Assembly: GCA_050633745.1 (NCBI GenBank)
Contig: JBOEHD010000040.1
Coordinates: forward strand, 1,435-65,434
DNA length: 64,000 bases
Reading direction: 5' to 3'
Source: Acidimicrobiales bacterium
GTDB lineage: Bacteria; Actinomycetota; Acidimicrobiia; Acidimicrobiales; SZUA-35
Under the pieces are notes generated by a model, which saw nothing but the letters and a program-made list of their open reading frames with translations, was not told where the DNA came from and searched no databases. A program made the position numbers and the translations under genes. This document shows positions 1 through 64,000 of the stretch, in pieces. The stretch's first letter is position 1. The number at the start of each line of letters is the position of its first letter.

Positions 1-844
1 GCTGAGCCAAGATCTGAGCCATCATGTCGGCCACCCGACGACCGGCCTGAACATCGTGGGCTCGGATCACTCGACATCCCTTTGCGATCCCGATCACGTG
101 GGCCGCGGTGGTGCCAGATTCGATGTCGGTGCGTTCGGTGTCGAGCAGCTCGAAGAGGAAACGTTTGTTTGACGCCGACAGCAGTAATGGATAGCCAAGA
201 TCCATCAGAGCATCCGATTGCTGCAGCAGCTCCCAGGACATCCGTGGCGTCTTACCGAGATCAAGGCCTGCATCGATAACGATCCGCTCCTTAGGAATGC
301 CAGCAGCCAACGCGCTCTCTGCCCGATCCCGAAGGAACGAGCGAACGTCGTTTACCAGGTCGTCGTACACCGGATCGGGGTCGGGTACTCGCGGCGCTAA
401 CCGAATGTGAGTGGCGATCACCGAGGCCTGACCTGCTGCGGCGACAGACAGGTAGTCGGGGTCGGCGAAGCCGCTGATGTCGTTGCCGATGTCGGCGCCG
501 ACGGCGATGCACTGCCGCAATACTTCGGCTCGCCAGGTGTCGATGGAGAGAGGTACATCGAACCGGCCTCGTAGCGCCTCGATTGCCGGAACAACACGCT
601 CAAGCTCCTGCTCCAAAGTGACCTCGTCACCGGGACCGGCCTTTACGCCACCAACATCGAGAAAGTCGACGCCGTCGTCGACTAACTTCTCCGCTTTCCT
701 GAGGAAGTCGTCGAAATCCCAGTACTCACCGGCATCAAAGAAGCTGTCGGGTGTGCGGTTCAGAATCCCCATGACCAAAGCCCGATAGGTGATATCGAAC
801 CGATGGGCGCCCAAGTCTAAAAACACTCCCCGACGGTAGCGCAC
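1..844 (-). CDS. folP: Dihydropteroate synthase, N-terminal part (C-terminus lies beyond the window start)
   Basis: The reverse-strand frame is open to position 1. Its translation reads MGILNRTPDSFFDAGEYWDFDDFLRKAEKLVDDGVDFLDVGGVKAGPG...PLSIDTWRAEV...GADIGNDISGF, typical of the pterin-binding DHPS fold. It is absent from the ORF track because it is truncated. Candidate starts are GTG 844, GTG 826 or ATG 772. Confidence 0.85.
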   Translation of the reverse strand, partial: MRYRRGVFLDLGAHRFDITYRALVMGILNRTPDSFFDAGEYWDFDDFLRKAEKLVDDGVDFLDVGGVKAGPGDEVTLEQELERVVPAIEALRGRFDVPLSIDTWRAEVLRQCIAVGADIGNDISGFADPDYLSVAAAGQASVIATHIRLAPRVPDPDPVYDDLVNDVRSFLRDRAESALAAGIPKERIVIDAGLDLGKTPRMSWELLQQSDALMDLGYPLLLSASNKRFLFELLDTERTDIESGTTAAHVIGIAKGCRVIRAHDVQAGRRVADMMAQILAQ

Positions 845-880
845 CGAGGCGGAGGTCGCGCTCAGAACCGGGGGTTCGGG

Positions 881-1072
881 TCAGGTGTTGGCGTTACGCC
901 GCTCAGCGATGACGAGCCAGATACCACCGACCACGGCGAACATGGCAAACAGGAAGAGCATGACCGCCATCATCGAACCGACGACAGGTAGCACATCGAC
1001 GAACTTGCTGGCGAAGTACGATGCAATGCCCGCCAATAGAAGGGTGTAACCCGGCCGCATAAGAAGTGCCAT
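881..1072 (-). CDS. Small hydrophobic membrane protein (63 aa, two predicted TM helices)
   Basis: The ORF is almost entirely hydrophobic (LLLAGIASYFASKF...MLFLFAMFAVVGGIWLVIA). It lies immediately upstream of folP on the same strand. No family was recognised. Confidence 0.45.
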   Translation of the reverse strand: MALLMRPGYTLLLAGIASYFASKFVDVLPVVGSMMAVMLFLFAMFAVVGGIWLVIAERRNANT

Positions 1073-1161
1073 GGGCTCAATCTTAGCCTGTGACTGAGCT
1101 GCTGTGCTGTCGGGCGGCTGCGCGACCGCCTCGGCCTCTCGCTCTGGGTTAGGGTTTATGG

Positions 1162-2163
1162 GTGGTTAAGAAAGCGGTAGTCGCAGTAGAGGGTCCTCAG
1201 AAGCTGACCGAGATCAGCTCGTTTTCATGGGAGCATGCCGCCGACCGGGTGGCTCTCAACGCCCTGCAGCAGATCCCCGGCTTCGATGCGCTGCTAAAGA
1301 AGGTGGTGGGCACCTTCGGAGAGCGCAACATCTCGATGGTCTACAAGGCTCAGGCGGTTCGGGTCGGGCCTTCCCAGTACGCCAGGATCCACCGCCAACT
1401 CGAAGCGGTCTGCGAAGTGCTCGACACCGATGTACCGCCGCTCTACATCTCTCAAACCCACCTGGCCAATGCCGGCGCGGTCGGTATGGACAACCCGTTT
1501 ATCGTGTTGAACTCATCGTTGATCGAGCTGGCGAACGACGCTGAGATCGAGGCGGTGCTCGGCCACGAGGTCGGCCACATCATGAGCGAGCATGCCCTGT
1601 ACCGCACGCTGCTCCATCTGTTGCTCGGTTACGGGCAGTCGTTCACGCCTCTTATCAGCCAAGCCATTTTGCCGATCACCCTGGCGCTGCTCGAGTGGAG
1701 TCGCAAGGCCGAGGTCTCATGCGATCGGGCGGGGCTGCTGGCCACCCAGGACCTCAACGCAATGCTTGGTTTGCTCTGCGTCATGGCAGGCGGAATCAGA
1801 GGCCGGCGCGACGAGCTCGATGTGGCGTCGTTCATCGAACAGAGTGATGAGTACCGAGGCGAGACCGGGCTCGGCGCCTACTACCGAGTCATGGGGACCC
1901 TTGGTCAAACCCACCCGTTCCCCGTTATACGGGTCGCCGAACTGCGGGACTGGGTCGACTCGGGGGCCTACACCGAGATCATGTCTGGCAACTATCACCG
2001 AGTCGGCGAGCCACGACCGTTCGCCGACGACGCCAAGACCGCGGGCAAGGCGTTCAGCGAGACGGCTGGCCGGGTGTTCGAAGACACCGACCGTTACGTC
2101 AACGAGGCCCTGTTCGGCTTTATGGACGCAGCCAAGCGGCGTTTCACCTCAAGCGAATCCTGA
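1162..2163 (+). CDS. M48 family zinc metalloprotease (HtpX-like, soluble-type)
   Basis: HEVGHIMSEH contains the HExxH zinc motif in an M48-like context (AVLGHEVGHI). The start is GTG. Confidence 0.85.
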   Translation: MVKKAVVAVEGPQKLTEISSFSWEHAADRVALNALQQIPGFDALLKKVVGTFGERNISMVYKAQAVRVGPSQYARIHRQLEAVCEVLDTDVPPLYISQTHLANAGAVGMDNPFIVLNSSLIELANDAEIEAVLGHEVGHIMSEHALYRTLLHLLLGYGQSFTPLISQAILPITLALLEWSRKAEVSCDRAGLLATQDLNAMLGLLCVMAGGIRGRRDELDVASFIEQSDEYRGETGLGAYYRVMGTLGQTHPFPVIRVAELRDWVDSGAYTEIMSGNYHRVGEPRPFADDAKTAGKAFSETAGRVFEDTDRYVNEALFGFMDAAKRRFTSSES

Positions 2164-4024
2164 CGTCCAGTGCCGAGCCATCGGCGCTCGGTTGCACCTC
2201 AAGGGTTCCGTCACCGGCTGGCACGGTGAACGCCTCGACCTGGCGGCGGGCACCGATCACCCGGTGTTGTGGTGGGGCGGCGATCAGCGCTATGTCGCTC
2301 ACTTCATCGAGGGCGTAGACCAGCCGGGCGGTTGCTGCGTTGCCCCGTTCCAGAATCAACAAGTCGATCTGGCGTACCCCCGCGTCGAAGCAGCGCTCGA
2401 CCGACGTGGCGTAGGCATCGGCGCCGATGATCAGCACGCCGGGTGTCTGGGACTGGTTCTGGGTATGGGTATGGGCATGGGTATGGGGCTGTGTCTGGTT
2501 CTGGTTCTGGGGCGGATACCAGACGATGCCGGGCCCACAGAGACCTGGCTCATCCGGAGCGAGCGGAACCGCAGCGAGCAACGTGGCAAGCGCTCCGGAC
2601 GCGGCGACAATCCGCAGCGGCATCATTACCGCAGCGCTCCTCGCTCCGATCACCAAACCGGCGAGCGCCATCACCTGCAGCGGCCCCAGCCGGGGTGCGG
2701 GTAGCGCGGCGTGGAAGGTGGCCACCGTCTCGATCCACCACAGCAAGCGTTCGATCGGCCACTGCAACACGATGGCGATGGCCGGCGGGGCCAGTCCCGC
2801 GAGCACGCCAACGGTGAGGCCGGTGGTCATGATGGCCGCCGCGGCCCAGCCGACCAGCAGGTTGGCCGATATCGACGCTATCGAAACCGGTCCGAAGTAG
2901 TAGGCCAGCAGCGGGCTAACAAACAACTGAGCAGAAAGGGTGGTAGCAAGCGGAGCGGCCAACCATGGCGGGACCGGCACCCGTCGCTCGATCGCCGGGC
3001 CGGCAACCAGGATCCCAGCTGAAGCGGCGATCGAAAGTTGGAAGCCGACCGAGTCGACCAGGAAAGGGTCGATGCCGATCAAACAAAGTACCGCAGCGCA
3101 CAGCACCACCACCCCGGACCGTTCCCGGCCCGACATCACCGCCCAGGCTGCGATCGAGGCTGTGGCAGTCGCTCGCAACACCGATGGTTCTAGCCGGGTG
3201 ACGAGCGCAAATATGCACAGCACAAACAGCAGCCCGACGAACCGTGCCCTATGGCCCAGCATCTGTAGCAGCGGCCGGGCCACCGCCAAGACAAAGGCGA
3301 CGTTCTGCCCCGAAACCGCGAGCAAATGGGTCAGCCCCGCGGCCCGGAAACGCATACGCTGCCCGGTGGTTTGTCGCCGGTCGTCTCCGATGACCAGGCC
3401 CAGGTACAACGACCGTCGACTATCGGACATATGGCTGGCTCCAGCGGCGATTCGTTGTCGTACCAGGCTCGGAATCAGATGGGTCAGACCCGGGCCAGAT
3501 GAACGCTCGACGGTGCGGATCGACATCTTTCCTGCAATGTGCCGGGTCCGCAGCCAAGGTTGGTCTGACAGAGGCTTGAGTTGCCCTTCGATCAGCAGGG
3601 TCTCGCCGACAGAAACGTGCTCGAGCGCCCAACCGGGCGGGCCATACGCTGTTCCCTGGACCAGGGCCCGGGACGGCAGCCGTAGCTCGATCCGCCAACC
3701 GGCTCCGACCGGTTCGGGGTCACCGGTCACCACCACCGGCCCTTGGAACGGACTGGCCTCGACAGTTTGGTACCGGGCTGCGGCCTGGACCCCCAGGTGT
3801 GCTGCCAAGACAAACACCGAGGCCATCAACAGAGCGGGCCAGCGGCGGGCTAGTGAAAACGCCACGCAGGTCACTCCGGCGATCAACCAGTACCGCGACG
3901 CCATACGCTGCCAGCTGAGATCGGCCCCGACCCACCCGGCGACCGCGACCAACACCGCCAGCACCTCCGGGTCTAACCGTCTTTGCCGCCACCGACGAGT
4001 CGGAGTCTCGCTAGACCGTGACAT
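2144..4024 (-). CDS. comEC: ComEC/Rec2 family DNA internalisation channel protein
   Basis: Polytopic membrane protein carrying the ComEC core motif LTHLLAVSGQNVAFV. It sits directly downstream of comEA. The ORF track starts at 4174, but ATG 4024 (MSRSSETP) overlaps the comEA stop by only 14 nt and is preferred. Confidence 0.85.
   Translation of the reverse strand: MSRSSETPTRRWRQRRLDPEVLAVLVAVAGWVGADLSWQRMASRYWLIAGVTCVAFSLARRWPALLMASVFVLAAHLGVQAAARYQTVEASPFQGPVVVTGDPEPVGAGWRIELRLPSRALVQGTAYGPPGWALEHVSVGETLLIEGQLKPLSDQPWLRTRHIAGKMSIRTVERSSGPGLTHLIPSLVRQRIAAGASHMSDSRRSLYLGLVIGDDRRQTTGQRMRFRAAGLTHLLAVSGQNVAFVLAVARPLLQMLGHRARFVGLLFVLCIFALVTRLEPSVLRATATASIAAWAVMSGRERSGVVVLCAAVLCLIGIDPFLVDSVGFQLSIAASAGILVAGPAIERRVPVPPWLAAPLATTLSAQLFVSPLLAYYFGPVSIASISANLLVGWAAAAIMTTGLTVGVLAGLAPPAIAIVLQWPIERLLWWIETVATFHAALPAPRLGPLQVMALAGLVIGARSAAVMMPLRIVAASGALATLLAAVPLAPDEPGLCGPGIVWYPPQNQNQTQPHTHAHTHTQNQSQTPGVLIIGADAYATSVERCFDAGVRQIDLLILERGNAATARLVYALDEVSDIALIAAPPQHRVIGARRQVEAFTVPAGDGTLEVQPSADGSALDVRIRLR
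2446..2512. repeat. Short tandem repeat (GGGTAT/GGGCAT hexamers flanked by CTGGTT repeats) inside comEC
   Basis: The sequence reads ctggttctGGGTATGGGTATGGGCATGGGTATGGGGctgtgtCTGGTTCTGGTTCTGG. On the coding strand it encodes PPQNQNQTQPHTHAHTHTQNQSQTPG. Confidence 0.8.
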
Positions 4025-4970
4025 GGTCACGGAGCGCCGCCAGTTTGACCGGGCCGATCCCGGGGACCTGTGTGAGGTCGTCGACGCTGAGGAAGCCACC
4101 GTTGTCGTCGCGCCAACTGACGATGGCCGCCGCGGTTGCCGGGCCAACACCGGGGAGGCTCTGCAACTGGGCATCGCTGGCGGTGTTCAGGTTCACCGGA
4201 CCTGCCTCCACCGCCGGAGCAGCGGCCGTTTCGGATGAGACGATGAGCGCCCCTTCGATCTCCTCCCCCTTTGCCGGGACTCGGATCTGCATGCCATCGG
4301 TCAGCGGCGCAGCCAGATTGAGCCGCTCGAAGTCGGCTGCCTCGGTCGGCCCTCCAGCAGCGGTAACCGCATCATCCACCCTGGCTCCGACCCGGACTCG
4401 AACCAGGCCTGGTCGCACCACCGCCCCGACCACATGGATAACCAGCTCGTCTCCATCCTGACCCGCCCCAGCTGAGCCCGACAGAGCGTCGGCGCCGTGA
4501 CTCGAACCAGGCTGGCCCGAACCGCTCTGATCCGAACCACGCTGACCGGCATCACCGGCGTCACCGTGAGTGCCGGCATCCGGCCCGTCGGTTGGAGGTC
4601 CGTCGGGGGTCACCCCATCGGTCGGCTCGCCTATACCGGCATCGTTTGAACCGGCGGCAAGCTCATCTTCGGCTGAGGCCAGCGGTATCAGCTGGTCGAT
4701 CGCGGTGGGCTCGGGCGGCTGGGCTAGCCACCAGCCAACAGCCGCCGTCGAGGCCGAAATCACGATGAGCGCGGCGACGATCCTGGGTCGCTCACGCCAC
4801 ACCTCAAGACGCAGCAAAACTTCGTCCAGCCGATCGGCTAACCCGAGCGGGCCCTCGGCCTCCGCTACTCGACCTTCTGTGGCCGTGATTTTAAGGGCCC
4901 CATCTTCTGCGAGACGGTCTGGCCCAACTGAAGCTCTCGACACAACTCTCCCCGACCACTTCGGGTTCAT
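4011..4970 (-). CDS. comEA: ComEA family DNA-binding competence protein (TM anchor, low-complexity linker, helix-hairpin-helix domain)
   Basis: The C-terminus VNLNTASDAQLQSLPGVGPATAAAIVSWRDDNGGFLSVDDLTQVPGIGPVKLAAL is a tandem HhH motif. An N-terminal TM helix is present (IVAALIVISASTAAVGWWL). The exact start is uncertain. Confidence 0.85.
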   Translation of the reverse strand: MNPKWSGRVVSRASVGPDRLAEDGALKITATEGRVAEAEGPLGLADRLDEVLLRLEVWRERPRIVAALIVISASTAAVGWWLAQPPEPTAIDQLIPLASAEDELAAGSNDAGIGEPTDGVTPDGPPTDGPDAGTHGDAGDAGQRGSDQSGSGQPGSSHGADALSGSAGAGQDGDELVIHVVGAVVRPGLVRVRVGARVDDAVTAAGGPTEAADFERLNLAAPLTDGMQIRVPAKGEEIEGALIVSSETAAAPAVEAGPVNLNTASDAQLQSLPGVGPATAAAIVSWRDDNGGFLSVDDLTQVPGIGPVKLAALRDHVTV

Positions 4971-5064
4971 CTAGGCGATGATTGGGGAGCTAGCTCCCGA
5001 GCTGTGTTGGCGTCACGCTACCGGGGTGGCGTGAAGTTAGAAATACCGGTCAGGAAAATCTGAC

Positions 5065-5811
5065 CTAGAACAGCTGCGTGGCGAGCTTTCGACGCCATGC
5101 CGATGCGGCCTCGGGGTTGCCGGTCGCTAGCTCCTCGAGCAGCGAAACAAACTGGCCTCGGGCCTCGTCGTCGGCCTTGACCTGGGGAAGCAGCTCACCG
5201 AGTTTGGTGTCGATCTCGTTTTGGGCGTCCGGAGGTAGCGCGGCGCTGCGGGCGATTGCCAGCATGGATGCGATGTCTTCGTCGCCCTCCGGAAATGCGC
5301 TCAGCATGGTGATCGCTTCGTCGGCCCGGTCGGCCTCCAGCAGCAGCTGGGTCAGCATGGCAGCAGCCTGCTTGTTCTCCGCATCGAGTTCGAGGACTTT
5401 ACGGAGCGACTCTTCATCGCCCTGCATCAGAAGCTGGGTGACTTCGTCGCCACCCCCAACACCAGCACCCGCGCCGGGCCCGGTCAGCTTGGCCACGAAC
5501 TCCCGGACCTGAGCCTCAGGCTGGGCGCCCATGAAGTTGTCGACGACCTGACCCTTGTCGAGGGCGTAGACCGCGGGGATCGACTGCACCTGGAAGGCCT
5601 GCGAGGCTTGCGGGTTCTCATCGACGTTGATCTTGACGAACGCCACCTGGCCACCGGTTTCACCGATGACCTTTTCGAGGATTGGGGTGAGCGTCTTGCA
5701 TGGCCCACACCATGGCGCCCAGAGATCGACGACGACGGGGGTCGACATCGAGCGCTCCAGAACCTCTGCTTCGAAGGTTGCGTCGGTGACATCAATAGCC
5801 ATGACGATCAC
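5065..5811 (-). CDS. Thioredoxin-domain protein with TPR-like C-terminal domain (YbbN/CnoX-like co-chaperone)
   Basis: WAPWCGPCK is the CxxC thioredoxin motif. It is followed by a roughly 130-aa helical acidic tail. An alternative ATG start lies at 5802 (MAIDVTDATF). Confidence 0.85.
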   Translation of the reverse strand: MIVMAIDVTDATFEAEVLERSMSTPVVVDLWAPWCGPCKTLTPILEKVIGETGGQVAFVKINVDENPQASQAFQVQSIPAVYALDKGQVVDNFMGAQPEAQVREFVAKLTGPGAGAGVGGGDEVTQLLMQGDEESLRKVLELDAENKQAAAMLTQLLLEADRADEAITMLSAFPEGDEDIASMLAIARSAALPPDAQNEIDTKLGELLPQVKADDEARGQFVSLLEELATGNPEAASAWRRKLATQLF

Positions 5812-5959
5812 GCTAGCGCTGACCGGTCGACTTTGTCGTGGCGAGGCTATTCCCTATGGTGGCTTCGACAGCACGAGCGCTGACCCCGACCCTCGGTTCA
5901 CACCGAGTGACACCGGCCCAGGCCACAACACCCAGGCCCACCGATACAAGGAGCGAAAC

Positions 5960-6973
5960 ATGAAAGTTGATGGAGGATTCGGAATGGGAAGCGGCCTCGG
6001 CGGAGCAATCGCCGCGGCCAAGGAGCACGAAGCAGCCGGTTACGACGGTTTCTGGACCGCCGAGACGAGCCACGACCCGTTCCTGCCGCTGCTTCTGGCA
6101 GCCGAACATACCGAGTCGATCGAAGTCGGCACATCGATCGCCGTGGCTTTCGCCCGCAACCCGATGACGCTGGCCAACACCGCCTACGACCTGCAGGCAT
6201 ACTCTGGCCGCTTCATCCTGGGCCTCGGCTCACAGATCAAGCCTCACATCACAAAACGCTTCTCGATGGAGTGGTCGAAGCCCGCGGCCCGCATGAGAGA
6301 AATGATCCTGGCCATCCGAGCCATCTGGGACTGCTGGAATAACGGCACCAAGCTCGACTTCCGGGGCGACTTCTACCAACACACCCTGATGACGCCGTTC
6401 TTCGATCCGGGGCCAAACCCCAACGGAGACCCCAAGATCTTCCTGGCAGGCGTCGGGCCGCTGATGACCGAGGTGGCAGGCGAGGTCGCAGACGGCTTCA
6501 TCTGTCACGGCTTCACCACCGAGAAGTTCCTGCGCGAGGTCACCATCCCGGCTCTGGAGCGGGGTCGGGCCAAGGCAGGCAAGACTATGGAGGGTTTTGA
6601 GATCGTCGGACCGTCGTTCGTAGTGACCGGCAACGATCAAGCCGAGCTCGACAAGGCCGCGGCGGCAACTCGCCAGCAGATCTCGTTCTACGGCTCGACC
6701 CCGGCCTACCGTCCGGTGCTCGATCTGCACGGCTGGGGCGGCATGCAGGAGGAACTGAACAAGCTCTCGAAGCAGGGCGGCTGGAAGGAAATGGGCACGT
6801 TGATCGATGATGAGATCCTCAACACCTTCGCCGTTGTCGGCGAGCCTGAGTCTGTGGCCCCCGAGCTGAACCGCCGCTACGGCGACGTCATCCAGCGCAT
6901 CAGCTTCTACGCCCCGTACAAGGCCGACCCCGATCGCTGGCGCACGGTGATGGCGGCGCTGAAAGAGGCCTAG
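5960..6973 (+). CDS. LLM class F420-dependent oxidoreductase (MSMEG_2256/TIGR03617-like)
   Basis: Luciferase-like TIM-barrel sequence (MKVDGGFG...GYDGFWTAETSHDPFLPLLLAAEHTESIEVGTSIAVAFARNPM...GLGSQIKPHITKRFSMEW). AAGGAG lies 7 nt upstream of ATG 5960. The longer ORF from 5627 overlaps the thioredoxin gene and was rejected. Confidence 0.85.
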   Translation: MKVDGGFGMGSGLGGAIAAAKEHEAAGYDGFWTAETSHDPFLPLLLAAEHTESIEVGTSIAVAFARNPMTLANTAYDLQAYSGRFILGLGSQIKPHITKRFSMEWSKPAARMREMILAIRAIWDCWNNGTKLDFRGDFYQHTLMTPFFDPGPNPNGDPKIFLAGVGPLMTEVAGEVADGFICHGFTTEKFLREVTIPALERGRAKAGKTMEGFEIVGPSFVVTGNDQAELDKAAAATRQQISFYGSTPAYRPVLDLHGWGGMQEELNKLSKQGGWKEMGTLIDDEILNTFAVVGEPESVAPELNRRYGDVIQRISFYAPYKADPDRWRTVMAALKEA

Positions 6974-7014
6974 GCCACGGCGCTGCGAACAACGATCATC
7001 ACATAGGCTGGCGC

Positions 7015-8334
7015 ATGGCTTCATCGGCGAATCCCCCGGCAGCGCCGGGTTCGAATCATCTTCCTTCACCTATGCTGCTCCCCCGCGGACTCAGTGTGCT
7101 GCTCACCGTGGCCGCGGCGATGATCGTGATCGCCGGTCTGCGGTCGTTCGCCAGCTCGATCGGCCCGATCTTTTTGGCGCTGGTGATCGTGGTTGTCGTC
7201 AGTCCGCTGCAGCGGGCGCTCACCAATCGGGGTGCGCCGGCCTGGTTGGGAATGACGGCGCTGTTGATCGCCTGCTTCGGCGTACTCGGATCGATCGTGA
7301 TCGCCCTGGTCTGGTCGACGACCCAGCTAGTCGGCCTGCTGGCCAGCGACGATTACGCCACCAAACTTGCTGACGCCCAGCAACAGGTTGCCGACCAGCT
7401 CACCGACATCGGAGTGAGCGGCAACGACCTGACCGAAGCGTTGGCAGGCCTTGACCTCGGAGCGGTTGCCGGGCGAGTCACGTCGGCCCTTTCCGGTCTG
7501 CTCGGCCTTACCAGCGCGATCAGCTTGCTCATGATCGCCATGCTCTTCATGGTGCTCGATTCGGAGAAGTTCGCCGCCAGCCTCGACGCGGTGACCGAGG
7601 ACCGGCCAAACGTGGTTAACGGTCTCCAGCAGTTCGCTCAGCGGACTCGATCCTATTTTGTGGTTTCGACCATCTTCGGACTGATCGTTGCCGTGCTCGA
7701 CGTCGCCGCTCTAGTCGCCCTGGGGATTCCCCTCGCCGCGGTTTGGGGTGTGCTGTCGCTGATCACCAACTACATCCCAAACATCGGCTTCGTCATCGGT
7801 CTCGTGCCACCAGCGATCCTGGCGTTCTTCGAAGGTGGTTGGCGGCTTTCGGTGTGGGTCATCGTGATCTACTTCGTGATCAACGTCATCGTGCAGTCGG
7901 TCATCCAGCCTCGCTTCGTCGGTGATGCCGTCGGGCTGTCGGCCACGCTGACCTTCCTGTCGTTAATCTTCTGGGGCTGGGTACTTGGACCACTGGGCGC
8001 GTTGCTGGCGGTGCCGATGACCCTGCTAGCCAAGGCGCTTCTGGTAGACATCGACCCTGCGACCCAATGGGCGGCCCCACTGATCTCGCTCGGCGTACCA
8101 CGACCGCTCGACGCGGTGGCCGACGTCTTAGATGAGCGAGACGACAGCGCTGGCGGTGCCGAAACCGGTGCTGGTTCCGATCGTCGGGCCGATGCTGGTG
8201 TTGGTGTTGCTGGTGGTTCCGATGATGGCGTCGACGGCGAAGTTACCGAACCGGCGGAACGTTCGTTGACCCCGACCGAGTTAGAGGCTCACCGCCGCGC
8301 CGCGGCCGAGGCGGCGAAGCGAAACAGGAACTAG
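7015..8334 (+). CDS. AI-2E family transporter (PerM/UPF0118 permease)
   Basis: Polytopic membrane protein with the NYIPNIGFVIGLVPPAILAF and LGPLGALLAVPMT motifs typical of the family. The C-terminal tail is acidic. Confidence 0.85.
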   Translation: MASSANPPAAPGSNHLPSPMLLPRGLSVLLTVAAAMIVIAGLRSFASSIGPIFLALVIVVVVSPLQRALTNRGAPAWLGMTALLIACFGVLGSIVIALVWSTTQLVGLLASDDYATKLADAQQQVADQLTDIGVSGNDLTEALAGLDLGAVAGRVTSALSGLLGLTSAISLLMIAMLFMVLDSEKFAASLDAVTEDRPNVVNGLQQFAQRTRSYFVVSTIFGLIVAVLDVAALVALGIPLAAVWGVLSLITNYIPNIGFVIGLVPPAILAFFEGGWRLSVWVIVIYFVINVIVQSVIQPRFVGDAVGLSATLTFLSLIFWGWVLGPLGALLAVPMTLLAKALLVDIDPATQWAAPLISLGVPRPLDAVADVLDERDDSAGGAETGAGSDRRADAGVGVAGGSDDGVDGEVTEPAERSLTPTELEAHRRAAAEAAKRNRN

Positions 8335-8882
8335 CGCTGGCCGATTGTGGGCGCGGTCGCCACCCAGACCAGTCCGCTCCACGGACCGGAGCCTTCGTAT
8401 TCAGCGGTGAAATCGAGCGACAGGTCTCGTCGCAGACCGAGCCGGCCCATAACCGCTTGGGAGCGCACATTGTCGGCGGCGGTGTAGGCCAGCACTTCGA
8501 CTAGGCCAACCCTGGTGAAGAGGTCGTTCAGTGCAGCAGAGGCCGCCTCCGTTGCGTAACCCTGTCCCCATGCTTCGCGGGCTAGCCGCCAGCCGATCTC
8601 GTGATGAGCGCCGAGCGGGTGATCTTCACCGGACGGGGTGGCACCGGTGTAGCCGAGGAACGTCCCGTCGTTGGCCTCGATGACCCAGCGGGTAAAACCA
8701 TTCTCTCGGTACACCCGGGTGAACCGGTCCAGTTTTTGGTCGCTGGCCGCTCTGGTCAGTGGACCCCCGAGATCGGCCATAACCTCGGGATCGGCGTTCA
8801 TTCTGGCAAAGGCGTCACTGTCGGAGCTTTGCCACGGCCGCAGCTTGAACCGTTTCGTCGCTAGCTCAAACCGTTCGGCCAC
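8331..8882 (-). CDS. GNAT family N-acetyltransferase (RimJ/RimL-like)
   Basis: Motifs FKLRPWQSSDSDAFARMNADPEVM and IGWRLAREAWGQGYATEAASAAL are present. GTG 8882 is chosen because the longer ORF (to 9248) runs into the upstream ligase gene. Confidence 0.8.
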   Translation of the reverse strand: MAERFELATKRFKLRPWQSSDSDAFARMNADPEVMADLGGPLTRAASDQKLDRFTRVYRENGFTRWVIEANDGTFLGYTGATPSGEDHPLGAHHEIGWRLAREAWGQGYATEAASAALNDLFTRVGLVEVLAYTAADNVRSQAVMGRLGLRRDLSLDFTAEYEGSGPWSGLVWVATAPTIGQR

Positions 8883-8893
8883 CGGATCTGTCG

Positions 8894-10552
8894 CTAGCTG
8901 GCCAGCTCGAGCGTGCCATCGCTGTACTGCTGGCGGCAAAGGTTGCGCTGCAGCTTGCCTGAGCTGGTCTTCGGCAAGGTGCTTGGCTTGACCAGGATGA
9001 CTTCTCGGCACGGCACGCCGACGGTGGCCACCGATCGTTCGCTGACCTCGGTTTTGATCAGTTCGTGGTCGCCATCGGATCGGGTCTCGGCCACGACAAC
9101 AACGTGTTCTTTGCCGTTGCGGCCTGCTGCACCGAAGGCGATCACGTTGCCGGTTCGAATACCGTCGATATCGCCCACTACCCGCTCGATGTCCTGGGGG
9201 TAAACGTTGCGACCGCCGACGATGATCAGATCCTTCATCCGGCCACACATCGCCATCTGTCCGTCGACCATGTATGCCAGGTCGCCGGTCTTAAGCCAGT
9301 CGCCGTCAAAGAGTTCAGCGTTGGCATCGGGCCGCTTGTAGTAGCCGCTGGTGACCGATGTACCGGCGATCTGTAGCTCGCCGACCTGTCGATCGCCGAG
9401 CACCTCAGCCGAGGCCGGGTCGACGATGCGGAACTCAAGGCCGGGGACCGGCGAGCCGAGAAGAACGATTTCGCGCGCCGTTGGGTCGGCGGCATCGACC
9501 GAGCGGGCCACATGTTCGGTTTCGAGCAGCCCAGCGTCGACAAAATCGGTTGCCAGGCCGGTGAGCGGGATCGGGAAGCAGCCTGCTATCGCCACCTCGG
9601 CCATGCCGAAGGCGGGGAAGACAGCACCGGGTCGCATGCCGTGACGCTCGCCCGCTTCGATGAACGAGCGAACGCTTCCCGGGTCGACCGGCTCAGCCCC
9701 GTTGAGGGCGATCCGCAGCGAGGAAAGGTCGAGATCGGTCTTGGCCCTGCGAAGAGCTCGGGTGGCGAGCACGTAGCTGAAGTTCGGTCCGGCCGTCGCC
9801 GTGCCTTTGTAGGTGGAGATCCACTCCATCCAGCGACTGGGCGACGCCAGGAAATCCTGAGGCGCGCCGAGGACCAGATTTAGCCCGCTGGACATCGGCA
9901 AGATGCAGAATCCCACCAGACCCATGTCGTGATAGAGCGGCAGCCAGGAGACCATCACGTCGGTTTCGAAGTCGACCTCGGCCGCTTCGATGATCGCATC
10001 GAGGTTCGCCGCAACCACATGGTTCGGCAGCATCACGCCCTTCGGTTCCGAGGTGGATCCGCTGGTGAACTGCAGAACGAAGAGATCGTCTTCGTGGTAA
10101 TCGGGCCGGATGAACTGGGTGTGGGTCACCCCGTCGAGCTTTGTCAGATCGTCGAGGGAGATCAGCGGCGGATCTTCGGGTGAGATCTCGACAAACGGCG
10201 CCAGGTCGGAGTCGACGATGACGGCGACACAGTCGGCGTTGTGTATCCGAGCCTTTGTTGCCGATGTGAACTCCTCTAGGGAGGCCAACCTCATCGGCAG
10301 CGGGAGAACGACGAGGGTCGCCCCGCAGAGCCAAACCGCTTGGAACGCGGTGACCAGATCGGCGGTCGTCGGACCGAGCACGGCGACGTGATCGCCCCGC
10401 TGGATACCCCGACCTTGCAGTCTGGCGGCCATAGCCTGTGCTTCCAGATGCAACGCAGCCCAACTCTTTGTTACCGGTTCATCGCCGGTAACAAAGGTGA
10501 TGGTGCCTTCGCCCTTCGCCGCATGCTCAATTCTGCCCACAATCGTACGCAT
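8894..10552 (-). CDS. AMP-dependent synthetase/ligase (fatty-acyl-AMP ligase-like adenylating enzyme)
   Basis: AMP-binding core motifs are present: LQFTSGSTSEPKGV (A3), TGDLAY (A8) and a C-terminal SSGKLQR (A10). Confidence 0.85.
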   Translation of the reverse strand: MRTIVGRIEHAAKGEGTITFVTGDEPVTKSWAALHLEAQAMAARLQGRGIQRGDHVAVLGPTTADLVTAFQAVWLCGATLVVLPLPMRLASLEEFTSATKARIHNADCVAVIVDSDLAPFVEISPEDPPLISLDDLTKLDGVTHTQFIRPDYHEDDLFVLQFTSGSTSEPKGVMLPNHVVAANLDAIIEAAEVDFETDVMVSWLPLYHDMGLVGFCILPMSSGLNLVLGAPQDFLASPSRWMEWISTYKGTATAGPNFSYVLATRALRRAKTDLDLSSLRIALNGAEPVDPGSVRSFIEAGERHGMRPGAVFPAFGMAEVAIAGCFPIPLTGLATDFVDAGLLETEHVARSVDAADPTAREIVLLGSPVPGLEFRIVDPASAEVLGDRQVGELQIAGTSVTSGYYKRPDANAELFDGDWLKTGDLAYMVDGQMAMCGRMKDLIIVGGRNVYPQDIERVVGDIDGIRTGNVIAFGAAGRNGKEHVVVVAETRSDGDHELIKTEVSERSVATVGVPCREVILVKPSTLPKTSSGKLQRNLCRQQYSDGTLELAS

Positions 10553-10671
10553 AACGACTTAGACACTAGAGACCCCGAAAGAGTTACGCGCCGGTAACTT
10601 CACCCAAGTTCAACGCCGAAACGCTGCTCACCAGCGGTTTCAGGTATTTCCAGCTGCAAGAGAATTGCCGG

Positions 10672-12003
10672 TCAGTCTCCAAACGCTGCGATTTGGTTAC
10701 CGACCGCCCGGAGTGACCCCGACGGCTGGTTCACGACGCCGCGCTCGGCGATCCACATCGTGCTCGACCCGCCGCCGTCGAGCATCACCGCGTCATAGGC
10801 CCCCAGTTCAGACATCAGCTGGGCTGTCTCGGACCCGGTCATGCCCCGAGCGGTTGAGCTACGGCCATCAACGGTCACCAGAACCAAGACATCGCCACTC
10901 TGATCAAGCCCGATGGCTGTTCTGGGATGGCGGGCGGTGAACGTCGGATCGTTTCCGAAGTCTGTGGTCGTCTCGCCCCGGAACACCAGCGTTGGGTGCC
11001 CCGACACCCCTTCGACCACCCGATCATCGACCGAATCATTGATCTCACGATGGTGCTGGATGACGGCATCGCCCTCGGCGGTAAAGCCAAACAGCGCGGT
11101 GTAGCCGTGGTCTTCGCCGCCGTAGACCACTCCCCCTGAGACCGCCGGGCCGTCATATGGCGAATACCAGTTGCCGTTGACCGCGACGTGGGCTCCGATC
11201 TCGGCTGCATAGCGACCAACCGACGAACGCCCCCGGTCACCGGGGCTGACCTTCACCCCTCGTGTCGCTGAGAGGTGGACATACGCCACGTTGATGCGCT
11301 GGCCATCGGCGACGCGCCGCATGTGCACCAGAGCCGCGGTGACGTAGTCGGGGTCGCCGACGTTCCGGCCGGCGATCCAAGCTTCGAACTCGGCGTCGGA
11401 GATTTCCGATCTGACCCGCAGAGCGGCCGCTCGTTTCGCCGCCTCGGCGTCCGAAAGCAGGGCGGCCTGACGGGCCTGCTCCGCTTTCTGCTGCTCTGCA
11501 GCTGCCAACTCGGCCCGCTGCTGTCGTTCCTGAATCCGGTCTGGTGAGAGTGTCAGTTCAGCGAGCGACGCCCGAAACGAGCGCACTCCCCTGGCCTGGT
11601 ACTCGGGCGAGGCGATGAGGTGGTCAACGACGTCGACCGCCGAGAGGCCGCCGCCGAGCTGGCCGAGCCAGTAGTCGAGGCCCTCGGCATCGGGGGTGCG
11701 TCGGAGCAGCACACAGTACGGCACGGCGACCGATCGGAACGTCGTATCGCCATCCATAACAGCGCCGCCATCCAGCGGAGCGTCATCACATACTTCAATG
11801 GCCTGTTCCAGCCCGCCGACAAAAAGGATGCCCGGTGCCAGCGGCTTGTTTGCAGCGGTCGGGACGATCTGCGCCGGAGCGACCAGCGCCCGATCGACGT
11901 TGGCAACCCGAACCGAGCTCGAAACCGACCGAAGCCCGGTCGGGAACGAAACAACCCACAGAACTAATAGCGCAACAAAGCAGACCCTGAGGCCGCGACC
12001 CAT
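10672..12003 (-). CDS. Secreted phosphodiester glycosidase family protein (DUF2233-like) with N-terminal DUF4214-like segment
   Basis: Signal/anchor sequence MGRGLRVCFVALLVLWVV. The segment RTPDAEGLDYWLGQL is DUF4214-like. The C-terminal GAYDAVMLDGGGSSTMW motif is characteristic of the DUF2233/NAGPA family. Confidence 0.7.
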   Translation of the reverse strand: MGRGLRVCFVALLVLWVVSFPTGLRSVSSSVRVANVDRALVAPAQIVPTAANKPLAPGILFVGGLEQAIEVCDDAPLDGGAVMDGDTTFRSVAVPYCVLLRRTPDAEGLDYWLGQLGGGLSAVDVVDHLIASPEYQARGVRSFRASLAELTLSPDRIQERQQRAELAAAEQQKAEQARQAALLSDAEAAKRAAALRVRSEISDAEFEAWIAGRNVGDPDYVTAALVHMRRVADGQRINVAYVHLSATRGVKVSPGDRGRSSVGRYAAEIGAHVAVNGNWYSPYDGPAVSGGVVYGGEDHGYTALFGFTAEGDAVIQHHREINDSVDDRVVEGVSGHPTLVFRGETTTDFGNDPTFTARHPRTAIGLDQSGDVLVLVTVDGRSSTARGMTGSETAQLMSELGAYDAVMLDGGGSSTMWIAERGVVNQPSGSLRAVGNQIAAFGD

Positions 12004-12114
12004 CCTGTGTCTCTCCCGCCGGCTCCGCCTTTAGGCGCAGCAGTTGACTCACCAACCAGCTAATCGCAGCTGCAGGCGGTCGAGAAGAACAGACTTACCC
12101 TCGAATGGATCTCG

Positions 12115-12136
12115 GTCTAGGCCGAATGGCCTAGAC
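12115..12136 (-). terminator. Stem-loop 10 nt downstream of the thioesterase gene
   Basis: GTCTAGGCC-GAAT-GGCCTAGAC forms a 9-bp perfect stem with a 4-nt loop. No U-tract follows. Confidence 0.4.
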
Positions 12137-12145
12137 GCAAGCTAC

Positions 12146-13042
12146 TCAGGATGTTTCGGGGATCCGGCGGAGCATCGACTCCTGGGCACAGGTCATGATC
12201 AGGGTGCCGTCGGCGGTGTAGATTTCGCCCTCGTTCATACCGCGCCCATCGGTAGCGGCGGTGCTGCGCTGGTCGAACAGCATCCACTGAGACGGGTCGA
12301 CCGTCCGGTGAAACCACACGCTTTGATCGAGGCTGGTCGCCCAGTGGGTTTCCATTGCCAACCCGTACGGCACGACCGAGTTGAACATCAGTGGCCCGTC
12401 GGACAGGAACGCCAACACGATCTGCTGCTGACGGGGCTGCAGCTCTTCGCCTCCTGGTATTCGCATCCAGACTCGCAGGATCGCTTCCCGGTCGGGGTCG
12501 AACTCTCGAAAGCTCGGCGTCGCCCACTCCATGTCAGCCCAGCCGTTCTGCTGCATGGGGAACGGGAAGCGTTCCTCGCCACGAGCGATTCGAGCGTCGA
12601 ACAGCTCCTGGCCCGGTGTGACGACCGGTGCCGTCGGCTGGTGCTCATGGCCTTCTTCCGGCAGCTTGAACGAGGCGATCATGTGGAACGTCTCGGCACC
12701 GTTTTGCCAGCCGGAAATCGTTCGGGCGTCGCTCCCCCGGCCGTTCCTCAGCGAGGTAACCCGGTACTCGATCGGAACCTCCGGATCGCCTTTGCGGAGG
12801 AAGTAGGCGTGGAACGAATGAGCCATCTTCGGCTCGTCTACCGTGGCCAGTCCAGCGGCGAGCGCTTGACCGAGAAAGTGCCCACCGTAGATGCCCATCG
12901 CCCCGTAGGGATTTGCTAGGCCGACGAAGACCATGTGGTCCTCGGTCGGGCTCGGCGTCATCACGTCGATCAGCGAAAGGTCGGCATTGGGGCTGGTGGC
13001 CAGAATCTGTTCGTTAAATGGCGCTCCGGCCGTTTCGGTCAT
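12146..13042 (-). CDS. tesB: Acyl-CoA thioesterase II (double hot-dog)
   Basis: The sequence GLANPYGAMGIYGGHFLGQALAAGLATV...AHSFHAYFLRKGDPEVPIEYRV...LRNGRGSDARTI is typical of TesB. ATG 13042 is preceded by GGGAG. The longer ORF to 13183 was rejected. Confidence 0.85.
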   Translation of the reverse strand: MTETAGAPFNEQILATSPNADLSLIDVMTPSPTEDHMVFVGLANPYGAMGIYGGHFLGQALAAGLATVDEPKMAHSFHAYFLRKGDPEVPIEYRVTSLRNGRGSDARTISGWQNGAETFHMIASFKLPEEGHEHQPTAPVVTPGQELFDARIARGEERFPFPMQQNGWADMEWATPSFREFDPDREAILRVWMRIPGGEELQPRQQQIVLAFLSDGPLMFNSVVPYGLAMETHWATSLDQSVWFHRTVDPSQWMLFDQRSTAATDGRGMNEGEIYTADGTLIMTCAQESMLRRIPETS

Positions 13043-13191
13043 CGTGATCTCCCTTTTAACGAACTCTACGGTGAACGGCAGCCCATCGATGCACAGACCA
13101 ACAAGTCGACCTACACCGCGGTCACCACCCTCGTTTCCCAACCTGAGTGGCCATTTATGACTGTGGCGGACGAGGTAGTACAAAGGGGATT

Positions 13192-14022
13192 ATGTCTGAA
13201 GCAGCAGCTGATCAATCTAGCGAGACCGACGTCGTCGAAGTGACCCAGGAAGGGCGAGTTCGCACTATTCGGCTCAACCGCCCAAAGAAGATGAACGCCA
13301 TCTCCGAACAGCTGGCATGGGCGGTCCTGGATGCGGTAGATGATGCCAAGAACGATGACGACACCTGGATTATTGGGCTGACAGGAACCGGCAGAGCCTT
13401 TTGCGCTGGCCTCGACCTCACCGGCGATCGCAGCGTCGACCACTCCGGGATGACCACCCAGAACTCGCTGCTCGACGACCTCGGCTGGGTCAGCCGTTTC
13501 TGCTCCGACCTGCGTTACGGCTGCGACAAGCCGATCGTTGCCGGCATCAACGGCGTTGCGGTCGGCGCCGGACTTTCCCTTGCCCTGGCCGCCGACATTC
13601 GCCTGATGGCCCGCAGCGCCCGCCTGATGGCCGGCTACCCCCGCATCGGCGGATCGCCAGACGGCGGCATGTCATACACCCTCAGCCAACTGGTTGGCTA
13701 CGAGCAGGCCATGCGCTTTCTACTTGAGAACCGCACGGTCGAGGGCGACGAGGCTCACTCGATGGGCCTCGTCGGCGAGGTTGTCGATGACGACGCCTTC
13801 GACGCACGTTTCGCCGCCTACTGCCAGCAACTGGCCATGATCTCCCCCATCACCGGTCGCTCGACGAAACGAGTCGTGCGCGAGGCCACCGCCCACCGAG
13901 ACCTGGAGGGTCAGCTTCGTTACGAACTGCACCACATTCGTCGGGCGTTCGGCAGCGACGATGGACAGGAAGCACGCGCCGCATTCTTGGAAAAGCGCGA
14001 CCCCGAATTCAAGGGCAGCTGA
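13192..14022 (+). CDS. Enoyl-CoA hydratase/isomerase (crotonase) family protein
   Basis: Motifs RLNRPKKMNAIS, GTGRAFCAGLDL and AGINGVAVGAGLSLALAAD match the oxyanion-hole segments. The ATG at 13192 (MSEAAAD) is preferred over 13147. Confidence 0.85.
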   Translation: MSEAAADQSSETDVVEVTQEGRVRTIRLNRPKKMNAISEQLAWAVLDAVDDAKNDDDTWIIGLTGTGRAFCAGLDLTGDRSVDHSGMTTQNSLLDDLGWVSRFCSDLRYGCDKPIVAGINGVAVGAGLSLALAADIRLMARSARLMAGYPRIGGSPDGGMSYTLSQLVGYEQAMRFLLENRTVEGDEAHSMGLVGEVVDDDAFDARFAAYCQQLAMISPITGRSTKRVVREATAHRDLEGQLRYELHHIRRAFGSDDGQEARAAFLEKRDPEFKGS

Positions 14023-14109
14023 GCTAGCGGCTCGGTGCAACCGACCCAGGAACTCAGAGGCAGCTGACCCGGCGACTCAGATCGATCCGAGCCGCCGGCA
14101 GCAACATCG

Positions 14110-15195
14110 TTAGGCCGGCATTCCAAGGCGTTCAACGGCGGGCGCCAGCGCCTGCAGCTCAGGCATGACCTCGGCGGCGAATAGCTTGGCGTTTCGCTCC
14201 GCCTCATCTGCGGGCATTCCGGCGTAGCTGAACACGCCCATGAAGCCATCGTTGTGGGTGTTCTCCTGAATCTTCATCACCCGCTCGATCACCTGCTCGG
14301 GGGTTCCCCACACCTGTAGATCGACGAAGAAGTCGGTCATCTTCTCCATGCCGTTCGGCCGGTTGAGCAGGTCATACATCTGACCGTGGAACTCGTATCC
14401 GGGGGTGTTCTTCAGGTGATCCTTGTCGAACTCGTAGTGCTCGATGATCGTGTCCCAGTAGCCGCCGATGTACTTGCGGGCCATTTCTTCTGCCCGGTCG
14501 GCCGACGAGTCGACGAAGGTCCAGCCTGCGACGTAGGGAGCTGGCGGCTCAGCACCGGTGGCTTCCCGGAACGTGGTGCGGTAGGTCTGAAGCTCTTCGC
14601 GGACAAGGGCCCAGGGCTTCTGCGGCACGATGAGGAGGCCGACACCCATCTTGGCCATTATTTCGGCCGACTCGGTGGACACCGCTGCAGCGTATGCACG
14701 ACCCCGGAAGCTGTGTTCGGGGCGAGGGCGCAGGTCCTTGCGGGGCTGGCGCACGTACTGGCCATCGAACTCGCAATAACCCTGCTCCAGACCGGTCAAA
14801 ATCATCTCCGCTGATTCGGCGAATCGGCCGCGGGCTTCGGGCATGTCGACTCGGAACCCTTCGAACTCGACCCGGCCAGTCCCCCGGCCCATGCCAAGGA
14901 CCACGCGACCGCCCGACATTACGTCGAGCATGGCGATCTGTTCGGCCACTCGCATCGGATCGTGCCACGGCAGAACGCAGACCATCGAGCCAAGCTTGAT
15001 GTTCTCGGTGCAGGCCGCCATGTAGGTCAGGAACTGCATCACATCGGGACACATCGTGTAGTCGGTGAAGTGGTGCTCGACACTCCAGATCGAGTCAAAG
15101 CCCAACGGTTCGGCCTGTCTGGCCAGAGCCAGATCCTGGGCGTAGACCTGTGAGTCCGGGATTGCTCCACCGGGATTTTGGAAGATAACGGACAT
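14110..15195 (-). CDS. LLM class flavin-dependent oxidoreductase (luciferase-like monooxygenase)
   Basis: Sequence MSVIFQNPGG...PLGFDSIWSVEHHFTDYTMCPD...GRVVLGMGRGTGRVEF. The ORF-track N-terminal extension to 15513 is low-GC and non-protein-like. The start is ATG 15195 or 15207. Confidence 0.85.
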   Translation of the reverse strand: MSVIFQNPGGAIPDSQVYAQDLALARQAEPLGFDSIWSVEHHFTDYTMCPDVMQFLTYMAACTENIKLGSMVCVLPWHDPMRVAEQIAMLDVMSGGRVVLGMGRGTGRVEFEGFRVDMPEARGRFAESAEMILTGLEQGYCEFDGQYVRQPRKDLRPRPEHSFRGRAYAAAVSTESAEIMAKMGVGLLIVPQKPWALVREELQTYRTTFREATGAEPPAPYVAGWTFVDSSADRAEEMARKYIGGYWDTIIEHYEFDKDHLKNTPGYEFHGQMYDLLNRPNGMEKMTDFFVDLQVWGTPEQVIERVMKIQENTHNDGFMGVFSYAGMPADEAERNAKLFAAEVMPELQALAPAVERLGMPA

Positions 15196-15568
15196 TCCTA
15201 CATGCATGCTGGTCCCCTGCCTCGCGCCTAACGGCTCGCTCGATCCTCGCGTTGAGAGATACTGCCCTGAAAGATACTTCAGCCGATGGCCCCGATCCCA
15301 AACCGCTACACCGATGCGCTGCCTCCACCTTTCGTGCCGCCTTGCCCTTTCACAGAAATGTCTATACGACGAGAGCAGCTGTAGTACACATATTCGCATA
15401 CCGAACCGAGGGAACACTTCAAGTTGAACCGATACAGTCTGTGTCCAACATTTGCGTCTCGCACACTCGTCGAACCCTTGTTGAGAGCTACCTAGCGCAA
15501 CAAGCAGCGACAATCATAGCAATGCTACCCAAAGCAAGTTGCTGAATTAGCCTCAATAAATTCCTTCG

Positions 15569-15583
15569 AAATGTTCAACATTT
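15569..15583. promoter_or_regulatory. 15-bp perfect palindrome (possible operator) about 40 bp upstream of the Thr/Pro-rich gene
   Basis: AAATGTT-C-AACATTT. A related half-site CCAACATTTG occurs about 125 bp upstream. Both lie in a relatively AT-rich intergenic region of about 415 bp. Confidence 0.3.
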
Positions 15584-15622
15584 ACTGGCCATCGGGGTGG
15601 TTTTGCGCGATCCTCGGCAGAT

Positions 15623-17005
15623 ATGTCAGACGACCCGCCGGTACCAGATTTCGTCGACACAGCCGAATTCCCCCTCGATGAGTTAAACCGCCAACTGCGG
15701 GCCCTGCCCCCGCCGGCAGTCCCTCTCGCGCCCGAAGATCCGCCCGACACGCTTTTTGGCCATACCCGCCACGTCACGCTCGGGCCACCAGCGGCGCCAG
15801 CGGCGGAAGACGGTGTCATTCTTGAGGGATCCGAGCGCACTTTCGCCGAGCGCATGCGGCCCACCAAGTCCATCGACAGCGTCAAGCTGTTCATGGCCAG
15901 CAGCCGAGACCACGCCTCGCCGCTGTATCGCAGGCAGGGCACACTGGCGGCCCTTGGTCTGTGTGTGCTGGCCGGGATCGTCGTTTTCTCGTTCCCCCGA
16001 TCGAGTCAGTCGTTGAGTTCCGATGTGCAAGTCCGGACAGAGACCATCGACCCGGCCGGCCCGATCGGGGCGGGCAACGAGTCTGACTCCATCGATGTGC
16101 TCGGCAAAGGTAAGACCTTCGATGCTGCAACCCCCGCTGCCTCGACCAGCCAAACAGCGCCGGACCCCACGGCCGCTCCCTCGCCAAGCGGCCAAAGCGC
16201 TTCGCAACAACCTGAGCGTTCCCAACTGCCAACCGAGATCGCCGCTCCGGCCGCCGTCGAACCTTCAACCACCGCTTCGACACCTGTGGTTGAGCCGACC
16301 GAGCCGCCAACCTCAGCGCCACTAGCCAGCACCACCGCGCTGCCGACCGTTTCGACCACCGCCCCAACGCTTGCGACAACAGCCACAACCCAACCGACGA
16401 CACGGCCAACCACGACAACGACCAGGCGGGCCACCACCAGCACCTTCACCGTCCGGATCTCGACGACGACGAATCGTCGACCGACGACTACTCCAACCAC
16501 CGTCCGCTCTTCCAGTTCGAGCACGGCGGCAACAACAACGACAAGACCGACAACAAGACCAACGACGCGGCCGACGACAACGAGACGGCCGACCACCACC
16601 ACACGACCAACCACTACAACGACGACAAGACCTACGACGACAAGGCCTACGACGACAACAAGCGACTCGACCACGACCACATCTACGTCGACGACCACCT
16701 CTACCTCAACCAGCAGCAGCACGAGCACGACGGCCTCGACGGTGGTGACGACCTCAACAACCGAGGGTCCGATCGAGGTGACAACCAGCCAACCGCCGGT
16801 GGCCAACTGCACGCCGATCACCACCACCACCCGACTCATTACTCTGCTCCCACCGCGGCCGACTACGACCGAGTGCCCGCCGATCGAGACGCTGCCTCCG
16901 CGAGGCAGAGAGGGGGCGACCGCCTCTCCCGACGTCACCAGCAGATCGACTACCAGGTCGACACTTAGTTCGACCGCCGACGGCGTTTCCGGCGATCTCG
17001 ACTAG
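15623..17005 (+). CDS. Membrane-anchored Thr/Pro/Ser-rich low-complexity protein (hypothetical, mucin-like ectodomain)
   Basis: The N-terminal roughly 110 aa is followed by a TM helix (LAALGLCVLAGIVVFSF). Then comes a long A/P/T/S-rich region with TTRPTT repeats and a Cys-containing C-terminus. The opposite-strand V-rich ORF is a shadow. Confidence 0.6.
   Translation: MSDDPPVPDFVDTAEFPLDELNRQLRALPPPAVPLAPEDPPDTLFGHTRHVTLGPPAAPAAEDGVILEGSERTFAERMRPTKSIDSVKLFMASSRDHASPLYRRQGTLAALGLCVLAGIVVFSFPRSSQSLSSDVQVRTETIDPAGPIGAGNESDSIDVLGKGKTFDAATPAASTSQTAPDPTAAPSPSGQSASQQPERSQLPTEIAAPAAVEPSTTASTPVVEPTEPPTSAPLASTTALPTVSTTAPTLATTATTQPTTRPTTTTTRRATTSTFTVRISTTTNRRPTTTPTTVRSSSSSTAATTTTRPTTRPTTRPTTTRRPTTTTRPTTTTTTRPTTTRPTTTTSDSTTTTSTSTTTSTSTSSSTSTTASTVVTTSTTEGPIEVTTSQPPVANCTPITTTTRLITLLPPRPTTTECPPIETLPPRGREGATASPDVTSRSTTRSTLSSTADGVSGDLD
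16370..16763 (+). repeat. Coding low-complexity repeat (ACG/ACC/ACA-rich, encodes TTRPTT and TSTSTT runs)
   Basis: The encoded peptide reads TTTRPTTRPTTRPTTTRRPTTTTRPTTTTTTRPTTTRPTTTTSDSTTTTSTSTTTSTSTSSSTSTT. Confidence 0.7.
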
Positions 17006-17010
17006 TCGTA

Positions 17011-18486
17011 CTAGTACGGCAGGTCGCCGACGGCCTGTTGCAGCTCGAGCAATCCGGCTTGGAGTTCGGCGGTCAGCTGCGCCATGCCCGGCTGGCCGAA
17101 CAGATTGTTGACCTCGCCGGGATCGGCGTTCAGGTCGAACAGTTCCCACTCCACCGCGTTGCTGGGGCCATTGGCTCCCGGCTGGTCGAGCGGATCGTTG
17201 TAGTAGCAGATCAGTTTGTGGTCTTTGGTGCGGATGCCGTAGTGGGCCGGGCAGCCGTGCGACGAGTCGTTGTGCATCCAGTACCGGTAGTACATGGCTT
17301 GCGGCCAGTCATCGGGAACCTCGCCTCGCAGCAGCGGCTTGAACGAACGGCCCTGAACGGTGGAGGGCAAGCCGGGCTCGCCTGCGACAGCTGCCAGATC
17401 GAGGAAGGTGGCTGCGAAGTCGACGTTGACCACGATTTCGTCGCATACCGAGCCAGGATCGACCAGCGCCGGATAGCGGATGAGTAGCGGCATGGCCAGC
17501 GACTCTTCATACATGAGGCGCTTATCGAACCAGCCATGGTCGCCGAGAAAGAAACCCTGGTCGGAGGTGTAGACGACGATCGTGTTTTCGGCCTGGCCTG
17601 TTTCGTCGAGCCAGTCGAGCATTCGTCCGACGTTTTCGTCGATCGAGGCCACCACCCGCAGGTAGTCCTTGATGTAGCGCTGATAGCGCCAGTCGATTTC
17701 CTCATCAAAGGTCAGCCCCGGCGGCACAACAGCCTTGAGGTCGACGATCGGGTCGAGGTCCATCATTCGCATTCTCACCGCCTGGACCACCTCGGCCCGC
17801 CCCTGGAGGTCGTCACGGAACGTATCGGGAAACGGGATCTCGACGTCGTCATACATGGTGAAGTGTTTGGCGTCCGGCTCCCAGGAACGATGCGGGGCCT
17901 TGTGGTGGCAAAACATAGCCCAGGGAGGTGACTCACCGGCCCCAACTTCAGACCCGGTTTCGGGCCCGCTGGTGCTTTGCAATTGCGCAAGTTGTTCGAG
18001 ATGTTCGAGATGTTCAAGGCAATCGTCGGTGATCAGGTCGGTCACATAGCCGCCCCGCTCGATGACCGCGCCTTCGGAATCGAGAAACACCGGGTTGTGG
18101 TAGTGGCCCTGGCCGGGCAGCACCCGCCAGTAATCGAAGCCGGCGGGATCGGCCCCTTCGCCATGACCGAGATGCCACTTGCCGAACAGCGAGGTTCGAT
18201 AGCCTGCGGCTTGCAATGCCTGAGGGAAGGTCCAGAGGCTGTTGTCGAGCGGCGCGTCGAGCGTGGTCACACCGTTGATGTGGTTGTAGGTGCCGGTCAG
18301 GATCGCCGCCCGGCTTGGGGCGCAGATGGAGTTGGTGCAGAACGCAGCGTCGAACCGCATCCCCTCAACGGCTAGCCGATCCAGGTTCGGCGTTTCGTTG
18401 ATCCGGCTGCCGTAGGCCGAGATGGCGTGGGCAGCATGATCGTCGCTCATGATAAACAGCAGGTTCGGCCGGCGAGGAGGGTCCAT
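17011..18486 (-). CDS. Sulfatase family protein (formylglycine-dependent, Cys-type)
   Basis: LLFIMSDDHAAHAISAYG and the CAPSRAAILTG (C-x-P-x-R) signature are present, along with the downstream GKWHLG motif. Confidence 0.9.
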   Translation of the reverse strand: MDPPRRPNLLFIMSDDHAAHAISAYGSRINETPNLDRLAVEGMRFDAAFCTNSICAPSRAAILTGTYNHINGVTTLDAPLDNSLWTFPQALQAAGYRTSLFGKWHLGHGEGADPAGFDYWRVLPGQGHYHNPVFLDSEGAVIERGGYVTDLITDDCLEHLEHLEQLAQLQSTSGPETGSEVGAGESPPWAMFCHHKAPHRSWEPDAKHFTMYDDVEIPFPDTFRDDLQGRAEVVQAVRMRMMDLDPIVDLKAVVPPGLTFDEEIDWRYQRYIKDYLRVVASIDENVGRMLDWLDETGQAENTIVVYTSDQGFFLGDHGWFDKRLMYEESLAMPLLIRYPALVDPGSVCDEIVVNVDFAATFLDLAAVAGEPGLPSTVQGRSFKPLLRGEVPDDWPQAMYYRYWMHNDSSHGCPAHYGIRTKDHKLICYYNDPLDQPGANGPSNAVEWELFDLNADPGEVNNLFGQPGMAQLTAELQAGLLELQQAVGDLPY

Positions 18487-18536
18487 ACGTTCGTTGTACC
18501 ACCAGTCTTTAGAGTCCAGCCGGTGGCAAGACTAGT

Positions 18537-19730
18537 GTGAGCCAAATGACGGCTGACTCGCCAACTCCCCTGCCACTCGCCGACCTTGTTGTCATCGACC
18601 TGACAATTGCCAGGGCAGGGCCGACCGCGGTTCGCCAATTAGCCGACTGGGGTGCCGACGTGATCCGGATCGAGCCGCCGCTGGCATCGTCAACCGCAGG
18701 CAATCATCACTCGCCCGACTACCTGAACCTGCACCGCAACAAGCGCAGCTTGGCCCTGGATTTGAAACACCCGGAGGGCCGAGGTGTCCTGCATCGGCTG
18801 GTGACCCAGGCCGACGTGCTGGTCGAGAACATGCGAACACCGGTCAAACACCGTCTGGGTTTCGACTGGGACACCGTGTCGGCCATAAACCCCCGCCTGG
18901 TCATGGGATCGATATCCGGATTTGGCCAGACCGGGCCATACGCCGAACGCGGTGGTGTGGATCAGATCGCCCAGGGCATGGGCGGCATGATGAGCATCAC
19001 CGGTCTCCCCGATCAAGGACCGGTGCGAGCCGGGGTTGCGATCTCCGACGTCACCGCCGGGCTGCAACTGGCCATCGGCATCCTGGTTGCGCTGCACGAA
19101 CGAAACGCCACGGGAGTCGGCCGTTGGGTCCACACCTCGCTGCTTGAGTCAATGATCGGCATGCTGGACTTTCAGGCCGCCCGTTGGACCGTCGAACAAG
19201 ACCTGCCGCCGCAGGCTGGCAACGACCACCCAACTCTGGCCCCCATGGGCATGTACGAGACCGGCGATGGTTACATGAACATCGCCGCACCCTGGGGCCG
19301 GATCTGGAAGCGGTTCTGCGACGCCATCGAGCGACCGGACCTGCTGAGCGATGAACGCTTCGCGGCCCCCGCCAATCGCTCCAAAAACCGTGCGCTACTC
19401 AACGCCGAGATCAACGCCGCGCTGGCCTCTAAACCCACCGACGAGTGGGTACTGGTGATGAACGAGGTCGGCATCCCCGCCGGTCCGGTCAACAACATCG
19501 CCGAAACCTTCGCCGACCCACAGGTGGCGCACCTCGGTGTCGCGGTTCCGGTTGAACACCCCGCGGTCGGACCGATCGAGATCGTTCGGAACGCCACCAA
19601 CCTCGAGGGTGTATCGAATCAGGTCCGCAGCCCGAGCCCCGAGGCCGGGGAGCACTCCGAAGAGATCCTCGCCGACTTCGGGTTCTCCGCCGACGAGATC
19701 AGCCAACTGCAGGACAAGGGCGCGGTCTGA
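18537..19730 (+). CDS. Family III CoA-transferase (CaiB/BaiF/Frc family)
   Basis: Motifs LADLVVIDLTIARAGPTAVRQLADWGADVIRIEPP, ENMRTPVKHRLGFDW and DQIAQGMGGMMSITG match the family. The catalytic Asp context is present. Confidence 0.9.
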   Translation: MSQMTADSPTPLPLADLVVIDLTIARAGPTAVRQLADWGADVIRIEPPLASSTAGNHHSPDYLNLHRNKRSLALDLKHPEGRGVLHRLVTQADVLVENMRTPVKHRLGFDWDTVSAINPRLVMGSISGFGQTGPYAERGGVDQIAQGMGGMMSITGLPDQGPVRAGVAISDVTAGLQLAIGILVALHERNATGVGRWVHTSLLESMIGMLDFQAARWTVEQDLPPQAGNDHPTLAPMGMYETGDGYMNIAAPWGRIWKRFCDAIERPDLLSDERFAAPANRSKNRALLNAEINAALASKPTDEWVLVMNEVGIPAGPVNNIAETFADPQVAHLGVAVPVEHPAVGPIEIVRNATNLEGVSNQVRSPSPEAGEHSEEILADFGFSADEISQLQDKGAV

Positions 19731-20509
19731 TGGGGGCCGTCGATAACAACGGCACCAACATTCACTACGAAGTTTCTGGCTCTGGACCGCCGCTGATCCT
19801 GCAGCACGGTCGGCTCGGCAGCGGACAGTTCTGGGAAGAGTTCGGCTACGTTGCGGCGCTGCAAGATCAGCGGACGGTGATCACCGTTGATGCCCGGGGC
19901 CACGGTCGCAGCGACAAACCCCACGACCCCGACGCCTACCATCAAAAGGACATGGCGTCGGATGTGGTTCGGGTGCTGGACGACCTCGACATCGAGACCG
20001 CCGACTTCTTCGGGTACTCGATGGGCGGGCGGATCGGCTTCATGTGTTTGGCGTTCTTTGGCGAACGTTTCAACAGCCTGATCGCCGGCGGCGCTGGCCC
20101 ATACGGTCCGGCGGTCAGTCGGGAAGCGGAACTAGGGCTGGCCGACTCGCTCGCTGATGGCATGGCGACCTATCTGGACAACCTCGACCGGATGCTGAAC
20201 CGCACGCTCCCTGAGGCCGACCGGGCGGCGCTGATGGCCAACGACGCCGAGGCCCTCGCTGCGCTGGCCCGAGGAACGGCCGATTGGTCTGATGCGTCGC
20301 AGGAAGTCGCTGCGACTGCGGTGCCGATCCAGCTGTTCGGCGGCAGCGTCGATCCGATCTGGCCGCTGATCGAGCGAGCCAATGGTCAACTTCCTACCTC
20401 GGAGATCCACTGCTTCGATGGCCTCGGTCATGGTGAGGAGCTGCGTCAACCCAAATTGCTGTTACCGCTGGTTATCGACTTCCTCGCCAGGCACGGCCTG
20501 GAACGCTGA
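19730..20509 (+). CDS. Alpha/beta hydrolase fold protein
   Basis: PLILQHG (HG oxyanion motif), GYSMGG (GxSxG nucleophile elbow) and a C-terminal GLGHGEE (His) are present. The start overlaps the upstream stop (TGATG). Confidence 0.85.
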   Translation: MGAVDNNGTNIHYEVSGSGPPLILQHGRLGSGQFWEEFGYVAALQDQRTVITVDARGHGRSDKPHDPDAYHQKDMASDVVRVLDDLDIETADFFGYSMGGRIGFMCLAFFGERFNSLIAGGAGPYGPAVSREAELGLADSLADGMATYLDNLDRMLNRTLPEADRAALMANDAEALAALARGTADWSDASQEVAATAVPIQLFGGSVDPIWPLIERANGQLPTSEIHCFDGLGHGEELRQPKLLLPLVIDFLARHGLER

Positions 20510-22110
20510 TGGGCTCTGCGGCCGACAATCTAGCGCTCGCCCTGAAGCGTTGTGGATCCGACCTAGCGTTTGGGGTTCCAGGCGGCGGACCGAACCTCGA
20601 TGTGGTCGGAGCGCTGAACGACCACGGCATACGTTTCGTGCTGGCCCACAGTGAAACATCGTCGTGCATCATGGCATCTGTTTACGGCCTGCTGACCGGC
20701 CGCATTGCCGCCGCGGTGGTGACCCGCGGCCCCGGAGCGGCGGCCGCGGTAAACGGGGCAGCCCAGGCCACCCTCGACCGCCACCCCATGGTGCTGGTGA
20801 CCGACACCGTTCCTTCGGCCACCGCAGACCGGGTGCCGCATCAGCGCATCGCCCAGCGGGCCATGCTCGGTCCGGTCTGCAAGGCATCGACCTCCCTGGG
20901 GGCCGAGACCACCGTCGACCAGCTGACTGAACGCATCGACCTGGCGCTGGCCGAACCGCCCGGGACGGTGCATTTCGATTACGACACCACGGCCAGCGAG
21001 TCGACCAGCGACGAGCTGGCCTGCGAGGGTTTGCCGAACCACGCCGATGAAAGCGGCCTGATAGACACGGCCAAAGCGCTGTTGACCGACGCCGAGTATC
21101 CCGTCGTCATCCTCGGTCTCGGAGCCCCGACCGACCCCGATCGGGTCGAACGCCTGCGATCTGCGCTAGAGCGGCTCGGCGCGCCGGTGCTGACCACCTA
21201 CCAGGCGGTTGGTGTCATCGCCTCCGAAAACCACCAGGCAGCTGGCCTGTTTACCAACGGCGCATCAGAACGAAAGCTCCTTGAGCGGGCCGATCTCTTC
21301 GTGACGATCGGTCTCGACGTTGTCGAGCCCATCCCCGCAGCGTGGGACTATCAGGCACCGGTTCTGTCGCTGGTCACCAACCCAACCCTCGATCCGTATA
21401 TGCCGATCGATGTTGAACTGCTCGGCGATCCTGTCGACCTGGCCGAGCTCCTGCTGGTCGATCAAACCCGGTGGGAGCCCGATGTCGGCGCGATCCATCG
21501 TCAAACGGTGCGAAAGAGCCTGGCGAACGGCGGGCTCTTAGATACCGACGCCGACGCGCTCGGCCCGCTAGAAGTTGTCCGCATCGCAGCCGAAGCGGCG
21601 CCGGCCGACACCATCACCACCGTCGACGCTGGCGCCCATTTCCTGGCCATCATGCCGTTCTGGCCGGTTGCCGAACCCCAGCAGCTACTCATCTCCAACG
21701 GCCTCGCGACCATGGGGTACGCGGTCCCGGCGGCGATCGCCACGGGGCTGGCTCGGCCCGGCCGACCGGTGTTGTGTTTCGTTGGCGATGGCGGCCTCGG
21801 GATGACTCTGGCCGAACTGGAAACCATCGCCAGGCTGGAGCTGCCGGTGACCGTGGTGGTGTTCAACGACAGCGCCCTCAGCCTCATTCGAATCAAACAG
21901 CAATCCGGCCACGGCGGCTCAGACGCCGTGTCGTACCGATTCACCGACTTCGCAGCGATGGCGCCGGCCCTTGGCCTTGATGGCGTCGCGGTCAACACCC
22001 AGGATGAGTTGGCCGACGCCCTGCGCCACGGATGGGACCGCCCGCGGCTAATCGATGCCAGAATCGACCCCGAACCCTACGCTCACCTGATCAGCGTTAC
22101 CCGGGGCTAG
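20509..22110 (+). CDS. Thiamine diphosphate-dependent enzyme (acetolactate synthase/oxalyl-CoA decarboxylase superfamily)
   Basis: The N-terminal PYR domain (FGVPGGGPNLDVV...HSETSSCIMASVYG) and the C-terminal ThDP motif GDGGLGMTLAELETIARLELPVTVVVFNDSAL (GDG...N) are present. The start overlaps the upstream stop (TGATG). Confidence 0.9.
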   Translation: MGSAADNLALALKRCGSDLAFGVPGGGPNLDVVGALNDHGIRFVLAHSETSSCIMASVYGLLTGRIAAAVVTRGPGAAAAVNGAAQATLDRHPMVLVTDTVPSATADRVPHQRIAQRAMLGPVCKASTSLGAETTVDQLTERIDLALAEPPGTVHFDYDTTASESTSDELACEGLPNHADESGLIDTAKALLTDAEYPVVILGLGAPTDPDRVERLRSALERLGAPVLTTYQAVGVIASENHQAAGLFTNGASERKLLERADLFVTIGLDVVEPIPAAWDYQAPVLSLVTNPTLDPYMPIDVELLGDPVDLAELLLVDQTRWEPDVGAIHRQTVRKSLANGGLLDTDADALGPLEVVRIAAEAAPADTITTVDAGAHFLAIMPFWPVAEPQQLLISNGLATMGYAVPAAIATGLARPGRPVLCFVGDGGLGMTLAELETIARLELPVTVVVFNDSALSLIRIKQQSGHGGSDAVSYRFTDFAAMAPALGLDGVAVNTQDELADALRHGWDRPRLIDARIDPEPYAHLISVTRG

Positions 22111-22200
22111 CAACGCAACAACCTCAGATTGCCTCACCAGGTGAAGAGGACTAAAACCAGCCCGAAGCAGTAGTGCTACCCGGGCAGAATGGAGCAATAA

Positions 22201-22725
22201 ATGTCAGTGACAGTATCGAAGTTCATCGATGTCTCAGAGGGACTCAAACCCAACCAGTTCAGCGTTGGAGAGAAGCAGGAAATCACCTCGATCAGCGATC
22301 TCGACGAGACGTACAAGCAGCTAATGGACAAGCCATACGCCTGTGTGATGGCGGTCATGGGCAAGGACGGTCGGCCGAACCTGACACCGATGTGGTTCGA
22401 CTACGAGGGCGACAAGGTGCTGATCAACGTCGCCGCTCAGCGTCGCAAGACCGAGTGGATCAGGAACAATCCCGAGGTCTCGATCCTGATCATGAACCCC
22501 GAGAACATGTATCACTGGTTGAGCATCAAGGTCACCGTCGAGCGGGAAATCCTGGAGGATGACCCAGAAGAGGGCAGCTGGGTTACAGAACAGCTGAACC
22601 GCATTTGGCAGAAGTACATCGGAGAAGGCGACGAGTACGGTCTGCGCGATCCGGCGATCGAAGAACGCCGCGTGCTGTTCGAGTGCAAGGTCGACAGGAT
22701 CGCAACCTTCGGCCAACCAGGCTGA
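22201..22725 (+). CDS. PPOX class (pyridoxamine 5'-phosphate oxidase-like split-barrel) protein, possibly F420-dependent
   Basis: The sequence CVMAVMGKDGRPNLTPMWFDYEGDKVLINVAAQRRKTEWIRNNPEVSILIMNPEN is typical of the PPOX split beta-barrel. GGAG lies upstream of the ATG. Confidence 0.75.
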   Translation: MSVTVSKFIDVSEGLKPNQFSVGEKQEITSISDLDETYKQLMDKPYACVMAVMGKDGRPNLTPMWFDYEGDKVLINVAAQRRKTEWIRNNPEVSILIMNPENMYHWLSIKVTVEREILEDDPEEGSWVTEQLNRIWQKYIGEGDEYGLRDPAIEERRVLFECKVDRIATFGQPG

Positions 22726-22737
22726 TCCCAGACCTAG

Positions 22738-23919
22738 ATGCCAGCTTTCAAGATAGGGGTTGTCGGGGGATCGCTCGGCGGTCTGACCGCGGCGTGTCTG
22801 CTGCGCGATGCCGGGCATAACGTCACGATCTTCGAGCGTTCCTCCCGTCAGCTGGAAGAGCGGGGGGCCGGCATCGGCTTCCTACCTGCGACCTATCGCT
22901 ATCCGGTGGAGCGAGGAGAAATCGACCTCGATGCCATCAGTATCGAGACCGATCACATCCGGTATCTGAACCGAGACGGCTCGGTTGAGCTCGATCAGCA
23001 GCACCGGTATCTGTTCAGCTCGTGGAACACCGTCTATCGATCGTTGCTCGGCTGTTTCGACCAGGATCGTTACCTGCTGGGCCACGAGCTGGTCGACTTC
23101 GCTCAGACCCCAGACCAGGTGACGGCCCGGTTCTCCAACGGCGAGACGTTCGATGGCGACCTTTTGGTGGCGGCCGACGGCATCGGCTCGATGGTGAGAG
23201 CCCGGCTGCAGCCCGATTCCGTCACCCGGTATGCCGGCTATGTCGCTTGGCGGGGCATGGTCGCCGAGTCGGCGGTCGACCCCGAGGTGGTGAAGCGTCT
23301 CGGCGACGCGGTGACCTACTGCGTCTACGCCAACAGCCACATCCTCGTCTATCCCATTCCCAGCGTGTCCGGATCGGTCGAGGCCGGTCAACGACTGTTG
23401 AACTTCGTGTGGTATCGCAACTACGCCGAGGGTGGCGACCTGAACGATCTGTTGACCGACAGAGCTGGCCTGACCAGAGAGCTTTCCGTACCACCGGGAG
23501 CGGTGGCCGACCATCATGTGGCCGAGCTGCGGGCGACCGCGGCGGCCAGACTGCCGTGGCAGATCGAAGCGGTTGTTGCCGCTACCGAAGAGCCGTTCCT
23601 CCAGACCATCTACGACATCGAAGTTGAGCGCATGGCATTCGACCGCATCTGCCTGGTCGGCGACTCCGGGTTCGCCATCCGTCCCCACGCCGCGGCGGGC
23701 ACCGCAAAAGCCGCCGACGATGCCTGGCAGCTGGTCGAAGCGCTAGACGCCCACCCAGGAGTTACCGAGGCCCTGGCCGCCTGGGAGCCATCCCAGCTAG
23801 CCCTTGGCCGCAACCTAACAGAACGAACCAGGCGGGTCGGTCGCCGTAGCCAGGTCGAAAACAACTGGCAGCCAGGAGACCCTGAGAACATATTCGGCCT
23901 CCACCGGCCAGGAGACTGA
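22738..23919 (+). CDS. FAD-dependent monooxygenase (group A flavoprotein hydroxylase-like)
   Basis: KIGVVGGSLGGLTAACLLRDAGHNVTIFER is a GxGxxG Rossmann motif. The DG motif (LLVAADGIGSMVR) and a GD motif (LVGDSGFAIRPHAAAGTAKA) are also present. Confidence 0.85.
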   Translation: MPAFKIGVVGGSLGGLTAACLLRDAGHNVTIFERSSRQLEERGAGIGFLPATYRYPVERGEIDLDAISIETDHIRYLNRDGSVELDQQHRYLFSSWNTVYRSLLGCFDQDRYLLGHELVDFAQTPDQVTARFSNGETFDGDLLVAADGIGSMVRARLQPDSVTRYAGYVAWRGMVAESAVDPEVVKRLGDAVTYCVYANSHILVYPIPSVSGSVEAGQRLLNFVWYRNYAEGGDLNDLLTDRAGLTRELSVPPGAVADHHVAELRATAAARLPWQIEAVVAATEEPFLQTIYDIEVERMAFDRICLVGDSGFAIRPHAAAGTAKAADDAWQLVEALDAHPGVTEALAAWEPSQLALGRNLTERTRRVGRRSQVENNWQPGDPENIFGLHRPGD

Positions 23920-23927
23920 AGCCGACA

Positions 23928-25061
23928 ATGGCATCGAAACCAACGCCCGCCGAAACCCGAGCCGCAGCGATGATCGACGCCGCAGGTGCACTCATCGCTG
24001 GGCTCTCGCCGGACCAACGAGAGCGCGCCACCTGGCCTTTCCCAGCCGATGACGAGCGCACCCAGTGGTTCTACACTCCGACCGATCACGGTGGGCTCGC
24101 CCTCAGCGAAATGGATTCGGTCCAACACCGTCTGGTTCATCAACTGTTGGCCTCCGCCCTTTCGGATGCCGGTTACGCCACCGCGGCCATCATCCTGGGC
24201 CAAGAAAACATCCTCGACCACCTTGAGGGGTTCACTGTCGATTTCGGTCGTCAACGGGGTCGCGATCCAATGCTGTACTGGATCGCCATCTTCGGTCAGC
24301 CAGCCATGGACGGAGCCTGGAGCTGGAGATTCGGTGGCCATCATCTCTCGCTTCACTTCACGATGATCGACGGTCGAGTGCAGTCGACTACGCCGTGCTT
24401 CATGGGGGCCGACCCGGCTAGTACTCCCCTACTCGGGCCCCATCTGCACCGACCGCTCGGTGGCGCCGAAGACCTGGGGCGAGAGCTGGCCCGGTCGCTC
24501 AACGGCTCACAGGCCACCAAGGCGCTGGTTTCCCCGGCGCCACCGGTTGACATCGTCGGATCGAACCGGGCGAGATTGACCGAAGGAGATCTACCACTGC
24601 CGCTGCCGGAAATTTGGCGAGGAACGTTCGAGGGTGACATCGATCGGGTGCTCCGAGAGATGGACCGGACCACCGCAGATGGGCTGGGTCTTGAGCAACA
24701 CAATCTGGAAGCGGTGCGATTCTCAACGTCGCCGAAAGGGCTGCAAGCCAGTGCGCTCCTACCGGAACAGCAGGAGATCCTTCGGGCGCTTCTCGCCACC
24801 TATGTCGGCCGGATCCACGATGATCTCGCCGACCAGCAGCTATCGAAGTTCGCCGGCGACGGGCTGAACGAGTTGCACTTCCTGTGGGCCGGCGGGCTAG
24901 AGGTCGGCGACCCTCACTACTACCGAGTCCAGGGCTCCGAGCTCGTGGTGGAGTACGACAACGCCCAGCGTCGAGGTAACCATGTGCACACGGTGTGGCG
25001 CGACCTAAGTAACGACTTCGGAGCCGACCCGTTGGCTCAGCATTACGCCGAGAGCCACTAG
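23928..25061 (+). CDS. DUF3500 domain-containing protein
   Basis: The segments WSWRFGGHHLSLHFT and HYYRVQGSELVVEYDNAQRRGNHVHTVWRD match my recollection of conserved DUF3500 blocks. Confidence 0.7.
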   Translation: MASKPTPAETRAAAMIDAAGALIAGLSPDQRERATWPFPADDERTQWFYTPTDHGGLALSEMDSVQHRLVHQLLASALSDAGYATAAIILGQENILDHLEGFTVDFGRQRGRDPMLYWIAIFGQPAMDGAWSWRFGGHHLSLHFTMIDGRVQSTTPCFMGADPASTPLLGPHLHRPLGGAEDLGRELARSLNGSQATKALVSPAPPVDIVGSNRARLTEGDLPLPLPEIWRGTFEGDIDRVLREMDRTTADGLGLEQHNLEAVRFSTSPKGLQASALLPEQQEILRALLATYVGRIHDDLADQQLSKFAGDGLNELHFLWAGGLEVGDPHYYRVQGSELVVEYDNAQRRGNHVHTVWRDLSNDFGADPLAQHYAESH

Positions 25062-25065
25062 ACCT

Positions 25066-25812
25066 CTAGCTTCGGGTGCTGTTGGAGCGAGCGCTACAGA
25101 ACAAACAGGTCGTCGCACCGACGGGCATGGTCTCGCCGCAGGTTGGGCAAATCGATTCCGGTTCGGGAAGCTCCGGTTCGACGTCCGGCTGGGCCTGCGC
25201 CGCGATCATCTCTTCGACTCTTACCGACAATTGATCGAGTGATAGGCCAGCCTCGTCCGACAACAGCTGCCACATCGCCTCGCAGATGACGCTCAGCCGT
25301 TCGACACGCTCTTCAAGCTCCCCCACCCGCTGGACCACTTTTTCGGTTGACCGGTCGTCGGTGGCGGAGTCGGCAGCCAGATCTTCATGATCGTTATCCG
25401 AGCTCTGGCCGGATCTGTTGCCGGACCGATTGTCGGATCCTCTGTTGGATGGCACCTGCTCCGGTGGTCCGTTTTCGGGCTTTAGCCCGTTGACGATGAT
25501 GCGTTCTCTCGGAGCGCCACCCTTGCCGCCTCGGCCCTGTGCAACCGGCCGCGGACCTCGCTTGGAACCCTTCCCCTGGCCCGATCCGTTCTGGGTCAGC
25601 AACCCCGGTGGTGTCTTCTTCGATCGTTCTCTATTTGGCTTGGAACCGTTTGTTTCTGTGGTTTTCAACCGGGTCTCGCTAGGTCGTTGCGGCTTGGACT
25701 CGGCGACATCGTCTTGCTCTTCGCCGTCTGCTGGCCCGTCATCCAAAATCTCGTCCACCGCAACGGCCGGCTCGCGGCGGCCACGGTAGGGGAATCGGAA
25801 AACGGAACTCAC
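25066..25812 (-). CDS. Hypothetical protein: disordered basic/Gly-rich N-terminal half, coiled-coil segment, C-terminal zinc ribbon
   Basis: The C-terminus is CPTCGETMPVGATTCLFCSA (CxxC-x11-CxxC). The first roughly 150 aa are low-complexity (KGSKRGPRPVAQGRGGKGGAPRE). Confidence 0.55.
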   Translation of the reverse strand: MSSVFRFPYRGRREPAVAVDEILDDGPADGEEQDDVAESKPQRPSETRLKTTETNGSKPNRERSKKTPPGLLTQNGSGQGKGSKRGPRPVAQGRGGKGGAPRERIIVNGLKPENGPPEQVPSNRGSDNRSGNRSGQSSDNDHEDLAADSATDDRSTEKVVQRVGELEERVERLSVICEAMWQLLSDEAGLSLDQLSVRVEEMIAAQAQPDVEPELPEPESICPTCGETMPVGATTCLFCSARSNSTRS

Positions 25813-25910
25813 CCCATGAACATCGGCTCGATTTTGCCCGGTCTGAAGTATGAGCCGGTCGGTAGTCGTCAGAGCTGACGCAAACCGCTAGCGGGGCCGC
25901 GCATACCCGC

Positions 25911-26807
25911 TTAGGAAGCGCCTCCAAGCGCATCGGCGATCACCGCAGGAATCTGCCACGGCACATCGACCACGGTCACACCAGCTTCGGTCAGTGCCGC
26001 CTTCTTCGAAGCGTAGGTTCCGGTGTCGCCGTCGACGATGGCACCGGCGTGGCCCATGCGCTTGCCCGGAGGCGATGCGGAGCCTGCCAGGAATGAAACA
26101 ACCGGCTTTGAGGAGCCGGCGATGACCTCGGCCGCGTCCTCTTCCTTACGGCCTCCGATTTCGCCGATCAGCACGATCGCTTCGGTCGCCGGGTCTTCGT
26201 CCAGGGCTCGAAACGCTTCCGCGGTAGTAGTGCCAGAGACCGGGTCGCCACCGATACCTAGAAATGCCGATTGGCCGATGCCCAGCCTGGTCAGTTCGAC
26301 TGCGGTGAGTGTGCCGAGCGACCCACTGCGAGAAAGCACCCCAACGTTGCCGGGGGTGAAGATTCGTTTGTCGAACGCGGGCATGAATCCGACAAAGGCC
26401 TCACCGGGGGTTACCACTCCGGCGGTGTTTGGTCCGATGATCCTGGTGCCCGCCTCGTTGGCGGCGGCGATCATGGCCATGGTGTCGTGAACCGGGATGA
26501 ACTCGGTGAGCACAACGACAAGCTTGGCTCCTGCGGCGATGGCGTCCTCGGTGGCCGCTCGCGCCCCGGCAGGGGGGATGAATAGCACCGTGACGTCGAC
26601 GCCGCTCTGGCCGTTTTCGCCAAGCTGGTTCGCTGCTTCAACCACCGACTCGAAGACGGGAACGCCAAGATGCTCGGTGCCTGCCTTCTTCGGGTTGACA
26701 CCGCCGACGATGTTGGTGCCGTATGCCTGCATCTTCTCGGTCCAGAAGGTGCCCTGCTTGCCGGTGATTCCCTGAACCAGTACTCGATCTCCAGAACGTA
26801 CGATCAT
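25911..26807 (-). CDS. sucD: Succinyl-CoA ligase (ADP-forming) alpha subunit family protein
   Basis: Motifs VLVQGITGKQGTFWTEKMQAYGTNIVGGVNPKKAG, SRSGSLG and the phosphohistidine loop MGHAGAIV are present. The start overlaps the beta-subunit stop (ATGA). It may be a paralogue acting on another acid, given its neighbours. Confidence 0.9.
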   Translation of the reverse strand: MIVRSGDRVLVQGITGKQGTFWTEKMQAYGTNIVGGVNPKKAGTEHLGVPVFESVVEAANQLGENGQSGVDVTVLFIPPAGARAATEDAIAAGAKLVVVLTEFIPVHDTMAMIAAANEAGTRIIGPNTAGVVTPGEAFVGFMPAFDKRIFTPGNVGVLSRSGSLGTLTAVELTRLGIGQSAFLGIGGDPVSGTTTAEAFRALDEDPATEAIVLIGEIGGRKEEDAAEVIAGSSKPVVSFLAGSASPPGKRMGHAGAIVDGDTGTYASKKAALTEAGVTVVDVPWQIPAVIADALGGAS

Positions 26808-27871
26808 GACGCTTCTCCGTTCCGAGAGTTGGCAGCGGTAACGGCGGCGGTGACCGCCGATTCCATAGTCTCGTGGGGTTCGTAGCCGATCGCCCGAACC
26901 ATCTCCTGGGCTTCGTCCTGACCGGTGCCGCTGATCATAAAGTTGATGGGCAGATCGGGAGCCAGTGCGGTCCAGGCTTCAATCACGCCGGCGGTCATAA
27001 CGTCGCAGCGAGCGAACGCTCCGCAGAAGTTGACCAACAGGCTCTTGACCCCGGGCTGGGACAGCACCAGTTCAAGAGCCGGGGTGGCTTTTGTGTAAGC
27101 GTCGCCACCGATTTCGAGGAAGTTCGCTGGTGTTCCGCCTGCATAAACGATGGCGTCCATCGTGGCCATGGTCAGCCCGGCGCCGTTGGCCAACACCGCG
27201 ATGTCGCCCCCCAGCTCGATCAGCCGCAGCCCCAGCTCGGCCGCTGCCTGTTCCCGTTCGCTGCCGGTAGCGGCATCTTCGGGGTGGGTTTGACGGAAGG
27301 CCGCCGAGTCGTCGAGCTCGATCTTGGCGTCGAGGGCGATCAGATCACCGGCAGCGGTGACCGCCAGCGGGTTGATCTCCACCAGCAGCGCATCGAGATC
27401 GCCAAAGGCCGCAAGAAGCGCGGCGGTGAATTCATCGGGTGCCGCATAGTCGCTGGCGGGAATGACCGTACGTTCTATGCCCTCGGTCATCGACTCGATC
27501 TCGACGCCACCCTCGTCGGATCGCATCAGTAGGGGCCGGCCGGCAGACGGGTCGATCATGATCGACAGGTAACGTTCGGCGGCGATGTCGACAGCCTGCT
27601 CGATGAGCAACTCTTCGACCGTTTCGTCGCTGAGTACCGAGCCGAGAATACGCTCGGCCGCCGCCGCTGCGGCATCGTGATCATCGACGACCACAACGCC
27701 TCCGGCCTTGCCTCGTCCGCCGGAGCGGACCTGTGCTTTGACCGCTACCCGGCCGCCGAGCTCCAAAGCCGCTGCTCTGGCTTCTTCGACGGTCGAAACG
27801 AGCCGACCGGCAGGCACGGGAATGCCCCGCTCAGCCAGCAGGGTTTTTGCTTGATATTCGGTGAGTTTCAC
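26804..27871 (-). CDS. sucC: Succinyl-CoA ligase beta subunit family protein (ATP-grasp)
   Basis: The sequence VKLTEYQAKTLLAERGIPVP...VAVKAQVRSGGRGKAGGVVVV matches the SucC N-terminus. GTG 27871 is chosen because it lies 8 nt after the upstream stop. The longer ORF to 27943 overlaps the ALDH gene. Confidence 0.9.
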   Translation of the reverse strand: MKLTEYQAKTLLAERGIPVPAGRLVSTVEEARAAALELGGRVAVKAQVRSGGRGKAGGVVVVDDHDAAAAAAERILGSVLSDETVEELLIEQAVDIAAERYLSIMIDPSAGRPLLMRSDEGGVEIESMTEGIERTVIPASDYAAPDEFTAALLAAFGDLDALLVEINPLAVTAAGDLIALDAKIELDDSAAFRQTHPEDAATGSEREQAAAELGLRLIELGGDIAVLANGAGLTMATMDAIVYAGGTPANFLEIGGDAYTKATPALELVLSQPGVKSLLVNFCGAFARCDVMTAGVIEAWTALAPDLPINFMISGTGQDEAQEMVRAIGYEPHETMESAVTAAVTAANSRNGEAS

Positions 27872-27878
27872 GGTCTGA

Positions 27879-29306
27879 TCAGCCCGGCTGGTGGCCGACG
27901 GCCTGCCAGTGGGCGCCGAACAGATCGCCCTCGGCCGGTTCATCGGGTTCGATGGTCCGGACCAGGTGGGTGATGTTGATGAAGTGTTCGATGTTCAGGT
28001 TTTCGCTGATCGAGTTACCGGCCCAGGTGCCGCAGCCCATGGTTAGGGTGAAGGGCATGGCGTTGTCGAACGAGCCGCCGTTGCCGAAGGTGTGGGCCTG
28101 GTTGACCAGCACCCGCACCACCGGGAGGTCGGCGGCCAACGTCGCGGCGTTCTCGGCGCTTTCGGTGTGGATGCCAACCGAGTGGCCGATGCCCTGCACG
28201 TTGAGCACCCCTTCGACTAGCTCAACCGCATGGTCAAAATCGCGGGCTCGGTACACCGTGAGTACCAGCGATAGCTTCTCGCCGGTCATCGGCCGCTCGG
28301 GGCTTGGCTCCGGCTCCTCGACCATCACGAACTTGTCGGTATCGCTACCGCCGAGCTCGAACGCCGACCGCAGGTTGGGGTAGTCCTTGGCGATCAGGCG
28401 CCGATCGAGTGAGCCATCGGGGAACAGCCTGGTGACTACCCGCTCGGCTTCGTCCTCGGGGGCCAGATAGCCGCCCGCTTCGACCAGAGCGGCAATGGCT
28501 TGGTCGTAGACGTCGTCGAGGATGATCACCGAGTTTTCCGATGAGCACGACGTCGCATTGTCGAACGTTTTTGAGGCGGTGATCTTGACCGCAGCGTCGG
28601 CGAGGTCGGCTGATGAATCGATTACTACCGGCACGTTGCCAGCGCCAACACCGATGGCTGGTGTGCCGCTGGTGTAGGCCCGCCGGACGTTGTTTTGTGA
28701 TCCGGTTGCCACAACAAGATCGGCGGCTGCCATGAGCTCCGAGGTCATCTCCCGCGATACCGGGGCCGGAAGCACCTGCACCAGATCGACCGGAGCGCCG
28801 ACTTTGGCCAGCTCGGCTCGGGCTAGGTCGGCGGCAGCGGAGGTGGTTTTCCACCCGCTCGGCGAGGGGGCGATGACCACCGCGTTGCCACCCTTGATGG
28901 CCATCATTGCCTTGTTGATCGGCGTGGCCGCCGGATTGGTCGATGGCGTTATGGCGGCGACTACTCCGACCGGTTTGGCGTAACGAGTCATGCCGCGAGC
29001 GGGATCATCCTCGATGATGCCAACGGTCTTGGCCCGCAGCAGATCTCGCAGAGTGCCGAAGGTTTTGCGCTGGTTCTTGGTGATCTTGTCAGCGACGTTG
29101 CCAAGCCCGGTGTCGGAGACAGCCAGCTCGGCCAGTGACCGTGCGTTCTCCGGCTTGTAGATCGACCACGCCACCGCAGTGACGGCCGCATCGACAGCGG
29201 CCTGGTCGGCTGAGGCGAACTGAGCCATCGCTGCCCGGGCCCGCTCGATTGCCAGGGCCACCGGACTAGCGTCCACGGCCGTTGCCTGCTCGGTTACTTG
29301 AGTCAT
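27879..29306 (-). CDS. CoA-acylating aldehyde dehydrogenase (EutE/PduP/SucD-Ck/SauS-like)
   Basis: ALDH fold with KPVGVVAAITPSTNPAATP and the catalytic Cys context FDNATSCSSENSVI. Length and motifs resemble the acylating ALDH branch. Confidence 0.85.
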   Translation of the reverse strand: MTQVTEQATAVDASPVALAIERARAAMAQFASADQAAVDAAVTAVAWSIYKPENARSLAELAVSDTGLGNVADKITKNQRKTFGTLRDLLRAKTVGIIEDDPARGMTRYAKPVGVVAAITPSTNPAATPINKAMMAIKGGNAVVIAPSPSGWKTTSAAADLARAELAKVGAPVDLVQVLPAPVSREMTSELMAAADLVVATGSQNNVRRAYTSGTPAIGVGAGNVPVVIDSSADLADAAVKITASKTFDNATSCSSENSVIILDDVYDQAIAALVEAGGYLAPEDEAERVVTRLFPDGSLDRRLIAKDYPNLRSAFELGGSDTDKFVMVEEPEPSPERPMTGEKLSLVLTVYRARDFDHAVELVEGVLNVQGIGHSVGIHTESAENAATLAADLPVVRVLVNQAHTFGNGGSFDNAMPFTLTMGCGTWAGNSISENLNIEHFINITHLVRTIEPDEPAEGDLFGAHWQAVGHQPG

Positions 29307-29324
29307 GGAGGGAGCATATTCGAC

Positions 29325-30944
29325 CTAGATCCCTACGGCACAGCCATCCGCTCTTGGTTCCGATCCGGCGGCGTAGACCCCGTCATCGGCCCGCATGATG
29401 ATCTGACCCCGTCCAAAATCTAGTCGGCTACGTTCGACGGTGACCTCGTGGCCTCGCTCGATCAATCCATCGATCACGTGCTGGGGTGTTTGTCGTTCCA
29501 CCCGCACTCGGCCGTCTCGCTCGACCTGCCACCGTGGGGCATCGAGCGCTGCCTGAGGGTTCAACCTGTGGTCGACTAGGCCACTGATGACCTGCAGATG
29601 GCCCTGTGGCTGCATCTCCCCGCCCATAACGCCAAACGGACCGACCGGCTTTCCTCCAGAGGTAAGGAAACCGGGGATGATGGTATGCCGGGGCCGCTTT
29701 CCAGGCGCAGCCACGTTTGGGTGATCAGCATCGAGCCCAAAACCAGCGCCGCGATTCTGCATCGAAATACCGTGGGACGGCACGACGACGCCGCTACCAA
29801 ATCCCATGTAGTTCGATTGGATGAAGCTGACCATCATGCCATCGGAGTCTGCGGTGCACAGATAAACCGTGCCACCGATCGACGGTTCACCCATCGGCGC
29901 TGCCCCGGCCCGGTCGCCGATCAAGCTCGCACGGGATTTGAGATAGGCCGGGTCGATCATGCCTGCGACCGGAACCGCGGCGTGCTGCTGATCTGCGACA
30001 TAGCCATCGCTGTCGGCGAAGGCCAGCTTCATGGCCTCAATGTGGAGGTGCCAGCTGGCGGCATCGATCTGGGGGTGACCGGAGGCGCCGGTGTTAGCGG
30101 CGATGCCCAGGGCCATCAGGGCGGCGATGCCCTGACCGTTCGGTGGGATCTCCCATACTTCGTGGCCGCCATATTCGACGCCGATCGGGTCGACCCATTC
30201 TGCGTGATGGGTTGCCAGATCGGCCGCGGTCATGCGGCCACCGGTGGCTGCGGCGTAGTCGACGATGGCGGCTGCGATCTCGCCCTCGTAGAAGTCCCGC
30301 AGGCCGTTTTCGGCCAGGCAGCGCAGCCCTCGGGCGTGGCCTGGACTGGCCCAACGTTCACCTGCTCGGGGCGCTCTGCCTTCGGGGGCGAATACCGTCG
30401 ACCAGTCCTCCAACTCAGGCAGCCCTTGATTTGGGAAGAACTCAAACGCTGGATCCCATTGTCGAGCCACGACGGGCGAGACCGGGAAACCGTTCTCGGC
30501 GTAGCGAATGGCCGGGGCCAGGATGCGCTCGATCGGCAGACGACCAAACCGATCGTGCAGCACCGACCAGCTGTCGACCGCGCCCGGCACCGTCACCGGG
30601 GTCCAGCCCCGCTTGGGCATCGAACGATGCCCGGCAGCCCGCAACTCGGCGGCATCGTTGCCTGCTGGCCAACGACCGGAAGCGTTGAGTCCGTGCAAAG
30701 AGTCTTCGGCCCAGACTAGGGCGAAGGCATCGCTGCCGATTCCGTTTGAGCAGGGCTCGACGACGGTCAACGCTGCCGCTGTCGCTATGGCTGCGTCGAT
30801 GGCGTTGCCGCCCTCGGCGAGGATGCCAAGCCCGGCTTGAGCGGCCAGCGGTTGGCTGGTTGCGACCATACCTTCGGTAGCCAAGACCGCTGAGCGGCTC
30901 GAGGTGTGGGGGTAGCTGCGGAGCGACATCGGGTCATGGTTCAT
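29325..30944 (-). CDS. ggt: Gamma-glutamyltransferase family protein
   Basis: MVATSQPLAAQAGLGILAEGGNAIDAAIA is present, and the autoprocessing/nucleophile site is GGTVYLCTADSDGMMVSFIQSNY. The GVMGG motif lies near the C-terminus. Confidence 0.9.
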   Translation of the reverse strand: MNHDPMSLRSYPHTSSRSAVLATEGMVATSQPLAAQAGLGILAEGGNAIDAAIATAAALTVVEPCSNGIGSDAFALVWAEDSLHGLNASGRWPAGNDAAELRAAGHRSMPKRGWTPVTVPGAVDSWSVLHDRFGRLPIERILAPAIRYAENGFPVSPVVARQWDPAFEFFPNQGLPELEDWSTVFAPEGRAPRAGERWASPGHARGLRCLAENGLRDFYEGEIAAAIVDYAAATGGRMTAADLATHHAEWVDPIGVEYGGHEVWEIPPNGQGIAALMALGIAANTGASGHPQIDAASWHLHIEAMKLAFADSDGYVADQQHAAVPVAGMIDPAYLKSRASLIGDRAGAAPMGEPSIGGTVYLCTADSDGMMVSFIQSNYMGFGSGVVVPSHGISMQNRGAGFGLDADHPNVAAPGKRPRHTIIPGFLTSGGKPVGPFGVMGGEMQPQGHLQVISGLVDHRLNPQAALDAPRWQVERDGRVRVERQTPQHVIDGLIERGHEVTVERSRLDFGRGQIIMRADDGVYAAGSEPRADGCAVGI

Positions 30945-31016
30945 TGCTGGTCTCCAGCGATCATGGGATGGCCCAACGGGGCTCGTCGGGATCGGCCGAG
31001 GCCCTTTTGGGTGGAT

Positions 31017-31856
31017 TTAGTGGGCGTGCTCGGCGAAACCGAGCTCGTTGACCCCAAGCAACACGATGGCGAACGCAGCGGCGCCGGTCAAGACGGTCAG
31101 GACTGCTCGCCGACCAACCTCGGGGTTGTGGATCGCAGGCAACGTGTCGACGGTGGCGACATAGACGAAGGTTCCGGCCGAGAACAGCAGCGCAAGCGCC
31201 GTTATAGATTGCTGGGCCTCGCCGAGCACAAGGTACGAGACGACGATCATGATCGGTGTTGCGACGGAGAACATCAGTATCGCCAGTACGGGCCGAAGCT
31301 TGTTTTCTGTCTCATGAAGGGCGAACAGGCCGAGGCTGAACGCTGCGGGCACCCGATGGAGTACCACTGCGAACGCCACCAATAGTGAGAAAGCTAGTTC
31401 TCCGGTCACCGCCGCCGAGCCGATGGCCAAGCCGTCGGCCATGGCATGCACCGTTAGCCCCACGCCCAGAACGGTTATCGATGTTGGGTGATGGACGTGG
31501 GCGTGTCCGTGACCAGCGGCATGGTCGTGGTGTTCTTCGTGGACCGCGTGCCCGACTCCGAGCCCCTCGAGGAGCAGCATGGCCAAAAACCCGACCAACA
31601 GGGTGGCTCCAAGAACGATCGGCGAGAAAGCGAAGACGTCCTCATGCGAATGGTCATGCACCTCGGACTCGGCGGCGATATGAAAGCCTTCGGGAATGAC
31701 GACGAGCAGAGCCGAGGCCAACAGCAGCCCCGAAGCTAGGCCGGTGACATCCTGAAGTTGCTGATCGCTAAGTCGGCGATGGAAGAGCCGAGGAGCGAAC
31801 CCGCCAGCCAATGACAGAAATAGAATTCCTACTGCAACAAGGGTGATCGTCATCAC
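31017..31856 (-). CDS. ZIP family metal cation transporter (ZupT-like) with His-rich loop
   Basis: Polytopic membrane protein with the central loop HAVHEEHHDHAAGHGHAHVHHP and the conserved HxxxDG-like segment (VHAMADGLAIG). Confidence 0.85.
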   Translation of the reverse strand: MMTITLVAVGILFLSLAGGFAPRLFHRRLSDQQLQDVTGLASGLLLASALLVVIPEGFHIAAESEVHDHSHEDVFAFSPIVLGATLLVGFLAMLLLEGLGVGHAVHEEHHDHAAGHGHAHVHHPTSITVLGVGLTVHAMADGLAIGSAAVTGELAFSLLVAFAVVLHRVPAAFSLGLFALHETENKLRPVLAILMFSVATPIMIVVSYLVLGEAQQSITALALLFSAGTFVYVATVDTLPAIHNPEVGRRAVLTVLTGAAAFAIVLLGVNELGFAEHAH

Positions 31857-31902
31857 CTTTGACAGTAGTGAGAACCGCTCTCATTATCAACCTCGTTATC
31901 AA

Positions 31903-32748
31903 TCAGACAAACAGGTTGGATAGGTCCTCGGCAGCCGCTTCGGCGTCCTCGATCATCGAGACCGCCCGGTCTGAGTTGATACCGAACTCTTCGTTTGCCC
32001 GAGTGACTACTTCGTCGAGAATGTCCGGCCGGTCCTCTTCGCGGAATGGAGCCGCCAACTGGACCGCTGGAGGGGCCGACTCATCGTCGGCGTGGTGACC
32101 CTTTATGGCCTCGGCGAGAGCGACCGGTAGATCCCACTCGACGCAGAGCCACTGGGCAACGTCGCTGTGGGCCCATTGGAACGTCTCTACCTCAAGCTGG
32201 TGTAGGTCCTCGCCGCCGTTGTGCCACTCGACCAGCAATGGTGCGTAATCGTCGCGAGCGACGGCCAGCAGAGGGATCGCCATGTCTTGGAGCAGCCCGG
32301 CGGTGAACGAAAGGCTGCTGGTGGCCGGATGCAATTCGTCGGCGAAGGCCCTGGCGATAGTGGCCCTTCGGCTAGCCGCGCGCCAGAAGTTGGCCTGGTC
32401 GTAACCTTCGACCTGGGTCTTGGGGAGTACCGCGTTGACACCTACAGACAGCACTAGCGACTCGACCGCGCCGAACCCTGCCACCGCTACCGCCTGATCG
32501 ACGCTGTTGACCGGGCGGGCTTGGCTGAATCCGGCCGAGTTGACCAACCTGAGGAGCTTGACCGTGAGGCCGGGGTCCATAGCCAACGCCTCGGCAACGT
32601 CTCCGGCCGCCGAGTCGGGGTTTCTCAGGGCCTCGAGGCTTCGAATGACCGGGGTCGGGAACGTTGGCACCTGGGCCTCGCCCAGCACCTCTCGCAGTTC
32701 GTCTGCTGGGTTCGGTTCCTTCTTGGAGTTCCTACGCAACTTGAGCAC
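31903..32748 (-). CDS. HDOD domain-containing signalling protein
   Basis: PTFPTPVIRSLEALRNPDSAAGDVAEALAMDPGLTVKLLRLVNSAGF...VNSVDQAVAVAGFGAVESL matches the HDOD consensus. Confidence 0.8.
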   Translation of the reverse strand: MLKLRRNSKKEPNPADELREVLGEAQVPTFPTPVIRSLEALRNPDSAAGDVAEALAMDPGLTVKLLRLVNSAGFSQARPVNSVDQAVAVAGFGAVESLVLSVGVNAVLPKTQVEGYDQANFWRAASRRATIARAFADELHPATSSLSFTAGLLQDMAIPLLAVARDDYAPLLVEWHNGGEDLHQLEVETFQWAHSDVAQWLCVEWDLPVALAEAIKGHHADDESAPPAVQLAAPFREEDRPDILDEVVTRANEEFGINSDRAVSMIEDAEAAAEDLSNLFV

Positions 32749-32758
32749 TGTGTCCGCC

Positions 32759-33847
32759 TTATCCCGCTCGTCTTGCCATCTTGTCCGACAGAATGCTCAT
32801 CATTCCGCCAAGGCTGAAGTAGCCGAAGATCACTTCCGACATGGCCAGCATCTGGGCTCCGGTCGATCCGGGAAGAACGTCGCCGTAGCCGAGCGTGGTG
32901 AAGGTCACGACGCTGTAGTAGATGGGCGAGATCGGGGTCTCATAGTCTCCCCAATCGATATCGACCTGGGTGTACAACCCGGCGTAGATCATGGCCACAA
33001 GCACGGTCCACAGCGACCAGCGGGAAAGGGATCTGCCACAGTCCGAGGTGATCGACCACAGCTTGTAGAGCCGCTCGTGAGTCGGCGACTGAGTCCGGAA
33101 CTCATGGATGTAGTTCTCGTCCTGGATGTGCCGCCGCACCAGCCACGCGCCGGTGAAGTCCACATTCTGGATGTCGGCGTTGATCCAATCTGCGGAGGTG
33201 TAGCCGGTCACGTTTCGCAACTGGGCGCCACGCATGTCGGCGTCTCGAAACGTCGAGTTGGCCAACGCTGCTCCAGTTAGGTCAACGTCGGCCAGCATCG
33301 CTGAGGCGAAGACCGAATCGGTCAGGTTTGCGCCCAGCATCCGGGCCTGCTCAAGCTTGGCGGCCCGAAAGTCGCTACCGGTGAGGTCGGCTCCGGTAAA
33401 CGTTGTCCCGGTGCATTTTGCCCCGAAGAACAGCGCTCCGACGCCAACGGCCTGGCCAAATCCGGCTCGGTCGAGCACACCGTTTGTAAAGTCTGCGCCA
33501 GAGATCGTCGACCCCAGCAGCTCCACATCGGTGAGGTTTACGTTGTGCAGCAGGGCGTTGGTGAGGTTGGCCCCAACCAGTCTGGCGCCTGCGAAGTTAC
33601 AGCTAAGCAGTTCGGCATTTGAGAAGTCGATGCCGCTGAGGTCCAGCCCTGAAAAATCAACCTCGACGAAGCGAACGCCTGAAAGATCGAGTGGCTGCTC
33701 GGCCGCCGGCAGAATGTCGCCTCGGTCACGTCTGGCACACAACTCTCGTAGTGCCACATGATTCGGATCGTTGTTTCCCTGCGTCGGATGGTGGCCGTGC
33801 GCCGCGGCGCGAGCCAGAGCAGCCGCTTTCGCTGTCGGCAGTTTCAT
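32759..33847 (-). CDS. Pentapeptide-repeat domain fused to a 2TM potassium channel pore
   Basis: About 170 aa of A(D/N)LxG-type pentapeptide repeats (ADLTGSDFRAAKLEQARMLGANLTDSVF...). These are followed by TM-pore-TM with the K+ selectivity filter TTLGYGD. Confidence 0.8.
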   Translation of the reverse strand: MKLPTAKAAALARAAAHGHHPTQGNNDPNHVALRELCARRDRGDILPAAEQPLDLSGVRFVEVDFSGLDLSGIDFSNAELLSCNFAGARLVGANLTNALLHNVNLTDVELLGSTISGADFTNGVLDRAGFGQAVGVGALFFGAKCTGTTFTGADLTGSDFRAAKLEQARMLGANLTDSVFASAMLADVDLTGAALANSTFRDADMRGAQLRNVTGYTSADWINADIQNVDFTGAWLVRRHIQDENYIHEFRTQSPTHERLYKLWSITSDCGRSLSRWSLWTVLVAMIYAGLYTQVDIDWGDYETPISPIYYSVVTFTTLGYGDVLPGSTGAQMLAMSEVIFGYFSLGGMMSILSDKMARRAG

Positions 33848-33907
33848 AAGTCCGTGATCGGCGCGAATAGCCCCAGGCTGTAGGGGTCTGCTGGCCTTTC
33901 GACAGAC

Positions 33908-35152
33908 TCAGTATGCGTATTGGTTTACTCGGCACTGGGCCTGGGTCAGGCCCTTTCCACGAACGATCGTGGGGTCGAGCCACCGGTCGATGGCTTCGAC
34001 CTCGTAGCCGAACGCCAGATCTTTGTCGGCCGCAGCTTGGTCGCGAGTCATCCAGCGGCCATCGGCGTAGGCCACAGGGAACCCCAGTCCGGGCAGGGTG
34101 TATGCGTAAACCCGGCACAGGTGGTCACCCTCATCGAAGTCGCCGACGTAGGAAACCCACGGCAGTTCGATCCGTAGTTGTTCTCGCAGGGCTGCGGCCA
34201 GTGAGGCGATGTAGTTGCCCCGATCCCAATCTGGAATGGCTCGCTCAACGAACGTGTCGCCGCCTGGCAGTTTCAGCGCTGCCCCACTTGGCGTATCGCC
34301 GGTCTCGGCGGTCAGGTAGAACTCGGGGTCGGCCTCTCCTCGTTCCCGCATAAGTAGCAGGCGAGTTGTGCCGACCGGTTTGTCGCTGTGCACCGCCAGC
34401 AGCTTGCGTCCCTCCGGCGATAGCGCCTCGTGCACATCATCGTCGAACATGAAGTAACCGGTGGCTGGCGGGGCGTCGACCGACGCGTACTTATTGAAAG
34501 CTCCGATGCGATCGTGCGACGAGTTATTGCCTTCGGCCCGATGCCACAGGTGCATGTTCATGATCAGCAGATCGCCACGCTCAAGCTCCGGATCGATGAA
34601 GTCGGACTCGTCCGGCTGAATCGGCGGCGCCACACAAAGCGGACGTTCCGGCCCTTCGGCCACCCGATGCAGGTGGTGCGAGCCCGGAGCGATGAACAGT
34701 CGACCGGCTTCAGACGTGAAGTCGCAGAACGGCACGATGGTGAAAGCCCAGTTCATCGACGAGCCGACCGGACGCCACCGCTTGTAGTCATTGTGCGAAG
34801 GAAGACCATTACCGCCGGGGGTTCGGTTGTAGATCACGAACGCCGTCAGGCGCGGCTCTCCCCCGAGCACATCGGCCACCGTTGGCACGATCCCCGGGTG
34901 TTCGGCCAGGTACGCCAGGTCGGGGTCTTTGAGGCAGTTCATAGCCAACGTGTAGCGACCGGGTTCCGGAAAGTTGCCGGCGTTGGGGTCGAGCGTTGCA
35001 TCCAGCGGCGGGTTGCGGTCGAGCGCCGCTTCGAATCGCTGAATGTCGGTCTCTGGAATACGACCTTTGAGGATCAGGTAGCCGTCGCGCTGATAGTCGG
35101 CCAGCTGCTCCGGGCTAAGGGTTGCCGAGGTCGTATCTGCGAACGCGGTCAT
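33908..35152 (-). CDS. Phytanoyl-CoA dioxygenase (PhyH) family Fe(II)/2-oxoglutarate oxygenase with extra C-terminal domain
   Basis: The N-terminus LSPEQLADYQRDGYLILKG is PhyH-like. An HxD...H arrangement is present (PSHNDY...HLWHRAEGN). About 140 additional C-terminal residues have no recognised family. Confidence 0.75.
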   Translation of the reverse strand: MTAFADTTSATLSPEQLADYQRDGYLILKGRIPETDIQRFEAALDRNPPLDATLDPNAGNFPEPGRYTLAMNCLKDPDLAYLAEHPGIVPTVADVLGGEPRLTAFVIYNRTPGGNGLPSHNDYKRWRPVGSSMNWAFTIVPFCDFTSEAGRLFIAPGSHHLHRVAEGPERPLCVAPPIQPDESDFIDPELERGDLLIMNMHLWHRAEGNNSSHDRIGAFNKYASVDAPPATGYFMFDDDVHEALSPEGRKLLAVHSDKPVGTTRLLLMRERGEADPEFYLTAETGDTPSGAALKLPGGDTFVERAIPDWDRGNYIASLAAALREQLRIELPWVSYVGDFDEGDHLCRVYAYTLPGLGFPVAYADGRWMTRDQAAADKDLAFGYEVEAIDRWLDPTIVRGKGLTQAQCRVNQYAY

Positions 35153-35154
35153 GA

Positions 35155-36339
35155 TTACGCCTTACTGTCCTGGGGGAACAGGTCGTGAAGCTGATAGAGC
35201 TCGACGACGTTGCCACCGAGGATCTTGCCGGTGGCCTCTGGCGACAGCGCCGCAGTCTGCTCGGCCAACATGCCCTGGCTAAAGGGCCAGGTTGAATCGC
35301 TATGGGGGAAGTCGTTAGCCCACATCAGCTGTTCGGCATCGAGCAGGCCAGCCTCAGCCATTCGGAACGCCGACCAGTCATCTTGGAAGGTGACCTTGAC
35401 GTTGCTCTTGAAGTAGTCGCTTGGAATACGTTCCAGGTCGACACCCTTTAGCCAGTTGCGGTGGCGGTTGTAGGCATGGTCCATGCGGTAGCTGTAATGG
35501 GGTACCCAACCGGCGTCCGCCTCGACACAGACGATCTTGAGATCCGGTTTGCGGTCGAACACGCCTCCGAAGATGAACGTGCCGATCAGATCCTGATTGC
35601 CCCGGATGATCGACATGAAGCTGTTGAGTTTCGGTCCCCGGGGTCGATACGACTCGCCGGTGAGGATGTGAAACGACAGCACCAGGCCGAGGTCGAGCGA
35701 TGCCTGATAGAAGTCGTCCCATATGGGGTCGTCGTAGTCTGCTCCGCCTTTTTCGTAGGCCGGCCCCGGTGTTCCCGGGAGCATTACGCCCCGAAGACCT
35801 GCGGCCTTAATCGCTTCGAGGTCGGCGATGCCTTCTTCCGGTGTGCGCATCGCGGTTTGGCCGCAGCCGTAGAGTCGGGCCGGAGCCACCGAGCAATAGT
35901 CGGAGATCCAGCGGTTGTACCCGTCGAACATAGCTTTCTTGAGGTCGAGGTCGGGGTGGTTACAGAGCAACATGCCGACCGACGGGTAGATCACTTCGCC
36001 GTCGATTCCGTCGCGCTCTTGGGCTACTACCCGCGCTTCGGCATCCCAACCGGCACGATGCAGACCCTCGAAAGGCACACCCTTCATGAACAGCTCGTCG
36101 GACGGCTTACCCGCCGACGAATGCAGGCCAAGGTGGATCTTGTAGCTCATGCCGGGCACGTGGAAGGTGGCGCCGTCGGGAGCTTCGTCTGTCATGTACG
36201 GCACCTGGTCGCGGAAGGCCGGGTCGACATTATCGATATAGGTCCACCCCGGCTCGGTGATGTGAGAATCGGCCGAGATTATCGGCGAGTCGATTACCCG
36301 TGGGGCGTTCTCGACATGACTATCGGTGGTAAGGGCCAT
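35155..36339 (-). CDS. Amidohydrolase_2 family protein (ACMSD-like metal-dependent hydrolase/decarboxylase)
   Basis: IISADSHITEP (N-terminal HxH-like metal site) and the C-terminal WANDFPHSDSTWP motif are present. Confidence 0.85.
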   Translation of the reverse strand: MALTTDSHVENAPRVIDSPIISADSHITEPGWTYIDNVDPAFRDQVPYMTDEAPDGATFHVPGMSYKIHLGLHSSAGKPSDELFMKGVPFEGLHRAGWDAEARVVAQERDGIDGEVIYPSVGMLLCNHPDLDLKKAMFDGYNRWISDYCSVAPARLYGCGQTAMRTPEEGIADLEAIKAAGLRGVMLPGTPGPAYEKGGADYDDPIWDDFYQASLDLGLVLSFHILTGESYRPRGPKLNSFMSIIRGNQDLIGTFIFGGVFDRKPDLKIVCVEADAGWVPHYSYRMDHAYNRHRNWLKGVDLERIPSDYFKSNVKVTFQDDWSAFRMAEAGLLDAEQLMWANDFPHSDSTWPFSQGMLAEQTAALSPEATGKILGGNVVELYQLHDLFPQDSKA

Positions 36340-36568
36340 CGCATTGCTCCTCGTTCGAGATCTCAGTTTGATTCGGTTTTGGTTCCGCTTTGGTATGCGG
36401 TGCCAACATCACTGCAAAGACATCACTGTGAAAAGAGTACTTGTCCAGCTCGGTTGGAGGTAATTGTCGTCGTTTGGGCCGGTGAGCAGCTTCTGGTGGC
36501 CGGTTACCTCGGCCTGATTGCACTGGCCTGTTTGCGTTGGACAGTTGCCGAGCGCGACCCTTCATGCC

Positions 36569-37801
36569 ATGACAGACAGCGCAACACCGGTTACCCACGA
36601 TGGCGAGGACCAGTCCGAGGGCCCCCTGGCCGGTCTGAAGGTCGTTGAGCTGTCGATGTACGTGCAGGGCCCGGTGGCCGGTCTGACCTTGGCCAGCCTG
36701 GGCGCCGATGTTGTGAAGATCGAGCGGGTTGGCCATGTCGACCATATGCGCACCTTCAAGAGCGTGTTCGGCGTCGAGTTCGATGACCGGGGTCAGGAGT
36801 GGGTCTACGCATCGCTCAACCGAAACAAGCGAGCCATCGCTCTCGACATCGCCACCGATGCCGGGCGGCCGGTGTTCCATCGCTTGATCGAAGAAGCAGA
36901 CGTGTTCATCACCAACATGCGAGCCGCTGGACTGGATGCCCAGGGTGCCGATGTCGAAACGCTGATGGCGATTAATCCCCAGCTGGTCTACTGCCGGGGC
37001 GCGGGGTTCGGCACCCGAGGCCCGATGGCCGACGACCCCTGTCAGGACACCGTCGGCATGGCCTTCGGTGGTTTCATGGACAGCACCTCACCGAATGAGA
37101 CACCCAACTATCCGCCCGGTTCGATGAGCGATGTCTTGACCGGCAGCAACATGGCTTCGGCGGTGATGGCCGGGTTACTCAAGCGAGCCAAGACCGGCAA
37201 GGGCTGCGTGGTCGGCACCTCGCAGACCCAGTCTCTGCTGTGGATGCAACTCCAGGGGGTCGGCATGGCGGCCAGCCTCGGCGAGCGTATGGAGCGCTTT
37301 CAGCCAGACGCCACCACCAATCCCCTATTCACCGTGTACGAAACCGCCGACGGCTGGATTGCCATCGCCGCGCTGCGTCGCAACCAATGGCTGAACATCG
37401 CTGAGGTGACCGGCCTATCTCACATGCTCGAAGACCCCCGCTTTGCCACCTTCGACGATGTGATCACCAACCGCGACGAGTTCCGACCGGTATTCGGCAA
37501 ACACCTCAAAACGCAGCCCACCGATCACTGGTGGCAGAAACTCCGGGCCGCCGATATCTGGGTGTCGCCGGTGAACCGGCTGGAAGACCTAGCTGAGAAC
37601 GAGCAGATCAAAGCCAATGAGTATCTGGTGAGCTTCGATGACGGCTTTGTCGGGCCGCCTGCCCCGTTCGAGGTCGATGACTGGCTCGGCGCTCGAGGGC
37701 TGGCCGCTGACTACGCTGAACATACCGACGAGGTGTTGGCCGAACTCGGCTTCGACGAGGAACGTATCCTGACCCTCAAGGCTGAAGGAGTGGTGTGGTA
37801 G
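36569..37801 (+). CDS. Family III CoA-transferase (CaiB/BaiF family)
   Basis: The sequence GPLAGLKVVELSMYVQGPVAGLTLASLGADVVKIE...NMRAAGLDAQGADVETL matches the family. ATG 36569 (MTDSATP) is preferred over 36518. Confidence 0.9.
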   Translation: MTDSATPVTHDGEDQSEGPLAGLKVVELSMYVQGPVAGLTLASLGADVVKIERVGHVDHMRTFKSVFGVEFDDRGQEWVYASLNRNKRAIALDIATDAGRPVFHRLIEEADVFITNMRAAGLDAQGADVETLMAINPQLVYCRGAGFGTRGPMADDPCQDTVGMAFGGFMDSTSPNETPNYPPGSMSDVLTGSNMASAVMAGLLKRAKTGKGCVVGTSQTQSLLWMQLQGVGMAASLGERMERFQPDATTNPLFTVYETADGWIAIAALRRNQWLNIAEVTGLSHMLEDPRFATFDDVITNRDEFRPVFGKHLKTQPTDHWWQKLRAADIWVSPVNRLEDLAENEQIKANEYLVSFDDGFVGPPAPFEVDDWLGARGLAADYAEHTDEVLAELGFDEERILTLKAEGVVW

Positions 37802-38724
37802 CAAACCCCAATATTCGAGTCGGCATGTCGACCCCGTGGGATTTCTGGTCCCTTTCCGGTGAGGACCGGCAGGCCAGATTGAGCGCCGCGGTTGAGGGCG
37901 GTCTCACCCACATATTCTGTGCCGACCATGTCAGTTTCCATGGCGGCAACGGGTCGGACGGGATTGTGCAGATGGCCACCATCGCCGCCACCGAGCCCCG
38001 ACTCGATGTTTATGTCGGGGTGTTCCTGTTGGCTCTGCGGCATCCAGTGGTAGCCGCTCGCCAGATCGCCACCCTGGCCCAAGCGGCACCCGGGCGGGTG
38101 ACCATCGGGGTCGGCGTCGGAGGCGAAGATCGACATGAGTTCGAGGTATGTGGCGTTGACCCGGCGACACGCGGAAAGCGCACCGACGTGGCGCTCGATA
38201 TGGTCCGCAGGCTGCTGGCCGGCGAAACGGTTGACGGCGACGGAACCTTCTTCGACGTGAGCGAGGCGATGATCCGGCCGGCGCCCAAGCCAGCAGTCCC
38301 GTTCGTCGTCGGTGGTCGCTCCGATGCTGCAGTGCTTCGGGCAGGCCGCCTCGGCGATGGCTGGCTTGCCACGTGGTGCTCGCCTCGCCGCTTCGCCGAG
38401 GCTGTCGCTCTGGCGGAGACCACCGCAGCCGACGCCGGCCGAACCGATGTGCCGTGGCAACACGGGTTACAGCTGTGGCTGGGCGTTGGAGACAACGCCG
38501 AGGAGGGTCAGCGATACGTGGCAGACGCCATGGAGCGGTTCTACAAGCTGCCCTATGCCGCGTTCGCCAAGTACACCCCGTGCGGCACGCCAGCCGAGAT
38601 CGTCGAGTTCCTCAAGCCGTACATAGAGGCCGGCGCAACCACGTTCAACCTGACCACGGTGGGAGCGACCCCTGAAATCGAACTCGAAGCGTCTACTGAA
38701 ATCAGTTCGCTGCTGGCCGGCTGA
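37795..38724 (+). CDS. LLM class (luciferase-like) oxidoreductase, probably F420-dependent
   Basis: The sequence GLTHIFCADHVSFHGGNG...VGVFLLALRHPVVAARQIATLAQAAPGRVTIGVGVGGE is LLM-like. GTG 37795 overlaps the upstream stop. Confidence 0.8.
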   Translation: MVANPNIRVGMSTPWDFWSLSGEDRQARLSAAVEGGLTHIFCADHVSFHGGNGSDGIVQMATIAATEPRLDVYVGVFLLALRHPVVAARQIATLAQAAPGRVTIGVGVGGEDRHEFEVCGVDPATRGKRTDVALDMVRRLLAGETVDGDGTFFDVSEAMIRPAPKPAVPFVVGGRSDAAVLRAGRLGDGWLATWCSPRRFAEAVALAETTAADAGRTDVPWQHGLQLWLGVGDNAEEGQRYVADAMERFYKLPYAAFAKYTPCGTPAEIVEFLKPYIEAGATTFNLTTVGATPEIELEASTEISSLLAG

Positions 38725-38725
38725 C

Positions 38726-40732
38726 CTAGTCTCCGGCGGTTAGGAACTCGTCGGTGTTAAGCACCACAACCTTCGCTCCTCGACTTCTGGCTAGCTCCAC
38801 CATGTCTGCCGTTCCCCCTGGCCCGTCGCCTGCGGCACGGTTCCACAGGGCGAGGAGGGTCACGTCGGCGTTCTCTATGGCAAATGCCTTTTCCAACATC
38901 CACATGTTGCAGCGCTGGAACACGTAGTGCTTGTCGGCGGCGCTGACCCAAGTCGGCATCGGTTCGTCGAGAACGTCGGGGTTCAACTCGGTGCAGAGCC
39001 TGCGAAACCGTTCCGGCCACGTTCCGCCGCTGCCATCTACAGAGCGTTGAAGAAACTGACCTTCGGGCAGGGCTAGCACCGCTTCGGTCTCGAGGCCGAG
39101 CTCAGCGGCCACCTCGTGGAACAAGATATCGTTGCCGCTGGCCAAGCCAGCGATCCCGCTCACGGCCCCATCGGCATAGGATCTTTCTTCCTCGATCGCC
39201 GCGGCCAGCGCCGCTCTGGCGGCCGTTTCAGCTGCGGCGGGGAAACGGGGCTGCGCTCGTCCCGGATCATCGATCCGGTGACCGGTTGACACGATGATCC
39301 GCTTCCGCGGCTCGGCCGCGACAGGAATCGGCGGCACACCCGCAACCAGATCATCATCGGGCACACCGAGGGCTGCCAGGCTGGCGGCGGCCTTCTCCGA
39401 GCAGATGTCTAGGCGTTTGAAGAGAAGAAGTTGGGCCGCGGCCGATGCAATGTTGAAGTCCGCCTTTGTGCGCGCCGTTGCATCTCGGTAGCCCTGGGCA
39501 ACATGCTCGACCCGGTCTGAAGTCAGGAAACGGTGATCAGCGATACTGAGGTCAAGCCAGAGGTCGGTCTCGCCGGAGCGACGAGCACGGGCCTTAGCGG
39601 CGTCATGAGCTAACGCGGTAGCCGACAGTAGTTGTTCGCGCCGAGAGGTTTGGCGGCGCAGGTGGCTCGCCGCATCGTCTTCATCCTCGAACCGAGCCTC
39701 CCAGACATCGGGGTACCGCCCCGCTAGTTCGAGCAGGATCGTGCTCATCGATAGGGCGTTAACACCCGGATAGTAGTGGTTGATATCTTCAAGAAACCCC
39801 GCCCGGTATGCGGTTAGACAATCGAGCAACTGCGCCGATCGTAAGGCCTGGCGTTGCTGTTCAATAGGGTCATCGACAGCGATCCACTCGGCAGTCCACT
39901 GTGTCTTGTGGTTCCGTGCCCGCAGAGCCAAAGCTTCAGCCCGATCGACTCTGGACGCCTCGCCATTGGTGACCCGGGCGATCGCCTCCTCCGAGCGCGC
40001 CATGTCGCCAGCCCGGTGGTAGATGGTGGCAAGCGCCAGGTTCGCTTCAACATCATCGGGTCGCGCCGTTCGCACCCTTTCCCAGGTCGCTCCGGCTCCG
40101 GTGTGGGCCTGCAACTTTGAAAGCGCCTGGCCGACGAGACGTTGACCGGCGAGATTCCAGCGCTCAACTCGTGCCTCGTCGCCGAGTAAACCCAGCTGCC
40201 CGACCCGCTTGTTTTTGCGTGCTCGCTCGACCGCCTCGATGAACTCCCGAGGTGTGCTGAGGTATGCGACTCCGTCGCGCCGCTCCAGGCTGGGGATCAG
40301 CTGGTAGACCGGACTGTCGGTGTTGTCGCTCTTGAGCGTCGCTTCGATCGTTCGGCTCAACTCATTGCGAGATGTCTCCGGATCGTTTGGGTCGTAGCGA
40401 AGATACCGGTCGGTCTTGAGGTCAAAGGGCACCGCATCGACTCTGCTGTTGATCAGAATCGTTGGGCGGTGGCGTAGCGCATGCCGCACCCCGAGTTCGT
40501 AGTAGACGTTGGCGTTGTGAATAGAGATGTCGGCGATCACCAAGTCGGCGGTGAGCAGCCGCTCCATCATGTCGGCCCGGATATTGCCCGATTCGACTAT
40601 CGGTCCAGTGGTTCCCCATTCGGTGTCCGGCCGCTCGTCGAGGACCGGTTTGATGATCTGGTCTTCCACTCGGTCGAAGTCCACCCCGCTCTTCTCACCG
40701 AACGGTCTGACGATAAAAACGTAGGTCTGCAT
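38726..40732 (-). CDS. Three-region conflict-system-like protein: N-terminal TIR/nucleoside-deoxyribosyltransferase-like Rossmannoid domain (DUF4071-like), helical TPR-like middle, C-terminal SLOG (DprA/LOG-like) domain
   Basis: N-terminus: MQTYVFIVRPFGEKSG...DLVIADISIHNANVYYELGVRHALRHRPTILI (beta-strand/Gly loop, conserved Glu79). Middle: helical repeats (NLALATIYHRAGDMARSEEAIARV, INHYYPGVNALSM). C-terminus (aa 477-662): RIIVSTGHR...SGIAGLASGNDILFHE...GDGPGGTADMVELARSRGAKVVVL. These resemble the DprA GLAxGID and LOG PGGxGTxxE motifs. The start lies 9 nt after the patatin stop. Confidence 0.8.
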   Translation of the reverse strand: MQTYVFIVRPFGEKSGVDFDRVEDQIIKPVLDERPDTEWGTTGPIVESGNIRADMMERLLTADLVIADISIHNANVYYELGVRHALRHRPTILINSRVDAVPFDLKTDRYLRYDPNDPETSRNELSRTIEATLKSDNTDSPVYQLIPSLERRDGVAYLSTPREFIEAVERARKNKRVGQLGLLGDEARVERWNLAGQRLVGQALSKLQAHTGAGATWERVRTARPDDVEANLALATIYHRAGDMARSEEAIARVTNGEASRVDRAEALALRARNHKTQWTAEWIAVDDPIEQQRQALRSAQLLDCLTAYRAGFLEDINHYYPGVNALSMSTILLELAGRYPDVWEARFEDEDDAASHLRRQTSRREQLLSATALAHDAAKARARRSGETDLWLDLSIADHRFLTSDRVEHVAQGYRDATARTKADFNIASAAAQLLLFKRLDICSEKAAASLAALGVPDDDLVAGVPPIPVAAEPRKRIIVSTGHRIDDPGRAQPRFPAAAETAARAALAAAIEEERSYADGAVSGIAGLASGNDILFHEVAAELGLETEAVLALPEGQFLQRSVDGSGGTWPERFRRLCTELNPDVLDEPMPTWVSAADKHYVFQRCNMWMLEKAFAIENADVTLLALWNRAAGDGPGGTADMVELARSRGAKVVVLNTDEFLTAGD

Positions 40733-40741
40733 GTCACCGAC

Positions 40742-41929
40742 TCAGCTGTGTATTGGCAGGTCGACAAAGCGCCCGAAGTGCGCAAGGTCGACGTCGTGGG
40801 CCAGGTTCTTGCCGATGCGGGTGAGATCGGGCATGGCATCGACCGAATCGAGAGCGCTTACGTCGTCGGCTTTGATATCGCCCAAACCCCGCTCGGCTAG
40901 CCAGGCGTCGGTGAGGGTGGCGTTGTACCTGGCATAGAGGAAATCTCGGTCCTGGTCGTCCTCGAGCGGTAGCGGGTTGCCTGCACCATCCTTGGGGATC
41001 AAGTCACCGACTTCGTTGTCGATGTGGTCTCCGGTGGTGCAGCGACCGACGGTTCGAGCGTTGACGTCCTGGTCGTAGGCGGCCTGGCTCATAAGCGAAC
41101 TGAGCGTATTGACCGCAGACGAGGCCAGGTTCGATTCGGGGTCATCGATGGACGCGCCAAGGGTGGCGGCCGAGCCGGTACCGAGCGAAACGACCAGAAG
41201 GTTTCGTTCACCCTTCTGCCAGCCGAGGTTGTATGCCGGTTCGGTGGCCATCCGAGCCATCAGGAACGCTGGGTTGTTGTAGGTCGTCGTGCCGCCGTCG
41301 ACGAAGACGAACGCCTTGTTGTCGTTGCCCTCTTCCCAGTAGATGACCTCGGGCGGAAAGTACACCGGTGCGGCGGTGCTGGCTCGAACCAGTTTCCATA
41401 GCGGCACGTTGAGGTTGCAGTCTGGCCTGTCAACGTCGTTGTACTTGGCAGCGGGGTTGCTGGTCACCGGCCAGGCGGAGTCGGTGGTCGCATTGCGGGT
41501 GACGACCAGCAACAGCGACTTCAGATCCTGAGGGTGCAGTGTCGATTCGCTGCCGTAGACCTCTTTTAGCTTCTGCTCCAGGGGTCCGTTCTGGTAGAGG
41601 GCGTTCCAGATCTTCCAGCGGCGGCGGGTGAACACCACCTGACCGAACGCCTCGTAGAACTCTAAGATCTCGGCCACTGAAAGGCCTCGCGCCACGCCGG
41701 CGGCGATGATGGCGCCGGTACTGGTGCCGGAGACGTAGTCGAAGAACTGACACAACCGAAGATCGGGCTCGTTGTAGTGCGCCCGTAGTTGACTCTCGAT
41801 TTCCTGGAGCACCTGCAGGGTCAAGATCCCTCGAATCCCGCCCCCGTCGAGAGCAAGCATGCGACGAGGTTGATCGACCTCATATCGTGCTCGCAGACCC
41901 CCCCACTGCTCTGGTTGTTCTAGCGCCAT
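40742..41929 (-). CDS. Patatin-like phospholipase with about 120-aa acidic C-terminal extension
   Basis: The oxyanion loop DGGGIRG (aa 28-34), nucleophile elbow GTSTG (Ser70) and catalytic Asp in FVDGGTTTYNNP (Asp211) are all intact. A strong SD (AGGAGG) lies 5 nt upstream of ATG 41929. Confidence 0.9.
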   Translation of the reverse strand: MALEQPEQWGGLRARYEVDQPRRMLALDGGGIRGILTLQVLQEIESQLRAHYNEPDLRLCQFFDYVSGTSTGAIIAAGVARGLSVAEILEFYEAFGQVVFTRRRWKIWNALYQNGPLEQKLKEVYGSESTLHPQDLKSLLLVVTRNATTDSAWPVTSNPAAKYNDVDRPDCNLNVPLWKLVRASTAAPVYFPPEVIYWEEGNDNKAFVFVDGGTTTYNNPAFLMARMATEPAYNLGWQKGERNLLVVSLGTGSAATLGASIDDPESNLASSAVNTLSSLMSQAAYDQDVNARTVGRCTTGDHIDNEVGDLIPKDGAGNPLPLEDDQDRDFLYARYNATLTDAWLAERGLGDIKADDVSALDSVDAMPDLTRIGKNLAHDVDLAHFGRFVDLPIHS

Positions 41930-41986
41930 TTGCCCCTCCTGCTTCAGTCGCTAATGCCTATAGTCGTGCTCATCGGTGCCGGTTGC

Positions 41987-42043
41987 TGGTGTTCAGTGTG
42001 TGGTGTTCGGTGTGTGGTGTTCCGTCTGTGGTGAATTTCTGTG
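41987..42043. repeat. 14-bp tandem direct repeat, 3 good copies plus 1 degenerate copy, in the divergent intergenic region
   Basis: TGGTGTTCAGTGTG / TGGTGTTCGGTGTG / TGGTGTTCCGTCTG / TGGTGAATTTCTGTG. Confidence 0.85.
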
Positions 42044-42073
42044 TTTGGGCGATAGCCCGAACCGGTCGACGCA

Positions 42074-42093
42074 CAGATTGTGGCAGATTGCGG
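42074..42093. repeat. 10-bp tandem duplication in the same intergenic region
   Basis: CAGATTGTGG / CAGATTGCGG. Confidence 0.75.
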
Positions 42094-42180
42094 CGCTGTC
42101 TGCTCATGCTGGTGTCTCTGTCTTGAGCTCGGCATACCGGGGGAACCACCTGTTCCAGCGATCCTGACTACCATCAGCCA

Positions 42181-43149
42181 TTGGTGGTAGGAACAGCGGA
42201 ACCGCAGGCCGAAGCGAATAGGGTGCTCGACCACGTCTGGGAGCGTCAGCGTGGCTGGTCGATCGGCGCCGACCTGGCGAAGGCTCAGGTCGAGAGGGCC
42301 CGCATCGGCAACCTGCTACTCATCGTCGGAGCTGCGGTCTTCGGTGCGCTTGCGGCCCAATCCGACTGGCTACCTTCCGGCTTCCAGCGAGGCCTCAGTC
42401 TGGCCGCCTCTGTCCTGCTGATGGTGGCCGGGTTTGTGCAAAGCCACTATCTGACCGCCCTGAAGGTCAAAGCCTGGACCGCAGCCCGGAGCGCTTCGGA
42501 GACGCTGAAGGCCCTCGTCTATGTGTACATGGCTGGCGTGAGCGTCGATACGAGCTCAGACAACAGCCACGAAGAAAGCCAGGTCGACGCTGCGCTGTTG
42601 GACCAGCTGACGATGGTGGAGAGCCGGGCATTTGTGCTCGGAGCCAACCGAGCCGACCCAGATAACAAACCGCTGCCAACCGTCGCCAGCGTTCCCGACT
42701 ACCGTGCCAACCGCACCGAGGAGCAGGCCCAGTGGCACAGCACCCGGCGAGGCGAGCACGACCGGCGAGCGAGGTTACTGCGAGCTGCCCAGCTTGGGCT
42801 GACGGTACTCGGTTCGGTCCTTGCGCTGATCGCCGGCGTCTCCGCCCAACCGGGGATCGATTCCTGGGTCGCCGCGGTCGCCGCCATGGGGGCAGCTGTG
42901 GCCGCCCACCTTGGAGCCACCCAGTACGACCGCATCGCTCAGAGCTATGAGGTCACCGCAACCCTGCTCGAACGGGAAGTGGTTCGGTTCGACTCACTGC
43001 AGCAACGGTCCGCGACAGCGGTCGACGAGGGTGCTGGTCTGATCGGCGGCAATGCCGGCCAAACCCTCGTCCGCAATACCGAGGAGATCCTGGCCAGGCA
43101 GAACGATGGCTGGATCGACCTGATCCAAAAGGCAACCGAGCCGAACTAG
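42181..43149 (+). CDS. Membrane protein with two tandem SLATT-like (DUF4231-like) 2TM modules
   Basis: Module 1: TM IGNLLLIVGAAVFGALAA, TM LSLAASVLLMVAGFVQSHYL, then helix KAWTAARSASETLKALVYVYMAG. Module 2: YRANRTEEQAQWHSTRRGEHDRRARLLRAAQLGLTVLGSVLALIAGV, TM WVAAVAAMGAAVAAHLGA, then helix YDRIAQSYEVTATLLEREVVRF. The start is uncertain (TTG 42181, GTG 42184 or GTG 42223). Confidence 0.7.
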   Translation: MVVGTAEPQAEANRVLDHVWERQRGWSIGADLAKAQVERARIGNLLLIVGAAVFGALAAQSDWLPSGFQRGLSLAASVLLMVAGFVQSHYLTALKVKAWTAARSASETLKALVYVYMAGVSVDTSSDNSHEESQVDAALLDQLTMVESRAFVLGANRADPDNKPLPTVASVPDYRANRTEEQAQWHSTRRGEHDRRARLLRAAQLGLTVLGSVLALIAGVSAQPGIDSWVAAVAAMGAAVAAHLGATQYDRIAQSYEVTATLLEREVVRFDSLQQRSATAVDEGAGLIGGNAGQTLVRNTEEILARQNDGWIDLIQKATEPN

Positions 43150-43213
43150 TCCCCTATCGATGTCTGCACTAACTTGAGCGGCACGGCCCAGGCACGGTTG
43201 ATAGGGGATCAAA

Positions 43214-43855
43214 ATGGAACTTGGCGATGCTATAAAGACCGCGGTGACCTCTCGGTACTACACCGATGAACCGGTCACAGACGAACAACTGCGAACGGCG
43301 TTCGACTACGCCCGATACGCACCTCAGGGTGGCAACCGTCAGCCGGTTCGATTCATAGTCGTGCGTGACCAGGACACCAGAAACCAATTGGCGGAGTGGT
43401 ATCGGGTCCCGTGGAAGGCGTACCTCGAAGGGGCCCGTGGCGGCGAGATCGACATCGGCGCCGAGAAGCTCGACCGTGCCTTGCGCAACGCCGACCATTT
43501 CGCAGATCACCTGCAAGACGTTCCCGTGATGGTCATCGCCTGCGCTCATCTCGACGGCGTTCATCCCACCGATACCGAACTTGAGCGTCTGTCGGTTGTG
43601 GGTGGCGGCTCGATCTACCCGGCGGTGCAGAACTTTTTGCTCGGCTGCCGTGAGAGCGGAATCGGTGCTGCGCTAACCACGCTGCTTTGTATGTTCGAAC
43701 CGCAGGTCAAGGAGCTGCTGTCGATCCCCGACGACGTGATCACCGCCGCTCATATCGCGGTTGGGCACCGGCCGAAGGACTTCCCAAAGAAGCTCGATCG
43801 CATCGGGCTCGACGAGGTCGTGTACAGCGACACCTGGGGCAACTCCACATACTGA
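43214..43855 (+). CDS. Nitroreductase family protein
   Basis: AIKTAVTSRYYTDEPVTDEQLRTAFDYARYAPQGGNRQPVRFIVVRD is the typical nitroreductase N-terminal FMN-binding segment. Confidence 0.85.
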   Translation: MELGDAIKTAVTSRYYTDEPVTDEQLRTAFDYARYAPQGGNRQPVRFIVVRDQDTRNQLAEWYRVPWKAYLEGARGGEIDIGAEKLDRALRNADHFADHLQDVPVMVIACAHLDGVHPTDTELERLSVVGGGSIYPAVQNFLLGCRESGIGAALTTLLCMFEPQVKELLSIPDDVITAAHIAVGHRPKDFPKKLDRIGLDEVVYSDTWGNSTY

Positions 43856-43954
43856 AGTCGCTCCAACGTGACCCGGTTCACCTCAAGCTTGACGGCCAAT
43901 TTGCCGATGCGAAGTGAAGGTAAAAAGTTTCACTTAGCTGAAAGGTAAAACCGA

Positions 43955-44398
43955 ATGGCCGAGGAGAATCTAGTCCATTGCATCTACACCAGTTCGCTGA
44001 CCGCAGGGTACGACAGCAGCGAGCTCGACCTCATCTTGAAGAAGGCTAGGCACAACAACGAAGCGCTCGACGTCAGCGGCATGCTGCTGTTCGATGAGGG
44101 CTCCTTTTTTCAGATCCTCGAGGGCGAAGAGCCGAACGTCATGACTCTTTTCGAGAAGATCTCGCTCGACGAACGCCACGAACATATGGTGAAGATCATC
44201 TTCGAGCCGATCGAGGAACGCTCCTTCTACAACTGGAGTATGGGCGTCGCTCATATGACCCGACAGGAGCTGGCAGCGGTTCCCGGACTCAACGACTTCT
44301 TCGCAGACGGCAACAGCCTGGCCCAGCTTGACGCGGGCAGGGCCAAGAGCCTCTTGGCGGCCTTTCGCGATGGGCGCTACCGCTCCGCCATCAACTAA
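43955..44398 (+). CDS. Stand-alone BLUF domain blue-light photoreceptor
   Basis: In LVHCIYTSS...VSGMLLFDEGSFFQILEGEE...DERHEHMVKII...FYNWSMG, the conserved Tyr, Gln and Trp/Met positions of BLUF are all present. Confidence 0.85.
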   Translation: MAEENLVHCIYTSSLTAGYDSSELDLILKKARHNNEALDVSGMLLFDEGSFFQILEGEEPNVMTLFEKISLDERHEHMVKIIFEPIEERSFYNWSMGVAHMTRQELAAVPGLNDFFADGNSLAQLDAGRAKSLLAAFRDGRYRSAIN

Positions 44399-44415
44399 AA
44401 CGGATAGCTGTTGAG

Positions 44416-44434
44416 CCCGCCACGCCGTGGCGGG
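44416..44434 (+). terminator. Stem-loop 17 nt after the BLUF stop codon
   Basis: CCCGCCAC-GCC-GTGGCGGG forms an 8-bp GC-rich stem. No U-tract follows. Confidence 0.4.
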
Positions 44435-44723
44435 TGCAGCGTCCCATGGGCTACTGTCGATCTTTGACGCCCATGAGGATCCGGGAATGACGAACCCCTC
44501 GAACGACAACGCTGCCAGCGGCGGAGCCGCCGATTCCAGTGATGTGGAGTGCACCGCGATCGTCATCGCTGGGGACCCTCGGCCAAACGTTCTTTTTACC
44601 CCTCCATGCACCTGCAGTAACTGCGCACCGGATCGCTCCTACGACCACACGGCCGGCCGCAGGGACGACCGCTGGTTACGAATGAGTGGGAGCCGTCAAC
44701 GGCTCCGAGTGCAGAACGTGGAG

Positions 44724-45830
44724 CTAGGAGCTGCTGGCGCTGAGATGCTGGGATAGCGCCGGAGCGACCTCTTTGGCCAGCTTGGTCATCGAGTTGAGCC
44801 AACGGGTCCCGTCGTCCTCCCAGTCGTGACCAACCGAAACCAGAGTGCCGAACGGGCCGATGTTGTCTGCCATGTCGATCAGGCGATCCCTCACGGTGTC
44901 GACCGACCCGGCAATCACACACTTGTCGATCGCCTTTGGCACGCTCAGCTGATCGTTGATCTCCTCCAGTGACAGGCTCGACTCTTCGGTCTGAAGGCGG
45001 ACCATGTCCCGTACGCCCGCCAGGTAACGGAAATAGAAGGCGAAGGTGCCGTCGGGATCGGCCAGCAGCTCGTCGGATTCGGCATCGCTGTCGGTGATCA
45101 GGATGTTCCGACAGACCCGCCAAATCTTCGGATCGATCTCTAGCCCCAATTCTTCTCTGGTTGAGCAGTAGGTCTGCCACTGACCTGCCACCGCCGACTG
45201 AGGTACAAAGTTGGCGGAGATCGGAATGAACCCACGGGCCGCCACGGTTCGAACCGAATCACCGGCGGGCGAGGCCAGAGCCATGGCCAACGGCGGGTGG
45301 GGCTGCTGCAACGGCTTGGCCATCTGCCCAACGCCATGGGAAGTCCAGATCTGTTCCTCGAGCGTGGCGTTCCAGTATTCGCCCTTGAGGTCGAACGGAG
45401 CATCGTCGTTCCACAGCGCCAGGATCATGTCGATCGACTCGGTCGCCACTTTGACCCGTTCGGCCATGTCGGGCCTGCCGAACAGCTCGCCGTCGCTCAT
45501 CAATCCGCCCGGACCGACGCCGAGCATCAGCCTGCCACCGCTCAGTTGATCGAACAGCGCGGCCTCAGCAGCAACTACAACGGGGTGACGGTGGCCAAGA
45601 TTTACGACCCCGGTACCGAACCGCATACGTTCGGTCTGATGGATCAGGGTGGCCAGGAACAGCAACGGTGACGGAACCTGTTCCGCCTTGGTTGTGAAGT
45701 GTTCACCGACCCAGGTTTCGGCAAAGCCGAGACTCTCGGCGTGGAGAATCATCCGCCGGTCTTCTTCTAGAGCTTGGCCCCACGGCTTCTCCGGTCGGTG
45801 TAGGGGCATAAAGAAAAGGCCAAGATCCAT
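44724..45830 (-). CDS. LLM class flavin-dependent oxidoreductase
   Basis: The sequence MDLGLFFMPLHRPEKPW...SLGFAETWVGEHFT...GRLMLGVGPGG is a luciferase-like TIM-barrel pattern. Confidence 0.85.
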   Translation of the reverse strand: MDLGLFFMPLHRPEKPWGQALEEDRRMILHAESLGFAETWVGEHFTTKAEQVPSPLLFLATLIHQTERMRFGTGVVNLGHRHPVVVAAEAALFDQLSGGRLMLGVGPGGLMSDGELFGRPDMAERVKVATESIDMILALWNDDAPFDLKGEYWNATLEEQIWTSHGVGQMAKPLQQPHPPLAMALASPAGDSVRTVAARGFIPISANFVPQSAVAGQWQTYCSTREELGLEIDPKIWRVCRNILITDSDAESDELLADPDGTFAFYFRYLAGVRDMVRLQTEESSLSLEEINDQLSVPKAIDKCVIAGSVDTVRDRLIDMADNIGPFGTLVSVGHDWEDDGTRWLNSMTKLAKEVAPALSQHLSASSS

Positions 45831-45941
45831 CGGGACATTCTTGCGGTGGGCGTCGATTGAAGCGAATCGAATCGGACTAGCCCGAATCGACCGGGTCGAG
45901 CGACGCCCACCGGCGGTTTGTAGTGCTCAGGCGGCGCCTGG

Positions 45942-46133
45942 TTAGATCCCCGAGGGGGCGGTCCTAACCATGTTCAGGGCCACACGTGCCAAGTGATAGA
46001 GAATCACCAGCATCAGAGCGAAGCTGATGAGGCCACCGATGAGTGGGATTCCGCCGAGTAGGAATCGGGCGAATAGAGCGATGCCCACCACGGTCAGGTG
46101 GGCGCCGTTTGGGGGTGCGAACAAGCGGTTCAT
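45942..46133 (-). CDS. Small membrane protein (two TM helices), hypothetical
   Basis: MNRLFAPPNGAHLTVVGIALFARFLLGGIPLIGGLISFALMLVILYHLARVAL. The start could be at 46178 instead. No family was recognised. Confidence 0.4.
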   Translation of the reverse strand: MNRLFAPPNGAHLTVVGIALFARFLLGGIPLIGGLISFALMLVILYHLARVALNMVRTAPSGI

Positions 46134-46210
46134 GGTTCCATTGTCCGCCCACGGCGGGCTTCCCACAATCGGGGACAACCCTGATCGAACCCTGACAACC
46201 CCCGGCGCGG

Positions 46211-47368
46211 TTAGATACGCCCGGCGGCGATCTCAGCCCCCTGGGCCAGTGATGCCAGTTTGGCCCAGGCCACATCGGGGTCAATCCCCGACAAACCGAC
46301 ATGCACACTGAATCCGCAATCGACCCCGGCCATGATCCGATCTCTGCCGACGATCCGGCCGTAACGTTCGATTCGTTGAGCTACCAGTTCAGGATGTTCG
46401 ATGTAGTTCGACTGCGGCTCAATGACACCGGGACACAGCACCTTGTCGTCTGGAATATCGATCTCCTCGAAGACCTTCCATTCGTGAGCGTGGCGGGGAT
46501 TTGCCGCTTCGAACAGCACGGTCTGAGGCTTTGCGGCCCACACAAGGTCGATCAGGTCAGCGATATCGACATCGTGATGATGGGGGCCCGGATAGTTGCC
46601 CCAGCAAAGATGCATGCGTAACTGTTCGGCGGGGATGTTTCGAACTCCATAGTTCAGCGCCTCGATGTTCAGCGCAGCCCGCTTGCGGTAGGTCTCCCGA
46701 TCAAGGTCGGCGTACACGGTGTGGCGCCCCATACCGAGGTCGGGGCAGTCGAGTTGCACAGTGGCCCCGGTCGCGGCGATCGCCTCGTACTCGTGGCGCA
46801 TCGCTTCGGCGATGGCGAACAGGTATTCCTCATCGCTGGCGTAGTAGTCGTTGCCGAAGAAGAGCGAGACGACTCCGGGCGAAGCGGCACTGGAAAACGT
46901 CCCATCCACCTCGGCCACCGCGGCGGCATTGCTCAGGTTCACCATGTCGGTGGCCGCGGCAGTCTCGTCTTTGACCGAGATCGGACCGGTACAGGCCGGC
47001 GCCGAACGTTTTCTACGACCGGGATTGTCGGCCACCATCTCAGCGCTGCGGGGAAAGTCGACTAGGTCTTGGAAGAAGTAATTCTGGATCGACTCGCCCG
47101 CGAAGCCATCGAGGCGATCTTTCACATAGGTCGCGTAGCTTGGCTTGGACATCTCACCATCATTGACGATCGACAGGCCAGCCTCGCTCTGCCGACGCAC
47201 ACACTCGGTGACCGCCTCAGCAACTCGTTCAGCTATCGCTGCATCGTCGACCGGAATGCCATCTTCTCGAGCCCAGATCATCTGGATCAGATCATCGGGC
47301 CGAGGCAGGCTGCCGGTGTGGGTCGTGAGGATGCTGTTGCGGCCGTTCTCATTCGTAGCGCTTGCCAT
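46211..47368 (-). CDS. Cobalamin-independent methionine synthase (MetE C-terminal domain)-like methyltransferase
   Basis: The N-terminus ILTTHTGSLPRPDDL, the UROD/MetE-like barrel and the C-terminal GVDCGF Zn-ligand context are present. Confidence 0.8.
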   Translation of the reverse strand: MASATNENGRNSILTTHTGSLPRPDDLIQMIWAREDGIPVDDAAIAERVAEAVTECVRRQSEAGLSIVNDGEMSKPSYATYVKDRLDGFAGESIQNYFFQDLVDFPRSAEMVADNPGRRKRSAPACTGPISVKDETAAATDMVNLSNAAAVAEVDGTFSSAASPGVVSLFFGNDYYASDEEYLFAIAEAMRHEYEAIAATGATVQLDCPDLGMGRHTVYADLDRETYRKRAALNIEALNYGVRNIPAEQLRMHLCWGNYPGPHHHDVDIADLIDLVWAAKPQTVLFEAANPRHAHEWKVFEEIDIPDDKVLCPGVIEPQSNYIEHPELVAQRIERYGRIVGRDRIMAGVDCGFSVHVGLSGIDPDVAWAKLASLAQGAEIAAGRI

Positions 47369-47379
47369 GAGGTCTTAGA

Positions 47380-48420
47380 GTGACACAGATGCAGACACAA
47401 ATCACCACAACGGTCATGGGCAGCTACCCGCAGCCGGGTTGGCTTGTCGACCGAGATCACCTGATTGGCAAGGGTGTTCCTCGGGTCAGGGCCAACGATC
47501 TCTGGAAGGTCGCCGAGCAAGACCTAAGCGAAGCGGTCGAGGCCGCGACGCTTGTAGCGATCGCCGACCAGGAAGCGGCGGGAGTCGACATCATCACCGA
47601 TGGCGAGATCGGTCGGGAGTCGTACTTCAACCACTTCGCCAATTCGCTTGGCGGCGTCGACCAAGATCAGATTGGCACCGGCATCAATCGGGTCGGCACC
47701 AAAAGCAAAGTGCCGTTGGTCAACGGGCCGATCGAGCGGCAGGCCCCGATCGAACTCGAATCTGCTCGTTTTCTCCGCGCTCACACCACCCACAGAACGA
47801 AGGTCACGGTCCCCGGGCCGTTCACCCTTAGCCAACTGGCCCAGAACGACTACTACCCGGACCAGCGCTCGCTGGCCATGGCCTATGCTGCGGCGGTCCG
47901 GGCAGAACTACTCGATCTCCAGGCTGCGGGCATCGACATGTTGCAGATCGACGAGCCCTATATGCAAGCCAACGCCGACGCCGCCAGGGAGTTCGCGGTG
48001 GAAGCGATTGCGATGGCGCTCGAAGGTGTCGAGGCGCCAACAACGGTTCACACCTGCTACGGCTACGCCCAGTACGTCAAAGACAAATCCATCGGCTACC
48101 CGTTCTTCACCGAACTGGCGCAGATCCCAGCCGACTTTATTGCCATCGAAACCGCCCAGCCCGATCTAGCTCCGTCGGTGGTCGCCGAGCTAGCACCACG
48201 GGGTGTGGTGATGGGCGTACTAGATCTCAGCACAAACGAGATCGAGCAGCCCGAGCAGATCGCGTCCAGGATCCGGTCTGCGATCGAATACATCGCCCCC
48301 GAATCGCTGTCGGTGTCGCCGGACTGCGGGCTCAAGTTCCTCCCCCGCCCAATCGCTCAAAGGAAGATGGCGGCCATGGTCGAGGGAGCATCCATCGTCA
48401 GAGCGGAGCTCGGCGGCTGA
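47380..48420 (+). CDS. Cobalamin-independent methionine synthase (MetE C-terminal domain)-like methyltransferase
   Basis: TTTVMGSYPQPGWL, DIITDGEIGRESY, a HTCYG segment and SPDCGLKF (Zn-binding His/Cys contexts) are present. An alternative ATG lies at 47389. Confidence 0.8.
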   Translation: MTQMQTQITTTVMGSYPQPGWLVDRDHLIGKGVPRVRANDLWKVAEQDLSEAVEAATLVAIADQEAAGVDIITDGEIGRESYFNHFANSLGGVDQDQIGTGINRVGTKSKVPLVNGPIERQAPIELESARFLRAHTTHRTKVTVPGPFTLSQLAQNDYYPDQRSLAMAYAAAVRAELLDLQAAGIDMLQIDEPYMQANADAAREFAVEAIAMALEGVEAPTTVHTCYGYAQYVKDKSIGYPFFTELAQIPADFIAIETAQPDLAPSVVAELAPRGVVMGVLDLSTNEIEQPEQIASRIRSAIEYIAPESLSVSPDCGLKFLPRPIAQRKMAAMVEGASIVRAELGG

Positions 48421-48513
48421 AAATCGGGGCTGCTGACTGTTGAGTGTCTGCAGCAGGTGACCTAGCCTCGTGGTACCAAACTGGATCGACAAGACTCGCT
48501 TTAGGGGAATCCG

Positions 48514-49044
48514 ATGACCACAGAACTTCCTGCCCGGCTGCACCACAACGCCTACGTCACAAAGGACCAGGAGGCCACGAGGCACTTCTACGAAGACCTC
48601 ATCGGGCTGCCGCTGATCGCAACGTGGTCGGAAACCGATGAGCTCTTCGGGGCCGAGCGGGTCTACTGCCACACCTTCTTCGGTCTTGGCGACGGAAGCG
48701 CCCTGGCATTCTTCCAGTTCGCCAACCAGGAGGACGCTGACCTTTTTGATCCCGACCTCGTTCCTTCGCCGTTCCGCCATATAGCGCTGAAGGTGTCGGC
48801 CGAGCTTCAAGACGCCATCGCCAAACGGCTAGCCGATGCCGGATGGAACCCGGAGGGCACGTTTGTGTTGGAGCACGGCTATTGCCGCAGCCTCTACGCC
48901 GAAGATCCCAATGGTCTGCTTGTGGAGTTCACCGTCGATGCTCCGGAGATGGACGCCATCGCCGCTGAACGGCTGCCGCAAGCGCATGCTGAACTCAAGA
49001 AGTGGCTCGCAGGCGACCACACCTCGAACAACACCTACCGCTAG
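48514..49044 (+). CDS. VOC (glyoxalase/bleomycin resistance/dioxygenase) family protein
   Basis: LHHNAYVTKDQEATRHFYEDLIGLPL and FRHIALKV are VOC beta-alpha-beta-beta-beta module signatures. Confidence 0.8.
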   Translation: MTTELPARLHHNAYVTKDQEATRHFYEDLIGLPLIATWSETDELFGAERVYCHTFFGLGDGSALAFFQFANQEDADLFDPDLVPSPFRHIALKVSAELQDAIAKRLADAGWNPEGTFVLEHGYCRSLYAEDPNGLLVEFTVDAPEMDAIAAERLPQAHAELKKWLAGDHTSNNTYR

Positions 49045-49583
49045 GACGCCACCAACTGAGCGTCGATCGTTACCTCAATGTTGTCTGAAAGCATGAAGCC
49101 ACCGGCGGCTAGCGGCACGTTGAACTCGATGCCGTATGCGGTCTTGTCGATCGTGCCGGACGCTGAGAACCCAGCTCGGCTCGACCCGTCCATCGGGAAG
49201 ACCTCGGTGCCGGAGAAGGTGACCGACAGGGTCTCGGGTTTGGTCTGACCGTTGATAGTCATATCGCCCGTTACCTGGTACGAGCCGTCACCCGTTTCGC
49301 TGATCGACGTCGATTGAAAGGCCATGGTCGGCTGGGTTTCAACGTTAAACACATCGGTACTGCGAAGATGGCCATCGCGATCGCTGTTACCGGTGTCGAC
49401 CGATGCCATGGCGATTTCGGTTGTAAGTGACGACGAAGCGAGGTCGGCGCCTACCGCCAGCTTGGCGCTGCCGGCAGTAAAACGGCCTCGAACCGTCGTG
49501 ATACCCAGGTGTGCGACTGCAAAGCCGATGGTGGAGTGAGCCATATCCAAAGTCCACTCACCCTGCTGTACCGGTAGTGCCAT
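49041..49583 (-). CDS. YceI family (polyisoprenoid-binding-like) protein
   Basis: The sequence WTLDMAHSTIGFAVAHLGITTVRGRF...SVDTGNSDRDGHLRS is typical of YceI. Confidence 0.85.
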   Translation of the reverse strand: MALPVQQGEWTLDMAHSTIGFAVAHLGITTVRGRFTAGSAKLAVGADLASSSLTTEIAMASVDTGNSDRDGHLRSTDVFNVETQPTMAFQSTSISETGDGSYQVTGDMTINGQTKPETLSVTFSGTEVFPMDGSSRAGFSASGTIDKTAYGIEFNVPLAAGGFMLSDNIEVTIDAQLVAS

Positions 49584-49730
49584 GGTCTAAGTCCCTTCGT
49601 AGTACTCGCGAGCTGCTGCATCGCGGCACGAGCTATCCGCTGCGATGGCCATACTGACCCAGATTGCAGACGCTGTCTACAGCTGCGCAGTTACTACAGA
49701 TTCGGGCCCTAAGGTCCGATATATGGCGGT

Positions 49731-51488
49731 GTGAACCTACGCGTTGTACCGATCGGACTGCGGCTGGTGATGGCCGTGTCGGTGCCGGTCGTAGCGCTTC
49801 TGATCGCCATCGGGTTCCAGGTCAACGCTCGCTCGGTGACCGCCCGTGAGGCCACAGACGAGCTGACTCGCATCGAGACCCTCGAGACCCTGGCGACGCT
49901 GCAGACAGCCAGCGTGCTGCCCGACCTAGGCGTCCTGCGACAGGAGATGAGCGCCGAAGGCAACGGTTCGTTCTTAATCGAGATGGTCGTGAGCGGCTAC
50001 GGGGAAATGCTAGGCGGCGCCTACCTCGGCGCCGACGATGCCCGGGCCGAAATGAGCGTCGCCGCCAGCGGCAACATCACCGCCGAGGCCGAACAGGTCT
50101 TCGATCGTCAACGAGAGACGTCGGAAGCCCTGCTGGAGACCTTCGTTGGTGGGCAACCCCTTACCGATGAGCTGATCGCCGACGCTGAGCTGGCCCGTAT
50201 GGAAGCCGACCTGGCGTTCGCCGAACTGGCCGTCGGATCGGCGTCCGATGCATGGATCACCTACATCGGGGCGATCGATGCCGGCCGTTCCACCGCTGTC
50301 GAATACGCCTACGTGATGTCGAGCCTGATCGGACTCGGAGCTATCGACGAAGCACGCCTCGCCGAGCTGGGCGGGATCCGATCCAACGCCACCCAACGAG
50401 TGATCATGGGCCTCCAGCCAGACCTGCAGATCCAGGTGCAAAATGTGCTGACGTCGGACTCGATGGACGTGTGGGACGCTGCCGTTGCAGCCGCGCGAGA
50501 GATCGTGGCAGGCAGAGCTGAACCGTGGCAGATCAACGACGTGGCCACACTCACCGGCGACGCTTTCCAGCTACAACTGCAAATCGACACGATTACCGCT
50601 GAAGCGGTCGACCGGGTACGAAGCGAGCTTGTCACGGTCGAGACCGACGCCAAGAGCGAGCGGACCCGTCTTCTGCTGCTAGCAGCTGCGCTGCTTGCCA
50701 TCACCGCCGGGCTGACCGTCTGGATTCTGCAGTCGGTGATGTCGCCGCTGCGGCGTCTGACCAAGCGAGCCGCTGAGCTTGCCGACGGGGAAATCGACGG
50801 CCCCCGGGTCGACCATGGACGCCACGATGCCCTCGCGGAGTTAGGCGAAACCATCGAAGACGTCGCCGAAGGGCTCCGACACCTCGGGCAGCAATTCGAA
50901 GCGATGGCCGAAGGAAACCTCGATGACGTCAGCCTGGAATCGGCGGGCCCCGGTTTCGTTGGCGAATTTGTACAGGACTGGGTGCAAGAGGTCCGCCAAG
51001 CCAGCGACGCCCTAACCGCCGAGGCACTTCACGATGAACTAACCGGCTTGTTGAATCGCCGTGGTCTTATGAGGCACCTCGGACGGATGGCCGGGGGGCC
51101 AGAGGTCGCTGTTGTCTATGTCGATCTCGACAAGTTCAAGGCGGTCAACGACCAGCACGGCCACCATGCGGGCGACGCGGTACTCAAGGTGATCGGCCAG
51201 CGACTGCTGGGCTTTGTCCGAACAGAAGACCCGGTCTGTCGTCTCGGTGGCGATGAGTTCGTGCTCTTGGTTTCGGGCGTCGACCGACAAGATATGCCAA
51301 TCTTTATCAGCAGAATCGAACTGGGACTGTCGGAACCAATCTCCTTTGAAGGCACGCGTCACAGCGTTGGGTGCTCGGTCGGCGTCGGCTGGCTTGGCCC
51401 CGGCGACCTTCTCGAACCGATTCTGGAAGAGGCCGATCGAGCCATGCTCGAGGTCAAGTCGCGACGCGGCGAGTCAATCCCCCGCTAG
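49731..51488 (+). CDS. Membrane sensor diguanylate cyclase (periplasmic-type sensor region, HAMP, GGDEF)
   Basis: Two TM segments flank a roughly 280-aa extracytoplasmic region. A HAMP-like linker follows (MSPLRRLTKRAAELADGEI). The GGDEF domain carries HDELTGLLNRRG and RLGGDEFVLL. Confidence 0.9.
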   Translation: MNLRVVPIGLRLVMAVSVPVVALLIAIGFQVNARSVTAREATDELTRIETLETLATLQTASVLPDLGVLRQEMSAEGNGSFLIEMVVSGYGEMLGGAYLGADDARAEMSVAASGNITAEAEQVFDRQRETSEALLETFVGGQPLTDELIADAELARMEADLAFAELAVGSASDAWITYIGAIDAGRSTAVEYAYVMSSLIGLGAIDEARLAELGGIRSNATQRVIMGLQPDLQIQVQNVLTSDSMDVWDAAVAAAREIVAGRAEPWQINDVATLTGDAFQLQLQIDTITAEAVDRVRSELVTVETDAKSERTRLLLLAAALLAITAGLTVWILQSVMSPLRRLTKRAAELADGEIDGPRVDHGRHDALAELGETIEDVAEGLRHLGQQFEAMAEGNLDDVSLESAGPGFVGEFVQDWVQEVRQASDALTAEALHDELTGLLNRRGLMRHLGRMAGGPEVAVVYVDLDKFKAVNDQHGHHAGDAVLKVIGQRLLGFVRTEDPVCRLGGDEFVLLVSGVDRQDMPIFISRIELGLSEPISFEGTRHSVGCSVGVGWLGPGDLLEPILEEADRAMLEVKSRRGESIPR

Positions 51489-51579
51489 CCGTACGACCTA
51501 GCTCCTCGCTCCGCTGGCGGTCTGTGGAGCGGAAGACCGAGCTTGTGCACGCCGAGACCCGGTCTGTAAGAATCTGGCT

Positions 51580-52650
51580 ATGACCACATCTCCGATCCTT
51601 CCAGGCAAACTCGGCAATCCTGACATGCTGATCAAGACCGATCCGCGTGCCGATCCACGGATGGTGGCGGCGATGGCCCCGCTTGGCCTAGATGGCGCAC
51701 CGGAACCTGCTCCGGTCGATATCAACTCGACGAGCGAGGCGCTGCTTGAGTACGCCATGTTGGCCGAAGAAGGCTTCGCCGCGCTGGGAGGTGTTCTAAG
51801 TTCGCAGTCGCCACCAATCACCAACGTTGAACGACGCACCGAGACCATCAAGGGTGTGGATGGCAACGACATAAGCCTCTACGTTCACACCCCGACCGAC
51901 GTCGACGGCCAGGTGCCAGCCATCGTGCATACTCATGGTGGCGGCATGGCGATTCTCGAAGCGTCCAATGCGGGCTACATCCGCTGGCGTGATGAGCTGG
52001 CATCGACTGGCATGGTGGTGATCGGCGTAGAGTTTCGCAACGCCGCAGGCAAGATGGGTCCCCACCCCTTCCCGGCCGGTCTGAACGACTGCTACAGCGG
52101 TCTGATGTGGGCCAACGAGAACCGTGAAGCACTGGGGATCTCCAAGATCGTGATCTCCGGCGAGTCCGGTGGCGGCAACCTTTCTCTGGCCACGACGCTC
52201 AAGGCCAAGCACGAAGGCACGCTCGATGCCATCGATGGCGTCTACGCCCAGTGCCCATACATCTCGGGGGTCTACGCCGAGAAAGATCCAGCCCTCCCAT
52301 CGCTCTACGAAAACGATGACTACTTCTTGAACTGCTCGATGATGGGTTCGATGGTTCGCATGTACAGCCCTGACGGCGCCGATGACACCAACCCGATGGC
52401 CTGGCCCTATCACGCCGCGGTTGAAGACCTTCAGGGTCTGCCACCGACCGTCATCTCGGTCAACCAGCTGGATCCACTGCGGGACGAAGGCCTGGCCTAC
52501 TTCCAGAAGCTTCTGGCCGCCGGGGTCTCAGCGTCGAGCAGGACGGTGAACGGCACCTGCCACGCAGGCGACTGCCTGTTCCGCGACGCCATGCCCGAGG
52601 TCTACCTCGGCACCGTTCGCGACATCAACAGTTTCGCCAACAGCCTGTAG
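51580..52650 (+). CDS. Alpha/beta hydrolase, hormone-sensitive-lipase-type esterase
   Basis: The HTHGGGMA (HGGG oxyanion motif), GESGGGNL (GxSxG), DPLRDEG (Asp) and a C-terminal His context are present. Confidence 0.85.
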
Positions 52651-52673
52651 AAGCCACATAGGCTGGTCGGGCT

Positions 52674-53135
52674 ATGAAGAATCTGCCGTACGACCATCGA
52701 CAATCGACAACCAACCTCGTTTTGGCAGTGATGGCCATCACCTCTGTGGTGGCCATCCTGGCAGCTTTGGGAGACGGGCTTGAGTCTGCGGCCGGCATCA
52801 TCGTCTTCGGTGCCATGATGACCGCTGTCGTCTTCGTCTTTTCTGAGCTACGGACCACGGTCGATGAGAGCAACATCATCGCCACCTTCCGGCTCGGTTG
52901 GCCAAAACGTACGGTGCCCATCAGCGCTCTGAGTTCATCCCAAACCGTACGCAACAAGTGGTGGTACGGCTTCGGCGTCCGGCTCATCCCCGACGGCTGG
53001 ATGTACAACATTTGGGGCCTCGACGCAGTAGAGATCCGCTACGACCGCGGCGAGCGTCACGAGACGTTTCGCATCGGGACCAACGACCCCGAAGGCCTCG
53101 CCGCAGCCATCGCTGCAGCCCGCCAAGAGTTCTAA
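52674..53135 (+). CDS. Hypothetical membrane protein (two TM helices plus small soluble domain)
   Basis: VLAVMAITSVVAILAAL and IIVFGAMMTAVVFVFS are followed by a roughly 90-aa region rich in W, Y and G. No family was recognised. Confidence 0.55.
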   Translation: MKNLPYDHRQSTTNLVLAVMAITSVVAILAALGDGLESAAGIIVFGAMMTAVVFVFSELRTTVDESNIIATFRLGWPKRTVPISALSSSQTVRNKWWYGFGVRLIPDGWMYNIWGLDAVEIRYDRGERHETFRIGTNDPEGLAAAIAAARQEF

Positions 53136-53146
53136 AACGTGTGAAA

Positions 53147-53172
53147 GGGCCGCCCGAATATTCGGGCGGCCC
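53147..53172. terminator. Perfect 26-nt palindrome between convergent genes (likely bidirectional terminator)
   Basis: GGGCCGCCCGAATATTCGGGCGGCCC has GC-rich arms and sits 12 nt after the stop at 53135. The upstream A-run provides a U-tract for the opposite strand. Confidence 0.6.
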
Positions 53173-53233
53173 TCTCATCTCCACTAACTCTCGCTATTGG
53201 CTATCACCAATCGTTCTCGTTGCGAGGCGGTCG

Positions 53234-54382
53234 CTACCGGTCGTACTTGACGACCTGGCCGATCTTGCCGGGGGCGGCAGTGAAGGTGGATACGTACAGG
53301 TCGCCAGAGCGATCGACGGCGAGTCCACCGGGGGTGACCAGATCGCCGGGCTGGTCGACCCGGGTGCGCTCCGCGGTGTCAGCGTCGAATGCGTACACCG
53401 CTCCGGTCACAAATTCAGCGGCGTAAACAACGTTGGCCTGCCGATCGAAGGCCACATCGATCGCCGTTGTCAGTCCGTCGGCGAACTCGACGATGTCGCC
53501 GGTTCTAGCGTTGAAGGCAAAGATCTTGCCGTTGCCGGGCTGGAAGCCAATCACTGGAGGTGAGACGCTGAAGTCGGCCACGACGCCCGAGAGCGTGCTG
53601 ATGTAGAACGTGTCACCGAGACCACGAACCACCCCGGTCGGCACTGAATCGAGGTCTTCGTCACCAAAGCAGTTGCCCGGTCCGCCGGGGCACGGGGCCT
53701 GCGGCACCTCGACGGTGCGGATGAGGCGGCCGGTGTTGCTGATGACGTGGACGGAGTTCCCACCACCATCGACGACGACATAGTTGCGGCCGTAGGCCGC
53801 GATGTCGGTCGGGTTGGAGTCGTAGCCCTCACCGTCGAGGTCGTTGCTGGCCTCGAAACCTGCGATGTCAGCGATAGTGGCCTGCACGGTGCCGTTCTTC
53901 CGGGTCCTGAGGGTCCGGCCGTAGATGTCGGACCCAATCGTCAGGTCGGTGCTTGGGTTGATGCTTGCTGTCGAACCCATCTGGATCACGATGGAATCTC
54001 GACCCTTGGGAACCAAGCCTGTCGGCCCTCCGGCCTGGGCTCCACCGTCGCATTGGGCGCTCGATGGCAATCCGGTCACCACCCGGCGCTGACGGCCTTG
54101 CTTGTCGACGCGGGTAACGGCGCCGGTAAGGCCGGTGCAGTGCGGGGCGCCAGCGTAGAAACCGACCTCTTCAAGGTCGCCACCACTACCGGCCTCGCCG
54201 ATGAACAGGTCGCCTCGTCCATTGAAAGCTAACTGGCGAGGCTGGTCGAGGCCGGTGGCCACAACGGTCGGCCCTTCGTGCCCATCATGTTCCTCAGCGG
54301 CCACTGCCTGGGCACTGAACACCATCAGCGTTAGTGCAATCAGGACAGCGCCGATCCGACGGGCTGTGGTTAGTGCGATCAT
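53234..54382 (-). CDS. Secreted beta-propeller protein (NHL/SMP-30-like, ScyD/ScyE-like)
   Basis: A signal peptide is present (MIALTTARRIGAVLIALTLMVFSAQAVA). Repeated short beta-strand/Gly-Asp blocks are seen (GDLFIGEAG, NYVVVDGGGNSVHV, GDTFYISTLSG, ANVVYAAEF, GDLYVSTF). Confidence 0.65.
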   Translation of the reverse strand: MIALTTARRIGAVLIALTLMVFSAQAVAAEEHDGHEGPTVVATGLDQPRQLAFNGRGDLFIGEAGSGGDLEEVGFYAGAPHCTGLTGAVTRVDKQGRQRRVVTGLPSSAQCDGGAQAGGPTGLVPKGRDSIVIQMGSTASINPSTDLTIGSDIYGRTLRTRKNGTVQATIADIAGFEASNDLDGEGYDSNPTDIAAYGRNYVVVDGGGNSVHVISNTGRLIRTVEVPQAPCPGGPGNCFGDEDLDSVPTGVVRGLGDTFYISTLSGVVADFSVSPPVIGFQPGNGKIFAFNARTGDIVEFADGLTTAIDVAFDRQANVVYAAEFVTGAVYAFDADTAERTRVDQPGDLVTPGGLAVDRSGDLYVSTFTAAPGKIGQVVKYDR

Positions 54383-54557
54383 TCTCTTTCTCCCTCAATC
54401 AGGCGTATAGCGACGACATGCTTGACGCATGACCCCAGATACCCCTGAGGTTTAGTCGCTTATTTTACGACCGTCAAGGAACTAGACCAGTTGGGCGGGG
54501 CTGCACCGGCGCTAGCAGATCTTTAGATCGGCCGAAGAGTGGTCTAGATTGCCTGGG

Positions 54558-54692
54558 ATGAATCAACAAGTAGAGCCAACTGCTGAACAGGGCGCTGAGC
54601 AACGATCAGCCGGTCGAGATGGCCTCGCGGCGGTGGCCATCATTCTCATAACTGTTGGGCTCATTGCCTTCGTCGTCAGCTCGCTCGTCTGA
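54558..54692 (+). CDS. Possible 44-aa single-TM peptide upstream of the kinase-like gene
   Basis: Hand translation gives MNQQVEPTAEQGAEQRSAGRDGLAAVAIILITVGLIAFVVSSLV. The stop lies 7 nt before ATG 54700. It is below the ORF-track length cut-off. Confidence 0.3.
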   Translation: MNQQVEPTAEQGAEQRSAGRDGLAAVAIILITVGLIAFVVSSLV

Positions 54693-54699
54693 GGCTCCG

Positions 54700-55728
54700 A
54701 TGAGCGACGATGGCCGAGATCTCGACTCGGCTTCGATTCCCGACATTCAGGTGCTGCTTGAGCGGTTCGTGGTCGACCAACTCGGCCCTGATTCCCAAGT
54801 ACGGGTCGAGCGGTTCGAGCGGGTGGCGACCGGCCGGTCCCGTGAAAACTGGCTGTTCGACCTCCACCACGTCATCGACGGCGATGCGGTTACCGAGTCG
54901 CTCATCGTCCGCCGCGACCCAGAGGGCGGGTTACTTGAGACCGCTCGAGCCGATGAGTTCGCAGTACTTCAGGCCCTGGAGTCGTCGAGCGTGCCATCGC
55001 CTGCGGTGCGATGGCTGGACGCCGACGGGTCCAGGCTCGGTAAGCCATCGCTCATCATGACCCGCCTGTCGGGAGTCTGCGACTACTACTTGGTCAATGG
55101 CGATCGCCCGCTCCCTGCTCGCCGACGCTTGACCGAACTGTTCTGTGATCTGCTGGCTGGCGTCCACCAGGCCGATTGGCAAGCGACCAACATGGCCAGC
55201 TTCCTCCACGACCCCGGCCCCGATGCCGCACGCCATGAGTTTCAGCAGTGGCAATCGATTGTGACTCGAGACACCGTTGAGCCCTACCCCGAGCTGACAG
55301 TTGCTGCCAAGTGGTTGGAACGCCACGCCCCGACCTCGCCGGGAACCGTGCTTGTCCATGGTGACTTCAAACCGGGCAACATCCTGCTCGATGATGAAGA
55401 CAACATCACCGCTCTCCTCGATTGGGAACTGGCCCATCTCGGTGACCCCCACGAAGATCTCGGATGGGTCACCCAGCCGCTACGAACCGGCGAGCATCTG
55501 ATTCCCGGGACCTGGGAGGCCGAGGACCTGTTCGCCCGCTATGAGCAGGTCACCGGCACCGAGGTCGACCGCCACGCCGTGGCGTGGTGGAACATCTTCT
55601 CCTCATATAAGACCGCGGCGATGCAGATAACCGGCCAGCGGTCGTTCGTCGAAGGTCGCATCGATGAGCCGTACCAACCATCCGGAGCGGTGCTGCGACA
55701 ACTGCTGGACTCGGTGCTGATCCCGTGA
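54700..55728 (+). CDS. Phosphotransferase enzyme family protein (APH/choline-kinase-like)
   Basis: The catalytic loop VLVHGDFKPGNILLDD and LLDWELAHLGDPHEDLG (Brenner and DxD-type motifs) are present. ATG 54700 is preferred over 54655. Confidence 0.85.
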   Translation: MSDDGRDLDSASIPDIQVLLERFVVDQLGPDSQVRVERFERVATGRSRENWLFDLHHVIDGDAVTESLIVRRDPEGGLLETARADEFAVLQALESSSVPSPAVRWLDADGSRLGKPSLIMTRLSGVCDYYLVNGDRPLPARRRLTELFCDLLAGVHQADWQATNMASFLHDPGPDAARHEFQQWQSIVTRDTVEPYPELTVAAKWLERHAPTSPGTVLVHGDFKPGNILLDDEDNITALLDWELAHLGDPHEDLGWVTQPLRTGEHLIPGTWEAEDLFARYEQVTGTEVDRHAVAWWNIFSSYKTAAMQITGQRSFVEGRIDEPYQPSGAVLRQLLDSVLIP

Positions 55729-56192
55729 GACCAACCATCGATGAGCAACTGGCCGGAGTCGACCGACTACTGGACCTGGTAGCCGCAGACCCAAGGCTAG
55801 GTGATGAGTCATCGCTGCTACTGCGCGATGCCCGCAGGCAACTAGGAAGGCTACGCGGCTCGATGCCCATCCGTCTTCGCTTCATCCGGTGGGACAATGC
55901 TGCAACAGTCGCACTGCTCACAGAGGTGGCACCGGTCTTGCCGAGCGAGTTGCAGTCGACAATCGGGCGTTTTGCCGATGCTTCAGCTGGGCATGCGAGC
56001 GACACGCCAGAAGCTACCGAAGCGGAGCTGAACGATCGGCTGCGAACACTTCTGAGCGAGGCGATCGACGTGCTCCCCGACAGCGCGGCCGGCGAAGCCG
56101 CTCGCCAGCGAATCATCACTCACCTACGGACCAGAGTCGATGCCCATCCGGCCTTGAACAAGACCCCGATATTCCCACAGGAGCAATCTTGA
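55725..56192 (+). CDS. Hypothetical helical protein (155 aa)
   Basis: GTG start overlaps the upstream stop (GTGA). The protein is predicted to be all-helical and acidic. No family was recognised. Confidence 0.55.
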   Translation: MRPTIDEQLAGVDRLLDLVAADPRLGDESSLLLRDARRQLGRLRGSMPIRLRFIRWDNAATVALLTEVAPVLPSELQSTIGRFADASAGHASDTPEATEAELNDRLRTLLSEAIDVLPDSAAGEAARQRIITHLRTRVDAHPALNKTPIFPQEQS

Positions 56193-57361
56193 GCCAGCCA
56201 GGTAACGACGAGCCCGTGATCCCCGATCTTCGGGTTAGCGATGAGCACTTCGCGGAGCAGTTCCCTCTTTCACCCCTCGACGACTACATGATTCACCAGA
56301 CTCCGGACCCGATCCGGGTCATGTGGACCGGTGACCCTCGGACCTACGAGCGGTACTGGATGCTGTGTCACGATCCGAGCGGCGAGACGCTGGTGGCGGT
56401 TGGGGGCAGTTTCTACCCCAACCTCGACAAGGCTGAGGCTTACGCCATCGTGAATCACAAAGGCCAGCACACAACGGTTCGGGGCTTCCGCCGGCTCGGC
56501 ATCGACCGAACCGATATGGGCATCGGACCTATCCAACCCCGGATCGTGCAGGGTATGCGGTGGTGGCGTTTCGAGCTTGAGCCGAACGAGTGGGGCATCA
56601 GCTATCAACTCGATTTCAAAGACACGACCCGTCAAACCTTTCGGGAGCCGCTGTCCAATTCGGCGACCGGCACGCCGCCTGGCCGTCGTGGAGATGTCAC
56701 CACCGGGTTTGAGAGTTTTGGCGAGGTGGAGGGTTGGGTCGAGGTTAACGGAACCAAGATTGAGTTTCCCGCAGGATGCTTCGGGACTCGTGACCGCCAC
56801 TGGGGTGTCGGCCGAGGGGTCGGCGGCCCGCCGATGTCCCTCGGTGGGCGACTCCATGTTGGCACCTCAGGCAACGGGTTCGCCGCGTTCCCAAGCTGGA
56901 CACTGTGGGGCGACCGGGTCTTTTACCCTTTCGGCGATGAACGCAAAGGGTCGGGCAAGGTCAACAAACCGAGTCGTCGGCTGCGGTTCGAGCCGGAGAC
57001 CAACATCTTCGTTGAGGGCATCGTCGACTATCCGCTCGACACCGGCGAGGTAAAGCAGGTCCACTACGAACGCATCGGCAACCAGACCGCCTATTTGCGC
57101 TGCGGCATGTACGGCGGTACGCCCGATCGGGAGATCCATCAGGGTGGTTACGAAGGTCCTGATCTGGTCGAAGGTGAAACCTACGACGTCAACCAACCCG
57201 AGGTGAGAGCTCGCCTGGCTGGGCTCGACGAACACCTGTGCAAGGTCACGTGCGACGGAGAAGTCGCTACCGGTTTCTACCAGCCGATCGATCCTGTGGC
57301 ATACGAAGCCTGCGCCGCTGGCCGGCCGGGCTGGAGCTTCTTGGAGACCCAAGGTCAATGA
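56189..57361 (+). CDS. Hypothetical protein, possibly CrtC/AttH-like beta-barrel (DUF7064/7065-like)
   Basis: TTG 56189 follows AGGAG and overlaps the upstream stop (TTGA). The motif GTRDRHWGVGRG resembles the RDRSWG motif of AttH/CrtC-like proteins. The ORF-track extension to 55889 was rejected. Confidence 0.6.
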   Translation: MSQPGNDEPVIPDLRVSDEHFAEQFPLSPLDDYMIHQTPDPIRVMWTGDPRTYERYWMLCHDPSGETLVAVGGSFYPNLDKAEAYAIVNHKGQHTTVRGFRRLGIDRTDMGIGPIQPRIVQGMRWWRFELEPNEWGISYQLDFKDTTRQTFREPLSNSATGTPPGRRGDVTTGFESFGEVEGWVEVNGTKIEFPAGCFGTRDRHWGVGRGVGGPPMSLGGRLHVGTSGNGFAAFPSWTLWGDRVFYPFGDERKGSGKVNKPSRRLRFEPETNIFVEGIVDYPLDTGEVKQVHYERIGNQTAYLRCGMYGGTPDREIHQGGYEGPDLVEGETYDVNQPEVRARLAGLDEHLCKVTCDGEVATGFYQPIDPVAYEACAAGRPGWSFLETQGQ

Positions 57362-58938
57362 GCCTAGCCCCACTCCCGGCGACCGTTGCCGACATCGTGC
57401 GGCGTTTCGGCAAGGAACGGGCAGACTCCCCTGCCCTTACCTTCGTCGACGGAGATAAAGCCACCAGCCAGTCGTATGCCGAACTCGATCGGCGAAGCTC
57501 GCAGACCGCAAATGCCCTCATCGACGCTGGCGTCACCAACGGCGAACGGGTGGCCATCCTCGCCCAGAACAGCCCACTGTTCTTCGAGCTTGGTTTCGCC
57601 GTCAGCAAGATCGGTGCCGCCCTGGTCGGGCTGAACTGGAGATTGGCCTCGCCTGAGATCGAAACAATAGTCGCCGACGCCCAGCCCACGGTGCTGCTCG
57701 TCGACCCCGAGCTCGATCACCTGGTCACCGACGGGGTCAGAGCCACCGCCGGTCTCACGATTCACGGTATTGGCCGCTGGGATCAGCTGGTCGACGCGGC
57801 ACACGATGAAGACCCACAGCTTGCCGTCGACCCTGACGACACGGTGTTCATTCTCTACACATCGGGTACCACCGGCCTGCCAAAGGGCGCTCAGTTAACC
57901 AACCGCAATATGGTCCACAGCACCTGGATCGCTGGGGTTCCCTACGAGATGACCCAAGACAGCATCAACCTGGTCTCGATGCCGCTGTTCCATGTTGGCG
58001 GCATGGGCTACGGCCTGTCGGCGTTCTGCCACGGGGGTCATACGGTGCTGCGCCGTGACGCCGATCCGGCGGCCATCGTCGACAACCTTGCCACGCATGG
58101 CGTGACGCATACCTTCCTCGTGCCAGCGGTCGTGCAGATGTTGCTCGACGTGCCAGGGATCGGGGACGCCGACCTTGGACACCTGCAGCTGCTGGTCTAC
58201 GGAGCAGCGCCGATCGGTGAGGCGGTACTGCGGCGGGCCATCGAGGTACTGGGATGCGGATTCATGCAGGCCTACGGGATGACCGAGACCGCTGGAACCG
58301 TCGTGACCCTGCCGCCAGAAGCGCACGATCCTGATGGCCCTCAGGCCGGGTTGCTGCGATCCTGCGGCAAGCCGCTCCCCTGGGTAGAACTCCGCCTCGT
58401 CGATCCGGCGAGTATCGCTGCTGGTGAACCGGCGGACGTCGCCGTTGGCGAGGTCGGCGAGATATGGACCCGCTCAGCCCAGAACACCCCCGGCTACCGA
58501 AACCGACCGGAGGCGACGGCGGAGGCGATCACCAGCGATGGCTGGCTAAGAACCGGCGATGCGGCCTATGCCGATGCCGAGGGCTACCTGTTTCTGTTCG
58601 ATCGGTTCAAGGACATGATCGTCTCAGGAGGCGAGAACGTGTATCCGGCCGAAGTTGAGAACGTCATCTATGAACTTCCCGGGGTCTCCGAGGTGGCGGT
58701 GATCGGCGTGCCAGACGAACGGTGGGGCGAGACGGTGAAGGCCATCGTGGTAGCCAAGCCGGATGAAACCGTTGAGTTCGACCAGTTGGTTGAGCTGTGT
58801 CGGAGCCGGCTGGCCCGCTTTAAATGCCCGACCTCGATGGATGTAGTTGATGCTCTACCGCGTAATGCCTCGGGCAAAGTTCTCAAGACCACGCTGCGGG
58901 CGCCATTCTGGCAAGGTCACGATCGAAGAATCTCCTAA
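57358..58938 (+). CDS. Acyl-CoA synthetase (AMP-forming, long-chain-fatty-acid-CoA ligase-like)
   Basis: ILYTSGTTGLPKGA (A3), YGMTETAG (A5), TGDAAYADAEGYLFLFDRFKDMIVSGGENVYP (A8) and a C-terminal SGKVLK (A10) are present. The ATG overlaps the upstream stop (ATGA). Confidence 0.9.
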   Translation: MSLAPLPATVADIVRRFGKERADSPALTFVDGDKATSQSYAELDRRSSQTANALIDAGVTNGERVAILAQNSPLFFELGFAVSKIGAALVGLNWRLASPEIETIVADAQPTVLLVDPELDHLVTDGVRATAGLTIHGIGRWDQLVDAAHDEDPQLAVDPDDTVFILYTSGTTGLPKGAQLTNRNMVHSTWIAGVPYEMTQDSINLVSMPLFHVGGMGYGLSAFCHGGHTVLRRDADPAAIVDNLATHGVTHTFLVPAVVQMLLDVPGIGDADLGHLQLLVYGAAPIGEAVLRRAIEVLGCGFMQAYGMTETAGTVVTLPPEAHDPDGPQAGLLRSCGKPLPWVELRLVDPASIAAGEPADVAVGEVGEIWTRSAQNTPGYRNRPEATAEAITSDGWLRTGDAAYADAEGYLFLFDRFKDMIVSGGENVYPAEVENVIYELPGVSEVAVIGVPDERWGETVKAIVVAKPDETVEFDQLVELCRSRLARFKCPTSMDVVDALPRNASGKVLKTTLRAPFWQGHDRRIS

Positions 58939-58961
58939 TTGCCAGACTTGAAACCATTGAC

Positions 58962-60140
58962 ATGACCACGCCACCCTCTCCAGCTCCGTCACCCCCTCCC
59001 CCACCCAGTCCGTCGGCGCCGATTTCGGTTGCGGAACGCATCACCTCGCTCGACGCAATCCGTGGTGTCGCCACCTTGGGCATCCTGCCGATGAATGCGT
59101 TGAGCTTCGGTCTTGCCGCAGCGGCCTATTTCAACGTCTCGGCCGACGGCATCGGTCAACCATTCGACTGGGTCGTTGGCGTCGCGTCGATGATCTTCGT
59201 CGACCAGAAAATGATGGCGCTGTTCTCGCTACTGTTCGGCGTTGGAGTAGTGGTCTTTGCCGATCGGGCTCAGGCTAAAGGCCGCCGGGTGGTTTGGCTC
59301 AGCCTGTGGCGGTTCGCCTTGCTCCTGCTAATCGGCCTCGCCCATTCGGCCCTGTGGGATGGAGACGTTCTGTTTCTCTATGCCATCTGCTCCCCTATCG
59401 TGCTGCTGGTTCGCAAGCTCCCGGCGAGGCTGCTGATCGTGGCCGGAGTGATGCTTGCCTTAGTCGGCAGCGCCACAGCTCCATTGTTCCAGAACACAGT
59501 TGGCCAAGGCGGAGACGGGCTCGGCGACTTCTGGCTGATCAACGCCGGCGCCATGTCGGACTCCATCCTGGGTTGGTTCTTTTTGGATGCGTTCGGTCGG
59601 GCGTTGGGTCTTATGCTTATTGGCGTCGGCCTGTTCCGACTCGACATTGTGCAGGGTCAGCGAGACGAGCAGTACTACCGCCGAATGGCCCGCTGGGGTC
59701 TTGGTATTGGGACCCTGGTCACGGCGGCAGGCCTGGTGTTCCGCCTCGCCACCGATTGGTCTCCGGACTACGCGCTTACCGGCCACATCCCCACCGGATT
59801 GGGAACTATTCCGATGGCCCTTGGATACTTGGCGCTCATCATCCTGTGGAACCGGCGCGGTGGTCGCCACACCGAGCGATTCCGCAACGTCGGTCGCATG
59901 GCGTTGAGCAACTACCTCACTCAGACGGTCCTTGGCGTCGCAATGCTCACCTGGCTCCTCGACGACTTTGAACTCACCCGATCCATGATCGCGGTCTGGA
60001 TTCTCGGAGTGTGGGCGCTGCAGTTGTGGTGGTCGACATGGTGGCTGAGCCGGTTCCGCTACGGTCCGTTCGAATGGGCCTGGCGCTGCGCCACCTACCG
60101 TTCATGGCAACCCCTCAGACGGGTAACGATCGCTGGTTAG
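58962..60140 (+). CDS. DUF418 domain-containing membrane protein (YeiB-like)
   Basis: RITSLDAIRGVATLGILPMNA is present, and the C-terminal SNYLTQTV...FRYGPFEWAWR segment is typical of DUF418. Confidence 0.8.
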   Translation: MTTPPSPAPSPPPPPSPSAPISVAERITSLDAIRGVATLGILPMNALSFGLAAAAYFNVSADGIGQPFDWVVGVASMIFVDQKMMALFSLLFGVGVVVFADRAQAKGRRVVWLSLWRFALLLLIGLAHSALWDGDVLFLYAICSPIVLLVRKLPARLLIVAGVMLALVGSATAPLFQNTVGQGGDGLGDFWLINAGAMSDSILGWFFLDAFGRALGLMLIGVGLFRLDIVQGQRDEQYYRRMARWGLGIGTLVTAAGLVFRLATDWSPDYALTGHIPTGLGTIPMALGYLALIILWNRRGGRHTERFRNVGRMALSNYLTQTVLGVAMLTWLLDDFELTRSMIAVWILGVWALQLWWSTWWLSRFRYGPFEWAWRCATYRSWQPLRRVTIAG

Positions 60141-60252
60141 CGCCGCCGCTAGACCAGCGAGAAGAACACCAGTTCGAATATCAGTACGGCGAGCAGAATC
60201 AGCAGCCAACTCATCACGATCCCGAGCATCTGGCCGAGGTGCGGAGCACCGG

Positions 60253-61311
60253 TCAGTACAGGTTGCGTTTGTAGTCGAACTTCACGGCTTGGTCGGCTAG
60301 ACCGGCCAGTGCCCGCTTGCCAAGCGAGCGGGCTGCTCTCGGGTCGGCCACCTGCGCACCAATCGTCGGCAGGTCGGACTCTGAAACGTGTGCGGTCGGG
60401 CTCCAGGCATCACTTGCGGCGAGGGCTGGTTCGAAGTCCATAGCCGCAGTTGCGACTTCTATGACTACCCCAAGTTTCGGTGTCTTGCCGTTGATCTCAG
60501 CGGCGGCACAAAGTTGGGTATCGGTAGTGATCGCCGCCTGCCCTGTGACCGCAAGCACCCTCGGGTCACCGGGAAGCATAAACAGCACCGACGCCGTTGG
60601 GTTGGCGATGATGTTGCGCAGCGAGTCAGCGATGCGATTGCCTGGCCGCTCGGGAATGAACAGCTTGCGTCGGCCCACTACCTGTACAAACCCGGGTGGG
60701 TCACCACGCGGCGATACGTCGACGTCGCCGTCGGCCAGTGAGGTGCCGAGCGTTGCGAACGGCGACGAGCCGATGAACTCGATCGCAACATCGTCAAGGT
60801 GATCCTGAGGCCCGTCGCCGACCACCGCGCCATCGATACCGGCCGTCGGTGCAACATCGCCGTCCCACAGACCGGACCGTATGAATGCCTTGGCGCAGTG
60901 AGCGTAGCTCTGGTCAGGAGTCAGCCGCAGTGTCTCGCCATCTTCGCTGACGGCCACAGCGCCATTGACTCGCAGCGTGTATTTCACCCCGGGGACCATC
61001 AGCAGCAGTCCGGCAAAACCGGCCTGAGGTCGGCCGCCGGCCAGTTCGCCACGGTGGCTTGCGGGGAGCGGAACGATTAGAACACCGCTTGAGGGATCCT
61101 GAGTCACGAAGCCAGCCTCGCCACCGACGGTGAAGGTCCTTGGCGAGTCATCTCTGGTCATCATGGCCACGACGCCAAGCCTGACCATCGCAAGATATTG
61201 GCTCGCCGAGCCCCTCAACGGTCCGGACCTAATCTTGCCTGTGACGGTGGCAGGCGGTGCCTTGATGATGTCCCTGAGTTCTTTTTCGCTACCGACCACC
61301 TGCAATGTCAT
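60253..61311 (-). CDS. Pyridoxamine 5'-phosphate oxidase-like (split-barrel FMN-binding) family protein, two-domain
   Basis: The segment FIPERPGNRIADSLRNIIANPTASVLFMLPG resembles the FMN-binding split-barrel family. An N-terminal second barrel-like half is present. Confidence 0.65.
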   Translation of the reverse strand: MTLQVVGSEKELRDIIKAPPATVTGKIRSGPLRGSASQYLAMVRLGVVAMMTRDDSPRTFTVGGEAGFVTQDPSSGVLIVPLPASHRGELAGGRPQAGFAGLLLMVPGVKYTLRVNGAVAVSEDGETLRLTPDQSYAHCAKAFIRSGLWDGDVAPTAGIDGAVVGDGPQDHLDDVAIEFIGSSPFATLGTSLADGDVDVSPRGDPPGFVQVVGRRKLFIPERPGNRIADSLRNIIANPTASVLFMLPGDPRVLAVTGQAAITTDTQLCAAAEINGKTPKLGVVIEVATAAMDFEPALAASDAWSPTAHVSESDLPTIGAQVADPRAARSLGKRALAGLADQAVKFDYKRNLY

Positions 61312-61677
61312 ACGGTCAGTCTCTCACGGCGGCGGCCGTACTCCTTGGTGGGATCAACAGGCCCGTGCCCCAGAGTCCCGAGCTTTCTTTACCCTCACGG
61401 AACTAAACGAGCGGCACCCAGGTCGGCACCGGCGTGATCGCCGGCGAAGGTGACGTCGAGGCCACGTTCGAATCCGCCACCGGTGAGTCGGTTCGCACCG
61501 GATTGGCGGTGGCGCACACGGGCCACCGTCGATGACAGCGTCTTCATGGTGGTCACCAACGACACCTTGAGCGCTGAGATCACCGCCACTGAAACCATCG
61601 ACGGCGTCGAGATCGGACTGGTTTTGGCAGAGAACATTAGCTGAGGACCATCGTCACTCAGCTTGGAATCACGTCGA

Positions 61678-62067
61678 TCAATCTGACGGTCGGTCGAGCT
61701 GATGGTCGGTTGGCTGTGGGGTGACGCTCACCACTTTGACGGCGTCGGGAGTCTCGAAGCGATGCCAGAGCCCCTGAGGGACGATGAGGAACTCCATCGG
61801 TGAGAGTTCGTAGGCGACTTCTTCGGCATCGATGAGGAGAATGAGCGTTGTGTGGCCTTGGAGAACGAGCACGATTTCGTCACCGTTTGGGTGCCGCTCC
61901 CAGGACGAACTACCTGCGTAGTGAGCGGCGAAGACTCCCCCATCCCGATACGTGGCGAGCGCAGCGTAGTAGTCGTCGCGGTCGGTGGTCGGGGTGCGGT
62001 CCGGGAGGAAGGTTAAGGAGTCCATGACACGGTCGATTGAGACTGCGGTCGGTAACGGGCTAGGCAT
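61678..62067 (-). CDS. Cupin domain protein
   Basis: Small beta-barrel pattern: WERHPNGDEIVLVLQGH...LIVPQGLWHRFE (cupin motifs 1 and 2). Confidence 0.7.
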   Translation of the reverse strand: MPSPLPTAVSIDRVMDSLTFLPDRTPTTDRDDYYAALATYRDGGVFAAHYAGSSSWERHPNGDEIVLVLQGHTTLILLIDAEEVAYELSPMEFLIVPQGLWHRFETPDAVKVVSVTPQPTDHQLDRPSD

Positions 62068-62161
62068 CTGATCCTCGGTTCATATGTATCTCGGTGATGT
62101 GCACCTGGTGACGTGCGTACCTGGTTCAAATACTTGAGCCAGGTACGCTACACTATCGGCC

Positions 62162-62671
62162 ATGCTGACCATCGTCCAGAGTCCGCCGATCGAGTTTCTC
62201 GTCGACCTGGTCAATCACTGGGCGGAAGCCGTCCACCACAAACCGGCGCCTGTCGAGGGTCGCGACTACCCGCCACCGAAGGTCTTCGCAGAGCGCTACG
62301 GCATTCGGCTCGACGAACCCATTCCAAACGTCGACCTAGTCTCGGTGGCCGACGACTACTACTCGGTGTTCACCGCTGCCCCACCAGATCGACTTGTGTG
62401 CGCCAATGACCTGCTGCCGTCAGCGAAGCTGAGCCCAGTCCTGCAAGACGTCGGCCTGGCATGGAAATCTGGTCAAGATTCTTTGGCGAGAGCGCTCGCC
62501 GCGTCGTCGTTACTGCTCTATGCCCAAAGCGATCCGTCGCTCGCCAGGTTCGGTGTCTGTACCGCTCATCGTTGCCGCGATGCCTACCTTGATGGCTCGC
62601 AGGGGCGGACCCGAAGGTTCTGCACCGAGCGCTGCCAGACGAGAGCCAAGGCGAGGCGGCGTCGCCAATAG
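62162..62671 (+). CDS. CGNR zinc-finger (ABATE domain) protein
   Basis: The C-terminus CTAHRCRDAYLDGSQGRTRRFCTERCQTRAKARRRR has the Cx2C...RRFC...C arrangement of CGNR zinc fingers. Confidence 0.75.
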   Translation: MLTIVQSPPIEFLVDLVNHWAEAVHHKPAPVEGRDYPPPKVFAERYGIRLDEPIPNVDLVSVADDYYSVFTAAPPDRLVCANDLLPSAKLSPVLQDVGLAWKSGQDSLARALAASSLLLYAQSDPSLARFGVCTAHRCRDAYLDGSQGRTRRFCTERCQTRAKARRRRQ

Positions 62672-62692
62672 GCCTGCTCGACGAAGGCCAGG

Positions 62693-63325
62693 TTACGAGC
62701 TCTGCCTAGATTCGGGTGTTCTGATCATCGGGGTCATCACCGGACCATCGGGCAGGCGAACCTCGGTGATTGCTTTGAAGCCATGTCGTTCGTAGAGCGA
62801 GATGTTGCGGGGATTGCTCGATTCCAGATACGCCAAGGTGTCCTCCGAATCGCAGACGTCCAGCACCCGAGAGAGCAGCTTTGCCCCGTAACCGTTCCCG
62901 CGGGACTCGGGGTCGACCCCAATCGTCGAAAGGTAGAAGTGTGGTTCTTCAGGGTGGAAGTCTGTCGCCTCTCGCAAGGCCACCAGCACAGCTTCAGCCC
63001 GCTTAGGACCATATGCCTCGGACAGCAGGCGAAATACTTCCCTGCCGGATACTTCGTTGAACAACGATGAGTCGGGCGGCGCCCAGAGCGCAGCCCCCTC
63101 CCCCTCGGTCAGCTCATAGGCATGACCAACCGAGATCGACCGTTCGCATACGATGCGCATGAACGCGGTGAGCGATCGCGCTGGATCGGGAGCGTCGTCA
63201 AAGATCCAGCACATCACAGGATCATCGGCAAAGGCCCGAGCAACTACTTCGCTAACCGCCTCTGCCCTGGATCGAACTACATGCCTTGTCGCATTCACGG
63301 AGAGACCATAAGCGCGTGGTTGCAT
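62693..63325 (-). CDS. GNAT family N-acetyltransferase
   Basis: The acetyl-CoA binding motif is present (VDPESRGNGYGAKLLSRVL), followed by LESSNPRNISLYERHGF. Confidence 0.8.
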   Translation of the reverse strand: MQPRAYGLSVNATRHVVRSRAEAVSEVVARAFADDPVMCWIFDDAPDPARSLTAFMRIVCERSISVGHAYELTEGEGAALWAPPDSSLFNEVSGREVFRLLSEAYGPKRAEAVLVALREATDFHPEEPHFYLSTIGVDPESRGNGYGAKLLSRVLDVCDSEDTLAYLESSNPRNISLYERHGFKAITEVRLPDGPVMTPMIRTPESRQSS

Positions 63326-63390
63326 CGAGGCGAACCACAGGGGGTATTTCCATTGCGCTTTCGGTATTCATCGTTTATCGTCGATGAACG

Positions 63391-63696
63391 ATGATACTTT
63401 CGAACGGACAAGCCGATGAGTACGCCAGTTGGTTCCGATGCCTGGCCGATGGCACCCGGCTGCGAATCTTGAACCTAGTTGCCAACGCGTCGGAGCCGAT
63501 CACCGTTGGCGAGATCGTCGAGACAGTCGGCAAGAGCCAGTCAACCGTCTCTCGCCATCTGCAGATCTTGGCCGAAGATCGGTTCGTGTTCACCGAGCCA
63601 GACGGCATACGCACGTTGGTTCGAGTCAACGAGCTATGCATGACAGCTCTACCGGAAGCGGCCTCGGCCATCATGTCGCGGCAGACGCCGGCGTGA
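63391..63696 (+). CDS. ArsR/SmtB family transcriptional regulator
   Basis: The winged-HTH sequence FRCLADGTRLRILNLVANASEPITVGEIVETVGKSQSTVSRHLQILAED is present. Confidence 0.85.
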   Translation: MILSNGQADEYASWFRCLADGTRLRILNLVANASEPITVGEIVETVGKSQSTVSRHLQILAEDRFVFTEPDGIRTLVRVNELCMTALPEAASAIMSRQTPA

Positions 63697-64000
63697 TCGC
63701 TGACACAGCGTGGCTGCTGGCCGAACTCGTCGCGCTGTTCTTCGGTGTGGCGTTCGTGATTCAGTTGATCCAGCGACGCCTCGGACCAGAACGCCTGCGG
63801 ACCTGGATGGGTGGCTCTCCGGTGGCTTCAGCGCTCAAGGGCATCGCCATTGGGTTCGTGACGCCGTTCTGCACCTACTCGGCCATACCCATGCTCGTCG
63901 GGCTTCGCCAGGCCGGAGTACCTCCTGCGGGCTATGTCGCCTTCATCGCCGCGGCACCGGTTCTGGATCCGGTGCTCTTTGGTGCACTGGTGCTGATCGT
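63693..64000 (+). CDS. Permease (UPF0718/ArsP-like), N-terminal part; continues beyond the window end
   Basis: GTG overlaps the ArsR stop (GTGA). The translation ...GIAIGFVTPFCTYSAIPMLVGLRQAGVPPAGYVAFIAAAPVLDP is typical of this permease family. Confidence 0.75.
   Translation, partial: MIADTAWLLAELVALFFGVAFVIQLIQRRLGPERLRTWMGGSPVASALKGIAIGFVTPFCTYSAIPMLVGLRQAGVPPAGYVAFIAAAPVLDPVLFGALVLI

What the first reader, a model, noticed from the sequence alone, without database searches (positions are those of the whole stretch)
38726..43149. Candidate undescribed three-gene conflict (anti-phage-type) module: patatin phospholipase + Rossmannoid-TPR-SLOG protein + divergent double-SLATT membrane protein
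Three adjacent genes carry domain types that established comparative genomics links to nucleotide-signal-driven immunity. (i) A patatin lipase has all catalytic motifs intact (DGGGIRG, GTSTG, DGG); patatin is the CapV-type effector of CBASS. (ii) A 668-aa protein ends in a SLOG-like domain (GLASGND and GPGGTADMVE motifs); SLOG is the ligand-sensing domain of Thoeris ThsA. (iii) A protein has two SLATT-like 2TM modules; SLATT was defined as the 'SMODS and SLOG-associating' membrane effector. The patatin and SLOG genes are 9 nt apart on one strand. The SLATT gene is divergent across a repeat-bearing 250-bp region. No CD-NTase/SMODS cyclase, SAVED, CARF or canonical ThsB-type TIR gene is present anywhere in the window. 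The signal source, if any, would therefore have to be the TIR/deoxyribosyltransferase-like N-terminal domain of the SLOG protein, or be host or phage derived. I cannot match this gene set to a named defence system from memory. The locus is wedged tightly between ordinary metabolic genes: an LLM oxidoreductase ends at 38724 and a nitroreductase starts at 43214. There is no integrase, transposase or tRNA nearby.
Basis: partly seen in the sequence, partly recalled or inferred. Interest (0 to 1): 0.9.

Follow-up and report, generated by a model that had tools for sequence, protein, structure and literature searches.

The report
Patatin, nucleotide-sensor and SLATT defence-type module
Three neighbouring genes in an Acidimicrobiales genome (a membrane-degrading lipase, a nucleotide-cleaving and nucleotide-sensing scaffold protein, and a pore-type membrane protein) form a real, widespread but experimentally untested module of the Thoeris-like, NAD-signal class of bacterial immunity, so it is a good candidate variant rather than a new kind of system.

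Summary
Profile and structure searches confirm each domain call. These are a patatin lipase, a 668-aa protein built as MilB/DNPH1-like N-glycosidase + TPR-S + YpsA-like SLOG, and a 4-TM double SLATT. The 668-aa family is large: at least 573 species genomes and 426 clusters at 50% identity. The conserved core is two genes. A dedicated patatin subfamily lies next to the 668-aa gene in 56 of 80 genomes. In the reverse direction, 55 of 65 patatin-anchored metagenome loci carry the partner. SLATT is an occasional but genuine third part. It is adjacent in 11 of 160 distant loci and is fused to the end of the 668-aa protein in two relatives, 38% identical to the window's SLATT. Other fusions (TIR, SIR2-ATPase, STAND NTPase) and enriched TIR neighbours place the family in conflict systems. 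"Undescribed" is overstated. TPR-S-centred NAD-signal systems with patatin and YpsA partners were predicted in 2020, and TIR-containing relatives (BcTir/Tpr, type VIII Thoeris) defend against phage. This TIR-less, SLOG-fused, patatin/SLATT form has no name and no experiment. Verdict: a new variant of a known kind. Interest 0.5.

The parts
40742..41929 (-). Patatin-like phospholipase (395 aa) of a dedicated partner subfamily. It has the oxyanion loop DGGGIRG, the nucleophile S70 in GTSTG, and D211 in DGG.
   Evidence: Pfam Patatin E 6e-29. PADLOC CBASS-type phospholipase effector E 4e-42. NCBIfam CBASS_lipase scores 114 bits, below its cut-off of 200. The catalytic motifs are invariant in the partner patatins. 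The subfamily is conserved over its full length.
40313..40732 (-). N-terminal alpha/beta domain (aa 1-140) of the 668-aa protein. It is MilB/DNPH1-like (DrHyd, nucleoside 2-deoxyribosyltransferase/TIR-related) and is a putative N-glycosidase. It carries the motif N73-x-N75-x-x-x-E79.
   Evidence: The domain profile matches DNPH1 with the catalytic Glu aligned (E 0.017). PADLOC TIR effector E 1.5e-7. Homologues give weak Nuc_deoxyrib_tr and TIR_2 hits. N73, N75 and E79 are invariant in 81/81 sequences. The spacing equals BcTpr N80/N82/E86, whose mutation abolished defence.
39338..40255 (-). All-helical TPR region (aa 160-465) that includes the TPR-S sensor repeats.
   Evidence: Pfam TPR-S PF20308 E 1e-10 at aa 213-329, matched by 26 of 27 family members. 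The AlphaFold model is helical with pLDDT above 90. Foldseek returns TPR superhelices.
38729..39304 (-). C-terminal SLOG domain (aa 477-668) of the YpsA clade. It has the G533-x-D535 signature and the GDGPGGT loop. The stop codon is at 38726-38728.
   Evidence: The domain model (pLDDT 89.9) matches YpsA 2nx2 (E 1e-4, TM 0.63/0.69), then DprA 3uqz and ShosA 8zva. The GxD/E signature of the YpsA clade is described in PMC6459960. G533, D535 and F538 are invariant in 81/81, and G639/G640 in 80/81.
41930..42180 (.). Divergent intergenic spacer (251 nt) between patatin and SLATT. It presumably holds both promoters. It contains a 14-nt unit repeated three times at 41980-42033.
   Evidence: Sequence and repeat search. 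No sigma-70 consensus site was found in the spacer. The repeat is absent from the shorter spacers of related genomes L086 and L087.
42181..43149 (+). Double SLATT membrane protein (322 aa; the NCBI start is 3 nt later). Module 1 (DUF4231/SLATT_3-like) covers aa 31-120. Module 2 (SLATT_1) covers aa 174-311. There are four TM helices.
   Evidence: Pfam and NCBIfam scores are above cut-off. TM segments lie at 42-63, 68-86, 199-220 and 229-247. It is collinear with the C-terminal 284 aa of the fusion protein P0165 (38% identity, E 2e-38).

Best explanation
This is a chromosomal conflict (abortive-infection-type) module of the TPR-S / Thoeris-like class that works through NAD- or nucleotide-derived signals.

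The 668-aa protein is the sensor-transducer. It joins a MilB/DNPH1-like N-glycosidase domain, a TPR-S scaffold and a YpsA-like SLOG nucleotide-binding domain. These are three parts that other genomes encode as two genes, a 'core Tpr' and a stand-alone SLOG.

It is co-transcribed with a CapV-like patatin phospholipase. In this lineage it is also paired with a 4-TM double SLATT protein.

Proposed mechanism (inferred, not shown):
1. An infection or stress cue acts on the TPR-S scaffold and relieves autoinhibition.
2. The N-glycosidase domain cleaves NAD+ or another nucleotide into a small-molecule product.
3. The SLOG domain binds that product, or processes it, and drives assembly.
4. The patatin lipase and the SLATT protein are then switched on and destroy membrane integrity, which stops the cell before a phage completes its cycle.

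Shown here: the domain identities, the conservation of every catalytic and ligand-binding motif, the gene linkages and the fusions.

Inferred: the trigger, the identity of the signal, which domain makes it and which reads it, and the anti-phage outcome.
For: Domain identities:
- Pfam, PADLOC and NCBIfam assignments for all three proteins.
- DNPH1 profile match for the N-terminal domain.
- YpsA/DprA/ShosA structural matches for the C-terminal domain.
- Four TM helices in SLATT.

Conservation:
- The patatin Ser-Asp dyad, NxNxxxE and the SLOG residues G533, D535, G639 and G640 are invariant or nearly so. The other positions of the SLOG loops vary.

Patatin linkage:
- Patatin is adjacent in 56 of 80 species genomes from more than 10 phyla.
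- In 49 of these it lies directly upstream on the same strand, with a median gap of 16 nt.
- In the reverse direction, 55 of 65 patatin-anchored metagenome loci carry the partner.

Modularity:
- Separate 'core Tpr' genes and SLOG-only genes lie beside the same patatin subfamily.
- A canonical TIR-TPR-S protein replaces the 668-aa partner in L185.

SLATT linkage:
- Six SLATT ORFs were found in the 80 genome loci, and all six are immediate neighbours of the 668-aa gene.
- Five more were found in the metagenome loci. These include the tight operons core Tpr-double SLATT-patatin (L177, L175) and 668-aa gene-patatin-SLATT (L246).
- P0163 and P0165 fuse the 668-aa architecture to a double SLATT homologous to the window's gene.

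Immune character:
- Other relatives are fused to TIR (P0127), to SIR2 plus an ABC-type ATPase (P0157), or to ParA/NB-ARC STAND modules (P0180, P0185).
- TIR_2 is the most frequent Pfam family among 145 neighbouring ORFs, with 13 hits.

Experimental analogues:
- BcTpr (N-glycosidase-TPR) needs N82 and E86 for defence.
- Type VIII Thoeris ThsI (CMP-hydrolase-like + TPR) and type VII ThsH (SLATT) respond to cADPR and sometimes share one operon.
Against: - No experiment exists for this variant.
- The window has no TIR gene, so the source of any signal is unproven.
- The two published accounts of the related 'core Tpr' protein disagree. Liu et al. call it a signal generator and NADase. Yirmiya et al. 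call it an effector that senses cADPR made by the TIR.
- TIR + 'SLOG Patatin' and TIR + 'SLOG and 4TM' operons gave no defence in E. coli.
- The locus sits among metabolic genes, with no GC anomaly and no mobile-element genes.
- It is kept at the same site in related Acidimicrobiales at 58-88% protein identity. That is less typical of fast-turnover defence islands.
- SLATT is absent from about 93% of distant loci.
- The N-domain assignment rests on weak sequence scores (E 0.003-0.05) plus motif logic. I could not run a domain-level structure search for it.
Confidence: 0.55

Rival explanations
1. Orphan effector module. The 668-aa protein makes no signal. Like ThsI of type VIII Thoeris, it senses cADPR or another ADPR-derived molecule through TPR-S and/or SLOG. 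The signal would be made by a TIR protein encoded elsewhere in the genome, or by the phage. The protein then acts itself as a nucleotide-depleting N-glycosidase and also licenses patatin and SLATT.
For: Yirmiya et al. assign ThsI (CMP-hydrolase-like + TPR) the effector role and the TIR the generator role, and cADPR triggers both ThsI and the SLATT effector ThsH. TIR genes are the only enriched neighbours, at 13 of 145 ORFs, and TIR-like ORFs lie within 8 kb in 18 of 80 loci. P0127 carries a fused TIR. L185 pairs the patatin with TIR-TPR-S.
Against: About four fifths of loci, including the whole 64-kb window, have no TIR nearby. A dedicated, translationally coupled patatin partner argues for a self-contained unit. 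In L185 the canonical TIR occupies the position of the N-glycosidase domain, which suggests the two domains do the same job. Liu et al. report that the BcTpr N-domain itself makes a cADPR isomer.
Confidence: 0.2
2. Physiological, non-immune regulator. The module would be an NAD(H)- or nucleotide-status sensor that controls membrane-lipid remodelling, stress-induced dormancy or developmental cell death. The precedent is the role of B. subtilis YpsA in oxidative stress and cell division.
For: The flanks are metabolic. There is no compositional anomaly. The position is kept by vertical inheritance in related Acidimicrobiales. YpsA-clade proteins have a housekeeping-type role in Firmicutes. The family is abundant in soil lineages with complex lifestyles (Acidobacteriota, Myxococcota, Bacteroidota).
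Against: The family has a patchy distribution across many phyla. Effectors are swapped between loci: patatin, alpha/beta-hydrolase lipase, metallophosphoesterase, GIY-YIG and SLATT. Relatives are fused to SIR2, TIR and STAND NTPases. The closest characterised relatives protect against phage.
Confidence: 0.15
3. Only the patatin + 668-aa pair is functional as a unit. On this view the SLATT gene in the window is an independent neighbour kept by lineage inertia.
For: SLATT is divergently transcribed. It is absent from the closest non-syntenic relatives P0003, P0006 and P0008. The relatives that keep it also keep the unrelated nitroreductase and BLUF genes.
Against: All six SLATT ORFs found in the 80 genome loci are immediate neighbours of the 668-aa gene, and none lies elsewhere in the flanks. 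There are five further cases, including overlapping-gene operons. The fusion proteins P0163 and P0165 carry a double SLATT that is 38% identical to the window's gene along its whole length.
Confidence: 0.1

Closest known systems
TPR-S-centred NAD+-derived-signal conflict systems ('core Tpr' assemblies) predicted by Burroughs & Aravind 2020. I know these only through the summary in the Liu et al. 2023 preprint and citation 39 of Yirmiya et al..
   Same: Both have an N-glycosidase (DrHyd/MilB-like) + TPR-S core. The catalogued partners include patatin (4 of 78 operons), YspA/SLOG (5 of 78), LSDAT, calcineurin and TIR, and domains are 'fused and rearranged'. Here I found the same partner set: patatin, SLOG, an alpha/beta-hydrolase lipase, a metallophosphoesterase, LSDAT and TIR.
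   Different: I could not read the 2020 paper, so I cannot say whether the exact fused N-glycosidase-TPR-S-SLOG protein with a patatin and a double SLATT is listed. The scale found here (at least 573 species, with patatin the dominant partner) is much larger than the 4 patatin cases cited.
Type VIII Thoeris (ThsB TIR + ThsI 'CMP hydrolase and TPR'), Yirmiya et al. bioRxiv 2025; and BcTir/BcTpr, Liu et al. bioRxiv 2023
   Same: ThsI and BcTpr have the same N-glycosidase + TPR architecture as aa 1-465 of the 668-aa protein. The BcTpr catalytic N80/N82/E86 spacing equals N73/N75/E79 here. ThsI-sized paralogues of about 415-455 aa lie next to family members (L025, L026, L146, L177).
   Different: Those systems need an adjacent TIR gene and have no SLOG, patatin or SLATT as a rule. 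Here there is no TIR, a SLOG is fused to the C-terminus, and a patatin is the constant partner.
Type VII Thoeris effector ThsH and CBASS 2TM SLATT effectors
   Same: All are SLATT membrane effectors thought to oligomerise on binding a nucleotide signal. ThsH and ThsI occasionally share one operon, which parallels SLATT plus the ThsI-like protein here.
   Different: The window's protein is a tandem of two SLATT modules (4 TM). It is not next to a TIR or a CD-NTase.
CBASS CapV patatin phospholipase
   Same: Both have the patatin fold with an intact Ser-Asp dyad. The best PADLOC and NCBIfam matches for the window's patatin are CBASS lipases.
   Different: The window's patatin scores 114 bits against the 200-bit equivalog cut-off. 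I found no CD-NTase match, although I did not scan the whole window for one. It belongs to a separate subfamily with its own conserved C-terminal region that travels with the TPR-S protein.
Type I Thoeris ThsA (SIR2-SLOG), and the unverified TIR + 'SLOG Patatin' and TIR + 'SLOG and 4TM' candidates of Yirmiya et al.
   Same: Both follow the logic of a SLOG signal-binding domain coupled to a killing effector, namely patatin or a 4-TM protein.
   Different: Here the SLOG is fused to the N-glycosidase-TPR-S protein rather than to the effector. Structurally it is closest to YpsA, DprA and ShosA. The candidate operons gave no defence in E. coli.
B. subtilis YpsA (PDB 2nx2)
   Same: It is the best structural match of the C-terminal domain, and both share the GxD/E signature.
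   Different: YpsA is a stand-alone protein linked to cell division and oxidative stress. Sequence identity is only 13%.

Membership tests
Patatin-like phospholipase (PF01734) | Profile match above the curated cut-off. | tested here: met
   102 bits against 27.7.
Patatin-like phospholipase (PF01734) | Gly-rich oxyanion loop, GxSxG nucleophile and DG[GA] aspartate. | tested here: met
   DGGGIRG, GTSTG and D211-GG are present and invariant in the partner patatins.
CBASS (CapV equivalog) | Score above the NCBIfam CBASS_lipase equivalog cut-off. | tested here: not met
   114.2 bits against a cut-off of 200.
CBASS (CapV equivalog) | Adjacent CD-NTase cyclase. | tested here: inconclusive
   PADLOC on the three module proteins hit only effector-type models. 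The 13 flanking genes scanned with Pfam are metabolic or signalling genes. I did not scan every ORF of the window.
Thoeris (any type) | A TIR-domain (ThsB) signal-generator gene in the operon. | tested here: not met
   No TIR-like ORF in the 64-kb window by phmmer with 14 neighbour TIR proteins. TIR genes are present in only about 16-22% of related loci.
Thoeris (any type) | Phage-induced production of an ADPR-derived signal that activates the effector. | not testable with these tools
   This needs LC-MS of infected lysates.
'Core Tpr' / ThsI / BcTpr (N-glycosidase + TPR-S) | TPR-S repeats (PF20308). | tested here: met
   42.4 bits against 27.6. 26 of 27 family members match.
'Core Tpr' / ThsI / BcTpr (N-glycosidase + TPR-S) | N-terminal MilB/DNPH1-like N-glycosidase domain with a catalytic Glu in the NxNxxxE motif. 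| tested here: met
   DNPH1 profile match with the Glu aligned (E 0.017). The motif is invariant in 81/81. The spacing matches BcTpr N80/N82/E86. ThsI-sized paralogues share the domain at 31-40% identity. The sequence scores are weak, and I could not run a domain-level fold search.
'Core Tpr' / ThsI / BcTpr (N-glycosidase + TPR-S) | Direct sequence comparison with ThsI or BcTpr themselves. | not tested
SLOG superfamily, YpsA clade | Rossmannoid SLOG fold. | tested here: met
   The top three PDB matches are YpsA (TM 0.63/0.69), DprA and ShosA. No Pfam SLOG model matches.
SLOG superfamily, YpsA clade | GxD/E substrate-binding signature after the Gly-rich loop. | tested here: met
   G533-N-D535; both G533 and D535 are invariant in 81/81.
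SLATT (SMODS and SLOG-associating 2TM effector) | Profile match above cut-off and two TM helices per module. | tested here: met
   SLATT_1 scores 66.1 bits against 26.3, DUF4231 56.6 against 24.7, and NCBIfam SLATT_1 81.1 against 41. The TM pairs lie at 42-86 and 199-247.
SLATT (SMODS and SLOG-associating 2TM effector) | Genomic association with a SLOG or SMODS protein. | tested here: met
   It is divergent to the SLOG-bearing operon here. It is adjacent in 11 distant loci. It is fused to the SLOG protein in P0163 and P0165.
Catalogued anti-phage systems (PADLOC-DB v2.0.0) | A model for the 668-aa protein, or a system definition that combines these genes. | tested here: not met
   Only generic effector hits were returned: phospholipase, weak TIR, weak ShosA and weak 2TM. 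The database dates from 2023. I could not run current DefenseFinder or PADLOC system calling.

The most novel reading that the evidence does not exclude
This is a self-contained, TIR-independent immune signalling module. A MilB/DNPH1-type N-glycosidase, not a TIR, would generate the nucleotide-derived second messenger. A YpsA-like SLOG fused in cis would read or mature that messenger. Two different membrane-attacking effectors, a dedicated patatin lipase and a 4-TM double SLATT, would execute the response. If so, the signal-generator role in Thoeris-like immunity is not restricted to TIR domains.
Probability: 0.3. Interest if true: 0.7.

Novelty: new variant of a known kind. Interest (0 to 1): 0.5.

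Why it matters
The family is large. It occurs in at least 573 species genomes across more than ten phyla, many of them poorly studied soil lineages. It combines parts that are each known from validated immune systems: a ThsI-like core, a SLOG, a CapV-like lipase and a SLATT. The arrangement lacks the canonical signal generator.

Working it out would address an open disagreement about the 'core Tpr' N-glycosidase. One account makes it a signal maker (Liu et al.) and the other a signal-activated effector (Yirmiya et al.). It would also show how a stand-alone patatin is switched on without a CD-NTase, and what YpsA-clade SLOG domains bind.

Cultured carriers exist for experiments: Pyxidicoccus caerfyrddinensis CA032A, Arenibacter certesii DSM 19833, Segetibacter sp. 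3557_3 and Bradyrhizobium japonicum SZCCT0231.

Tried and rejected
- Foldseek with the full-length model returned only TPR proteins (SPY, OGT), so it said nothing about the end domains. I re-modelled the C-terminal domain alone. The prediction cap left no job for the N-terminal domain.
- Pfam gave no hit for either end domain, neither for the query nor for 27 relatives.
- phmmer against PDB sequences gave nothing meaningful. The C-domain profile against PDB gave only a spurious polyphosphate kinase 2 P-loop match.
- The exact-sequence contig look-up for the window's own protein returned nothing.
- Burroughs et al. 2015 and Burroughs & Aravind 2020 are not held, by DOI or by PMC id. What I say about them is second-hand.
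- The viral-contig scan found only N-domain homologues and no full-length relative. There is therefore no evidence that the module is phage-borne.
- The 14-nt spacer repeat is absent from related genomes. I dropped it as a candidate conserved operator.
- The 659-aa gene upstream of patatin in L084/L085 has no similarity to the 668-aa protein and no Pfam hit. I did not pursue it.
- Greedy longest-ORF gene calling in these GC-rich loci produced spurious antisense ORFs (cluster 1). I excluded them from the neighbour counts.

Full report
**Observation.**
- A 668-aa gene lies at 38726-40732 (-).
- A 395-aa patatin gene lies at 40742-41929 (-), 9 nt upstream of it.
- A 322-aa gene lies at 42181-43149 (+), divergent across a 251-nt spacer.

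A luciferase-like oxidoreductase ends at 38724 and a nitroreductase starts at 43214. The window comes from an Acidimicrobiales MAG: the 668-aa protein is 100% identical to an NCBI entry on a 72-kb contig. GC content is flat across the locus. There is no tRNA and no Rfam hit in the window. The 13 flanking genes scanned within about 10 kb are metabolic or signalling genes. They include CoA-transferase III, amidohydrolase, PhyH, gamma-glutamyltranspeptidase, two luciferase-like oxidoreductases, BLUF, MetE-like proteins and a HAMP-GGDEF protein. None is an integrase or transposase.

**Domain identities.**
- *Patatin.* Pfam Patatin scores 102 bits. PADLOC CBASS-type phospholipase effector gives E 4e-42. 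NCBIfam CBASS_lipase scores only 114 bits against a cut-off of 200, so the protein is CapV-like but not a CapV equivalog.
- *SLATT.* DUF4231 covers aa 31-120 and SLATT_1 covers aa 174-311, both above cut-off. There are four hydrophobic helices in two pairs.
- *668-aa protein, middle.* The only Pfam hit is TPR-S (PF20308, aa 213-329), a model that Pfam names Tetratricopeptide Repeats-Sensor.
- *668-aa protein, overall model.* An AlphaFold model built from 27 homologues (pLDDT 86.7) shows an alpha/beta domain at aa 1-135, a long helical repeat region, and a second alpha/beta domain at aa 477-668.
- *668-aa protein, C-terminal domain.* Modelled alone (pLDDT 89.9), its three best PDB matches are B. 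subtilis YpsA (TM 0.63/0.69), DprA and ShosA, which belong to or resemble the SLOG superfamily. It carries the YpsA-clade GxD/E signature as G533-N-D535. The SLOG call is therefore right.
- *668-aa protein, N-terminal domain.* Its profile matches DNPH1/Rcl best. The score is weak (E 0.017), but the invariant E79 of YELG aligns on the DNPH1 catalytic Glu. Homologues give weak Nuc_deoxyrib_tr and TIR_2 hits, and PADLOC gives a TIR-effector hit (E 1.5e-7). The motif N73-x-N75-x-x-x-E79 has the same spacing as N80/N82/E86 of BcTpr, a MilB-like N-glycosidase-TPR protein in which N82A and E86A abolish phage defence.

**Is it a module?**
The 668-aa family is large and full-length conserved.
- More than 1,800 hits came from the word-indexed search.
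- There are 426 clusters at 50% identity with E <= 1e-30.
- At least 573 relatives occur among GTDB species genomes. They span Acidobacteriota, Bacteroidota, Pseudomonadota, Myxococcota, Actinomycetota, Cyanobacteriota, Planctomycetota, Verrucomicrobiota, Nitrospirota, Gemmatimonadota and others.

In the 80 best loci, a close patatin homologue (E 1e-57 to 1e-153) is adjacent in 56. In 49 of these it lies directly upstream on the same strand, with a median gap of 16 nt. I then anchored on the patatin subfamily in metagenomes. Of 65 loci with enough downstream sequence, 55 carry the partner. The patatin Ser-Asp dyad and the N-glycosidase motif are invariant. The key Gly and Asp residues of the SLOG loops are invariant or nearly so.

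The metagenome loci also show that the 668-aa protein is a fusion. Many loci instead encode a protein of about 435-455 aa (N-glycosidase-TPR, the 'core Tpr') plus a separate SLOG-only protein of about 180-220 aa beside the same patatin. One locus (L185) pairs the patatin with a canonical TIR-TPR-S protein. Loci that lack patatin sometimes carry other hydrolases in its place. Examples are an alpha/beta-hydrolase lipase, a metallophosphoesterase and a GIY-YIG protein.

**SLATT.**
The window's double SLATT has only three detectable relatives. Two of them sit in syntenic Acidimicrobiales contigs with the same flanking genes. In L086 the protein identities to the window are 88% for patatin, 79% for the 668-aa protein and 63% for SLATT. 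On its own that could be lineage inertia.

Independent evidence is stronger.
- All six SLATT ORFs found in the 80 genome loci are immediate neighbours of the 668-aa gene. Five lie directly downstream, and one lies upstream in place of patatin. They come from Flavobacteriaceae and Betaproteobacteria.
- Five more occur in the metagenome set. They include the overlapping-gene operon core Tpr-double SLATT-patatin (L177, L175), the operon 668-aa gene-patatin-SLATT (L246), and a SLOG-only + SLATT pair (L226).
- Two family members, P0163 and P0165 (about 990 aa), are fusions of the whole 668-aa architecture to a C-terminal double SLATT. The window's SLATT aligns with that part end to end (38% identity, E 2e-38).

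SLATT is therefore a genuine but facultative third component.

**Conflict-system character.**
- Other fusions join the family to TIR (P0127), to SIR2 plus an ABC-type ATPase (P0157), and to ParA/NB-ARC STAND modules (P0180, P0185, L010).
- Among 145 ORFs at positions ±1 to ±3 around the module in the genome loci, TIR_2 is the most frequent Pfam family (13 ORFs). DUF4062 follows with 4. The rest are scattered housekeeping families.
- The SLATT-fusion locus lies beside an LSDAT gene and a DUF4062-NACHT-WD40 protein.
- Against this, the window's own locus has no defence neighbours and is stably inherited.

**Comparison with what is known.**
The Liu et al. 2023 preprint summarises Burroughs & Aravind 2020. 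According to it, 78 'core Tpr' operons were already catalogued with TIR (28), YspA (5), patatin (4), LSDAT and calcineurin partners, with domains 'fused and rearranged'.
- BcTir/BcTpr protects against phage, and the authors attribute cADPR-isomer synthesis and NAD+ depletion to the BcTpr N-domain.
- Yirmiya et al. 2025 verified type VIII Thoeris (TIR + ThsI 'CMP hydrolase and TPR') and type VII Thoeris (TIR + SLATT ThsH).
- They showed that both respond to canonical cADPR made by the TIR, and noted rare operons that hold both effectors.
- Their supplement lists TIR + 'SLOG Patatin' and TIR + 'SLOG and 4TM' candidates that gave no defence in E. coli.

The locus fails the defining test for Thoeris, because it has no TIR gene. 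For CBASS, the lipase scores below the equivalog cut-off and no CD-NTase was seen, although I did not scan the whole window for one. PADLOC-DB v2 has no model for the 668-aa protein. The locus is best filed as a TIR-less, SLOG-fused variant of the TPR-S class with patatin and SLATT effectors. It was predicted in outline but has no name and no experiment.

**Mechanism.**
My best account is that the 668-aa protein is a sensor-transducer. Its N-glycosidase domain acts on NAD+ or a nucleotide. The position equivalence with TIR in L185 and the BcTpr data support this. Its TPR-S and SLOG parts gate or read the product. Patatin and SLATT are the membrane-destroying effectors, which makes this an abortive-infection logic.
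- *Shown:* the domain identities, motif conservation, operon linkage, modular splitting and fusion.
- *Inferred:* the trigger, the chemistry, the direction of signalling and the anti-phage outcome.

The main rival is that the protein only receives a signal made by a TIR encoded elsewhere, as ThsI does. A non-immune, NAD-status-linked membrane or stress function cannot be excluded.

**Verdict.**
Novelty: a new variant of a known kind. Interest 0.5. It is a well-defined, widespread and testable candidate that could settle how the 'core Tpr' glycosidase works, but it would not surprise specialists in nucleotide-signal immunity.

Noticed in passing
window 41980-42033: A 14-nt unit (GGTGTTCnGTGTGT-like) is repeated three times in tandem in the patatin/SLATT spacer. 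It is missing from the shorter spacers of the related contigs L086 and L087, so it is a lineage-specific expansion rather than a conserved operator.
   Followed up: yes
P0163, P0165 (L249:5001-7994, L251:119-3082); P0127; P0157; P0180, P0185: These are fusion proteins of the 668-aa architecture. P0163 and P0165 add a double SLATT, P0127 adds a C-terminal TIR, P0157 adds SIR2 plus an ABC-type ATPase, and P0180 and P0185 add N-terminal ParA/NB-ARC STAND modules. The SLATT-fusion gene has an LSDAT (SLOG-family) gene directly upstream and a DUF4062-NACHT-WD40 gene nearby.
   Followed up: partly
L089-L168 (IMG/VR viral contigs), e.g. L106:5950-6777 and L146:5989-7245: 127 viral or prophage contigs encode proteins of 230-320 aa that carry only the N-glycosidase-like domain (28-40% identity, weak Pfam Nuc_deoxyrib_tr). 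One 82-kb viral contig encodes a 418-aa 'core Tpr' (N-domain + TPR-S). Their role, whether defence cargo or counter-defence, is unknown.
   Followed up: partly
L084:2790-4769 and L085:1338-3317: An unannotated 659-aa gene overlaps the start of the patatin gene by 4 nt, which makes a three-gene operon in the P0008 lineage. It has no Pfam hit and no similarity to the 668-aa protein. It may be an additional component.
   Followed up: partly
L185:1419-2768: In this locus the dedicated patatin subfamily is followed by a canonical TIR_2-TPR-S protein (449 aa) instead of the N-glycosidase-TPR-S-SLOG protein. This is a domain displacement, and it suggests that the TIR and the MilB-like domain do equivalent jobs.
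   Followed up: partly
L226:1909-2948 (-): A SLOG-only gene (194 aa) overlaps a single SLATT gene (152 aa) by 4 nt, convergent with the patatin gene. An N-domain gene lies divergent on the other side of the patatin. This is a fully split version of the module.
   Followed up: no
window versus L086: Between the window and its syntenic relative L086, patatin is 88% identical and the N-terminus of the 668-aa protein is 79% identical, but SLATT is only 63% identical. The membrane component evolves much faster.
   Followed up: no
window 32759-33847 (-): This ORF combines pentapeptide repeats with a C-terminal Ion_trans_2 channel domain. It is an unusual fusion and is unrelated to the finding.
   Followed up: no
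window 43955-44398 (+) and 49731-51488 (+): A stand-alone BLUF blue-light sensor lies two genes downstream of SLATT, and its position is conserved in the relatives L086 and L087. A HAMP-GGDEF diguanylate cyclase lies 6.5 kb downstream. Nothing links either one to the module.
   Followed up: no

Follow-up and report, generated by a model that had tools for sequence, protein, structure and literature searches.

The current definition of Thoeris-type immunity rests on a TIR enzyme producing an ADPR-derived signal, and in the type I system the SLOG domain of ThsA (SIR2-SLOG) is a proven 3′cADPR sensor. The closest described relatives of the locus analysed here belong to types VII and VIII, in which SLATT effectors and ThsI ('CMP hydrolase and TPR'), respectively, are activated by canonical cADPR (10.64898/2025.12.03.692087). 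BcTpr, a protein of the same kind as ThsI, binds cADPR, cleaves NAD+ and needs N82 and E86 (10.1101/2023.05.26.542521). The two papers disagree on whether the signal is made by the TIR or by the Tpr protein (10.64898/2025.12.03.692087; 10.1101/2023.05.26.542521). Proteins of the ThsI/BcTpr type are about 400-450 aa long, lack a SLOG domain, carry the NCBI annotation 'TRAFs-binding domain-containing protein' and are usually paired with a ThsB-type TIR. Additionally, assemblies of a 'Tpr core' with a YspA-type SLOG and with a patatin were catalogued computationally by Burroughs & Aravind 2020, in the account that 10.1101/2023.05.26.542521 gives of that work, and YpsA-clade SLOG domains include cADPR-isomer sensors (PMC9503650).

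Using a 64-kb stretch of DNA (the window), we identified a 668-aa ORF that runs from an ATG to a stop codon at 38726-38728 and occupies positions 38726..40732 of the minus strand, as do all features within it. The ORF list and translation reproduce exactly the coordinates that an earlier note had given without a strand, and the strings quoted there fall at aa 4-16 (YVFIVRPFGEKSG) and aa 63-94 (DLVIADISIHNANVYYELGVRHALRHRPTILI). The protein has three domains (DrHyd / TPR-S / SLOG) and is best read as a ThsI/BcTpr-like core, consisting of a DrHyd-type domain and TPR-S, with a YpsA-like SLOG of 190 aa added C-terminally.

The ORF is more than a chance reading frame, since an NCBI protein from an Acidimicrobiales MAG is 100% identical to its product, more than 1800 homologues exist, and E79 and both Gly-rich loops are invariant in an alignment of 39 sequences with 44-61% identity to the window protein; a failure of these residues to be conserved had been proposed in advance as grounds for abandoning the reading. 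The best 120 of the >1800 homologues have lengths of 585-696 aa and align over 88-100% of the query (E ≤ 2e-163). In an AlphaFold2 (AF2) model of the full-length protein, built with the 39-sequence alignment (mean pLDDT 89, pTM 0.83), two five-strand alpha/beta units (aa 3-134 and aa 477-666) flank an all-helical region (aa 141-454) and, after it, a disordered linker (aa 463-472). Conserved residues concentrate in all three domains and the linker varies freely, with a mean top-residue frequency of 0.16 over aa 461-476 (39305..39352) and pLDDT <50 at aa 463-472. All three segments and the motifs described in the earlier note are thus present in the protein and are kept across the family of >1800 members. 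A full-length profile HMM search against PDB sequences returned designed or natural TPRs only, and Foldseek with the full-length model matched nothing but TPR and OGT-type proteins, which was uninformative on both end domains. Because TPR matches swamped this search, we modelled the C-terminal domain separately.

The N-terminal domain (aa 1-145, 40298..40732) is a predicted N-glycosidase domain of DrHyd type, that is, nucleoside 2-deoxyribosyltransferase / MilB / DNPH1-like. In the AF2 model its elements follow the order b1-a1-b2-a2-b3-a3-b4-b5-a5, with b3 at aa 64-68, a loop containing N73-A-N75 and a helix at aa 74-86 that bears E79, all of these residues being invariant. The putative active-site motif N-x-N...E (N73, N75, E79; 40478..40516), whose glutamate lies in YYELG within the second quoted string, is shared by all 39 homologues and by two ThsI-like plasmid proteins. 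Its residues correspond to N80, N82 and E86 of the BcTpr motif N80/P81/N82/E86, and the BcTpr mutants N82A and E86A lost activity (10.1101/2023.05.26.542521). We found that the domain matches a plasmid ThsI-like protein, with which it has the entire active-site motif in common, at 34% identity (E 4e-21), and that identity to ThsI-like plasmid proteins over the N-domain is 34-38%. The strings ADxS/TxxNANxxYELGVRHA and DSPxY are common to both, TPR-S follows the glycosidase in both, and the homology spans aa 5-333 of the window protein.

Similarity to the wider superfamily is more distant. The domain appears to resemble DNPH1/Rcl, MilB and nucleoside 2-deoxyribosyltransferases (the DrHyd superfamily) in having its putative catalytic Glu within a YELG-type motif on the helix that follows strand 3, with an Asp at the end of the hydrophobic strand before it; the NAN loop, and the RH that comes after the Glu, are peculiar to the ThsI-like clade. 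A profile search against the PDB gave only weak DNPH1/Rcl matches (E 0.017-0.04), in which YYE79LG aligns on the GVGYELG catalytic motif, and Pfam PF05014 was marginal (E 0.13) and matched 2 of the 39 members. BcTpr was itself modelled on MilB, PDB 4JEM (10.1101/2023.05.26.542521). The PADLOC CBASS 'Effector TIR' model PDLC00733 matches the domain in 39/39 family members and is the sole source of the label 'TIR' for it. We rejected a canonical TIR identity: the Pfam models TIR, TIR_2, ThsB_TIR and CAP12-PCTIR_TIR are unmatched by the window protein at E ≤ 1, no TIR-family model is found when the 25 commonest of the 28 Pfam families matched by the 39 members are considered, and DrHyd-type motifs and ThsI homology are present. 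The earlier proposal of a TIR-like or nucleoside 2-deoxyribosyltransferase-like Rossmannoid fold held up in these comparisons, which point to a TIR/DrHyd-class domain with E79 probably at the position of the DNPH1/Rcl catalytic Glu.

A link to DUF4071, now Pfam MAP3K_TRAF_bd (PF13281), had also been suggested, and it finds support mainly at one remove. Among the 39 homologues 9 match this model weakly (best E 0.0036) and the window protein itself is unmatched at E ≤ 1, but a homologous ThsI-like plasmid protein matches it at E 8.3e-39, giving transitive support. The animal counterpart is the N-terminal regulatory region of ASK-type MAP3Ks; the window protein differs in having no kinase domain, and no ASK1 chain was recovered from the PDB by profile search.

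The middle of the protein (aa 146-460, 39353..40297) is all-helical in the AF2 model and contains a match to Pfam TPR-S (PF20308) at aa 213-329 (39746-40096; 42.4 bits, cut-off 27.6; E 1.1e-10) that is present in 38 of the 39 family members. The helical repeats of the earlier note are therefore found, but its description of them as a scaffold did not stand: TPR-S is a 'sensor' domain, and many of the invariant residues are polar or aromatic, which argues against a neutral scaffold. At 64 of the 315 positions of aa 146-460 conservation is ≥90%, again with many polar or aromatic residues, and this conservation argues against TPRs that track a rapidly varying phage protein. Judged by homology, the pair formed by the N-domain and TPR-S is the known ThsI/BcTpr module, homologous to the type VIII Thoeris effector.

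The C-terminal domain (aa 477-668, 38729..39304) was identified as a SLOG fold (YpsA/DprA-like) from its structure model. The AF2 model of the domain alone has a pLDDT of 91, and Foldseek against the PDB placed it on YpsA 2nx2 (E 8.9e-5, TM 0.63/0.70); the only PDB matches below 1e-3 were YpsA 2nx2, DprA 3uqz and ShosA 8zva. Against BFVD, 24 matches fell below 1e-3, and those with names were mostly DprA-like, YspA-SLOG or DUF2493. The modelled fold is a three-layer alpha/beta Rossmannoid whose parallel sheet of five strands superposes on SLOG members of solved structure. Thus the earlier assignment of this segment to SLOG, for which the lack of such a fold had been named as the decisive test, is confirmed by Foldseek at the level of the predicted structure.

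The two Gly-rich loops anticipated in the DprA-then-LOG order are both found. The first is GLASGND (G529-L-A531-S-G533-N-D535, aa 529-535, 39128..39148), of DprA-type GxAxGxD, and the second is the LOG-type GGxGT-like DGPGGT (D636-G637-P-G639-G640-T641, aa 636-641, 38810..38827); G529, A531, G533, D535, D636, G637, G639, G640 and T641 are invariant in the 39 sequences. A family-specific, likewise invariant loop follows SLOG strand 1 (G484-H485-R-x-D488...R492...R496-F497-P498, 39239..39283). Although YpsA, DprA and ShosA are the best structural matches and the GxAxGxD loop is of DprA/ShosA type, identity to them is 12-17% and the GHRxD...R...RFP loop has no recognised counterpart in them. DprA and ShosA bind DNA. 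In sequence-profile terms we detected no similarity to known SLOG families (Pfam, 39 members), the resemblance being at the level of fold only. Pfam models of named SLOG families (LOG, DprA, YpsA, TPALS, LSDAT, YAcAr and others) are unmatched by the window protein at E ≤ 1 and do not figure in the 25 commonest of the 28 Pfam families matched by the 39 members, NCBIfam gave no SLOG match to the window protein, and a weak PADLOC ShosA match (E 0.026) at aa 524-555 comes from the stretch of the first Gly-rich loop. On the strength of the model, we conclude that the domain is a SLOG clade unmodelled in the Pfam, NCBIfam and PADLOC libraries and detectable by structure comparison only. The sole match of the C-domain profile against PDB sequences, to PPK2, was spurious and was discarded. 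Short 'stand-alone SLOG' representatives at first resembled a separate architecture, but are not counted as one here: of the two that we checked, one was a fragment from a contig of 1.4 kb and the other probably a split gene.

The ORF is preceded in its operon by a gene for a CapV-like patatin phospholipase of 395 aa (40742..41929, minus strand), whose stop codon lies 9 nt ahead of the ATG, as read from the junction sequence. This protein matches PF01734 (E 6e-29) and the PADLOC phospholipase effector model (E 3.7e-42); its score against NCBIfam CBASS_lipase is 114 bits, under the cut-off of 200. It thus resembles CapV-type CBASS patatins in effector family, but there is no CD-NTase in the window. 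A CBASS reading, prompted by this patatin and the PADLOC 'CBASS effector TIR' match, was rejected, since a PADLOC scan of the 55 window ORFs found no cyclase. Neither a TIR nor a cyclase gene was found in the 64-kb window.

Divergent from the patatin is a tandem SLATT 2TM protein of 322 aa (42181..43149, plus strand), with DUF4231/SLATT_3 (DUF4231 E 3.8e-15) followed by SLATT_1 (E 3.8e-18; NCBIfam SLATT_1 6.7e-23). It has the same tandem architecture as the SLATT proteins encoded beside ThsI-like genes, and tandem SLATT genes also occur in the ThsI-like plasmid loci; however, it is just 21% identical to a plasmid protein resembling ThsH, the SLATT of type VII Thoeris. The gene is probably part of the system. 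Its membership is nevertheless uncertain, because SLATT is adjacent in just ~5% of family loci (4/87). With patatin and SLATT genes beside the ORF, the claim that the effectors are encoded separately is upheld. The 251 bp between these two genes (41930..42180) are presumed to be the promoter region; a consensus scan found no sigma-70-type promoter-like site there, and the scan of the locus as a whole yielded one promoter-like site, no excess over shuffled sequence, and 0 terminator-like sites. The flanking genes are housekeeping or metabolic and the GC content is flat, so that the signature of a defence island is absent.

We surveyed the neighbourhoods of 87 related loci, looking for TIR within 6 kb. 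Patatin lies directly upstream in 48 of the 87 and elsewhere in 12 more, and is the usual and only widespread partner; a second patatin subfamily occurs in 6 loci. TIR was found in 19 loci (~22%), with none detected within 6 kb in ~78%, and one family member carries a C-terminal TIR fusion. A profile of four SLATT genes that lie downstream recovered the SLATT neighbours, and single-sequence phmmer with the window SLATT against the related loci returned nothing. Other neighbours vary and include TIR, DUF4062, CHAT, nSTAND and transposases. Species-representative genomes with a family member number at least 588; they come from about ten phyla and belong mostly to soil and freshwater bacteria. 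The closest annotated relatives are encoded in operons with a ThsB-type TIR and tandem SLATT genes, which is the gene content of type VII/VIII Thoeris. Two differences set the window protein apart from these ThsI/BcTpr relatives: the additional SLOG brings it to 668 aa, and its conserved partner is the patatin rather than a TIR. Like ThsA, it is predicted to combine an NAD+-consuming catalytic domain and a SLOG-superfamily domain in one polypeptide, but ThsA has SIR2 in place of DrHyd and lacks TPR-S.

We tentatively read the 668-aa protein as the hub of a TIR-less relative of the Thoeris VII/VIII anti-phage systems that signals through an NAD+-derived nucleotide, an explanation to which we give somewhat less than an even chance. 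In uninfected cells the protein would be auto-inhibited. Upon infection, an ADP-ribose-type nucleotide would be bound by the TPR-S and/or SLOG modules, switching on the N-terminal glycosidase, which would cleave NAD+ or a related nucleotide and thereby both deplete the pool and release a diffusible ADPR-derived product. This product, or the same input signal, would activate the patatin lipase and the SLATT pore, and cell death or arrest would precede completion of the phage cycle. The absence of TIR from most family loci, together with patatin as the sole widespread partner, leads us to favour self-sufficient signal production, with DrHyd catalytic and a regulatory, ligand-binding role for SLOG and TPR-S. 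Against this explanation, SLOG looks redundant as a second sensor if the signal is already sensed by TPR-S. Since TIR occurs in ~22% of loci and is fused to one member, the family can also operate alongside a TIR generator, and in TIR-less members this role might fall to a TIR encoded at another place in the genome. The stronger form, in which immunity is TIR-independent, self-sufficient and based on an NAD+-derived signal, DrHyd or SLOG, each a cousin of TIR, makes the messenger for patatin and SLATT, and generator, sensor(s) and one effector activity are fused, is possible but doubtful.

The earlier note had proposed that a generator is fused to a reader while the effectors are encoded separately, and had called this logic unusual. 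The separate effectors stand, but the fusion is just one of several options, since the ThsI/BcTpr module is known as a cADPR-activated effector/NADase and not simply as a generator. The logic is also less unusual than supposed, because the 'Tpr core' assemblies with YspA-type SLOG or patatin were already in the catalogue (10.1101/2023.05.26.542521). The assembly type had been predicted computationally, and the window locus is a variant of it.

It is rather unlikely that SLOG itself is the signal generator, acting as a LOG-type active N-glycosidase that replaces the ThsB TIR and whose product is read by TPR-S to turn on the DrHyd NADase, patatin and SLATT. Here SLOG stands where plasmid relatives have a separate TIR (core-SLOG and SLATT, with no TIR in 64 kb), and the invariant charged residues H485, D488, R492, R496, D535, E540, R607, D636 and D643 would suit an enzyme, but they are equally expected of a ligand-binding SLOG such as that of ThsA. 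To our knowledge, no SLOG domain has been experimentally shown to make an immune signal, which counts against this alternative. In its favour, the production of ADPR-derived signals from NAD+ has been predicted for some SLOG domains by Aravind and colleagues (PMC9503650), and 'YspA-Tpr' assemblies are listed beside 'Tir-Tpr' ones (10.1101/2023.05.26.542521). However, the 22% of loci that have SLOG and TIR together, and the one fusion protein, would then contain two generators.

An unlikely alternative is that the protein is a receiver and effector only, a ThsI with an extra sensor that relies on a TIR or other generator encoded at another site of the genome, or else on a nucleotide from the phage or the host. 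Consistent with a receiver are the activation of the ThsI effector by cADPR (10.64898/2025.12.03.692087), the finding that the largest class of the 78 Tpr operons is 'Core Tpr alone' (10.1101/2023.05.26.542521), and the TIR genes of some family loci; yet a conserved effector-only two-gene module spread across at least 10 phyla would require every one of them to have a conserved generator acting in trans. Our check of the genome for such a generator covered the 64 kb of the window. A non-immune housekeeping or stress-signalling module linking nucleotide status with lipid remodelling (by analogy with YpsA in cell division or ASK-type stress kinases), or a TPR sensor of a protein ligand, is improbable: the metabolic flanking genes, the flat GC content, the chromosomal location of the family in many free-living soil bacteria and the role of YpsA, its closest solved SLOG structure, described as a cell-division regulator in passages of PMC7159879 and PMC9503650, would fit it, but the recognisable parts (CapV-like patatin, SLATT, ThsI-like core) all come from families typical of abortive-infection systems, the variable neighbours (TIR, DUF4062, CHAT, nSTAND and transposases) speak against it, the patchy spread over phyla suggests horizontal transfer, and the TPR surface is conserved, not diversifying.

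The family retains the Thoeris VII/VIII effectors, namely the ThsI-like glycosidase with TPR-S and, at this locus, SLATT as well, and adds a CapV-like lipase; in place of a TIR gene, the ThsI-like protein bears a SLOG that current sequence libraries do not recognise. Even if read conservatively, the two-gene system is absent from PADLOC 2.0 (2023), TIR-centred searches would miss it, and its soil and freshwater hosts are rarely used in defence-system screens. The family bears on which TIR-related domain generates or reads the signal, could help to settle the disagreement between the preprints on whether the Tpr protein makes a cADPR isomer, and bears on the function of a bacterial module whose animal counterpart is the N-terminal regulatory module of ASK kinases. 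If the self-sufficient reading is true, a generator, sensor(s) and effector in a single polypeptide would allow feed-forward amplification, and Thoeris-type signalling would for the first time have a generator other than TIR; were SLOG the enzyme, the family would in addition supply the first SLOG domain that synthesises an immune signal.

The open reading frame at 38726-40732 on the minus strand starts with ATG and has 668 codons, and its product is 100% identical to the NCBI entry 'MAG: tetratricopeptide repeat-containing protein [Acidimicrobiales bacterium]'. At a threshold of E ≤ 1e-3 we found >1800 homologues, of which the top 120 listed have lengths of 585-696 aa, coverage of 88-100% of the query, and 44-67% identity, all with E ≤ 2e-163. 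The family occurs in at least 588 species-representative genomes from the Acidobacteriota, Actinomycetota, Bacteroidota, Pseudomonadota, Myxococcota, Cyanobacteriota, Planctomycetota, Verrucomicrobiota, Nitrospirota, and Gemmatimonadota. Homology thus marks the ORF as a genuine and widespread gene. The motifs singled out in an earlier note are all present in the translation: YYELG with E79 correctly numbered, GLASGND at aa 529-535, and DGPGGT at aa 636-641. Across a 39-sequence alignment the N-terminal block A67, D68, S70, N73, A74, N75, Y78, E79, L80, G81, R83, and H84 is invariant, as are G529, A531, G533, and D535 of the first Gly loop and D636, G637, G639, G640, and T641 of the second, so the loss of conservation named in advance as counter-evidence was not observed.

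In an AlphaFold2 model built with the 39-sequence alignment (mean pLDDT 89, pTM 0.83), aa 3-134 form a five-stranded alpha/beta domain, aa 141-454 are all helical, aa 463-472 are an unstructured linker, and aa 477-666 form a second five-stranded alpha/beta domain. With conservation expressed as the frequency of the most common residue averaged over positions, the N-terminal domain scores 0.72, the tetratricopeptide repeat (TPR) region 0.59, the linker 0.16, and the C-terminal SLOG domain 0.65.

The N-terminal domain is matched by the PADLOC CBASS 'Effector / TIR' cluster PDLC00733 in all 39 members (best E 3.5e-10), and TIR-family Pfam models do not match it. PF13281 (MAP3K_TRAF_bd), the present model of DUF4071, to which a likeness had been proposed, matches weakly in 9 of 39 members; Nuc_deoxyrib_tr matches weakly in two. 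Searching aa 1-460 against plasmids by tblastn returned 84 plasmid records, and the 30 matches listed are mostly annotated 'TRAFs-binding domain-containing protein'. Plasmid matches span up to aa 5-333 at 27-29% identity (E 1e-19 to 4e-21). The N-terminal domain alone is 34% identical to that of an E. coli plasmid relative (E 4e-21), and joint alignment with plasmid relatives leaves F11, G12, D63, A67, D68, N73, A74, N75, Y78, E79, L80, G81, R83, H84, and D139-S-P141 invariant. Residues N80, P81, N82, and E86 of BcTpr, from the B. cereus BcTir/Tpr system, are counterparts of conserved residues in this domain; the template used to model the BcTpr N-domain was the CMP N-glycosidase MilB, and the N82A and E86A mutants no longer consumed NAD+ or defended against phage (bioRxiv 10.1101/2023.05.26.542521). 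Profile matches to DNPH1/Rcl structures are weak but consistent (E 0.017-0.04), and in these weak alignments YYELG falls on the DNPH1 motif GVGYELG. Based on the plasmid homology, the BcTpr residues, and the DNPH1/Rcl alignment, we assign the domain at the sequence level to the DrHyd branch, in the clade of the type VIII Thoeris effector ThsI. Separately, the top PDB sequence for the profile was the uncharacterised 8rc5 chain 1A ('ORF016', E 0.013), which has a DISxxNANxFY string in common with the domain; this match may be chance.

The middle region had been described as a TPR-like scaffold. It is a TPR helical region that also contains the TPR-S ('Tetratricopeptide Repeats-Sensor') domain, at aa 213-329 (Pfam PF20308, 42.4 bits; cut-off 27.6) and in 38 of 39 members. 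Polar and aromatic residues of the TPR region are highly conserved, which speaks for a conserved small ligand and against the phage-protein sensor suggested earlier, which would bind through an arms-race surface. The plasmid relatives place the same core beside Thoeris genes. An E. coli IncP plasmid encodes a 402-aa relative (TPR-S 1.5e-17, PF13281 1.6e-7) with two ThsB_TIR genes and a tandem SLATT_3+SLATT_1 gene downstream; on Rhizobium plasmids, the genes after a 447-aa relative (PF13281 8.3e-39, with TPR-S) are a tandem SLATT gene and a ThsB_TIR gene. Type VII Thoeris consists of a TIR and a SLATT protein, and type VIII, experimentally validated in 2025, of a TIR and ThsI, annotated 'CMP hydrolase and TPR'; canonical cADPR triggers both, and ThsI and SLATT effectors occasionally lie in one operon (10.64898/2025.12.03.692087).

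The C-terminal domain is nearly invisible to profile libraries. It has no Pfam match at E ≤ 1, no NCBIfam match, no relevant match among PDB sequences, and in PADLOC only a weak one to ShosA (E 0.026); the 25 Pfam families hit most often across the 39 members include no SLOG family. Modelled separately, aa 470-668 (pLDDT 91) gave exactly three Foldseek matches below 1e-3 in the PDB, namely YpsA 2nx2 (E 8.9e-5, TM 0.63/0.70), DprA 3uqz, and ShosA 8zva, all of the SLOG superfamily. Among predicted viral structures there were 24 matches below 1e-3, those with names being mostly DprA-like, 'YspA cpYpsA-related SLOG', or DUF2493 proteins. The SLOG-like domain of the earlier note is therefore well supported at the level of predicted fold, in a clade that current libraries do not model. 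The loop after strand 1 carries a family-specific invariant signature, G484-H-R-x-D488...R492...R496-F-P498. Searched exhaustively with a profile, a set of 1.84 billion 50%-identity representatives yielded 4404 proteins at E ≤ 1e-3; of the two short matches that we checked, one was a fragment on a 1.4-kb contig and the other is probably a split gene.

In the window, the gene forms an operon with an upstream 395-aa patatin gene on the same strand, whose stop codon lies 9 nt before the ATG (Pfam patatin E 6e-29; PADLOC phospholipase effector E 3.7e-42; NCBIfam CBASS_lipase 114 bits, below its cut-off of 200). Divergent from the patatin is the gene of a 322-aa protein in which SLATT_1 comes after DUF4231/SLATT_3, the tandem architecture of the plasmid loci. 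PADLOC over 55 ORFs found no TIR or nucleotide cyclase genes in the 64-kb window, nor did custom TIR_2-type and ThsB-type HMMs find TIR genes. GC content is flat, and the genes beyond are metabolic, including F420-type LLM oxidoreductases, a CoA transferase, and a nitroreductase. Luciferase-like monooxygenases (Pfam Bac_luciferase) lie at 37795-38724 (+), also matched by F420-dependent LLM models of NCBIfam, and at 44724-45830 (-). These two and a third window ORF match the generic PADLOC 'C3a156 oxidoreductase' model, in which no defence signal should be read, and one of the 55 ORFs scanned matches the PADLOC models Csa3 and CARF3 (E 2.9e-13 to 1e-7) and may simply be an HTH regulator. Long ORFs at 35155-36339 (-) and 35461-36648 (+) overlap each other; the former is probably the real gene (Amidohydro_2, E 3e-18) and the latter, of 395 aa, probably a shadow ORF typical at this GC content.

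Across 87 family loci, a patatin gene lies directly upstream on the same strand in 48 and elsewhere in the locus in 12, and a second patatin subfamily of about 600 aa occurs in six. TIR genes are found in 19 loci, SLATT genes in four, and a DUF4062 protein in about four, with CAP12-type TIR, CHAT, and calcineurin-like genes as sporadic neighbours. By analogy with homologues, the DrHyd domain would cleave NAD+ or a nucleotide as an N-glycosidase, TPR-S may bind a cADPR-type ligand, and SLATT and CapV-like patatins would be small-molecule-gated effectors. Our tentative preference, a little short of an even chance, is a self-sufficient hub in which DrHyd is catalytic and TPR-S and SLOG are ligand-binding regulators; this is close to the earlier proposal of a generator fused to a reader, but gives the middle region a sensing role as well. 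SLOG might instead generate the signal as a substitute for TIR, a possibility on the unlikely side: its standing in TIR's place at the window locus mildly favours catalysis, whereas the presence of both SLOG and TIR in a fifth of loci speaks mildly for regulation. That the protein is purely a receiver and effector whose generator is encoded elsewhere seems doubtful, and a non-immune role is improbable.

As cited in 10.1101/2023.05.26.542521, the computational catalogue of Burroughs & Aravind 2020 already includes the ThsI/BcTpr core with its TIR association and 'YspA-Tpr', 'Patatin-Tpr', and 'LSDAT' assemblies. In the literature we found no experimental work on this large and coherent family, SLOG-fused, patatin-coupled, and for the most part TIR-less; Pfam and NCBIfam have no model for its SLOG domain, and the system is absent from PADLOC 2.0.

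Variant loci extend the architecture. Proteins of ~1840 aa that cluster together lie directly downstream of the family gene at L038:8079-13604, L040:8077-13599, and L050:8073-13640 (all +), and L038 and L050 also have upstream TIR genes; the protein scanned, from L038, combines a DUF7379/LCAT-like lipase, CHAT (caspase-like), and TPR-S, and these are multi-effector TPR-S loci. Three loci (L059, L066, and L072) conserve the order patatin, family gene, DUF4062 protein, and two TIR-family proteins, the first being TIR_2 fused to Pterin_4a (pterin dehydratase) in L066 and the last TIR_2 plus prokaryotic YEATS in L059. Possible unrecognised partners are the immediate neighbours at L001/L002:8047-9135 (-), 362 aa in patatin-containing loci and with no informative Pfam match, and at L004:5039-5758 (-), 239 aa in a patatin-less locus and with only a PEP-CTERM tail in Pfam. 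ORFs of 1195 and 1199 aa at L018:4411-7998 and L052:4402-8001 (+) have an N-terminal extension before the DrHyd-TPR-S-SLOG body, matched by nSTAND1 and P-loop models in the one scanned (L018), and a TIR gene of 420-430 aa directly upstream; they may be real fusions, or in-frame read-through may have misled the ORF calling. Together, the partner counts and variant architectures identify the patatin and the three-domain protein as the conserved unit within a wider TIR/TPR-S network. In a Phycisphaeraceae MAG, a 799-aa member (L057:5995-8394, +) carries an extra C-terminal TIR_2 (E 1.4e-8) after the region aligned to aa 2-664, a fusion that, if genuine, would bring TIR-, DrHyd-, and SLOG-class domains together in a single polypeptide.

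Follow-up and report, generated by a model that had tools for sequence, protein, structure and literature searches.

A double-SLATT membrane protein linked to a TPR-S protein in a candidate three-gene conflict cluster of an Acidimicrobiales bacterium

The window, that is, the whole 64,000-nucleotide stretch of Acidimicrobiales DNA that was analyzed, contains a gene for a 322-aa protein with a TTG start (42181..43149, forward strand), which the initial annotation regarded as a tandem pair of SLATT-like membrane modules placed next to a lipase. The locus raises the question of what such a double-SLATT protein does and whether it belongs with its neighbors. The gene was defined from the ORF list, Pfam and NCBIfam matches, and an AlphaFold2 (AF2) model; an alternative GTG start at 42184 yields the 321-aa database form (P0001). 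It was the only SLATT-family ORF of the window. The protein is probably a membrane effector that acts with a patatin and a putative 668-aa sensor in a three-gene conflict cluster, a candidate anti-phage system of the abortive-infection kind.

The HMM searches gave both of the profiles expected by the initial annotation above their curated cut-offs. The N module (aa 31-120, 42271..42540, forward strand) matched Pfam DUF4231 (PF14015) with 56.6 bits against a cut-off of 24.7, and the C module (aa 174-311, 42700..43113, forward strand) matched Pfam SLATT_1 (PF18181) with 66.1 bits against 26.3, spanning profile positions 1-122 of 122. The NCBIfam SLATT_1 model (NF033634) scored 81.1 bits on the protein against a cut-off of 41. 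SLATT_3 overlapped the DUF4231 region but scored under its own cut-off. The SLATT clan of 2TM effector domains, comprising Pfam SLATT_1-6 and DUF4231, was reportedly described by Burroughs and colleagues in 2015. The layout of the clan (a Q-x-x-W-Y/H helix, a 2TM hairpin, and cytoplasmic helices) was found in both modules, each of which has a cytoplasmic lead-in helix and, behind the hairpin, two further cytoplasmic helices. The protein shares with the clan the 2TM hairpin, the Q-x-x-W/Y lead-in, the above-threshold profiles, and the association with TIR/SLOG-type nucleotide domains, and differs from it in nothing essential. An exhaustive search with the family profile among 1.84 billion cluster representatives retrieved 1,480 relatives at E<=1e-3, including 653 at E<=1e-10 and 118 at E<=1e-30; the best 150 of the 1,480 were mostly 285-320 aa long and matched end to end. 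Since DUF4231 and SLATT_1 were both present in 100/100 sampled representatives, the two-module build, which had been taken as special, is the norm of this branch and no peculiarity of the window. The protein can be assigned firmly, as an ordinary member, to a known and already catalogued family of inner-membrane proteins that are widespread and approximately 300 aa long.

The lead-in noticed earlier ahead of the second helix pair is real and conserved. The C-module lead-in Y174-x3-R178-x3-Q182-x2-W185-H186 (42700..42738, forward strand) corresponds to the YRANRTEEQAQWH motif, in which Y174 was retained in 99/100, R178 in 100/100, and Q182 in 99/100 family representatives, with an aromatic residue at position 185 in 100/100. 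The same lead-in occurs in register in the N module as W20-x-x-Q23-x-x-W26-S27 (42238..42261, forward strand); among the 100 representatives, W20 was kept in 94, Q23 in 70, W26 in 95, and S27 in 89. In both halves, the Q-x-x-aromatic element lies approximately 16-17 residues ahead of the first TM helix. The proposed tandem duplication held insofar as the halves are homologous: hhalign of the N- and C-half profiles (100 relatives) gave 95.2% probability and an E value of 2.7e-8, with 108 columns in register. A recent duplication was rejected, as the BLASTP comparison between the halves was not significant (best E 0.027). The homology of the halves is thus visible by profile but not by BLAST, which indicates that the internal duplication, as read from these alignments, is real but ancient. 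The invariant polar residues of the family on the cytoplasmic side (R103, E107, K110, R178, Q182, E301, N308, and W311) may form an interface with a ligand or with the partner.

The TM helices were called as Kyte-Doolittle peaks in a 19-residue window. All four lie on the forward strand: TM1 (aa 42-60, 42304..42360; peak 1.91, inside model helix H9-58), TM2 (aa 68-86, 42382..42438; peak 1.59, model helix H66-90), TM3 (aa 202-220, 42784..42840; peak 1.95, inside model helix H171-221), and TM4 (aa 229-247, 42865..42921; peak 1.52, model helix H226-247). They form two hairpins, and their positions agree within a few residues with the two pairs of the initial annotation and with the AF2 model. Four peaks above 1.5 were obtained in 1.6% of 2,000 composition-preserving shuffles (shuffle mean 0.97). 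The AF2 model, built from a 100-sequence alignment, was all-helical, with a pLDDT of 92.8 and a pTM of 0.88. Module 1 comprises helices H9-58, H66-90, H93-117, and H132-152, and module 2 comprises H171-221, H226-247, H249-281, and H288-319; the two four-helix modules are equivalent in the prediction. An amphipathic helix was indeed found after each hairpin, with moderate amphipathicity (maximum muH 0.42 and 0.46). The loops within the hairpins are 7-8 residues long and contain no K or R, and all basic residues are confined to the N-terminus, the 115-residue linker, and the C-terminus; this distribution fits an N-in/C-in topology. Foldseek of the model against the PDB returned nothing at E<=1e-3 (the best match, ABC-transporter TM domains, had a TM score of 0.23), and the PDB sequence profile search gave 0 matches. 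With no solved structure like the model, pore formation has no checkable structural precedent here.

The divergent neighbor is a 395-aa patatin-like phospholipase (40742..41929, reverse strand), with a Pfam Patatin score of 102 bits against a cut-off of 27.7. Its motifs, read from the sequence, are intact: G29-G-G-I-R-G34 (GGGxRG), G68-T-S70-T-G72, and D211-G-G. It matched PADLOC models of CBASS-type phospholipase effectors (E 3.7e-42), while its score of 114 bits with NCBIfam CBASS_lipase, the CapV equivalog, is under the cut-off of 200. The 668-aa partner gene (38726..40732, reverse strand) begins 9 nt past the patatin stop, so that patatin and partner form an operon. The SLATT gene lies on the opposite strand, separated from the patatin by a divergent intergenic region of 251 bp (41930..42180, from the ORF coordinates) with the presumed promoters; scanning for sigma-70 and terminator consensus sites detected none here, a result that is uninformative for a genome of 62% GC. 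The flanks encode Bac_luciferase (luciferase-like oxidoreductases), CoA-transferase, amidohydrolase, nitroreductase, and BLUF proteins, which are metabolic or sensory. A scan of the three genes of the cluster and of six genes in the flanks found none that encodes a TIR, CD-NTase/SMODS, or STAND protein. Acquisition of the region as an island by horizontal transfer was also weighed but not supported, the GC content being 0.61-0.645 over 38-43 kb, equal to that of the flanks.

The partner protein was delimited from its ORF, its family, an AF2 model with a pLDDT of 88.9, and the fusion proteins P0006 and P0030 described below. Its family comprises at least 1,783 clusters, and its Pfam match is TPR-S only. 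In the model, an N-terminal α/β domain (~1-135) is followed by a TPR solenoid (~160-455) and a C-terminal α/β domain (477-668). The TPR-S domain (aa 213-329, 39746..40096, reverse strand) scored 42.4 bits in Pfam against a cut-off of 27.6, in agreement with the AF2 model and the TPR matches of Foldseek; the Foldseek search with the whole 668-aa model retrieved mostly TPR proteins (SPY, OGT) and left the end domains unassigned. The N-terminal domain (aa 1-135, 40328..40732, reverse strand) is probably DrHyd/deoxyribosyltransferase-like, judging from its AF2 topology and invariant columns, namely an invariant ADxSxxNANVxYELGxRHA motif that includes E79 (YELG). A weak match to Nuc_deoxyrib_tr (E 0.11) covers the YELG motif. 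In hhalign, this domain aligned with a protein of locus L086 carrying MAP3K_TRAF_bd and TPR-S with 99.3% probability, and it is clearly homologous to the N-terminal domain of that protein at the profile level. Comparison with TIR_2 proteins by hhalign revealed no similarity, although a test against single-sequence targets is a weak one; the sole TIR-related match in the cluster was that of a PADLOC TIR-effector model to this N-terminal domain (E 1.5e-7). The C-terminal domain (aa 477-668, 38729..39304, reverse strand) is probably SLOG-like, on the basis of the AF2 model, the invariant residues G533, D535, G639, and G640, and the motifs G-x-A-G-x-x-x-G-x-D and G-D-G-P-G-G-T. Its matches within the SLOG superfamily were all sub-threshold (DprA 0.12 and 0.17, YAcAr 0.05, ShosA 0.026), and hhalign against two LSDAT proteins, again single-sequence targets and hence a weak test, was negative. 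The neighbor had been called a SLOG protein in the initial annotation; motifs and topology speak for this, but the profile matches all lie below threshold. Both end-domain assignments are probable rather than proven.

The link between the two protein families was traced in context loci gathered by exact-protein look-ups and by a partner-centered scan. The strongest evidence for the linkage is gene fusion. In P0006 (997 aa) and P0030 (987 aa), DUF4231 and SLATT_1 are appended to a full-length partner homologue; the partner of the window is 38-40% identical to them (E 1e-142 and 4e-136). They come from two distant lineages and represent independent fusions. Geodermatophilus telluris (L078) carries TIR_2, then the partner, and a double-SLATT gene 10 nt downstream of it. 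In loci L022 and L065, a short single-module SLATT lies directly downstream of a partner homologue; for both short proteins, the C module is the better match of the two modules. A double-SLATT gene also adjoins a 644-aa TPR-S protein on the contig of P0013, occurs together with a TPR protein in L088, and in L086 is accompanied by the MAP3K_TRAF_bd and TPR-S protein, LSDAT, TIR_2, and a TPR-S-trypsin protein. In L091, TIR and nSTAND1-WD40 genes precede the double-SLATT, and in L090, TIR-SIR2, nSTAND1, and double-SLATT are immediately followed by a convergent patatin. The fusion protein P0006 (L004) lies beside LSDAT, TIR_2, and a DUF4062-NACHT-WD40 pair. The genomic association of the SLATT clan with nucleotide-signaling genes was recovered for this branch both through fusion or adjacency to the TPR-S/SLOG-like protein and through TIR_2, LSDAT, and SIR2 genes in L004, L086, L090, and L091. 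Fusion and adjacency together argue strongly for a genetic link between the double-SLATT and the 668-aa partner.

On the partner side, relatives of this protein gave 427 confirmed matches in species-representative genomes, and among the best 80 partner loci, a closely related patatin was directly adjacent in 58, whereas any SLATT was found in 4. Other neighbors at these loci were TIR_2 (L020, L025, and L057), DUF4062-iSTAND (L009), and an α/β-hydrolase lipase (L071), with no other recurrent third gene among the 80. These counts make patatin plus partner the common core, for which SLATT is dispensable and could be an independent add-on. SLATT would accordingly be an alternative or additional effector, and the combination of SLATT with patatin seen in the window is rare. 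The consistent partner of the double-SLATT family in the gathered loci is a TPR-S protein or TIR/STAND genes, not the patatin. The independence from the patatin-SLOG pair that would have refuted the initial annotation was not observed: the fusions, the Geodermatophilus adjacency, and the kept divergent arrangement tie the gene to its neighbors, with the 668-aa protein, rather than the patatin as such, as the likely functional partner. The interpretation given in the initial annotation thus holds in its essentials.

The divergent arrangement of patatin and SLATT is kept in relatives (three lineages) at 58-64% SLATT identity. Relative to the genome of L001, the window shows 67% identity in the partner and 63% in SLATT, but 88% in the patatin and 80-90% in the flanking genes. 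Both L001 and L003 retain the succession SLATT, nitroreductase, BLUF; the latter two genes are 86-90% conserved. Slowly changing flanks and patatin against a rapidly changing SLATT and partner fit co-evolving, fast-changing immune components, as far as the comparison with two related genomes goes.

The nearest described counterparts are two Thoeris types. In type VII, TIR-made cADPR activates the SLATT effector ThsH, which protects against phage; in type VIII, the effector ThsI/BcTpr is a 'CMP hydrolase + TPR' protein; and a SLATT effector and the TPR-containing ThsI occasionally share an operon (bioRxiv 10.64898/2025.12.03.692087). The cluster of the window likewise combines a SLATT membrane effector with what looks like NAD+-signaling machinery, the comparison with ThsH being by description. 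Loci L078 and L086 resemble the rare operons with ThsH and ThsI. The 668-aa partner shares with ThsI/BcTpr, again compared by description, a probable deoxyribosyltransferase-like domain and a TPR-S core, and its homologues adjoin TIR_2 genes in L020, L025, L057, and L078, as in type VIII. Unlike ThsI/BcTpr, the partner has an extra C-terminal, probably SLOG-like domain of ~190 aa and in most genomes is paired with a patatin rather than a TIR gene, and unlike the Thoeris operons, which include a TIR gene (ThsB), the cluster of the window has none. CBASS with CapV patatin or 2TM effectors follows a similar logic of a signal-activated, membrane-damaging effector, and the patatin matches CBASS-type models; however, CBASS relies on a CD-NTase/SMODS cyclase, which the cluster does not encode, and the patatin falls short of the CapV cut-off. 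A further counterpart is the STAND NTPase-TIR-SLATT type of system (Kaur et al. 2020, PMC7159879), since the same double-SLATT family stands after TIR and nSTAND1 in L090 and L091; the window has neither STAND nor TIR, their position being occupied by the TPR-S protein. Assemblies named 'Patatin-Tpr', 'YspA-Tpr', and 'LSDAT-Tpr' were already listed in a 2023 preprint (bioRxiv 10.1101/2023.05.26.542521). The association of double-SLATTs with TPR-S, SLOG, and TIR systems is already described computationally; what is unusual here is that no TIR gene is present and that a single sensor comes with two membrane effectors. No experimental study of the pairing of patatin with a TPR-S protein was found in the literature searched.

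The best reading of these data is that the cluster is a TIR-less relative of Thoeris VII/VIII-type signaling with two membrane-directed effectors, and a role in defense is suggested by the TIR/STAND/SIR2/LSDAT neighborhoods in which double-SLATTs occur. Points that count against it are the lack of a TIR or CD-NTase gene in the cluster, the metabolic nature of the flanks, the position of SLATT on the strand opposite to patatin and partner, and the scarcity of SLATT among the partner loci. A mechanism can be modeled on the logic of type VII (cADPR acting on SLATT) and type VIII ('CMP hydrolase-TPR') Thoeris. The 668-aa protein would serve as infection sensor and signaling hub and would switch on the membrane effectors via an NAD+- or nucleotide-derived ligand or by direct contact. 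The double-SLATT, as a covalent pseudo-dimer, would oligomerize or open, so that the membrane would be depolarized; the patatin, if it cooperates, would break down phospholipids; and the cell would die or be arrested ahead of phage release. By analogy with its family, the double-SLATT may permeabilize membranes, and a pore-forming cell-suicide effector is its most likely function. The DrHyd superfamily has been reported to span NADase effectors and ADP-ribosyl cyclases (PMC9503650), a range within which the partner could make a signal, consume a nucleotide, or merely sense. A more specific version of the scheme is that of a self-contained TIR-less system, in which the DrHyd-like domain makes an NAD+-derived messenger in the manner of an ADP-ribosyl cyclase, or the partner gates the pore by contact; the pseudo-dimer would then be a ligand-gated pore co-evolving with the sensor, and the patatin a parallel second effector. 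This version is tentative and, in our estimate, rather unlikely.

Other functions of the double-SLATT were weighed against the same evidence. Rather than a killing pore, it might be an anchor or scaffold that keeps the 668-aa protein, and through it the patatin, at the membrane, or a brake on both until a trigger arrives. The fusions P0006 and P0030, in which the soluble partner is joined directly to the membrane module formed by SLATT, are compatible with this, as are the need of the patatin for membrane access, the cytoplasmic, polar character of all conserved SLATT residues, expected of a protein or ligand interface, and the joint divergence of partner and SLATT. However, L078, L022, L065, and the fusions have neither a patatin that could be anchored nor any other effector called beside them. 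In L090 and L091, moreover, SLATT is the last gene of the called TIR-STAND run, the position expected of an effector; in L090, this point is limited by the SIR2 domain fused to the TIR protein and the patatin immediately downstream. In type VII Thoeris, the effector role is fulfilled by related SLATT proteins on their own (bioRxiv 10.64898/2025.12.03.692087). An anchoring role is considered unlikely.

The adjacency itself could be coincidental, with SLATT being a separate single-gene or trans-acting module beside an autonomous patatin-partner system. The 58/80 partner loci that have patatin without SLATT, the lack of a recurrent third gene, the divergent orientation of the SLATT gene, and the many other contexts of its family would all be explained in this way. 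Chance would not readily bring the same two families together in two independent fusions and one tight operon, place single SLATTs behind partner homologues in L022 and L065, or keep the arrangement in three lineages at the SLATT identities given above, and coincidence is judged somewhat less likely still than anchoring. A non-defense role, for example that of a nucleotide-gated channel in stress or light signaling with the downstream nitroreductase and BLUF protein, would account for the SLATT gene lying on the same strand as the nitroreductase, 64 bp upstream of it, and for the gene order kept in L001 and L003. Both downstream genes, however, evolve as conserved flank genes (86-90%) against 58-63% for SLATT, and their linkage to SLATT recurs in no other context of the family, which elsewhere occupies TIR/STAND/TPR-S neighborhoods; such a role seems highly improbable. 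The effector reading, with the 668-aa protein as sensor, is preferred.

As an annotation, the double-SLATT gene is ordinary, and its value lies in the context that links it to a large deoxyribosyltransferase-like/TPR-S/SLOG-like family. The lineage of the window represents a rare natural case in which both membrane effectors are present and a TIR gene is not. The three genes offer a compact test bed for how TPR-S proteins activate effectors, for whether a diffusible signal is needed when there is no TIR, and for what a SLATT pore, to which no solved structure was matched, looks like. If the reading as a self-contained TIR-less system is true, it would enlarge the little-studied class of systems that combine one sensor with two effectors and would provide a function for the widespread, uncharacterized pair of patatin and TPR-S protein represented by the 427 confirmed matches.

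The patatin gene and the gene of its 668-aa partner, a deoxyribosyltransferase-like/TPR-S/SLOG-like protein, form a pair in the window (38726..41929) and at loci L006-L085 of other genomes. The pair is widespread. Across a species-representative genome collection, 427 confirmed matches encode a relative of the partner, whose family comprises at least 1,783 protein clusters; the pair was found in Acidobacteriota, Nitrospirota, Actinomycetota, Myxococcota, and other taxa. Nothing on the pair was found in the searched literature beyond a brief mention of 'Patatin-Tpr' in a 2023 preprint (bioRxiv 10.1101/2023.05.26.542521), and the effector matches of its two proteins in PADLOC were weak or generic only. 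An ORF of about 950 aa lies upstream of the pair at a Pyrinomonadaceae locus (L052, 1059..3908) and likewise at seven related loci of this family. It seems to carry both a TPR region and a patatin-like GGGFR motif and may represent a TPR-patatin fusion.

Divergence rates were sharply unequal inside the syntenic block shared with a relative's genome (L001/P0155, GCA_041156825.1). The double-SLATT protein (42181..43149, forward strand) and the 668-aa partner were 63% and 67% identical to their counterparts, respectively, versus 88% for patatin and 80-90% for the flanking genes. Based on these identities, co-evolution of the double-SLATT protein and the partner, or diversifying selection on them, is suggested.

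Directly downstream of the SLATT gene, genes encoding a nitroreductase and a short BLUF blue-light sensor (43214..44398, forward strand) were retained in relatives with 86-90% identity and probably constitute an unrelated housekeeping or sensory pair. Two MetE-like (Meth_synt_2) genes located back to back and transcribed divergently (46211..48420) were also present in L001. A 585-aa protein (49731..51488, forward strand; ORF translation only) has TM segments in its N-terminal part and a GGDEF-type motif (RLGGDEF) in its C-terminal part; it is probably a diguanylate cyclase. Between 16 and 17 kb, GC skew and AT skew spike strongly, owing to a gene encoding a Thr/Pro/Ser-rich low-complexity protein of 460 aa (15623..17005, forward strand) with TTTRPTT-type repeats and one hydrophobic segment.

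Among the double-SLATT loci of other genomes, L090 (6919..9847) contains patatin and lipoxygenase genes directly after a TIR-SIR2/nSTAND1/double-SLATT run, giving a second instance in which a double-SLATT gene adjoins a lipid-acting enzyme. In the cultured actinobacterium Geodermatophilus telluris DSM 45421, TIR_2, partner homologue, and double-SLATT genes are arranged in a row (L078, 8255..13118), and this layout resembles type VII and type VIII Thoeris combined. The row would be a tractable experimental model.
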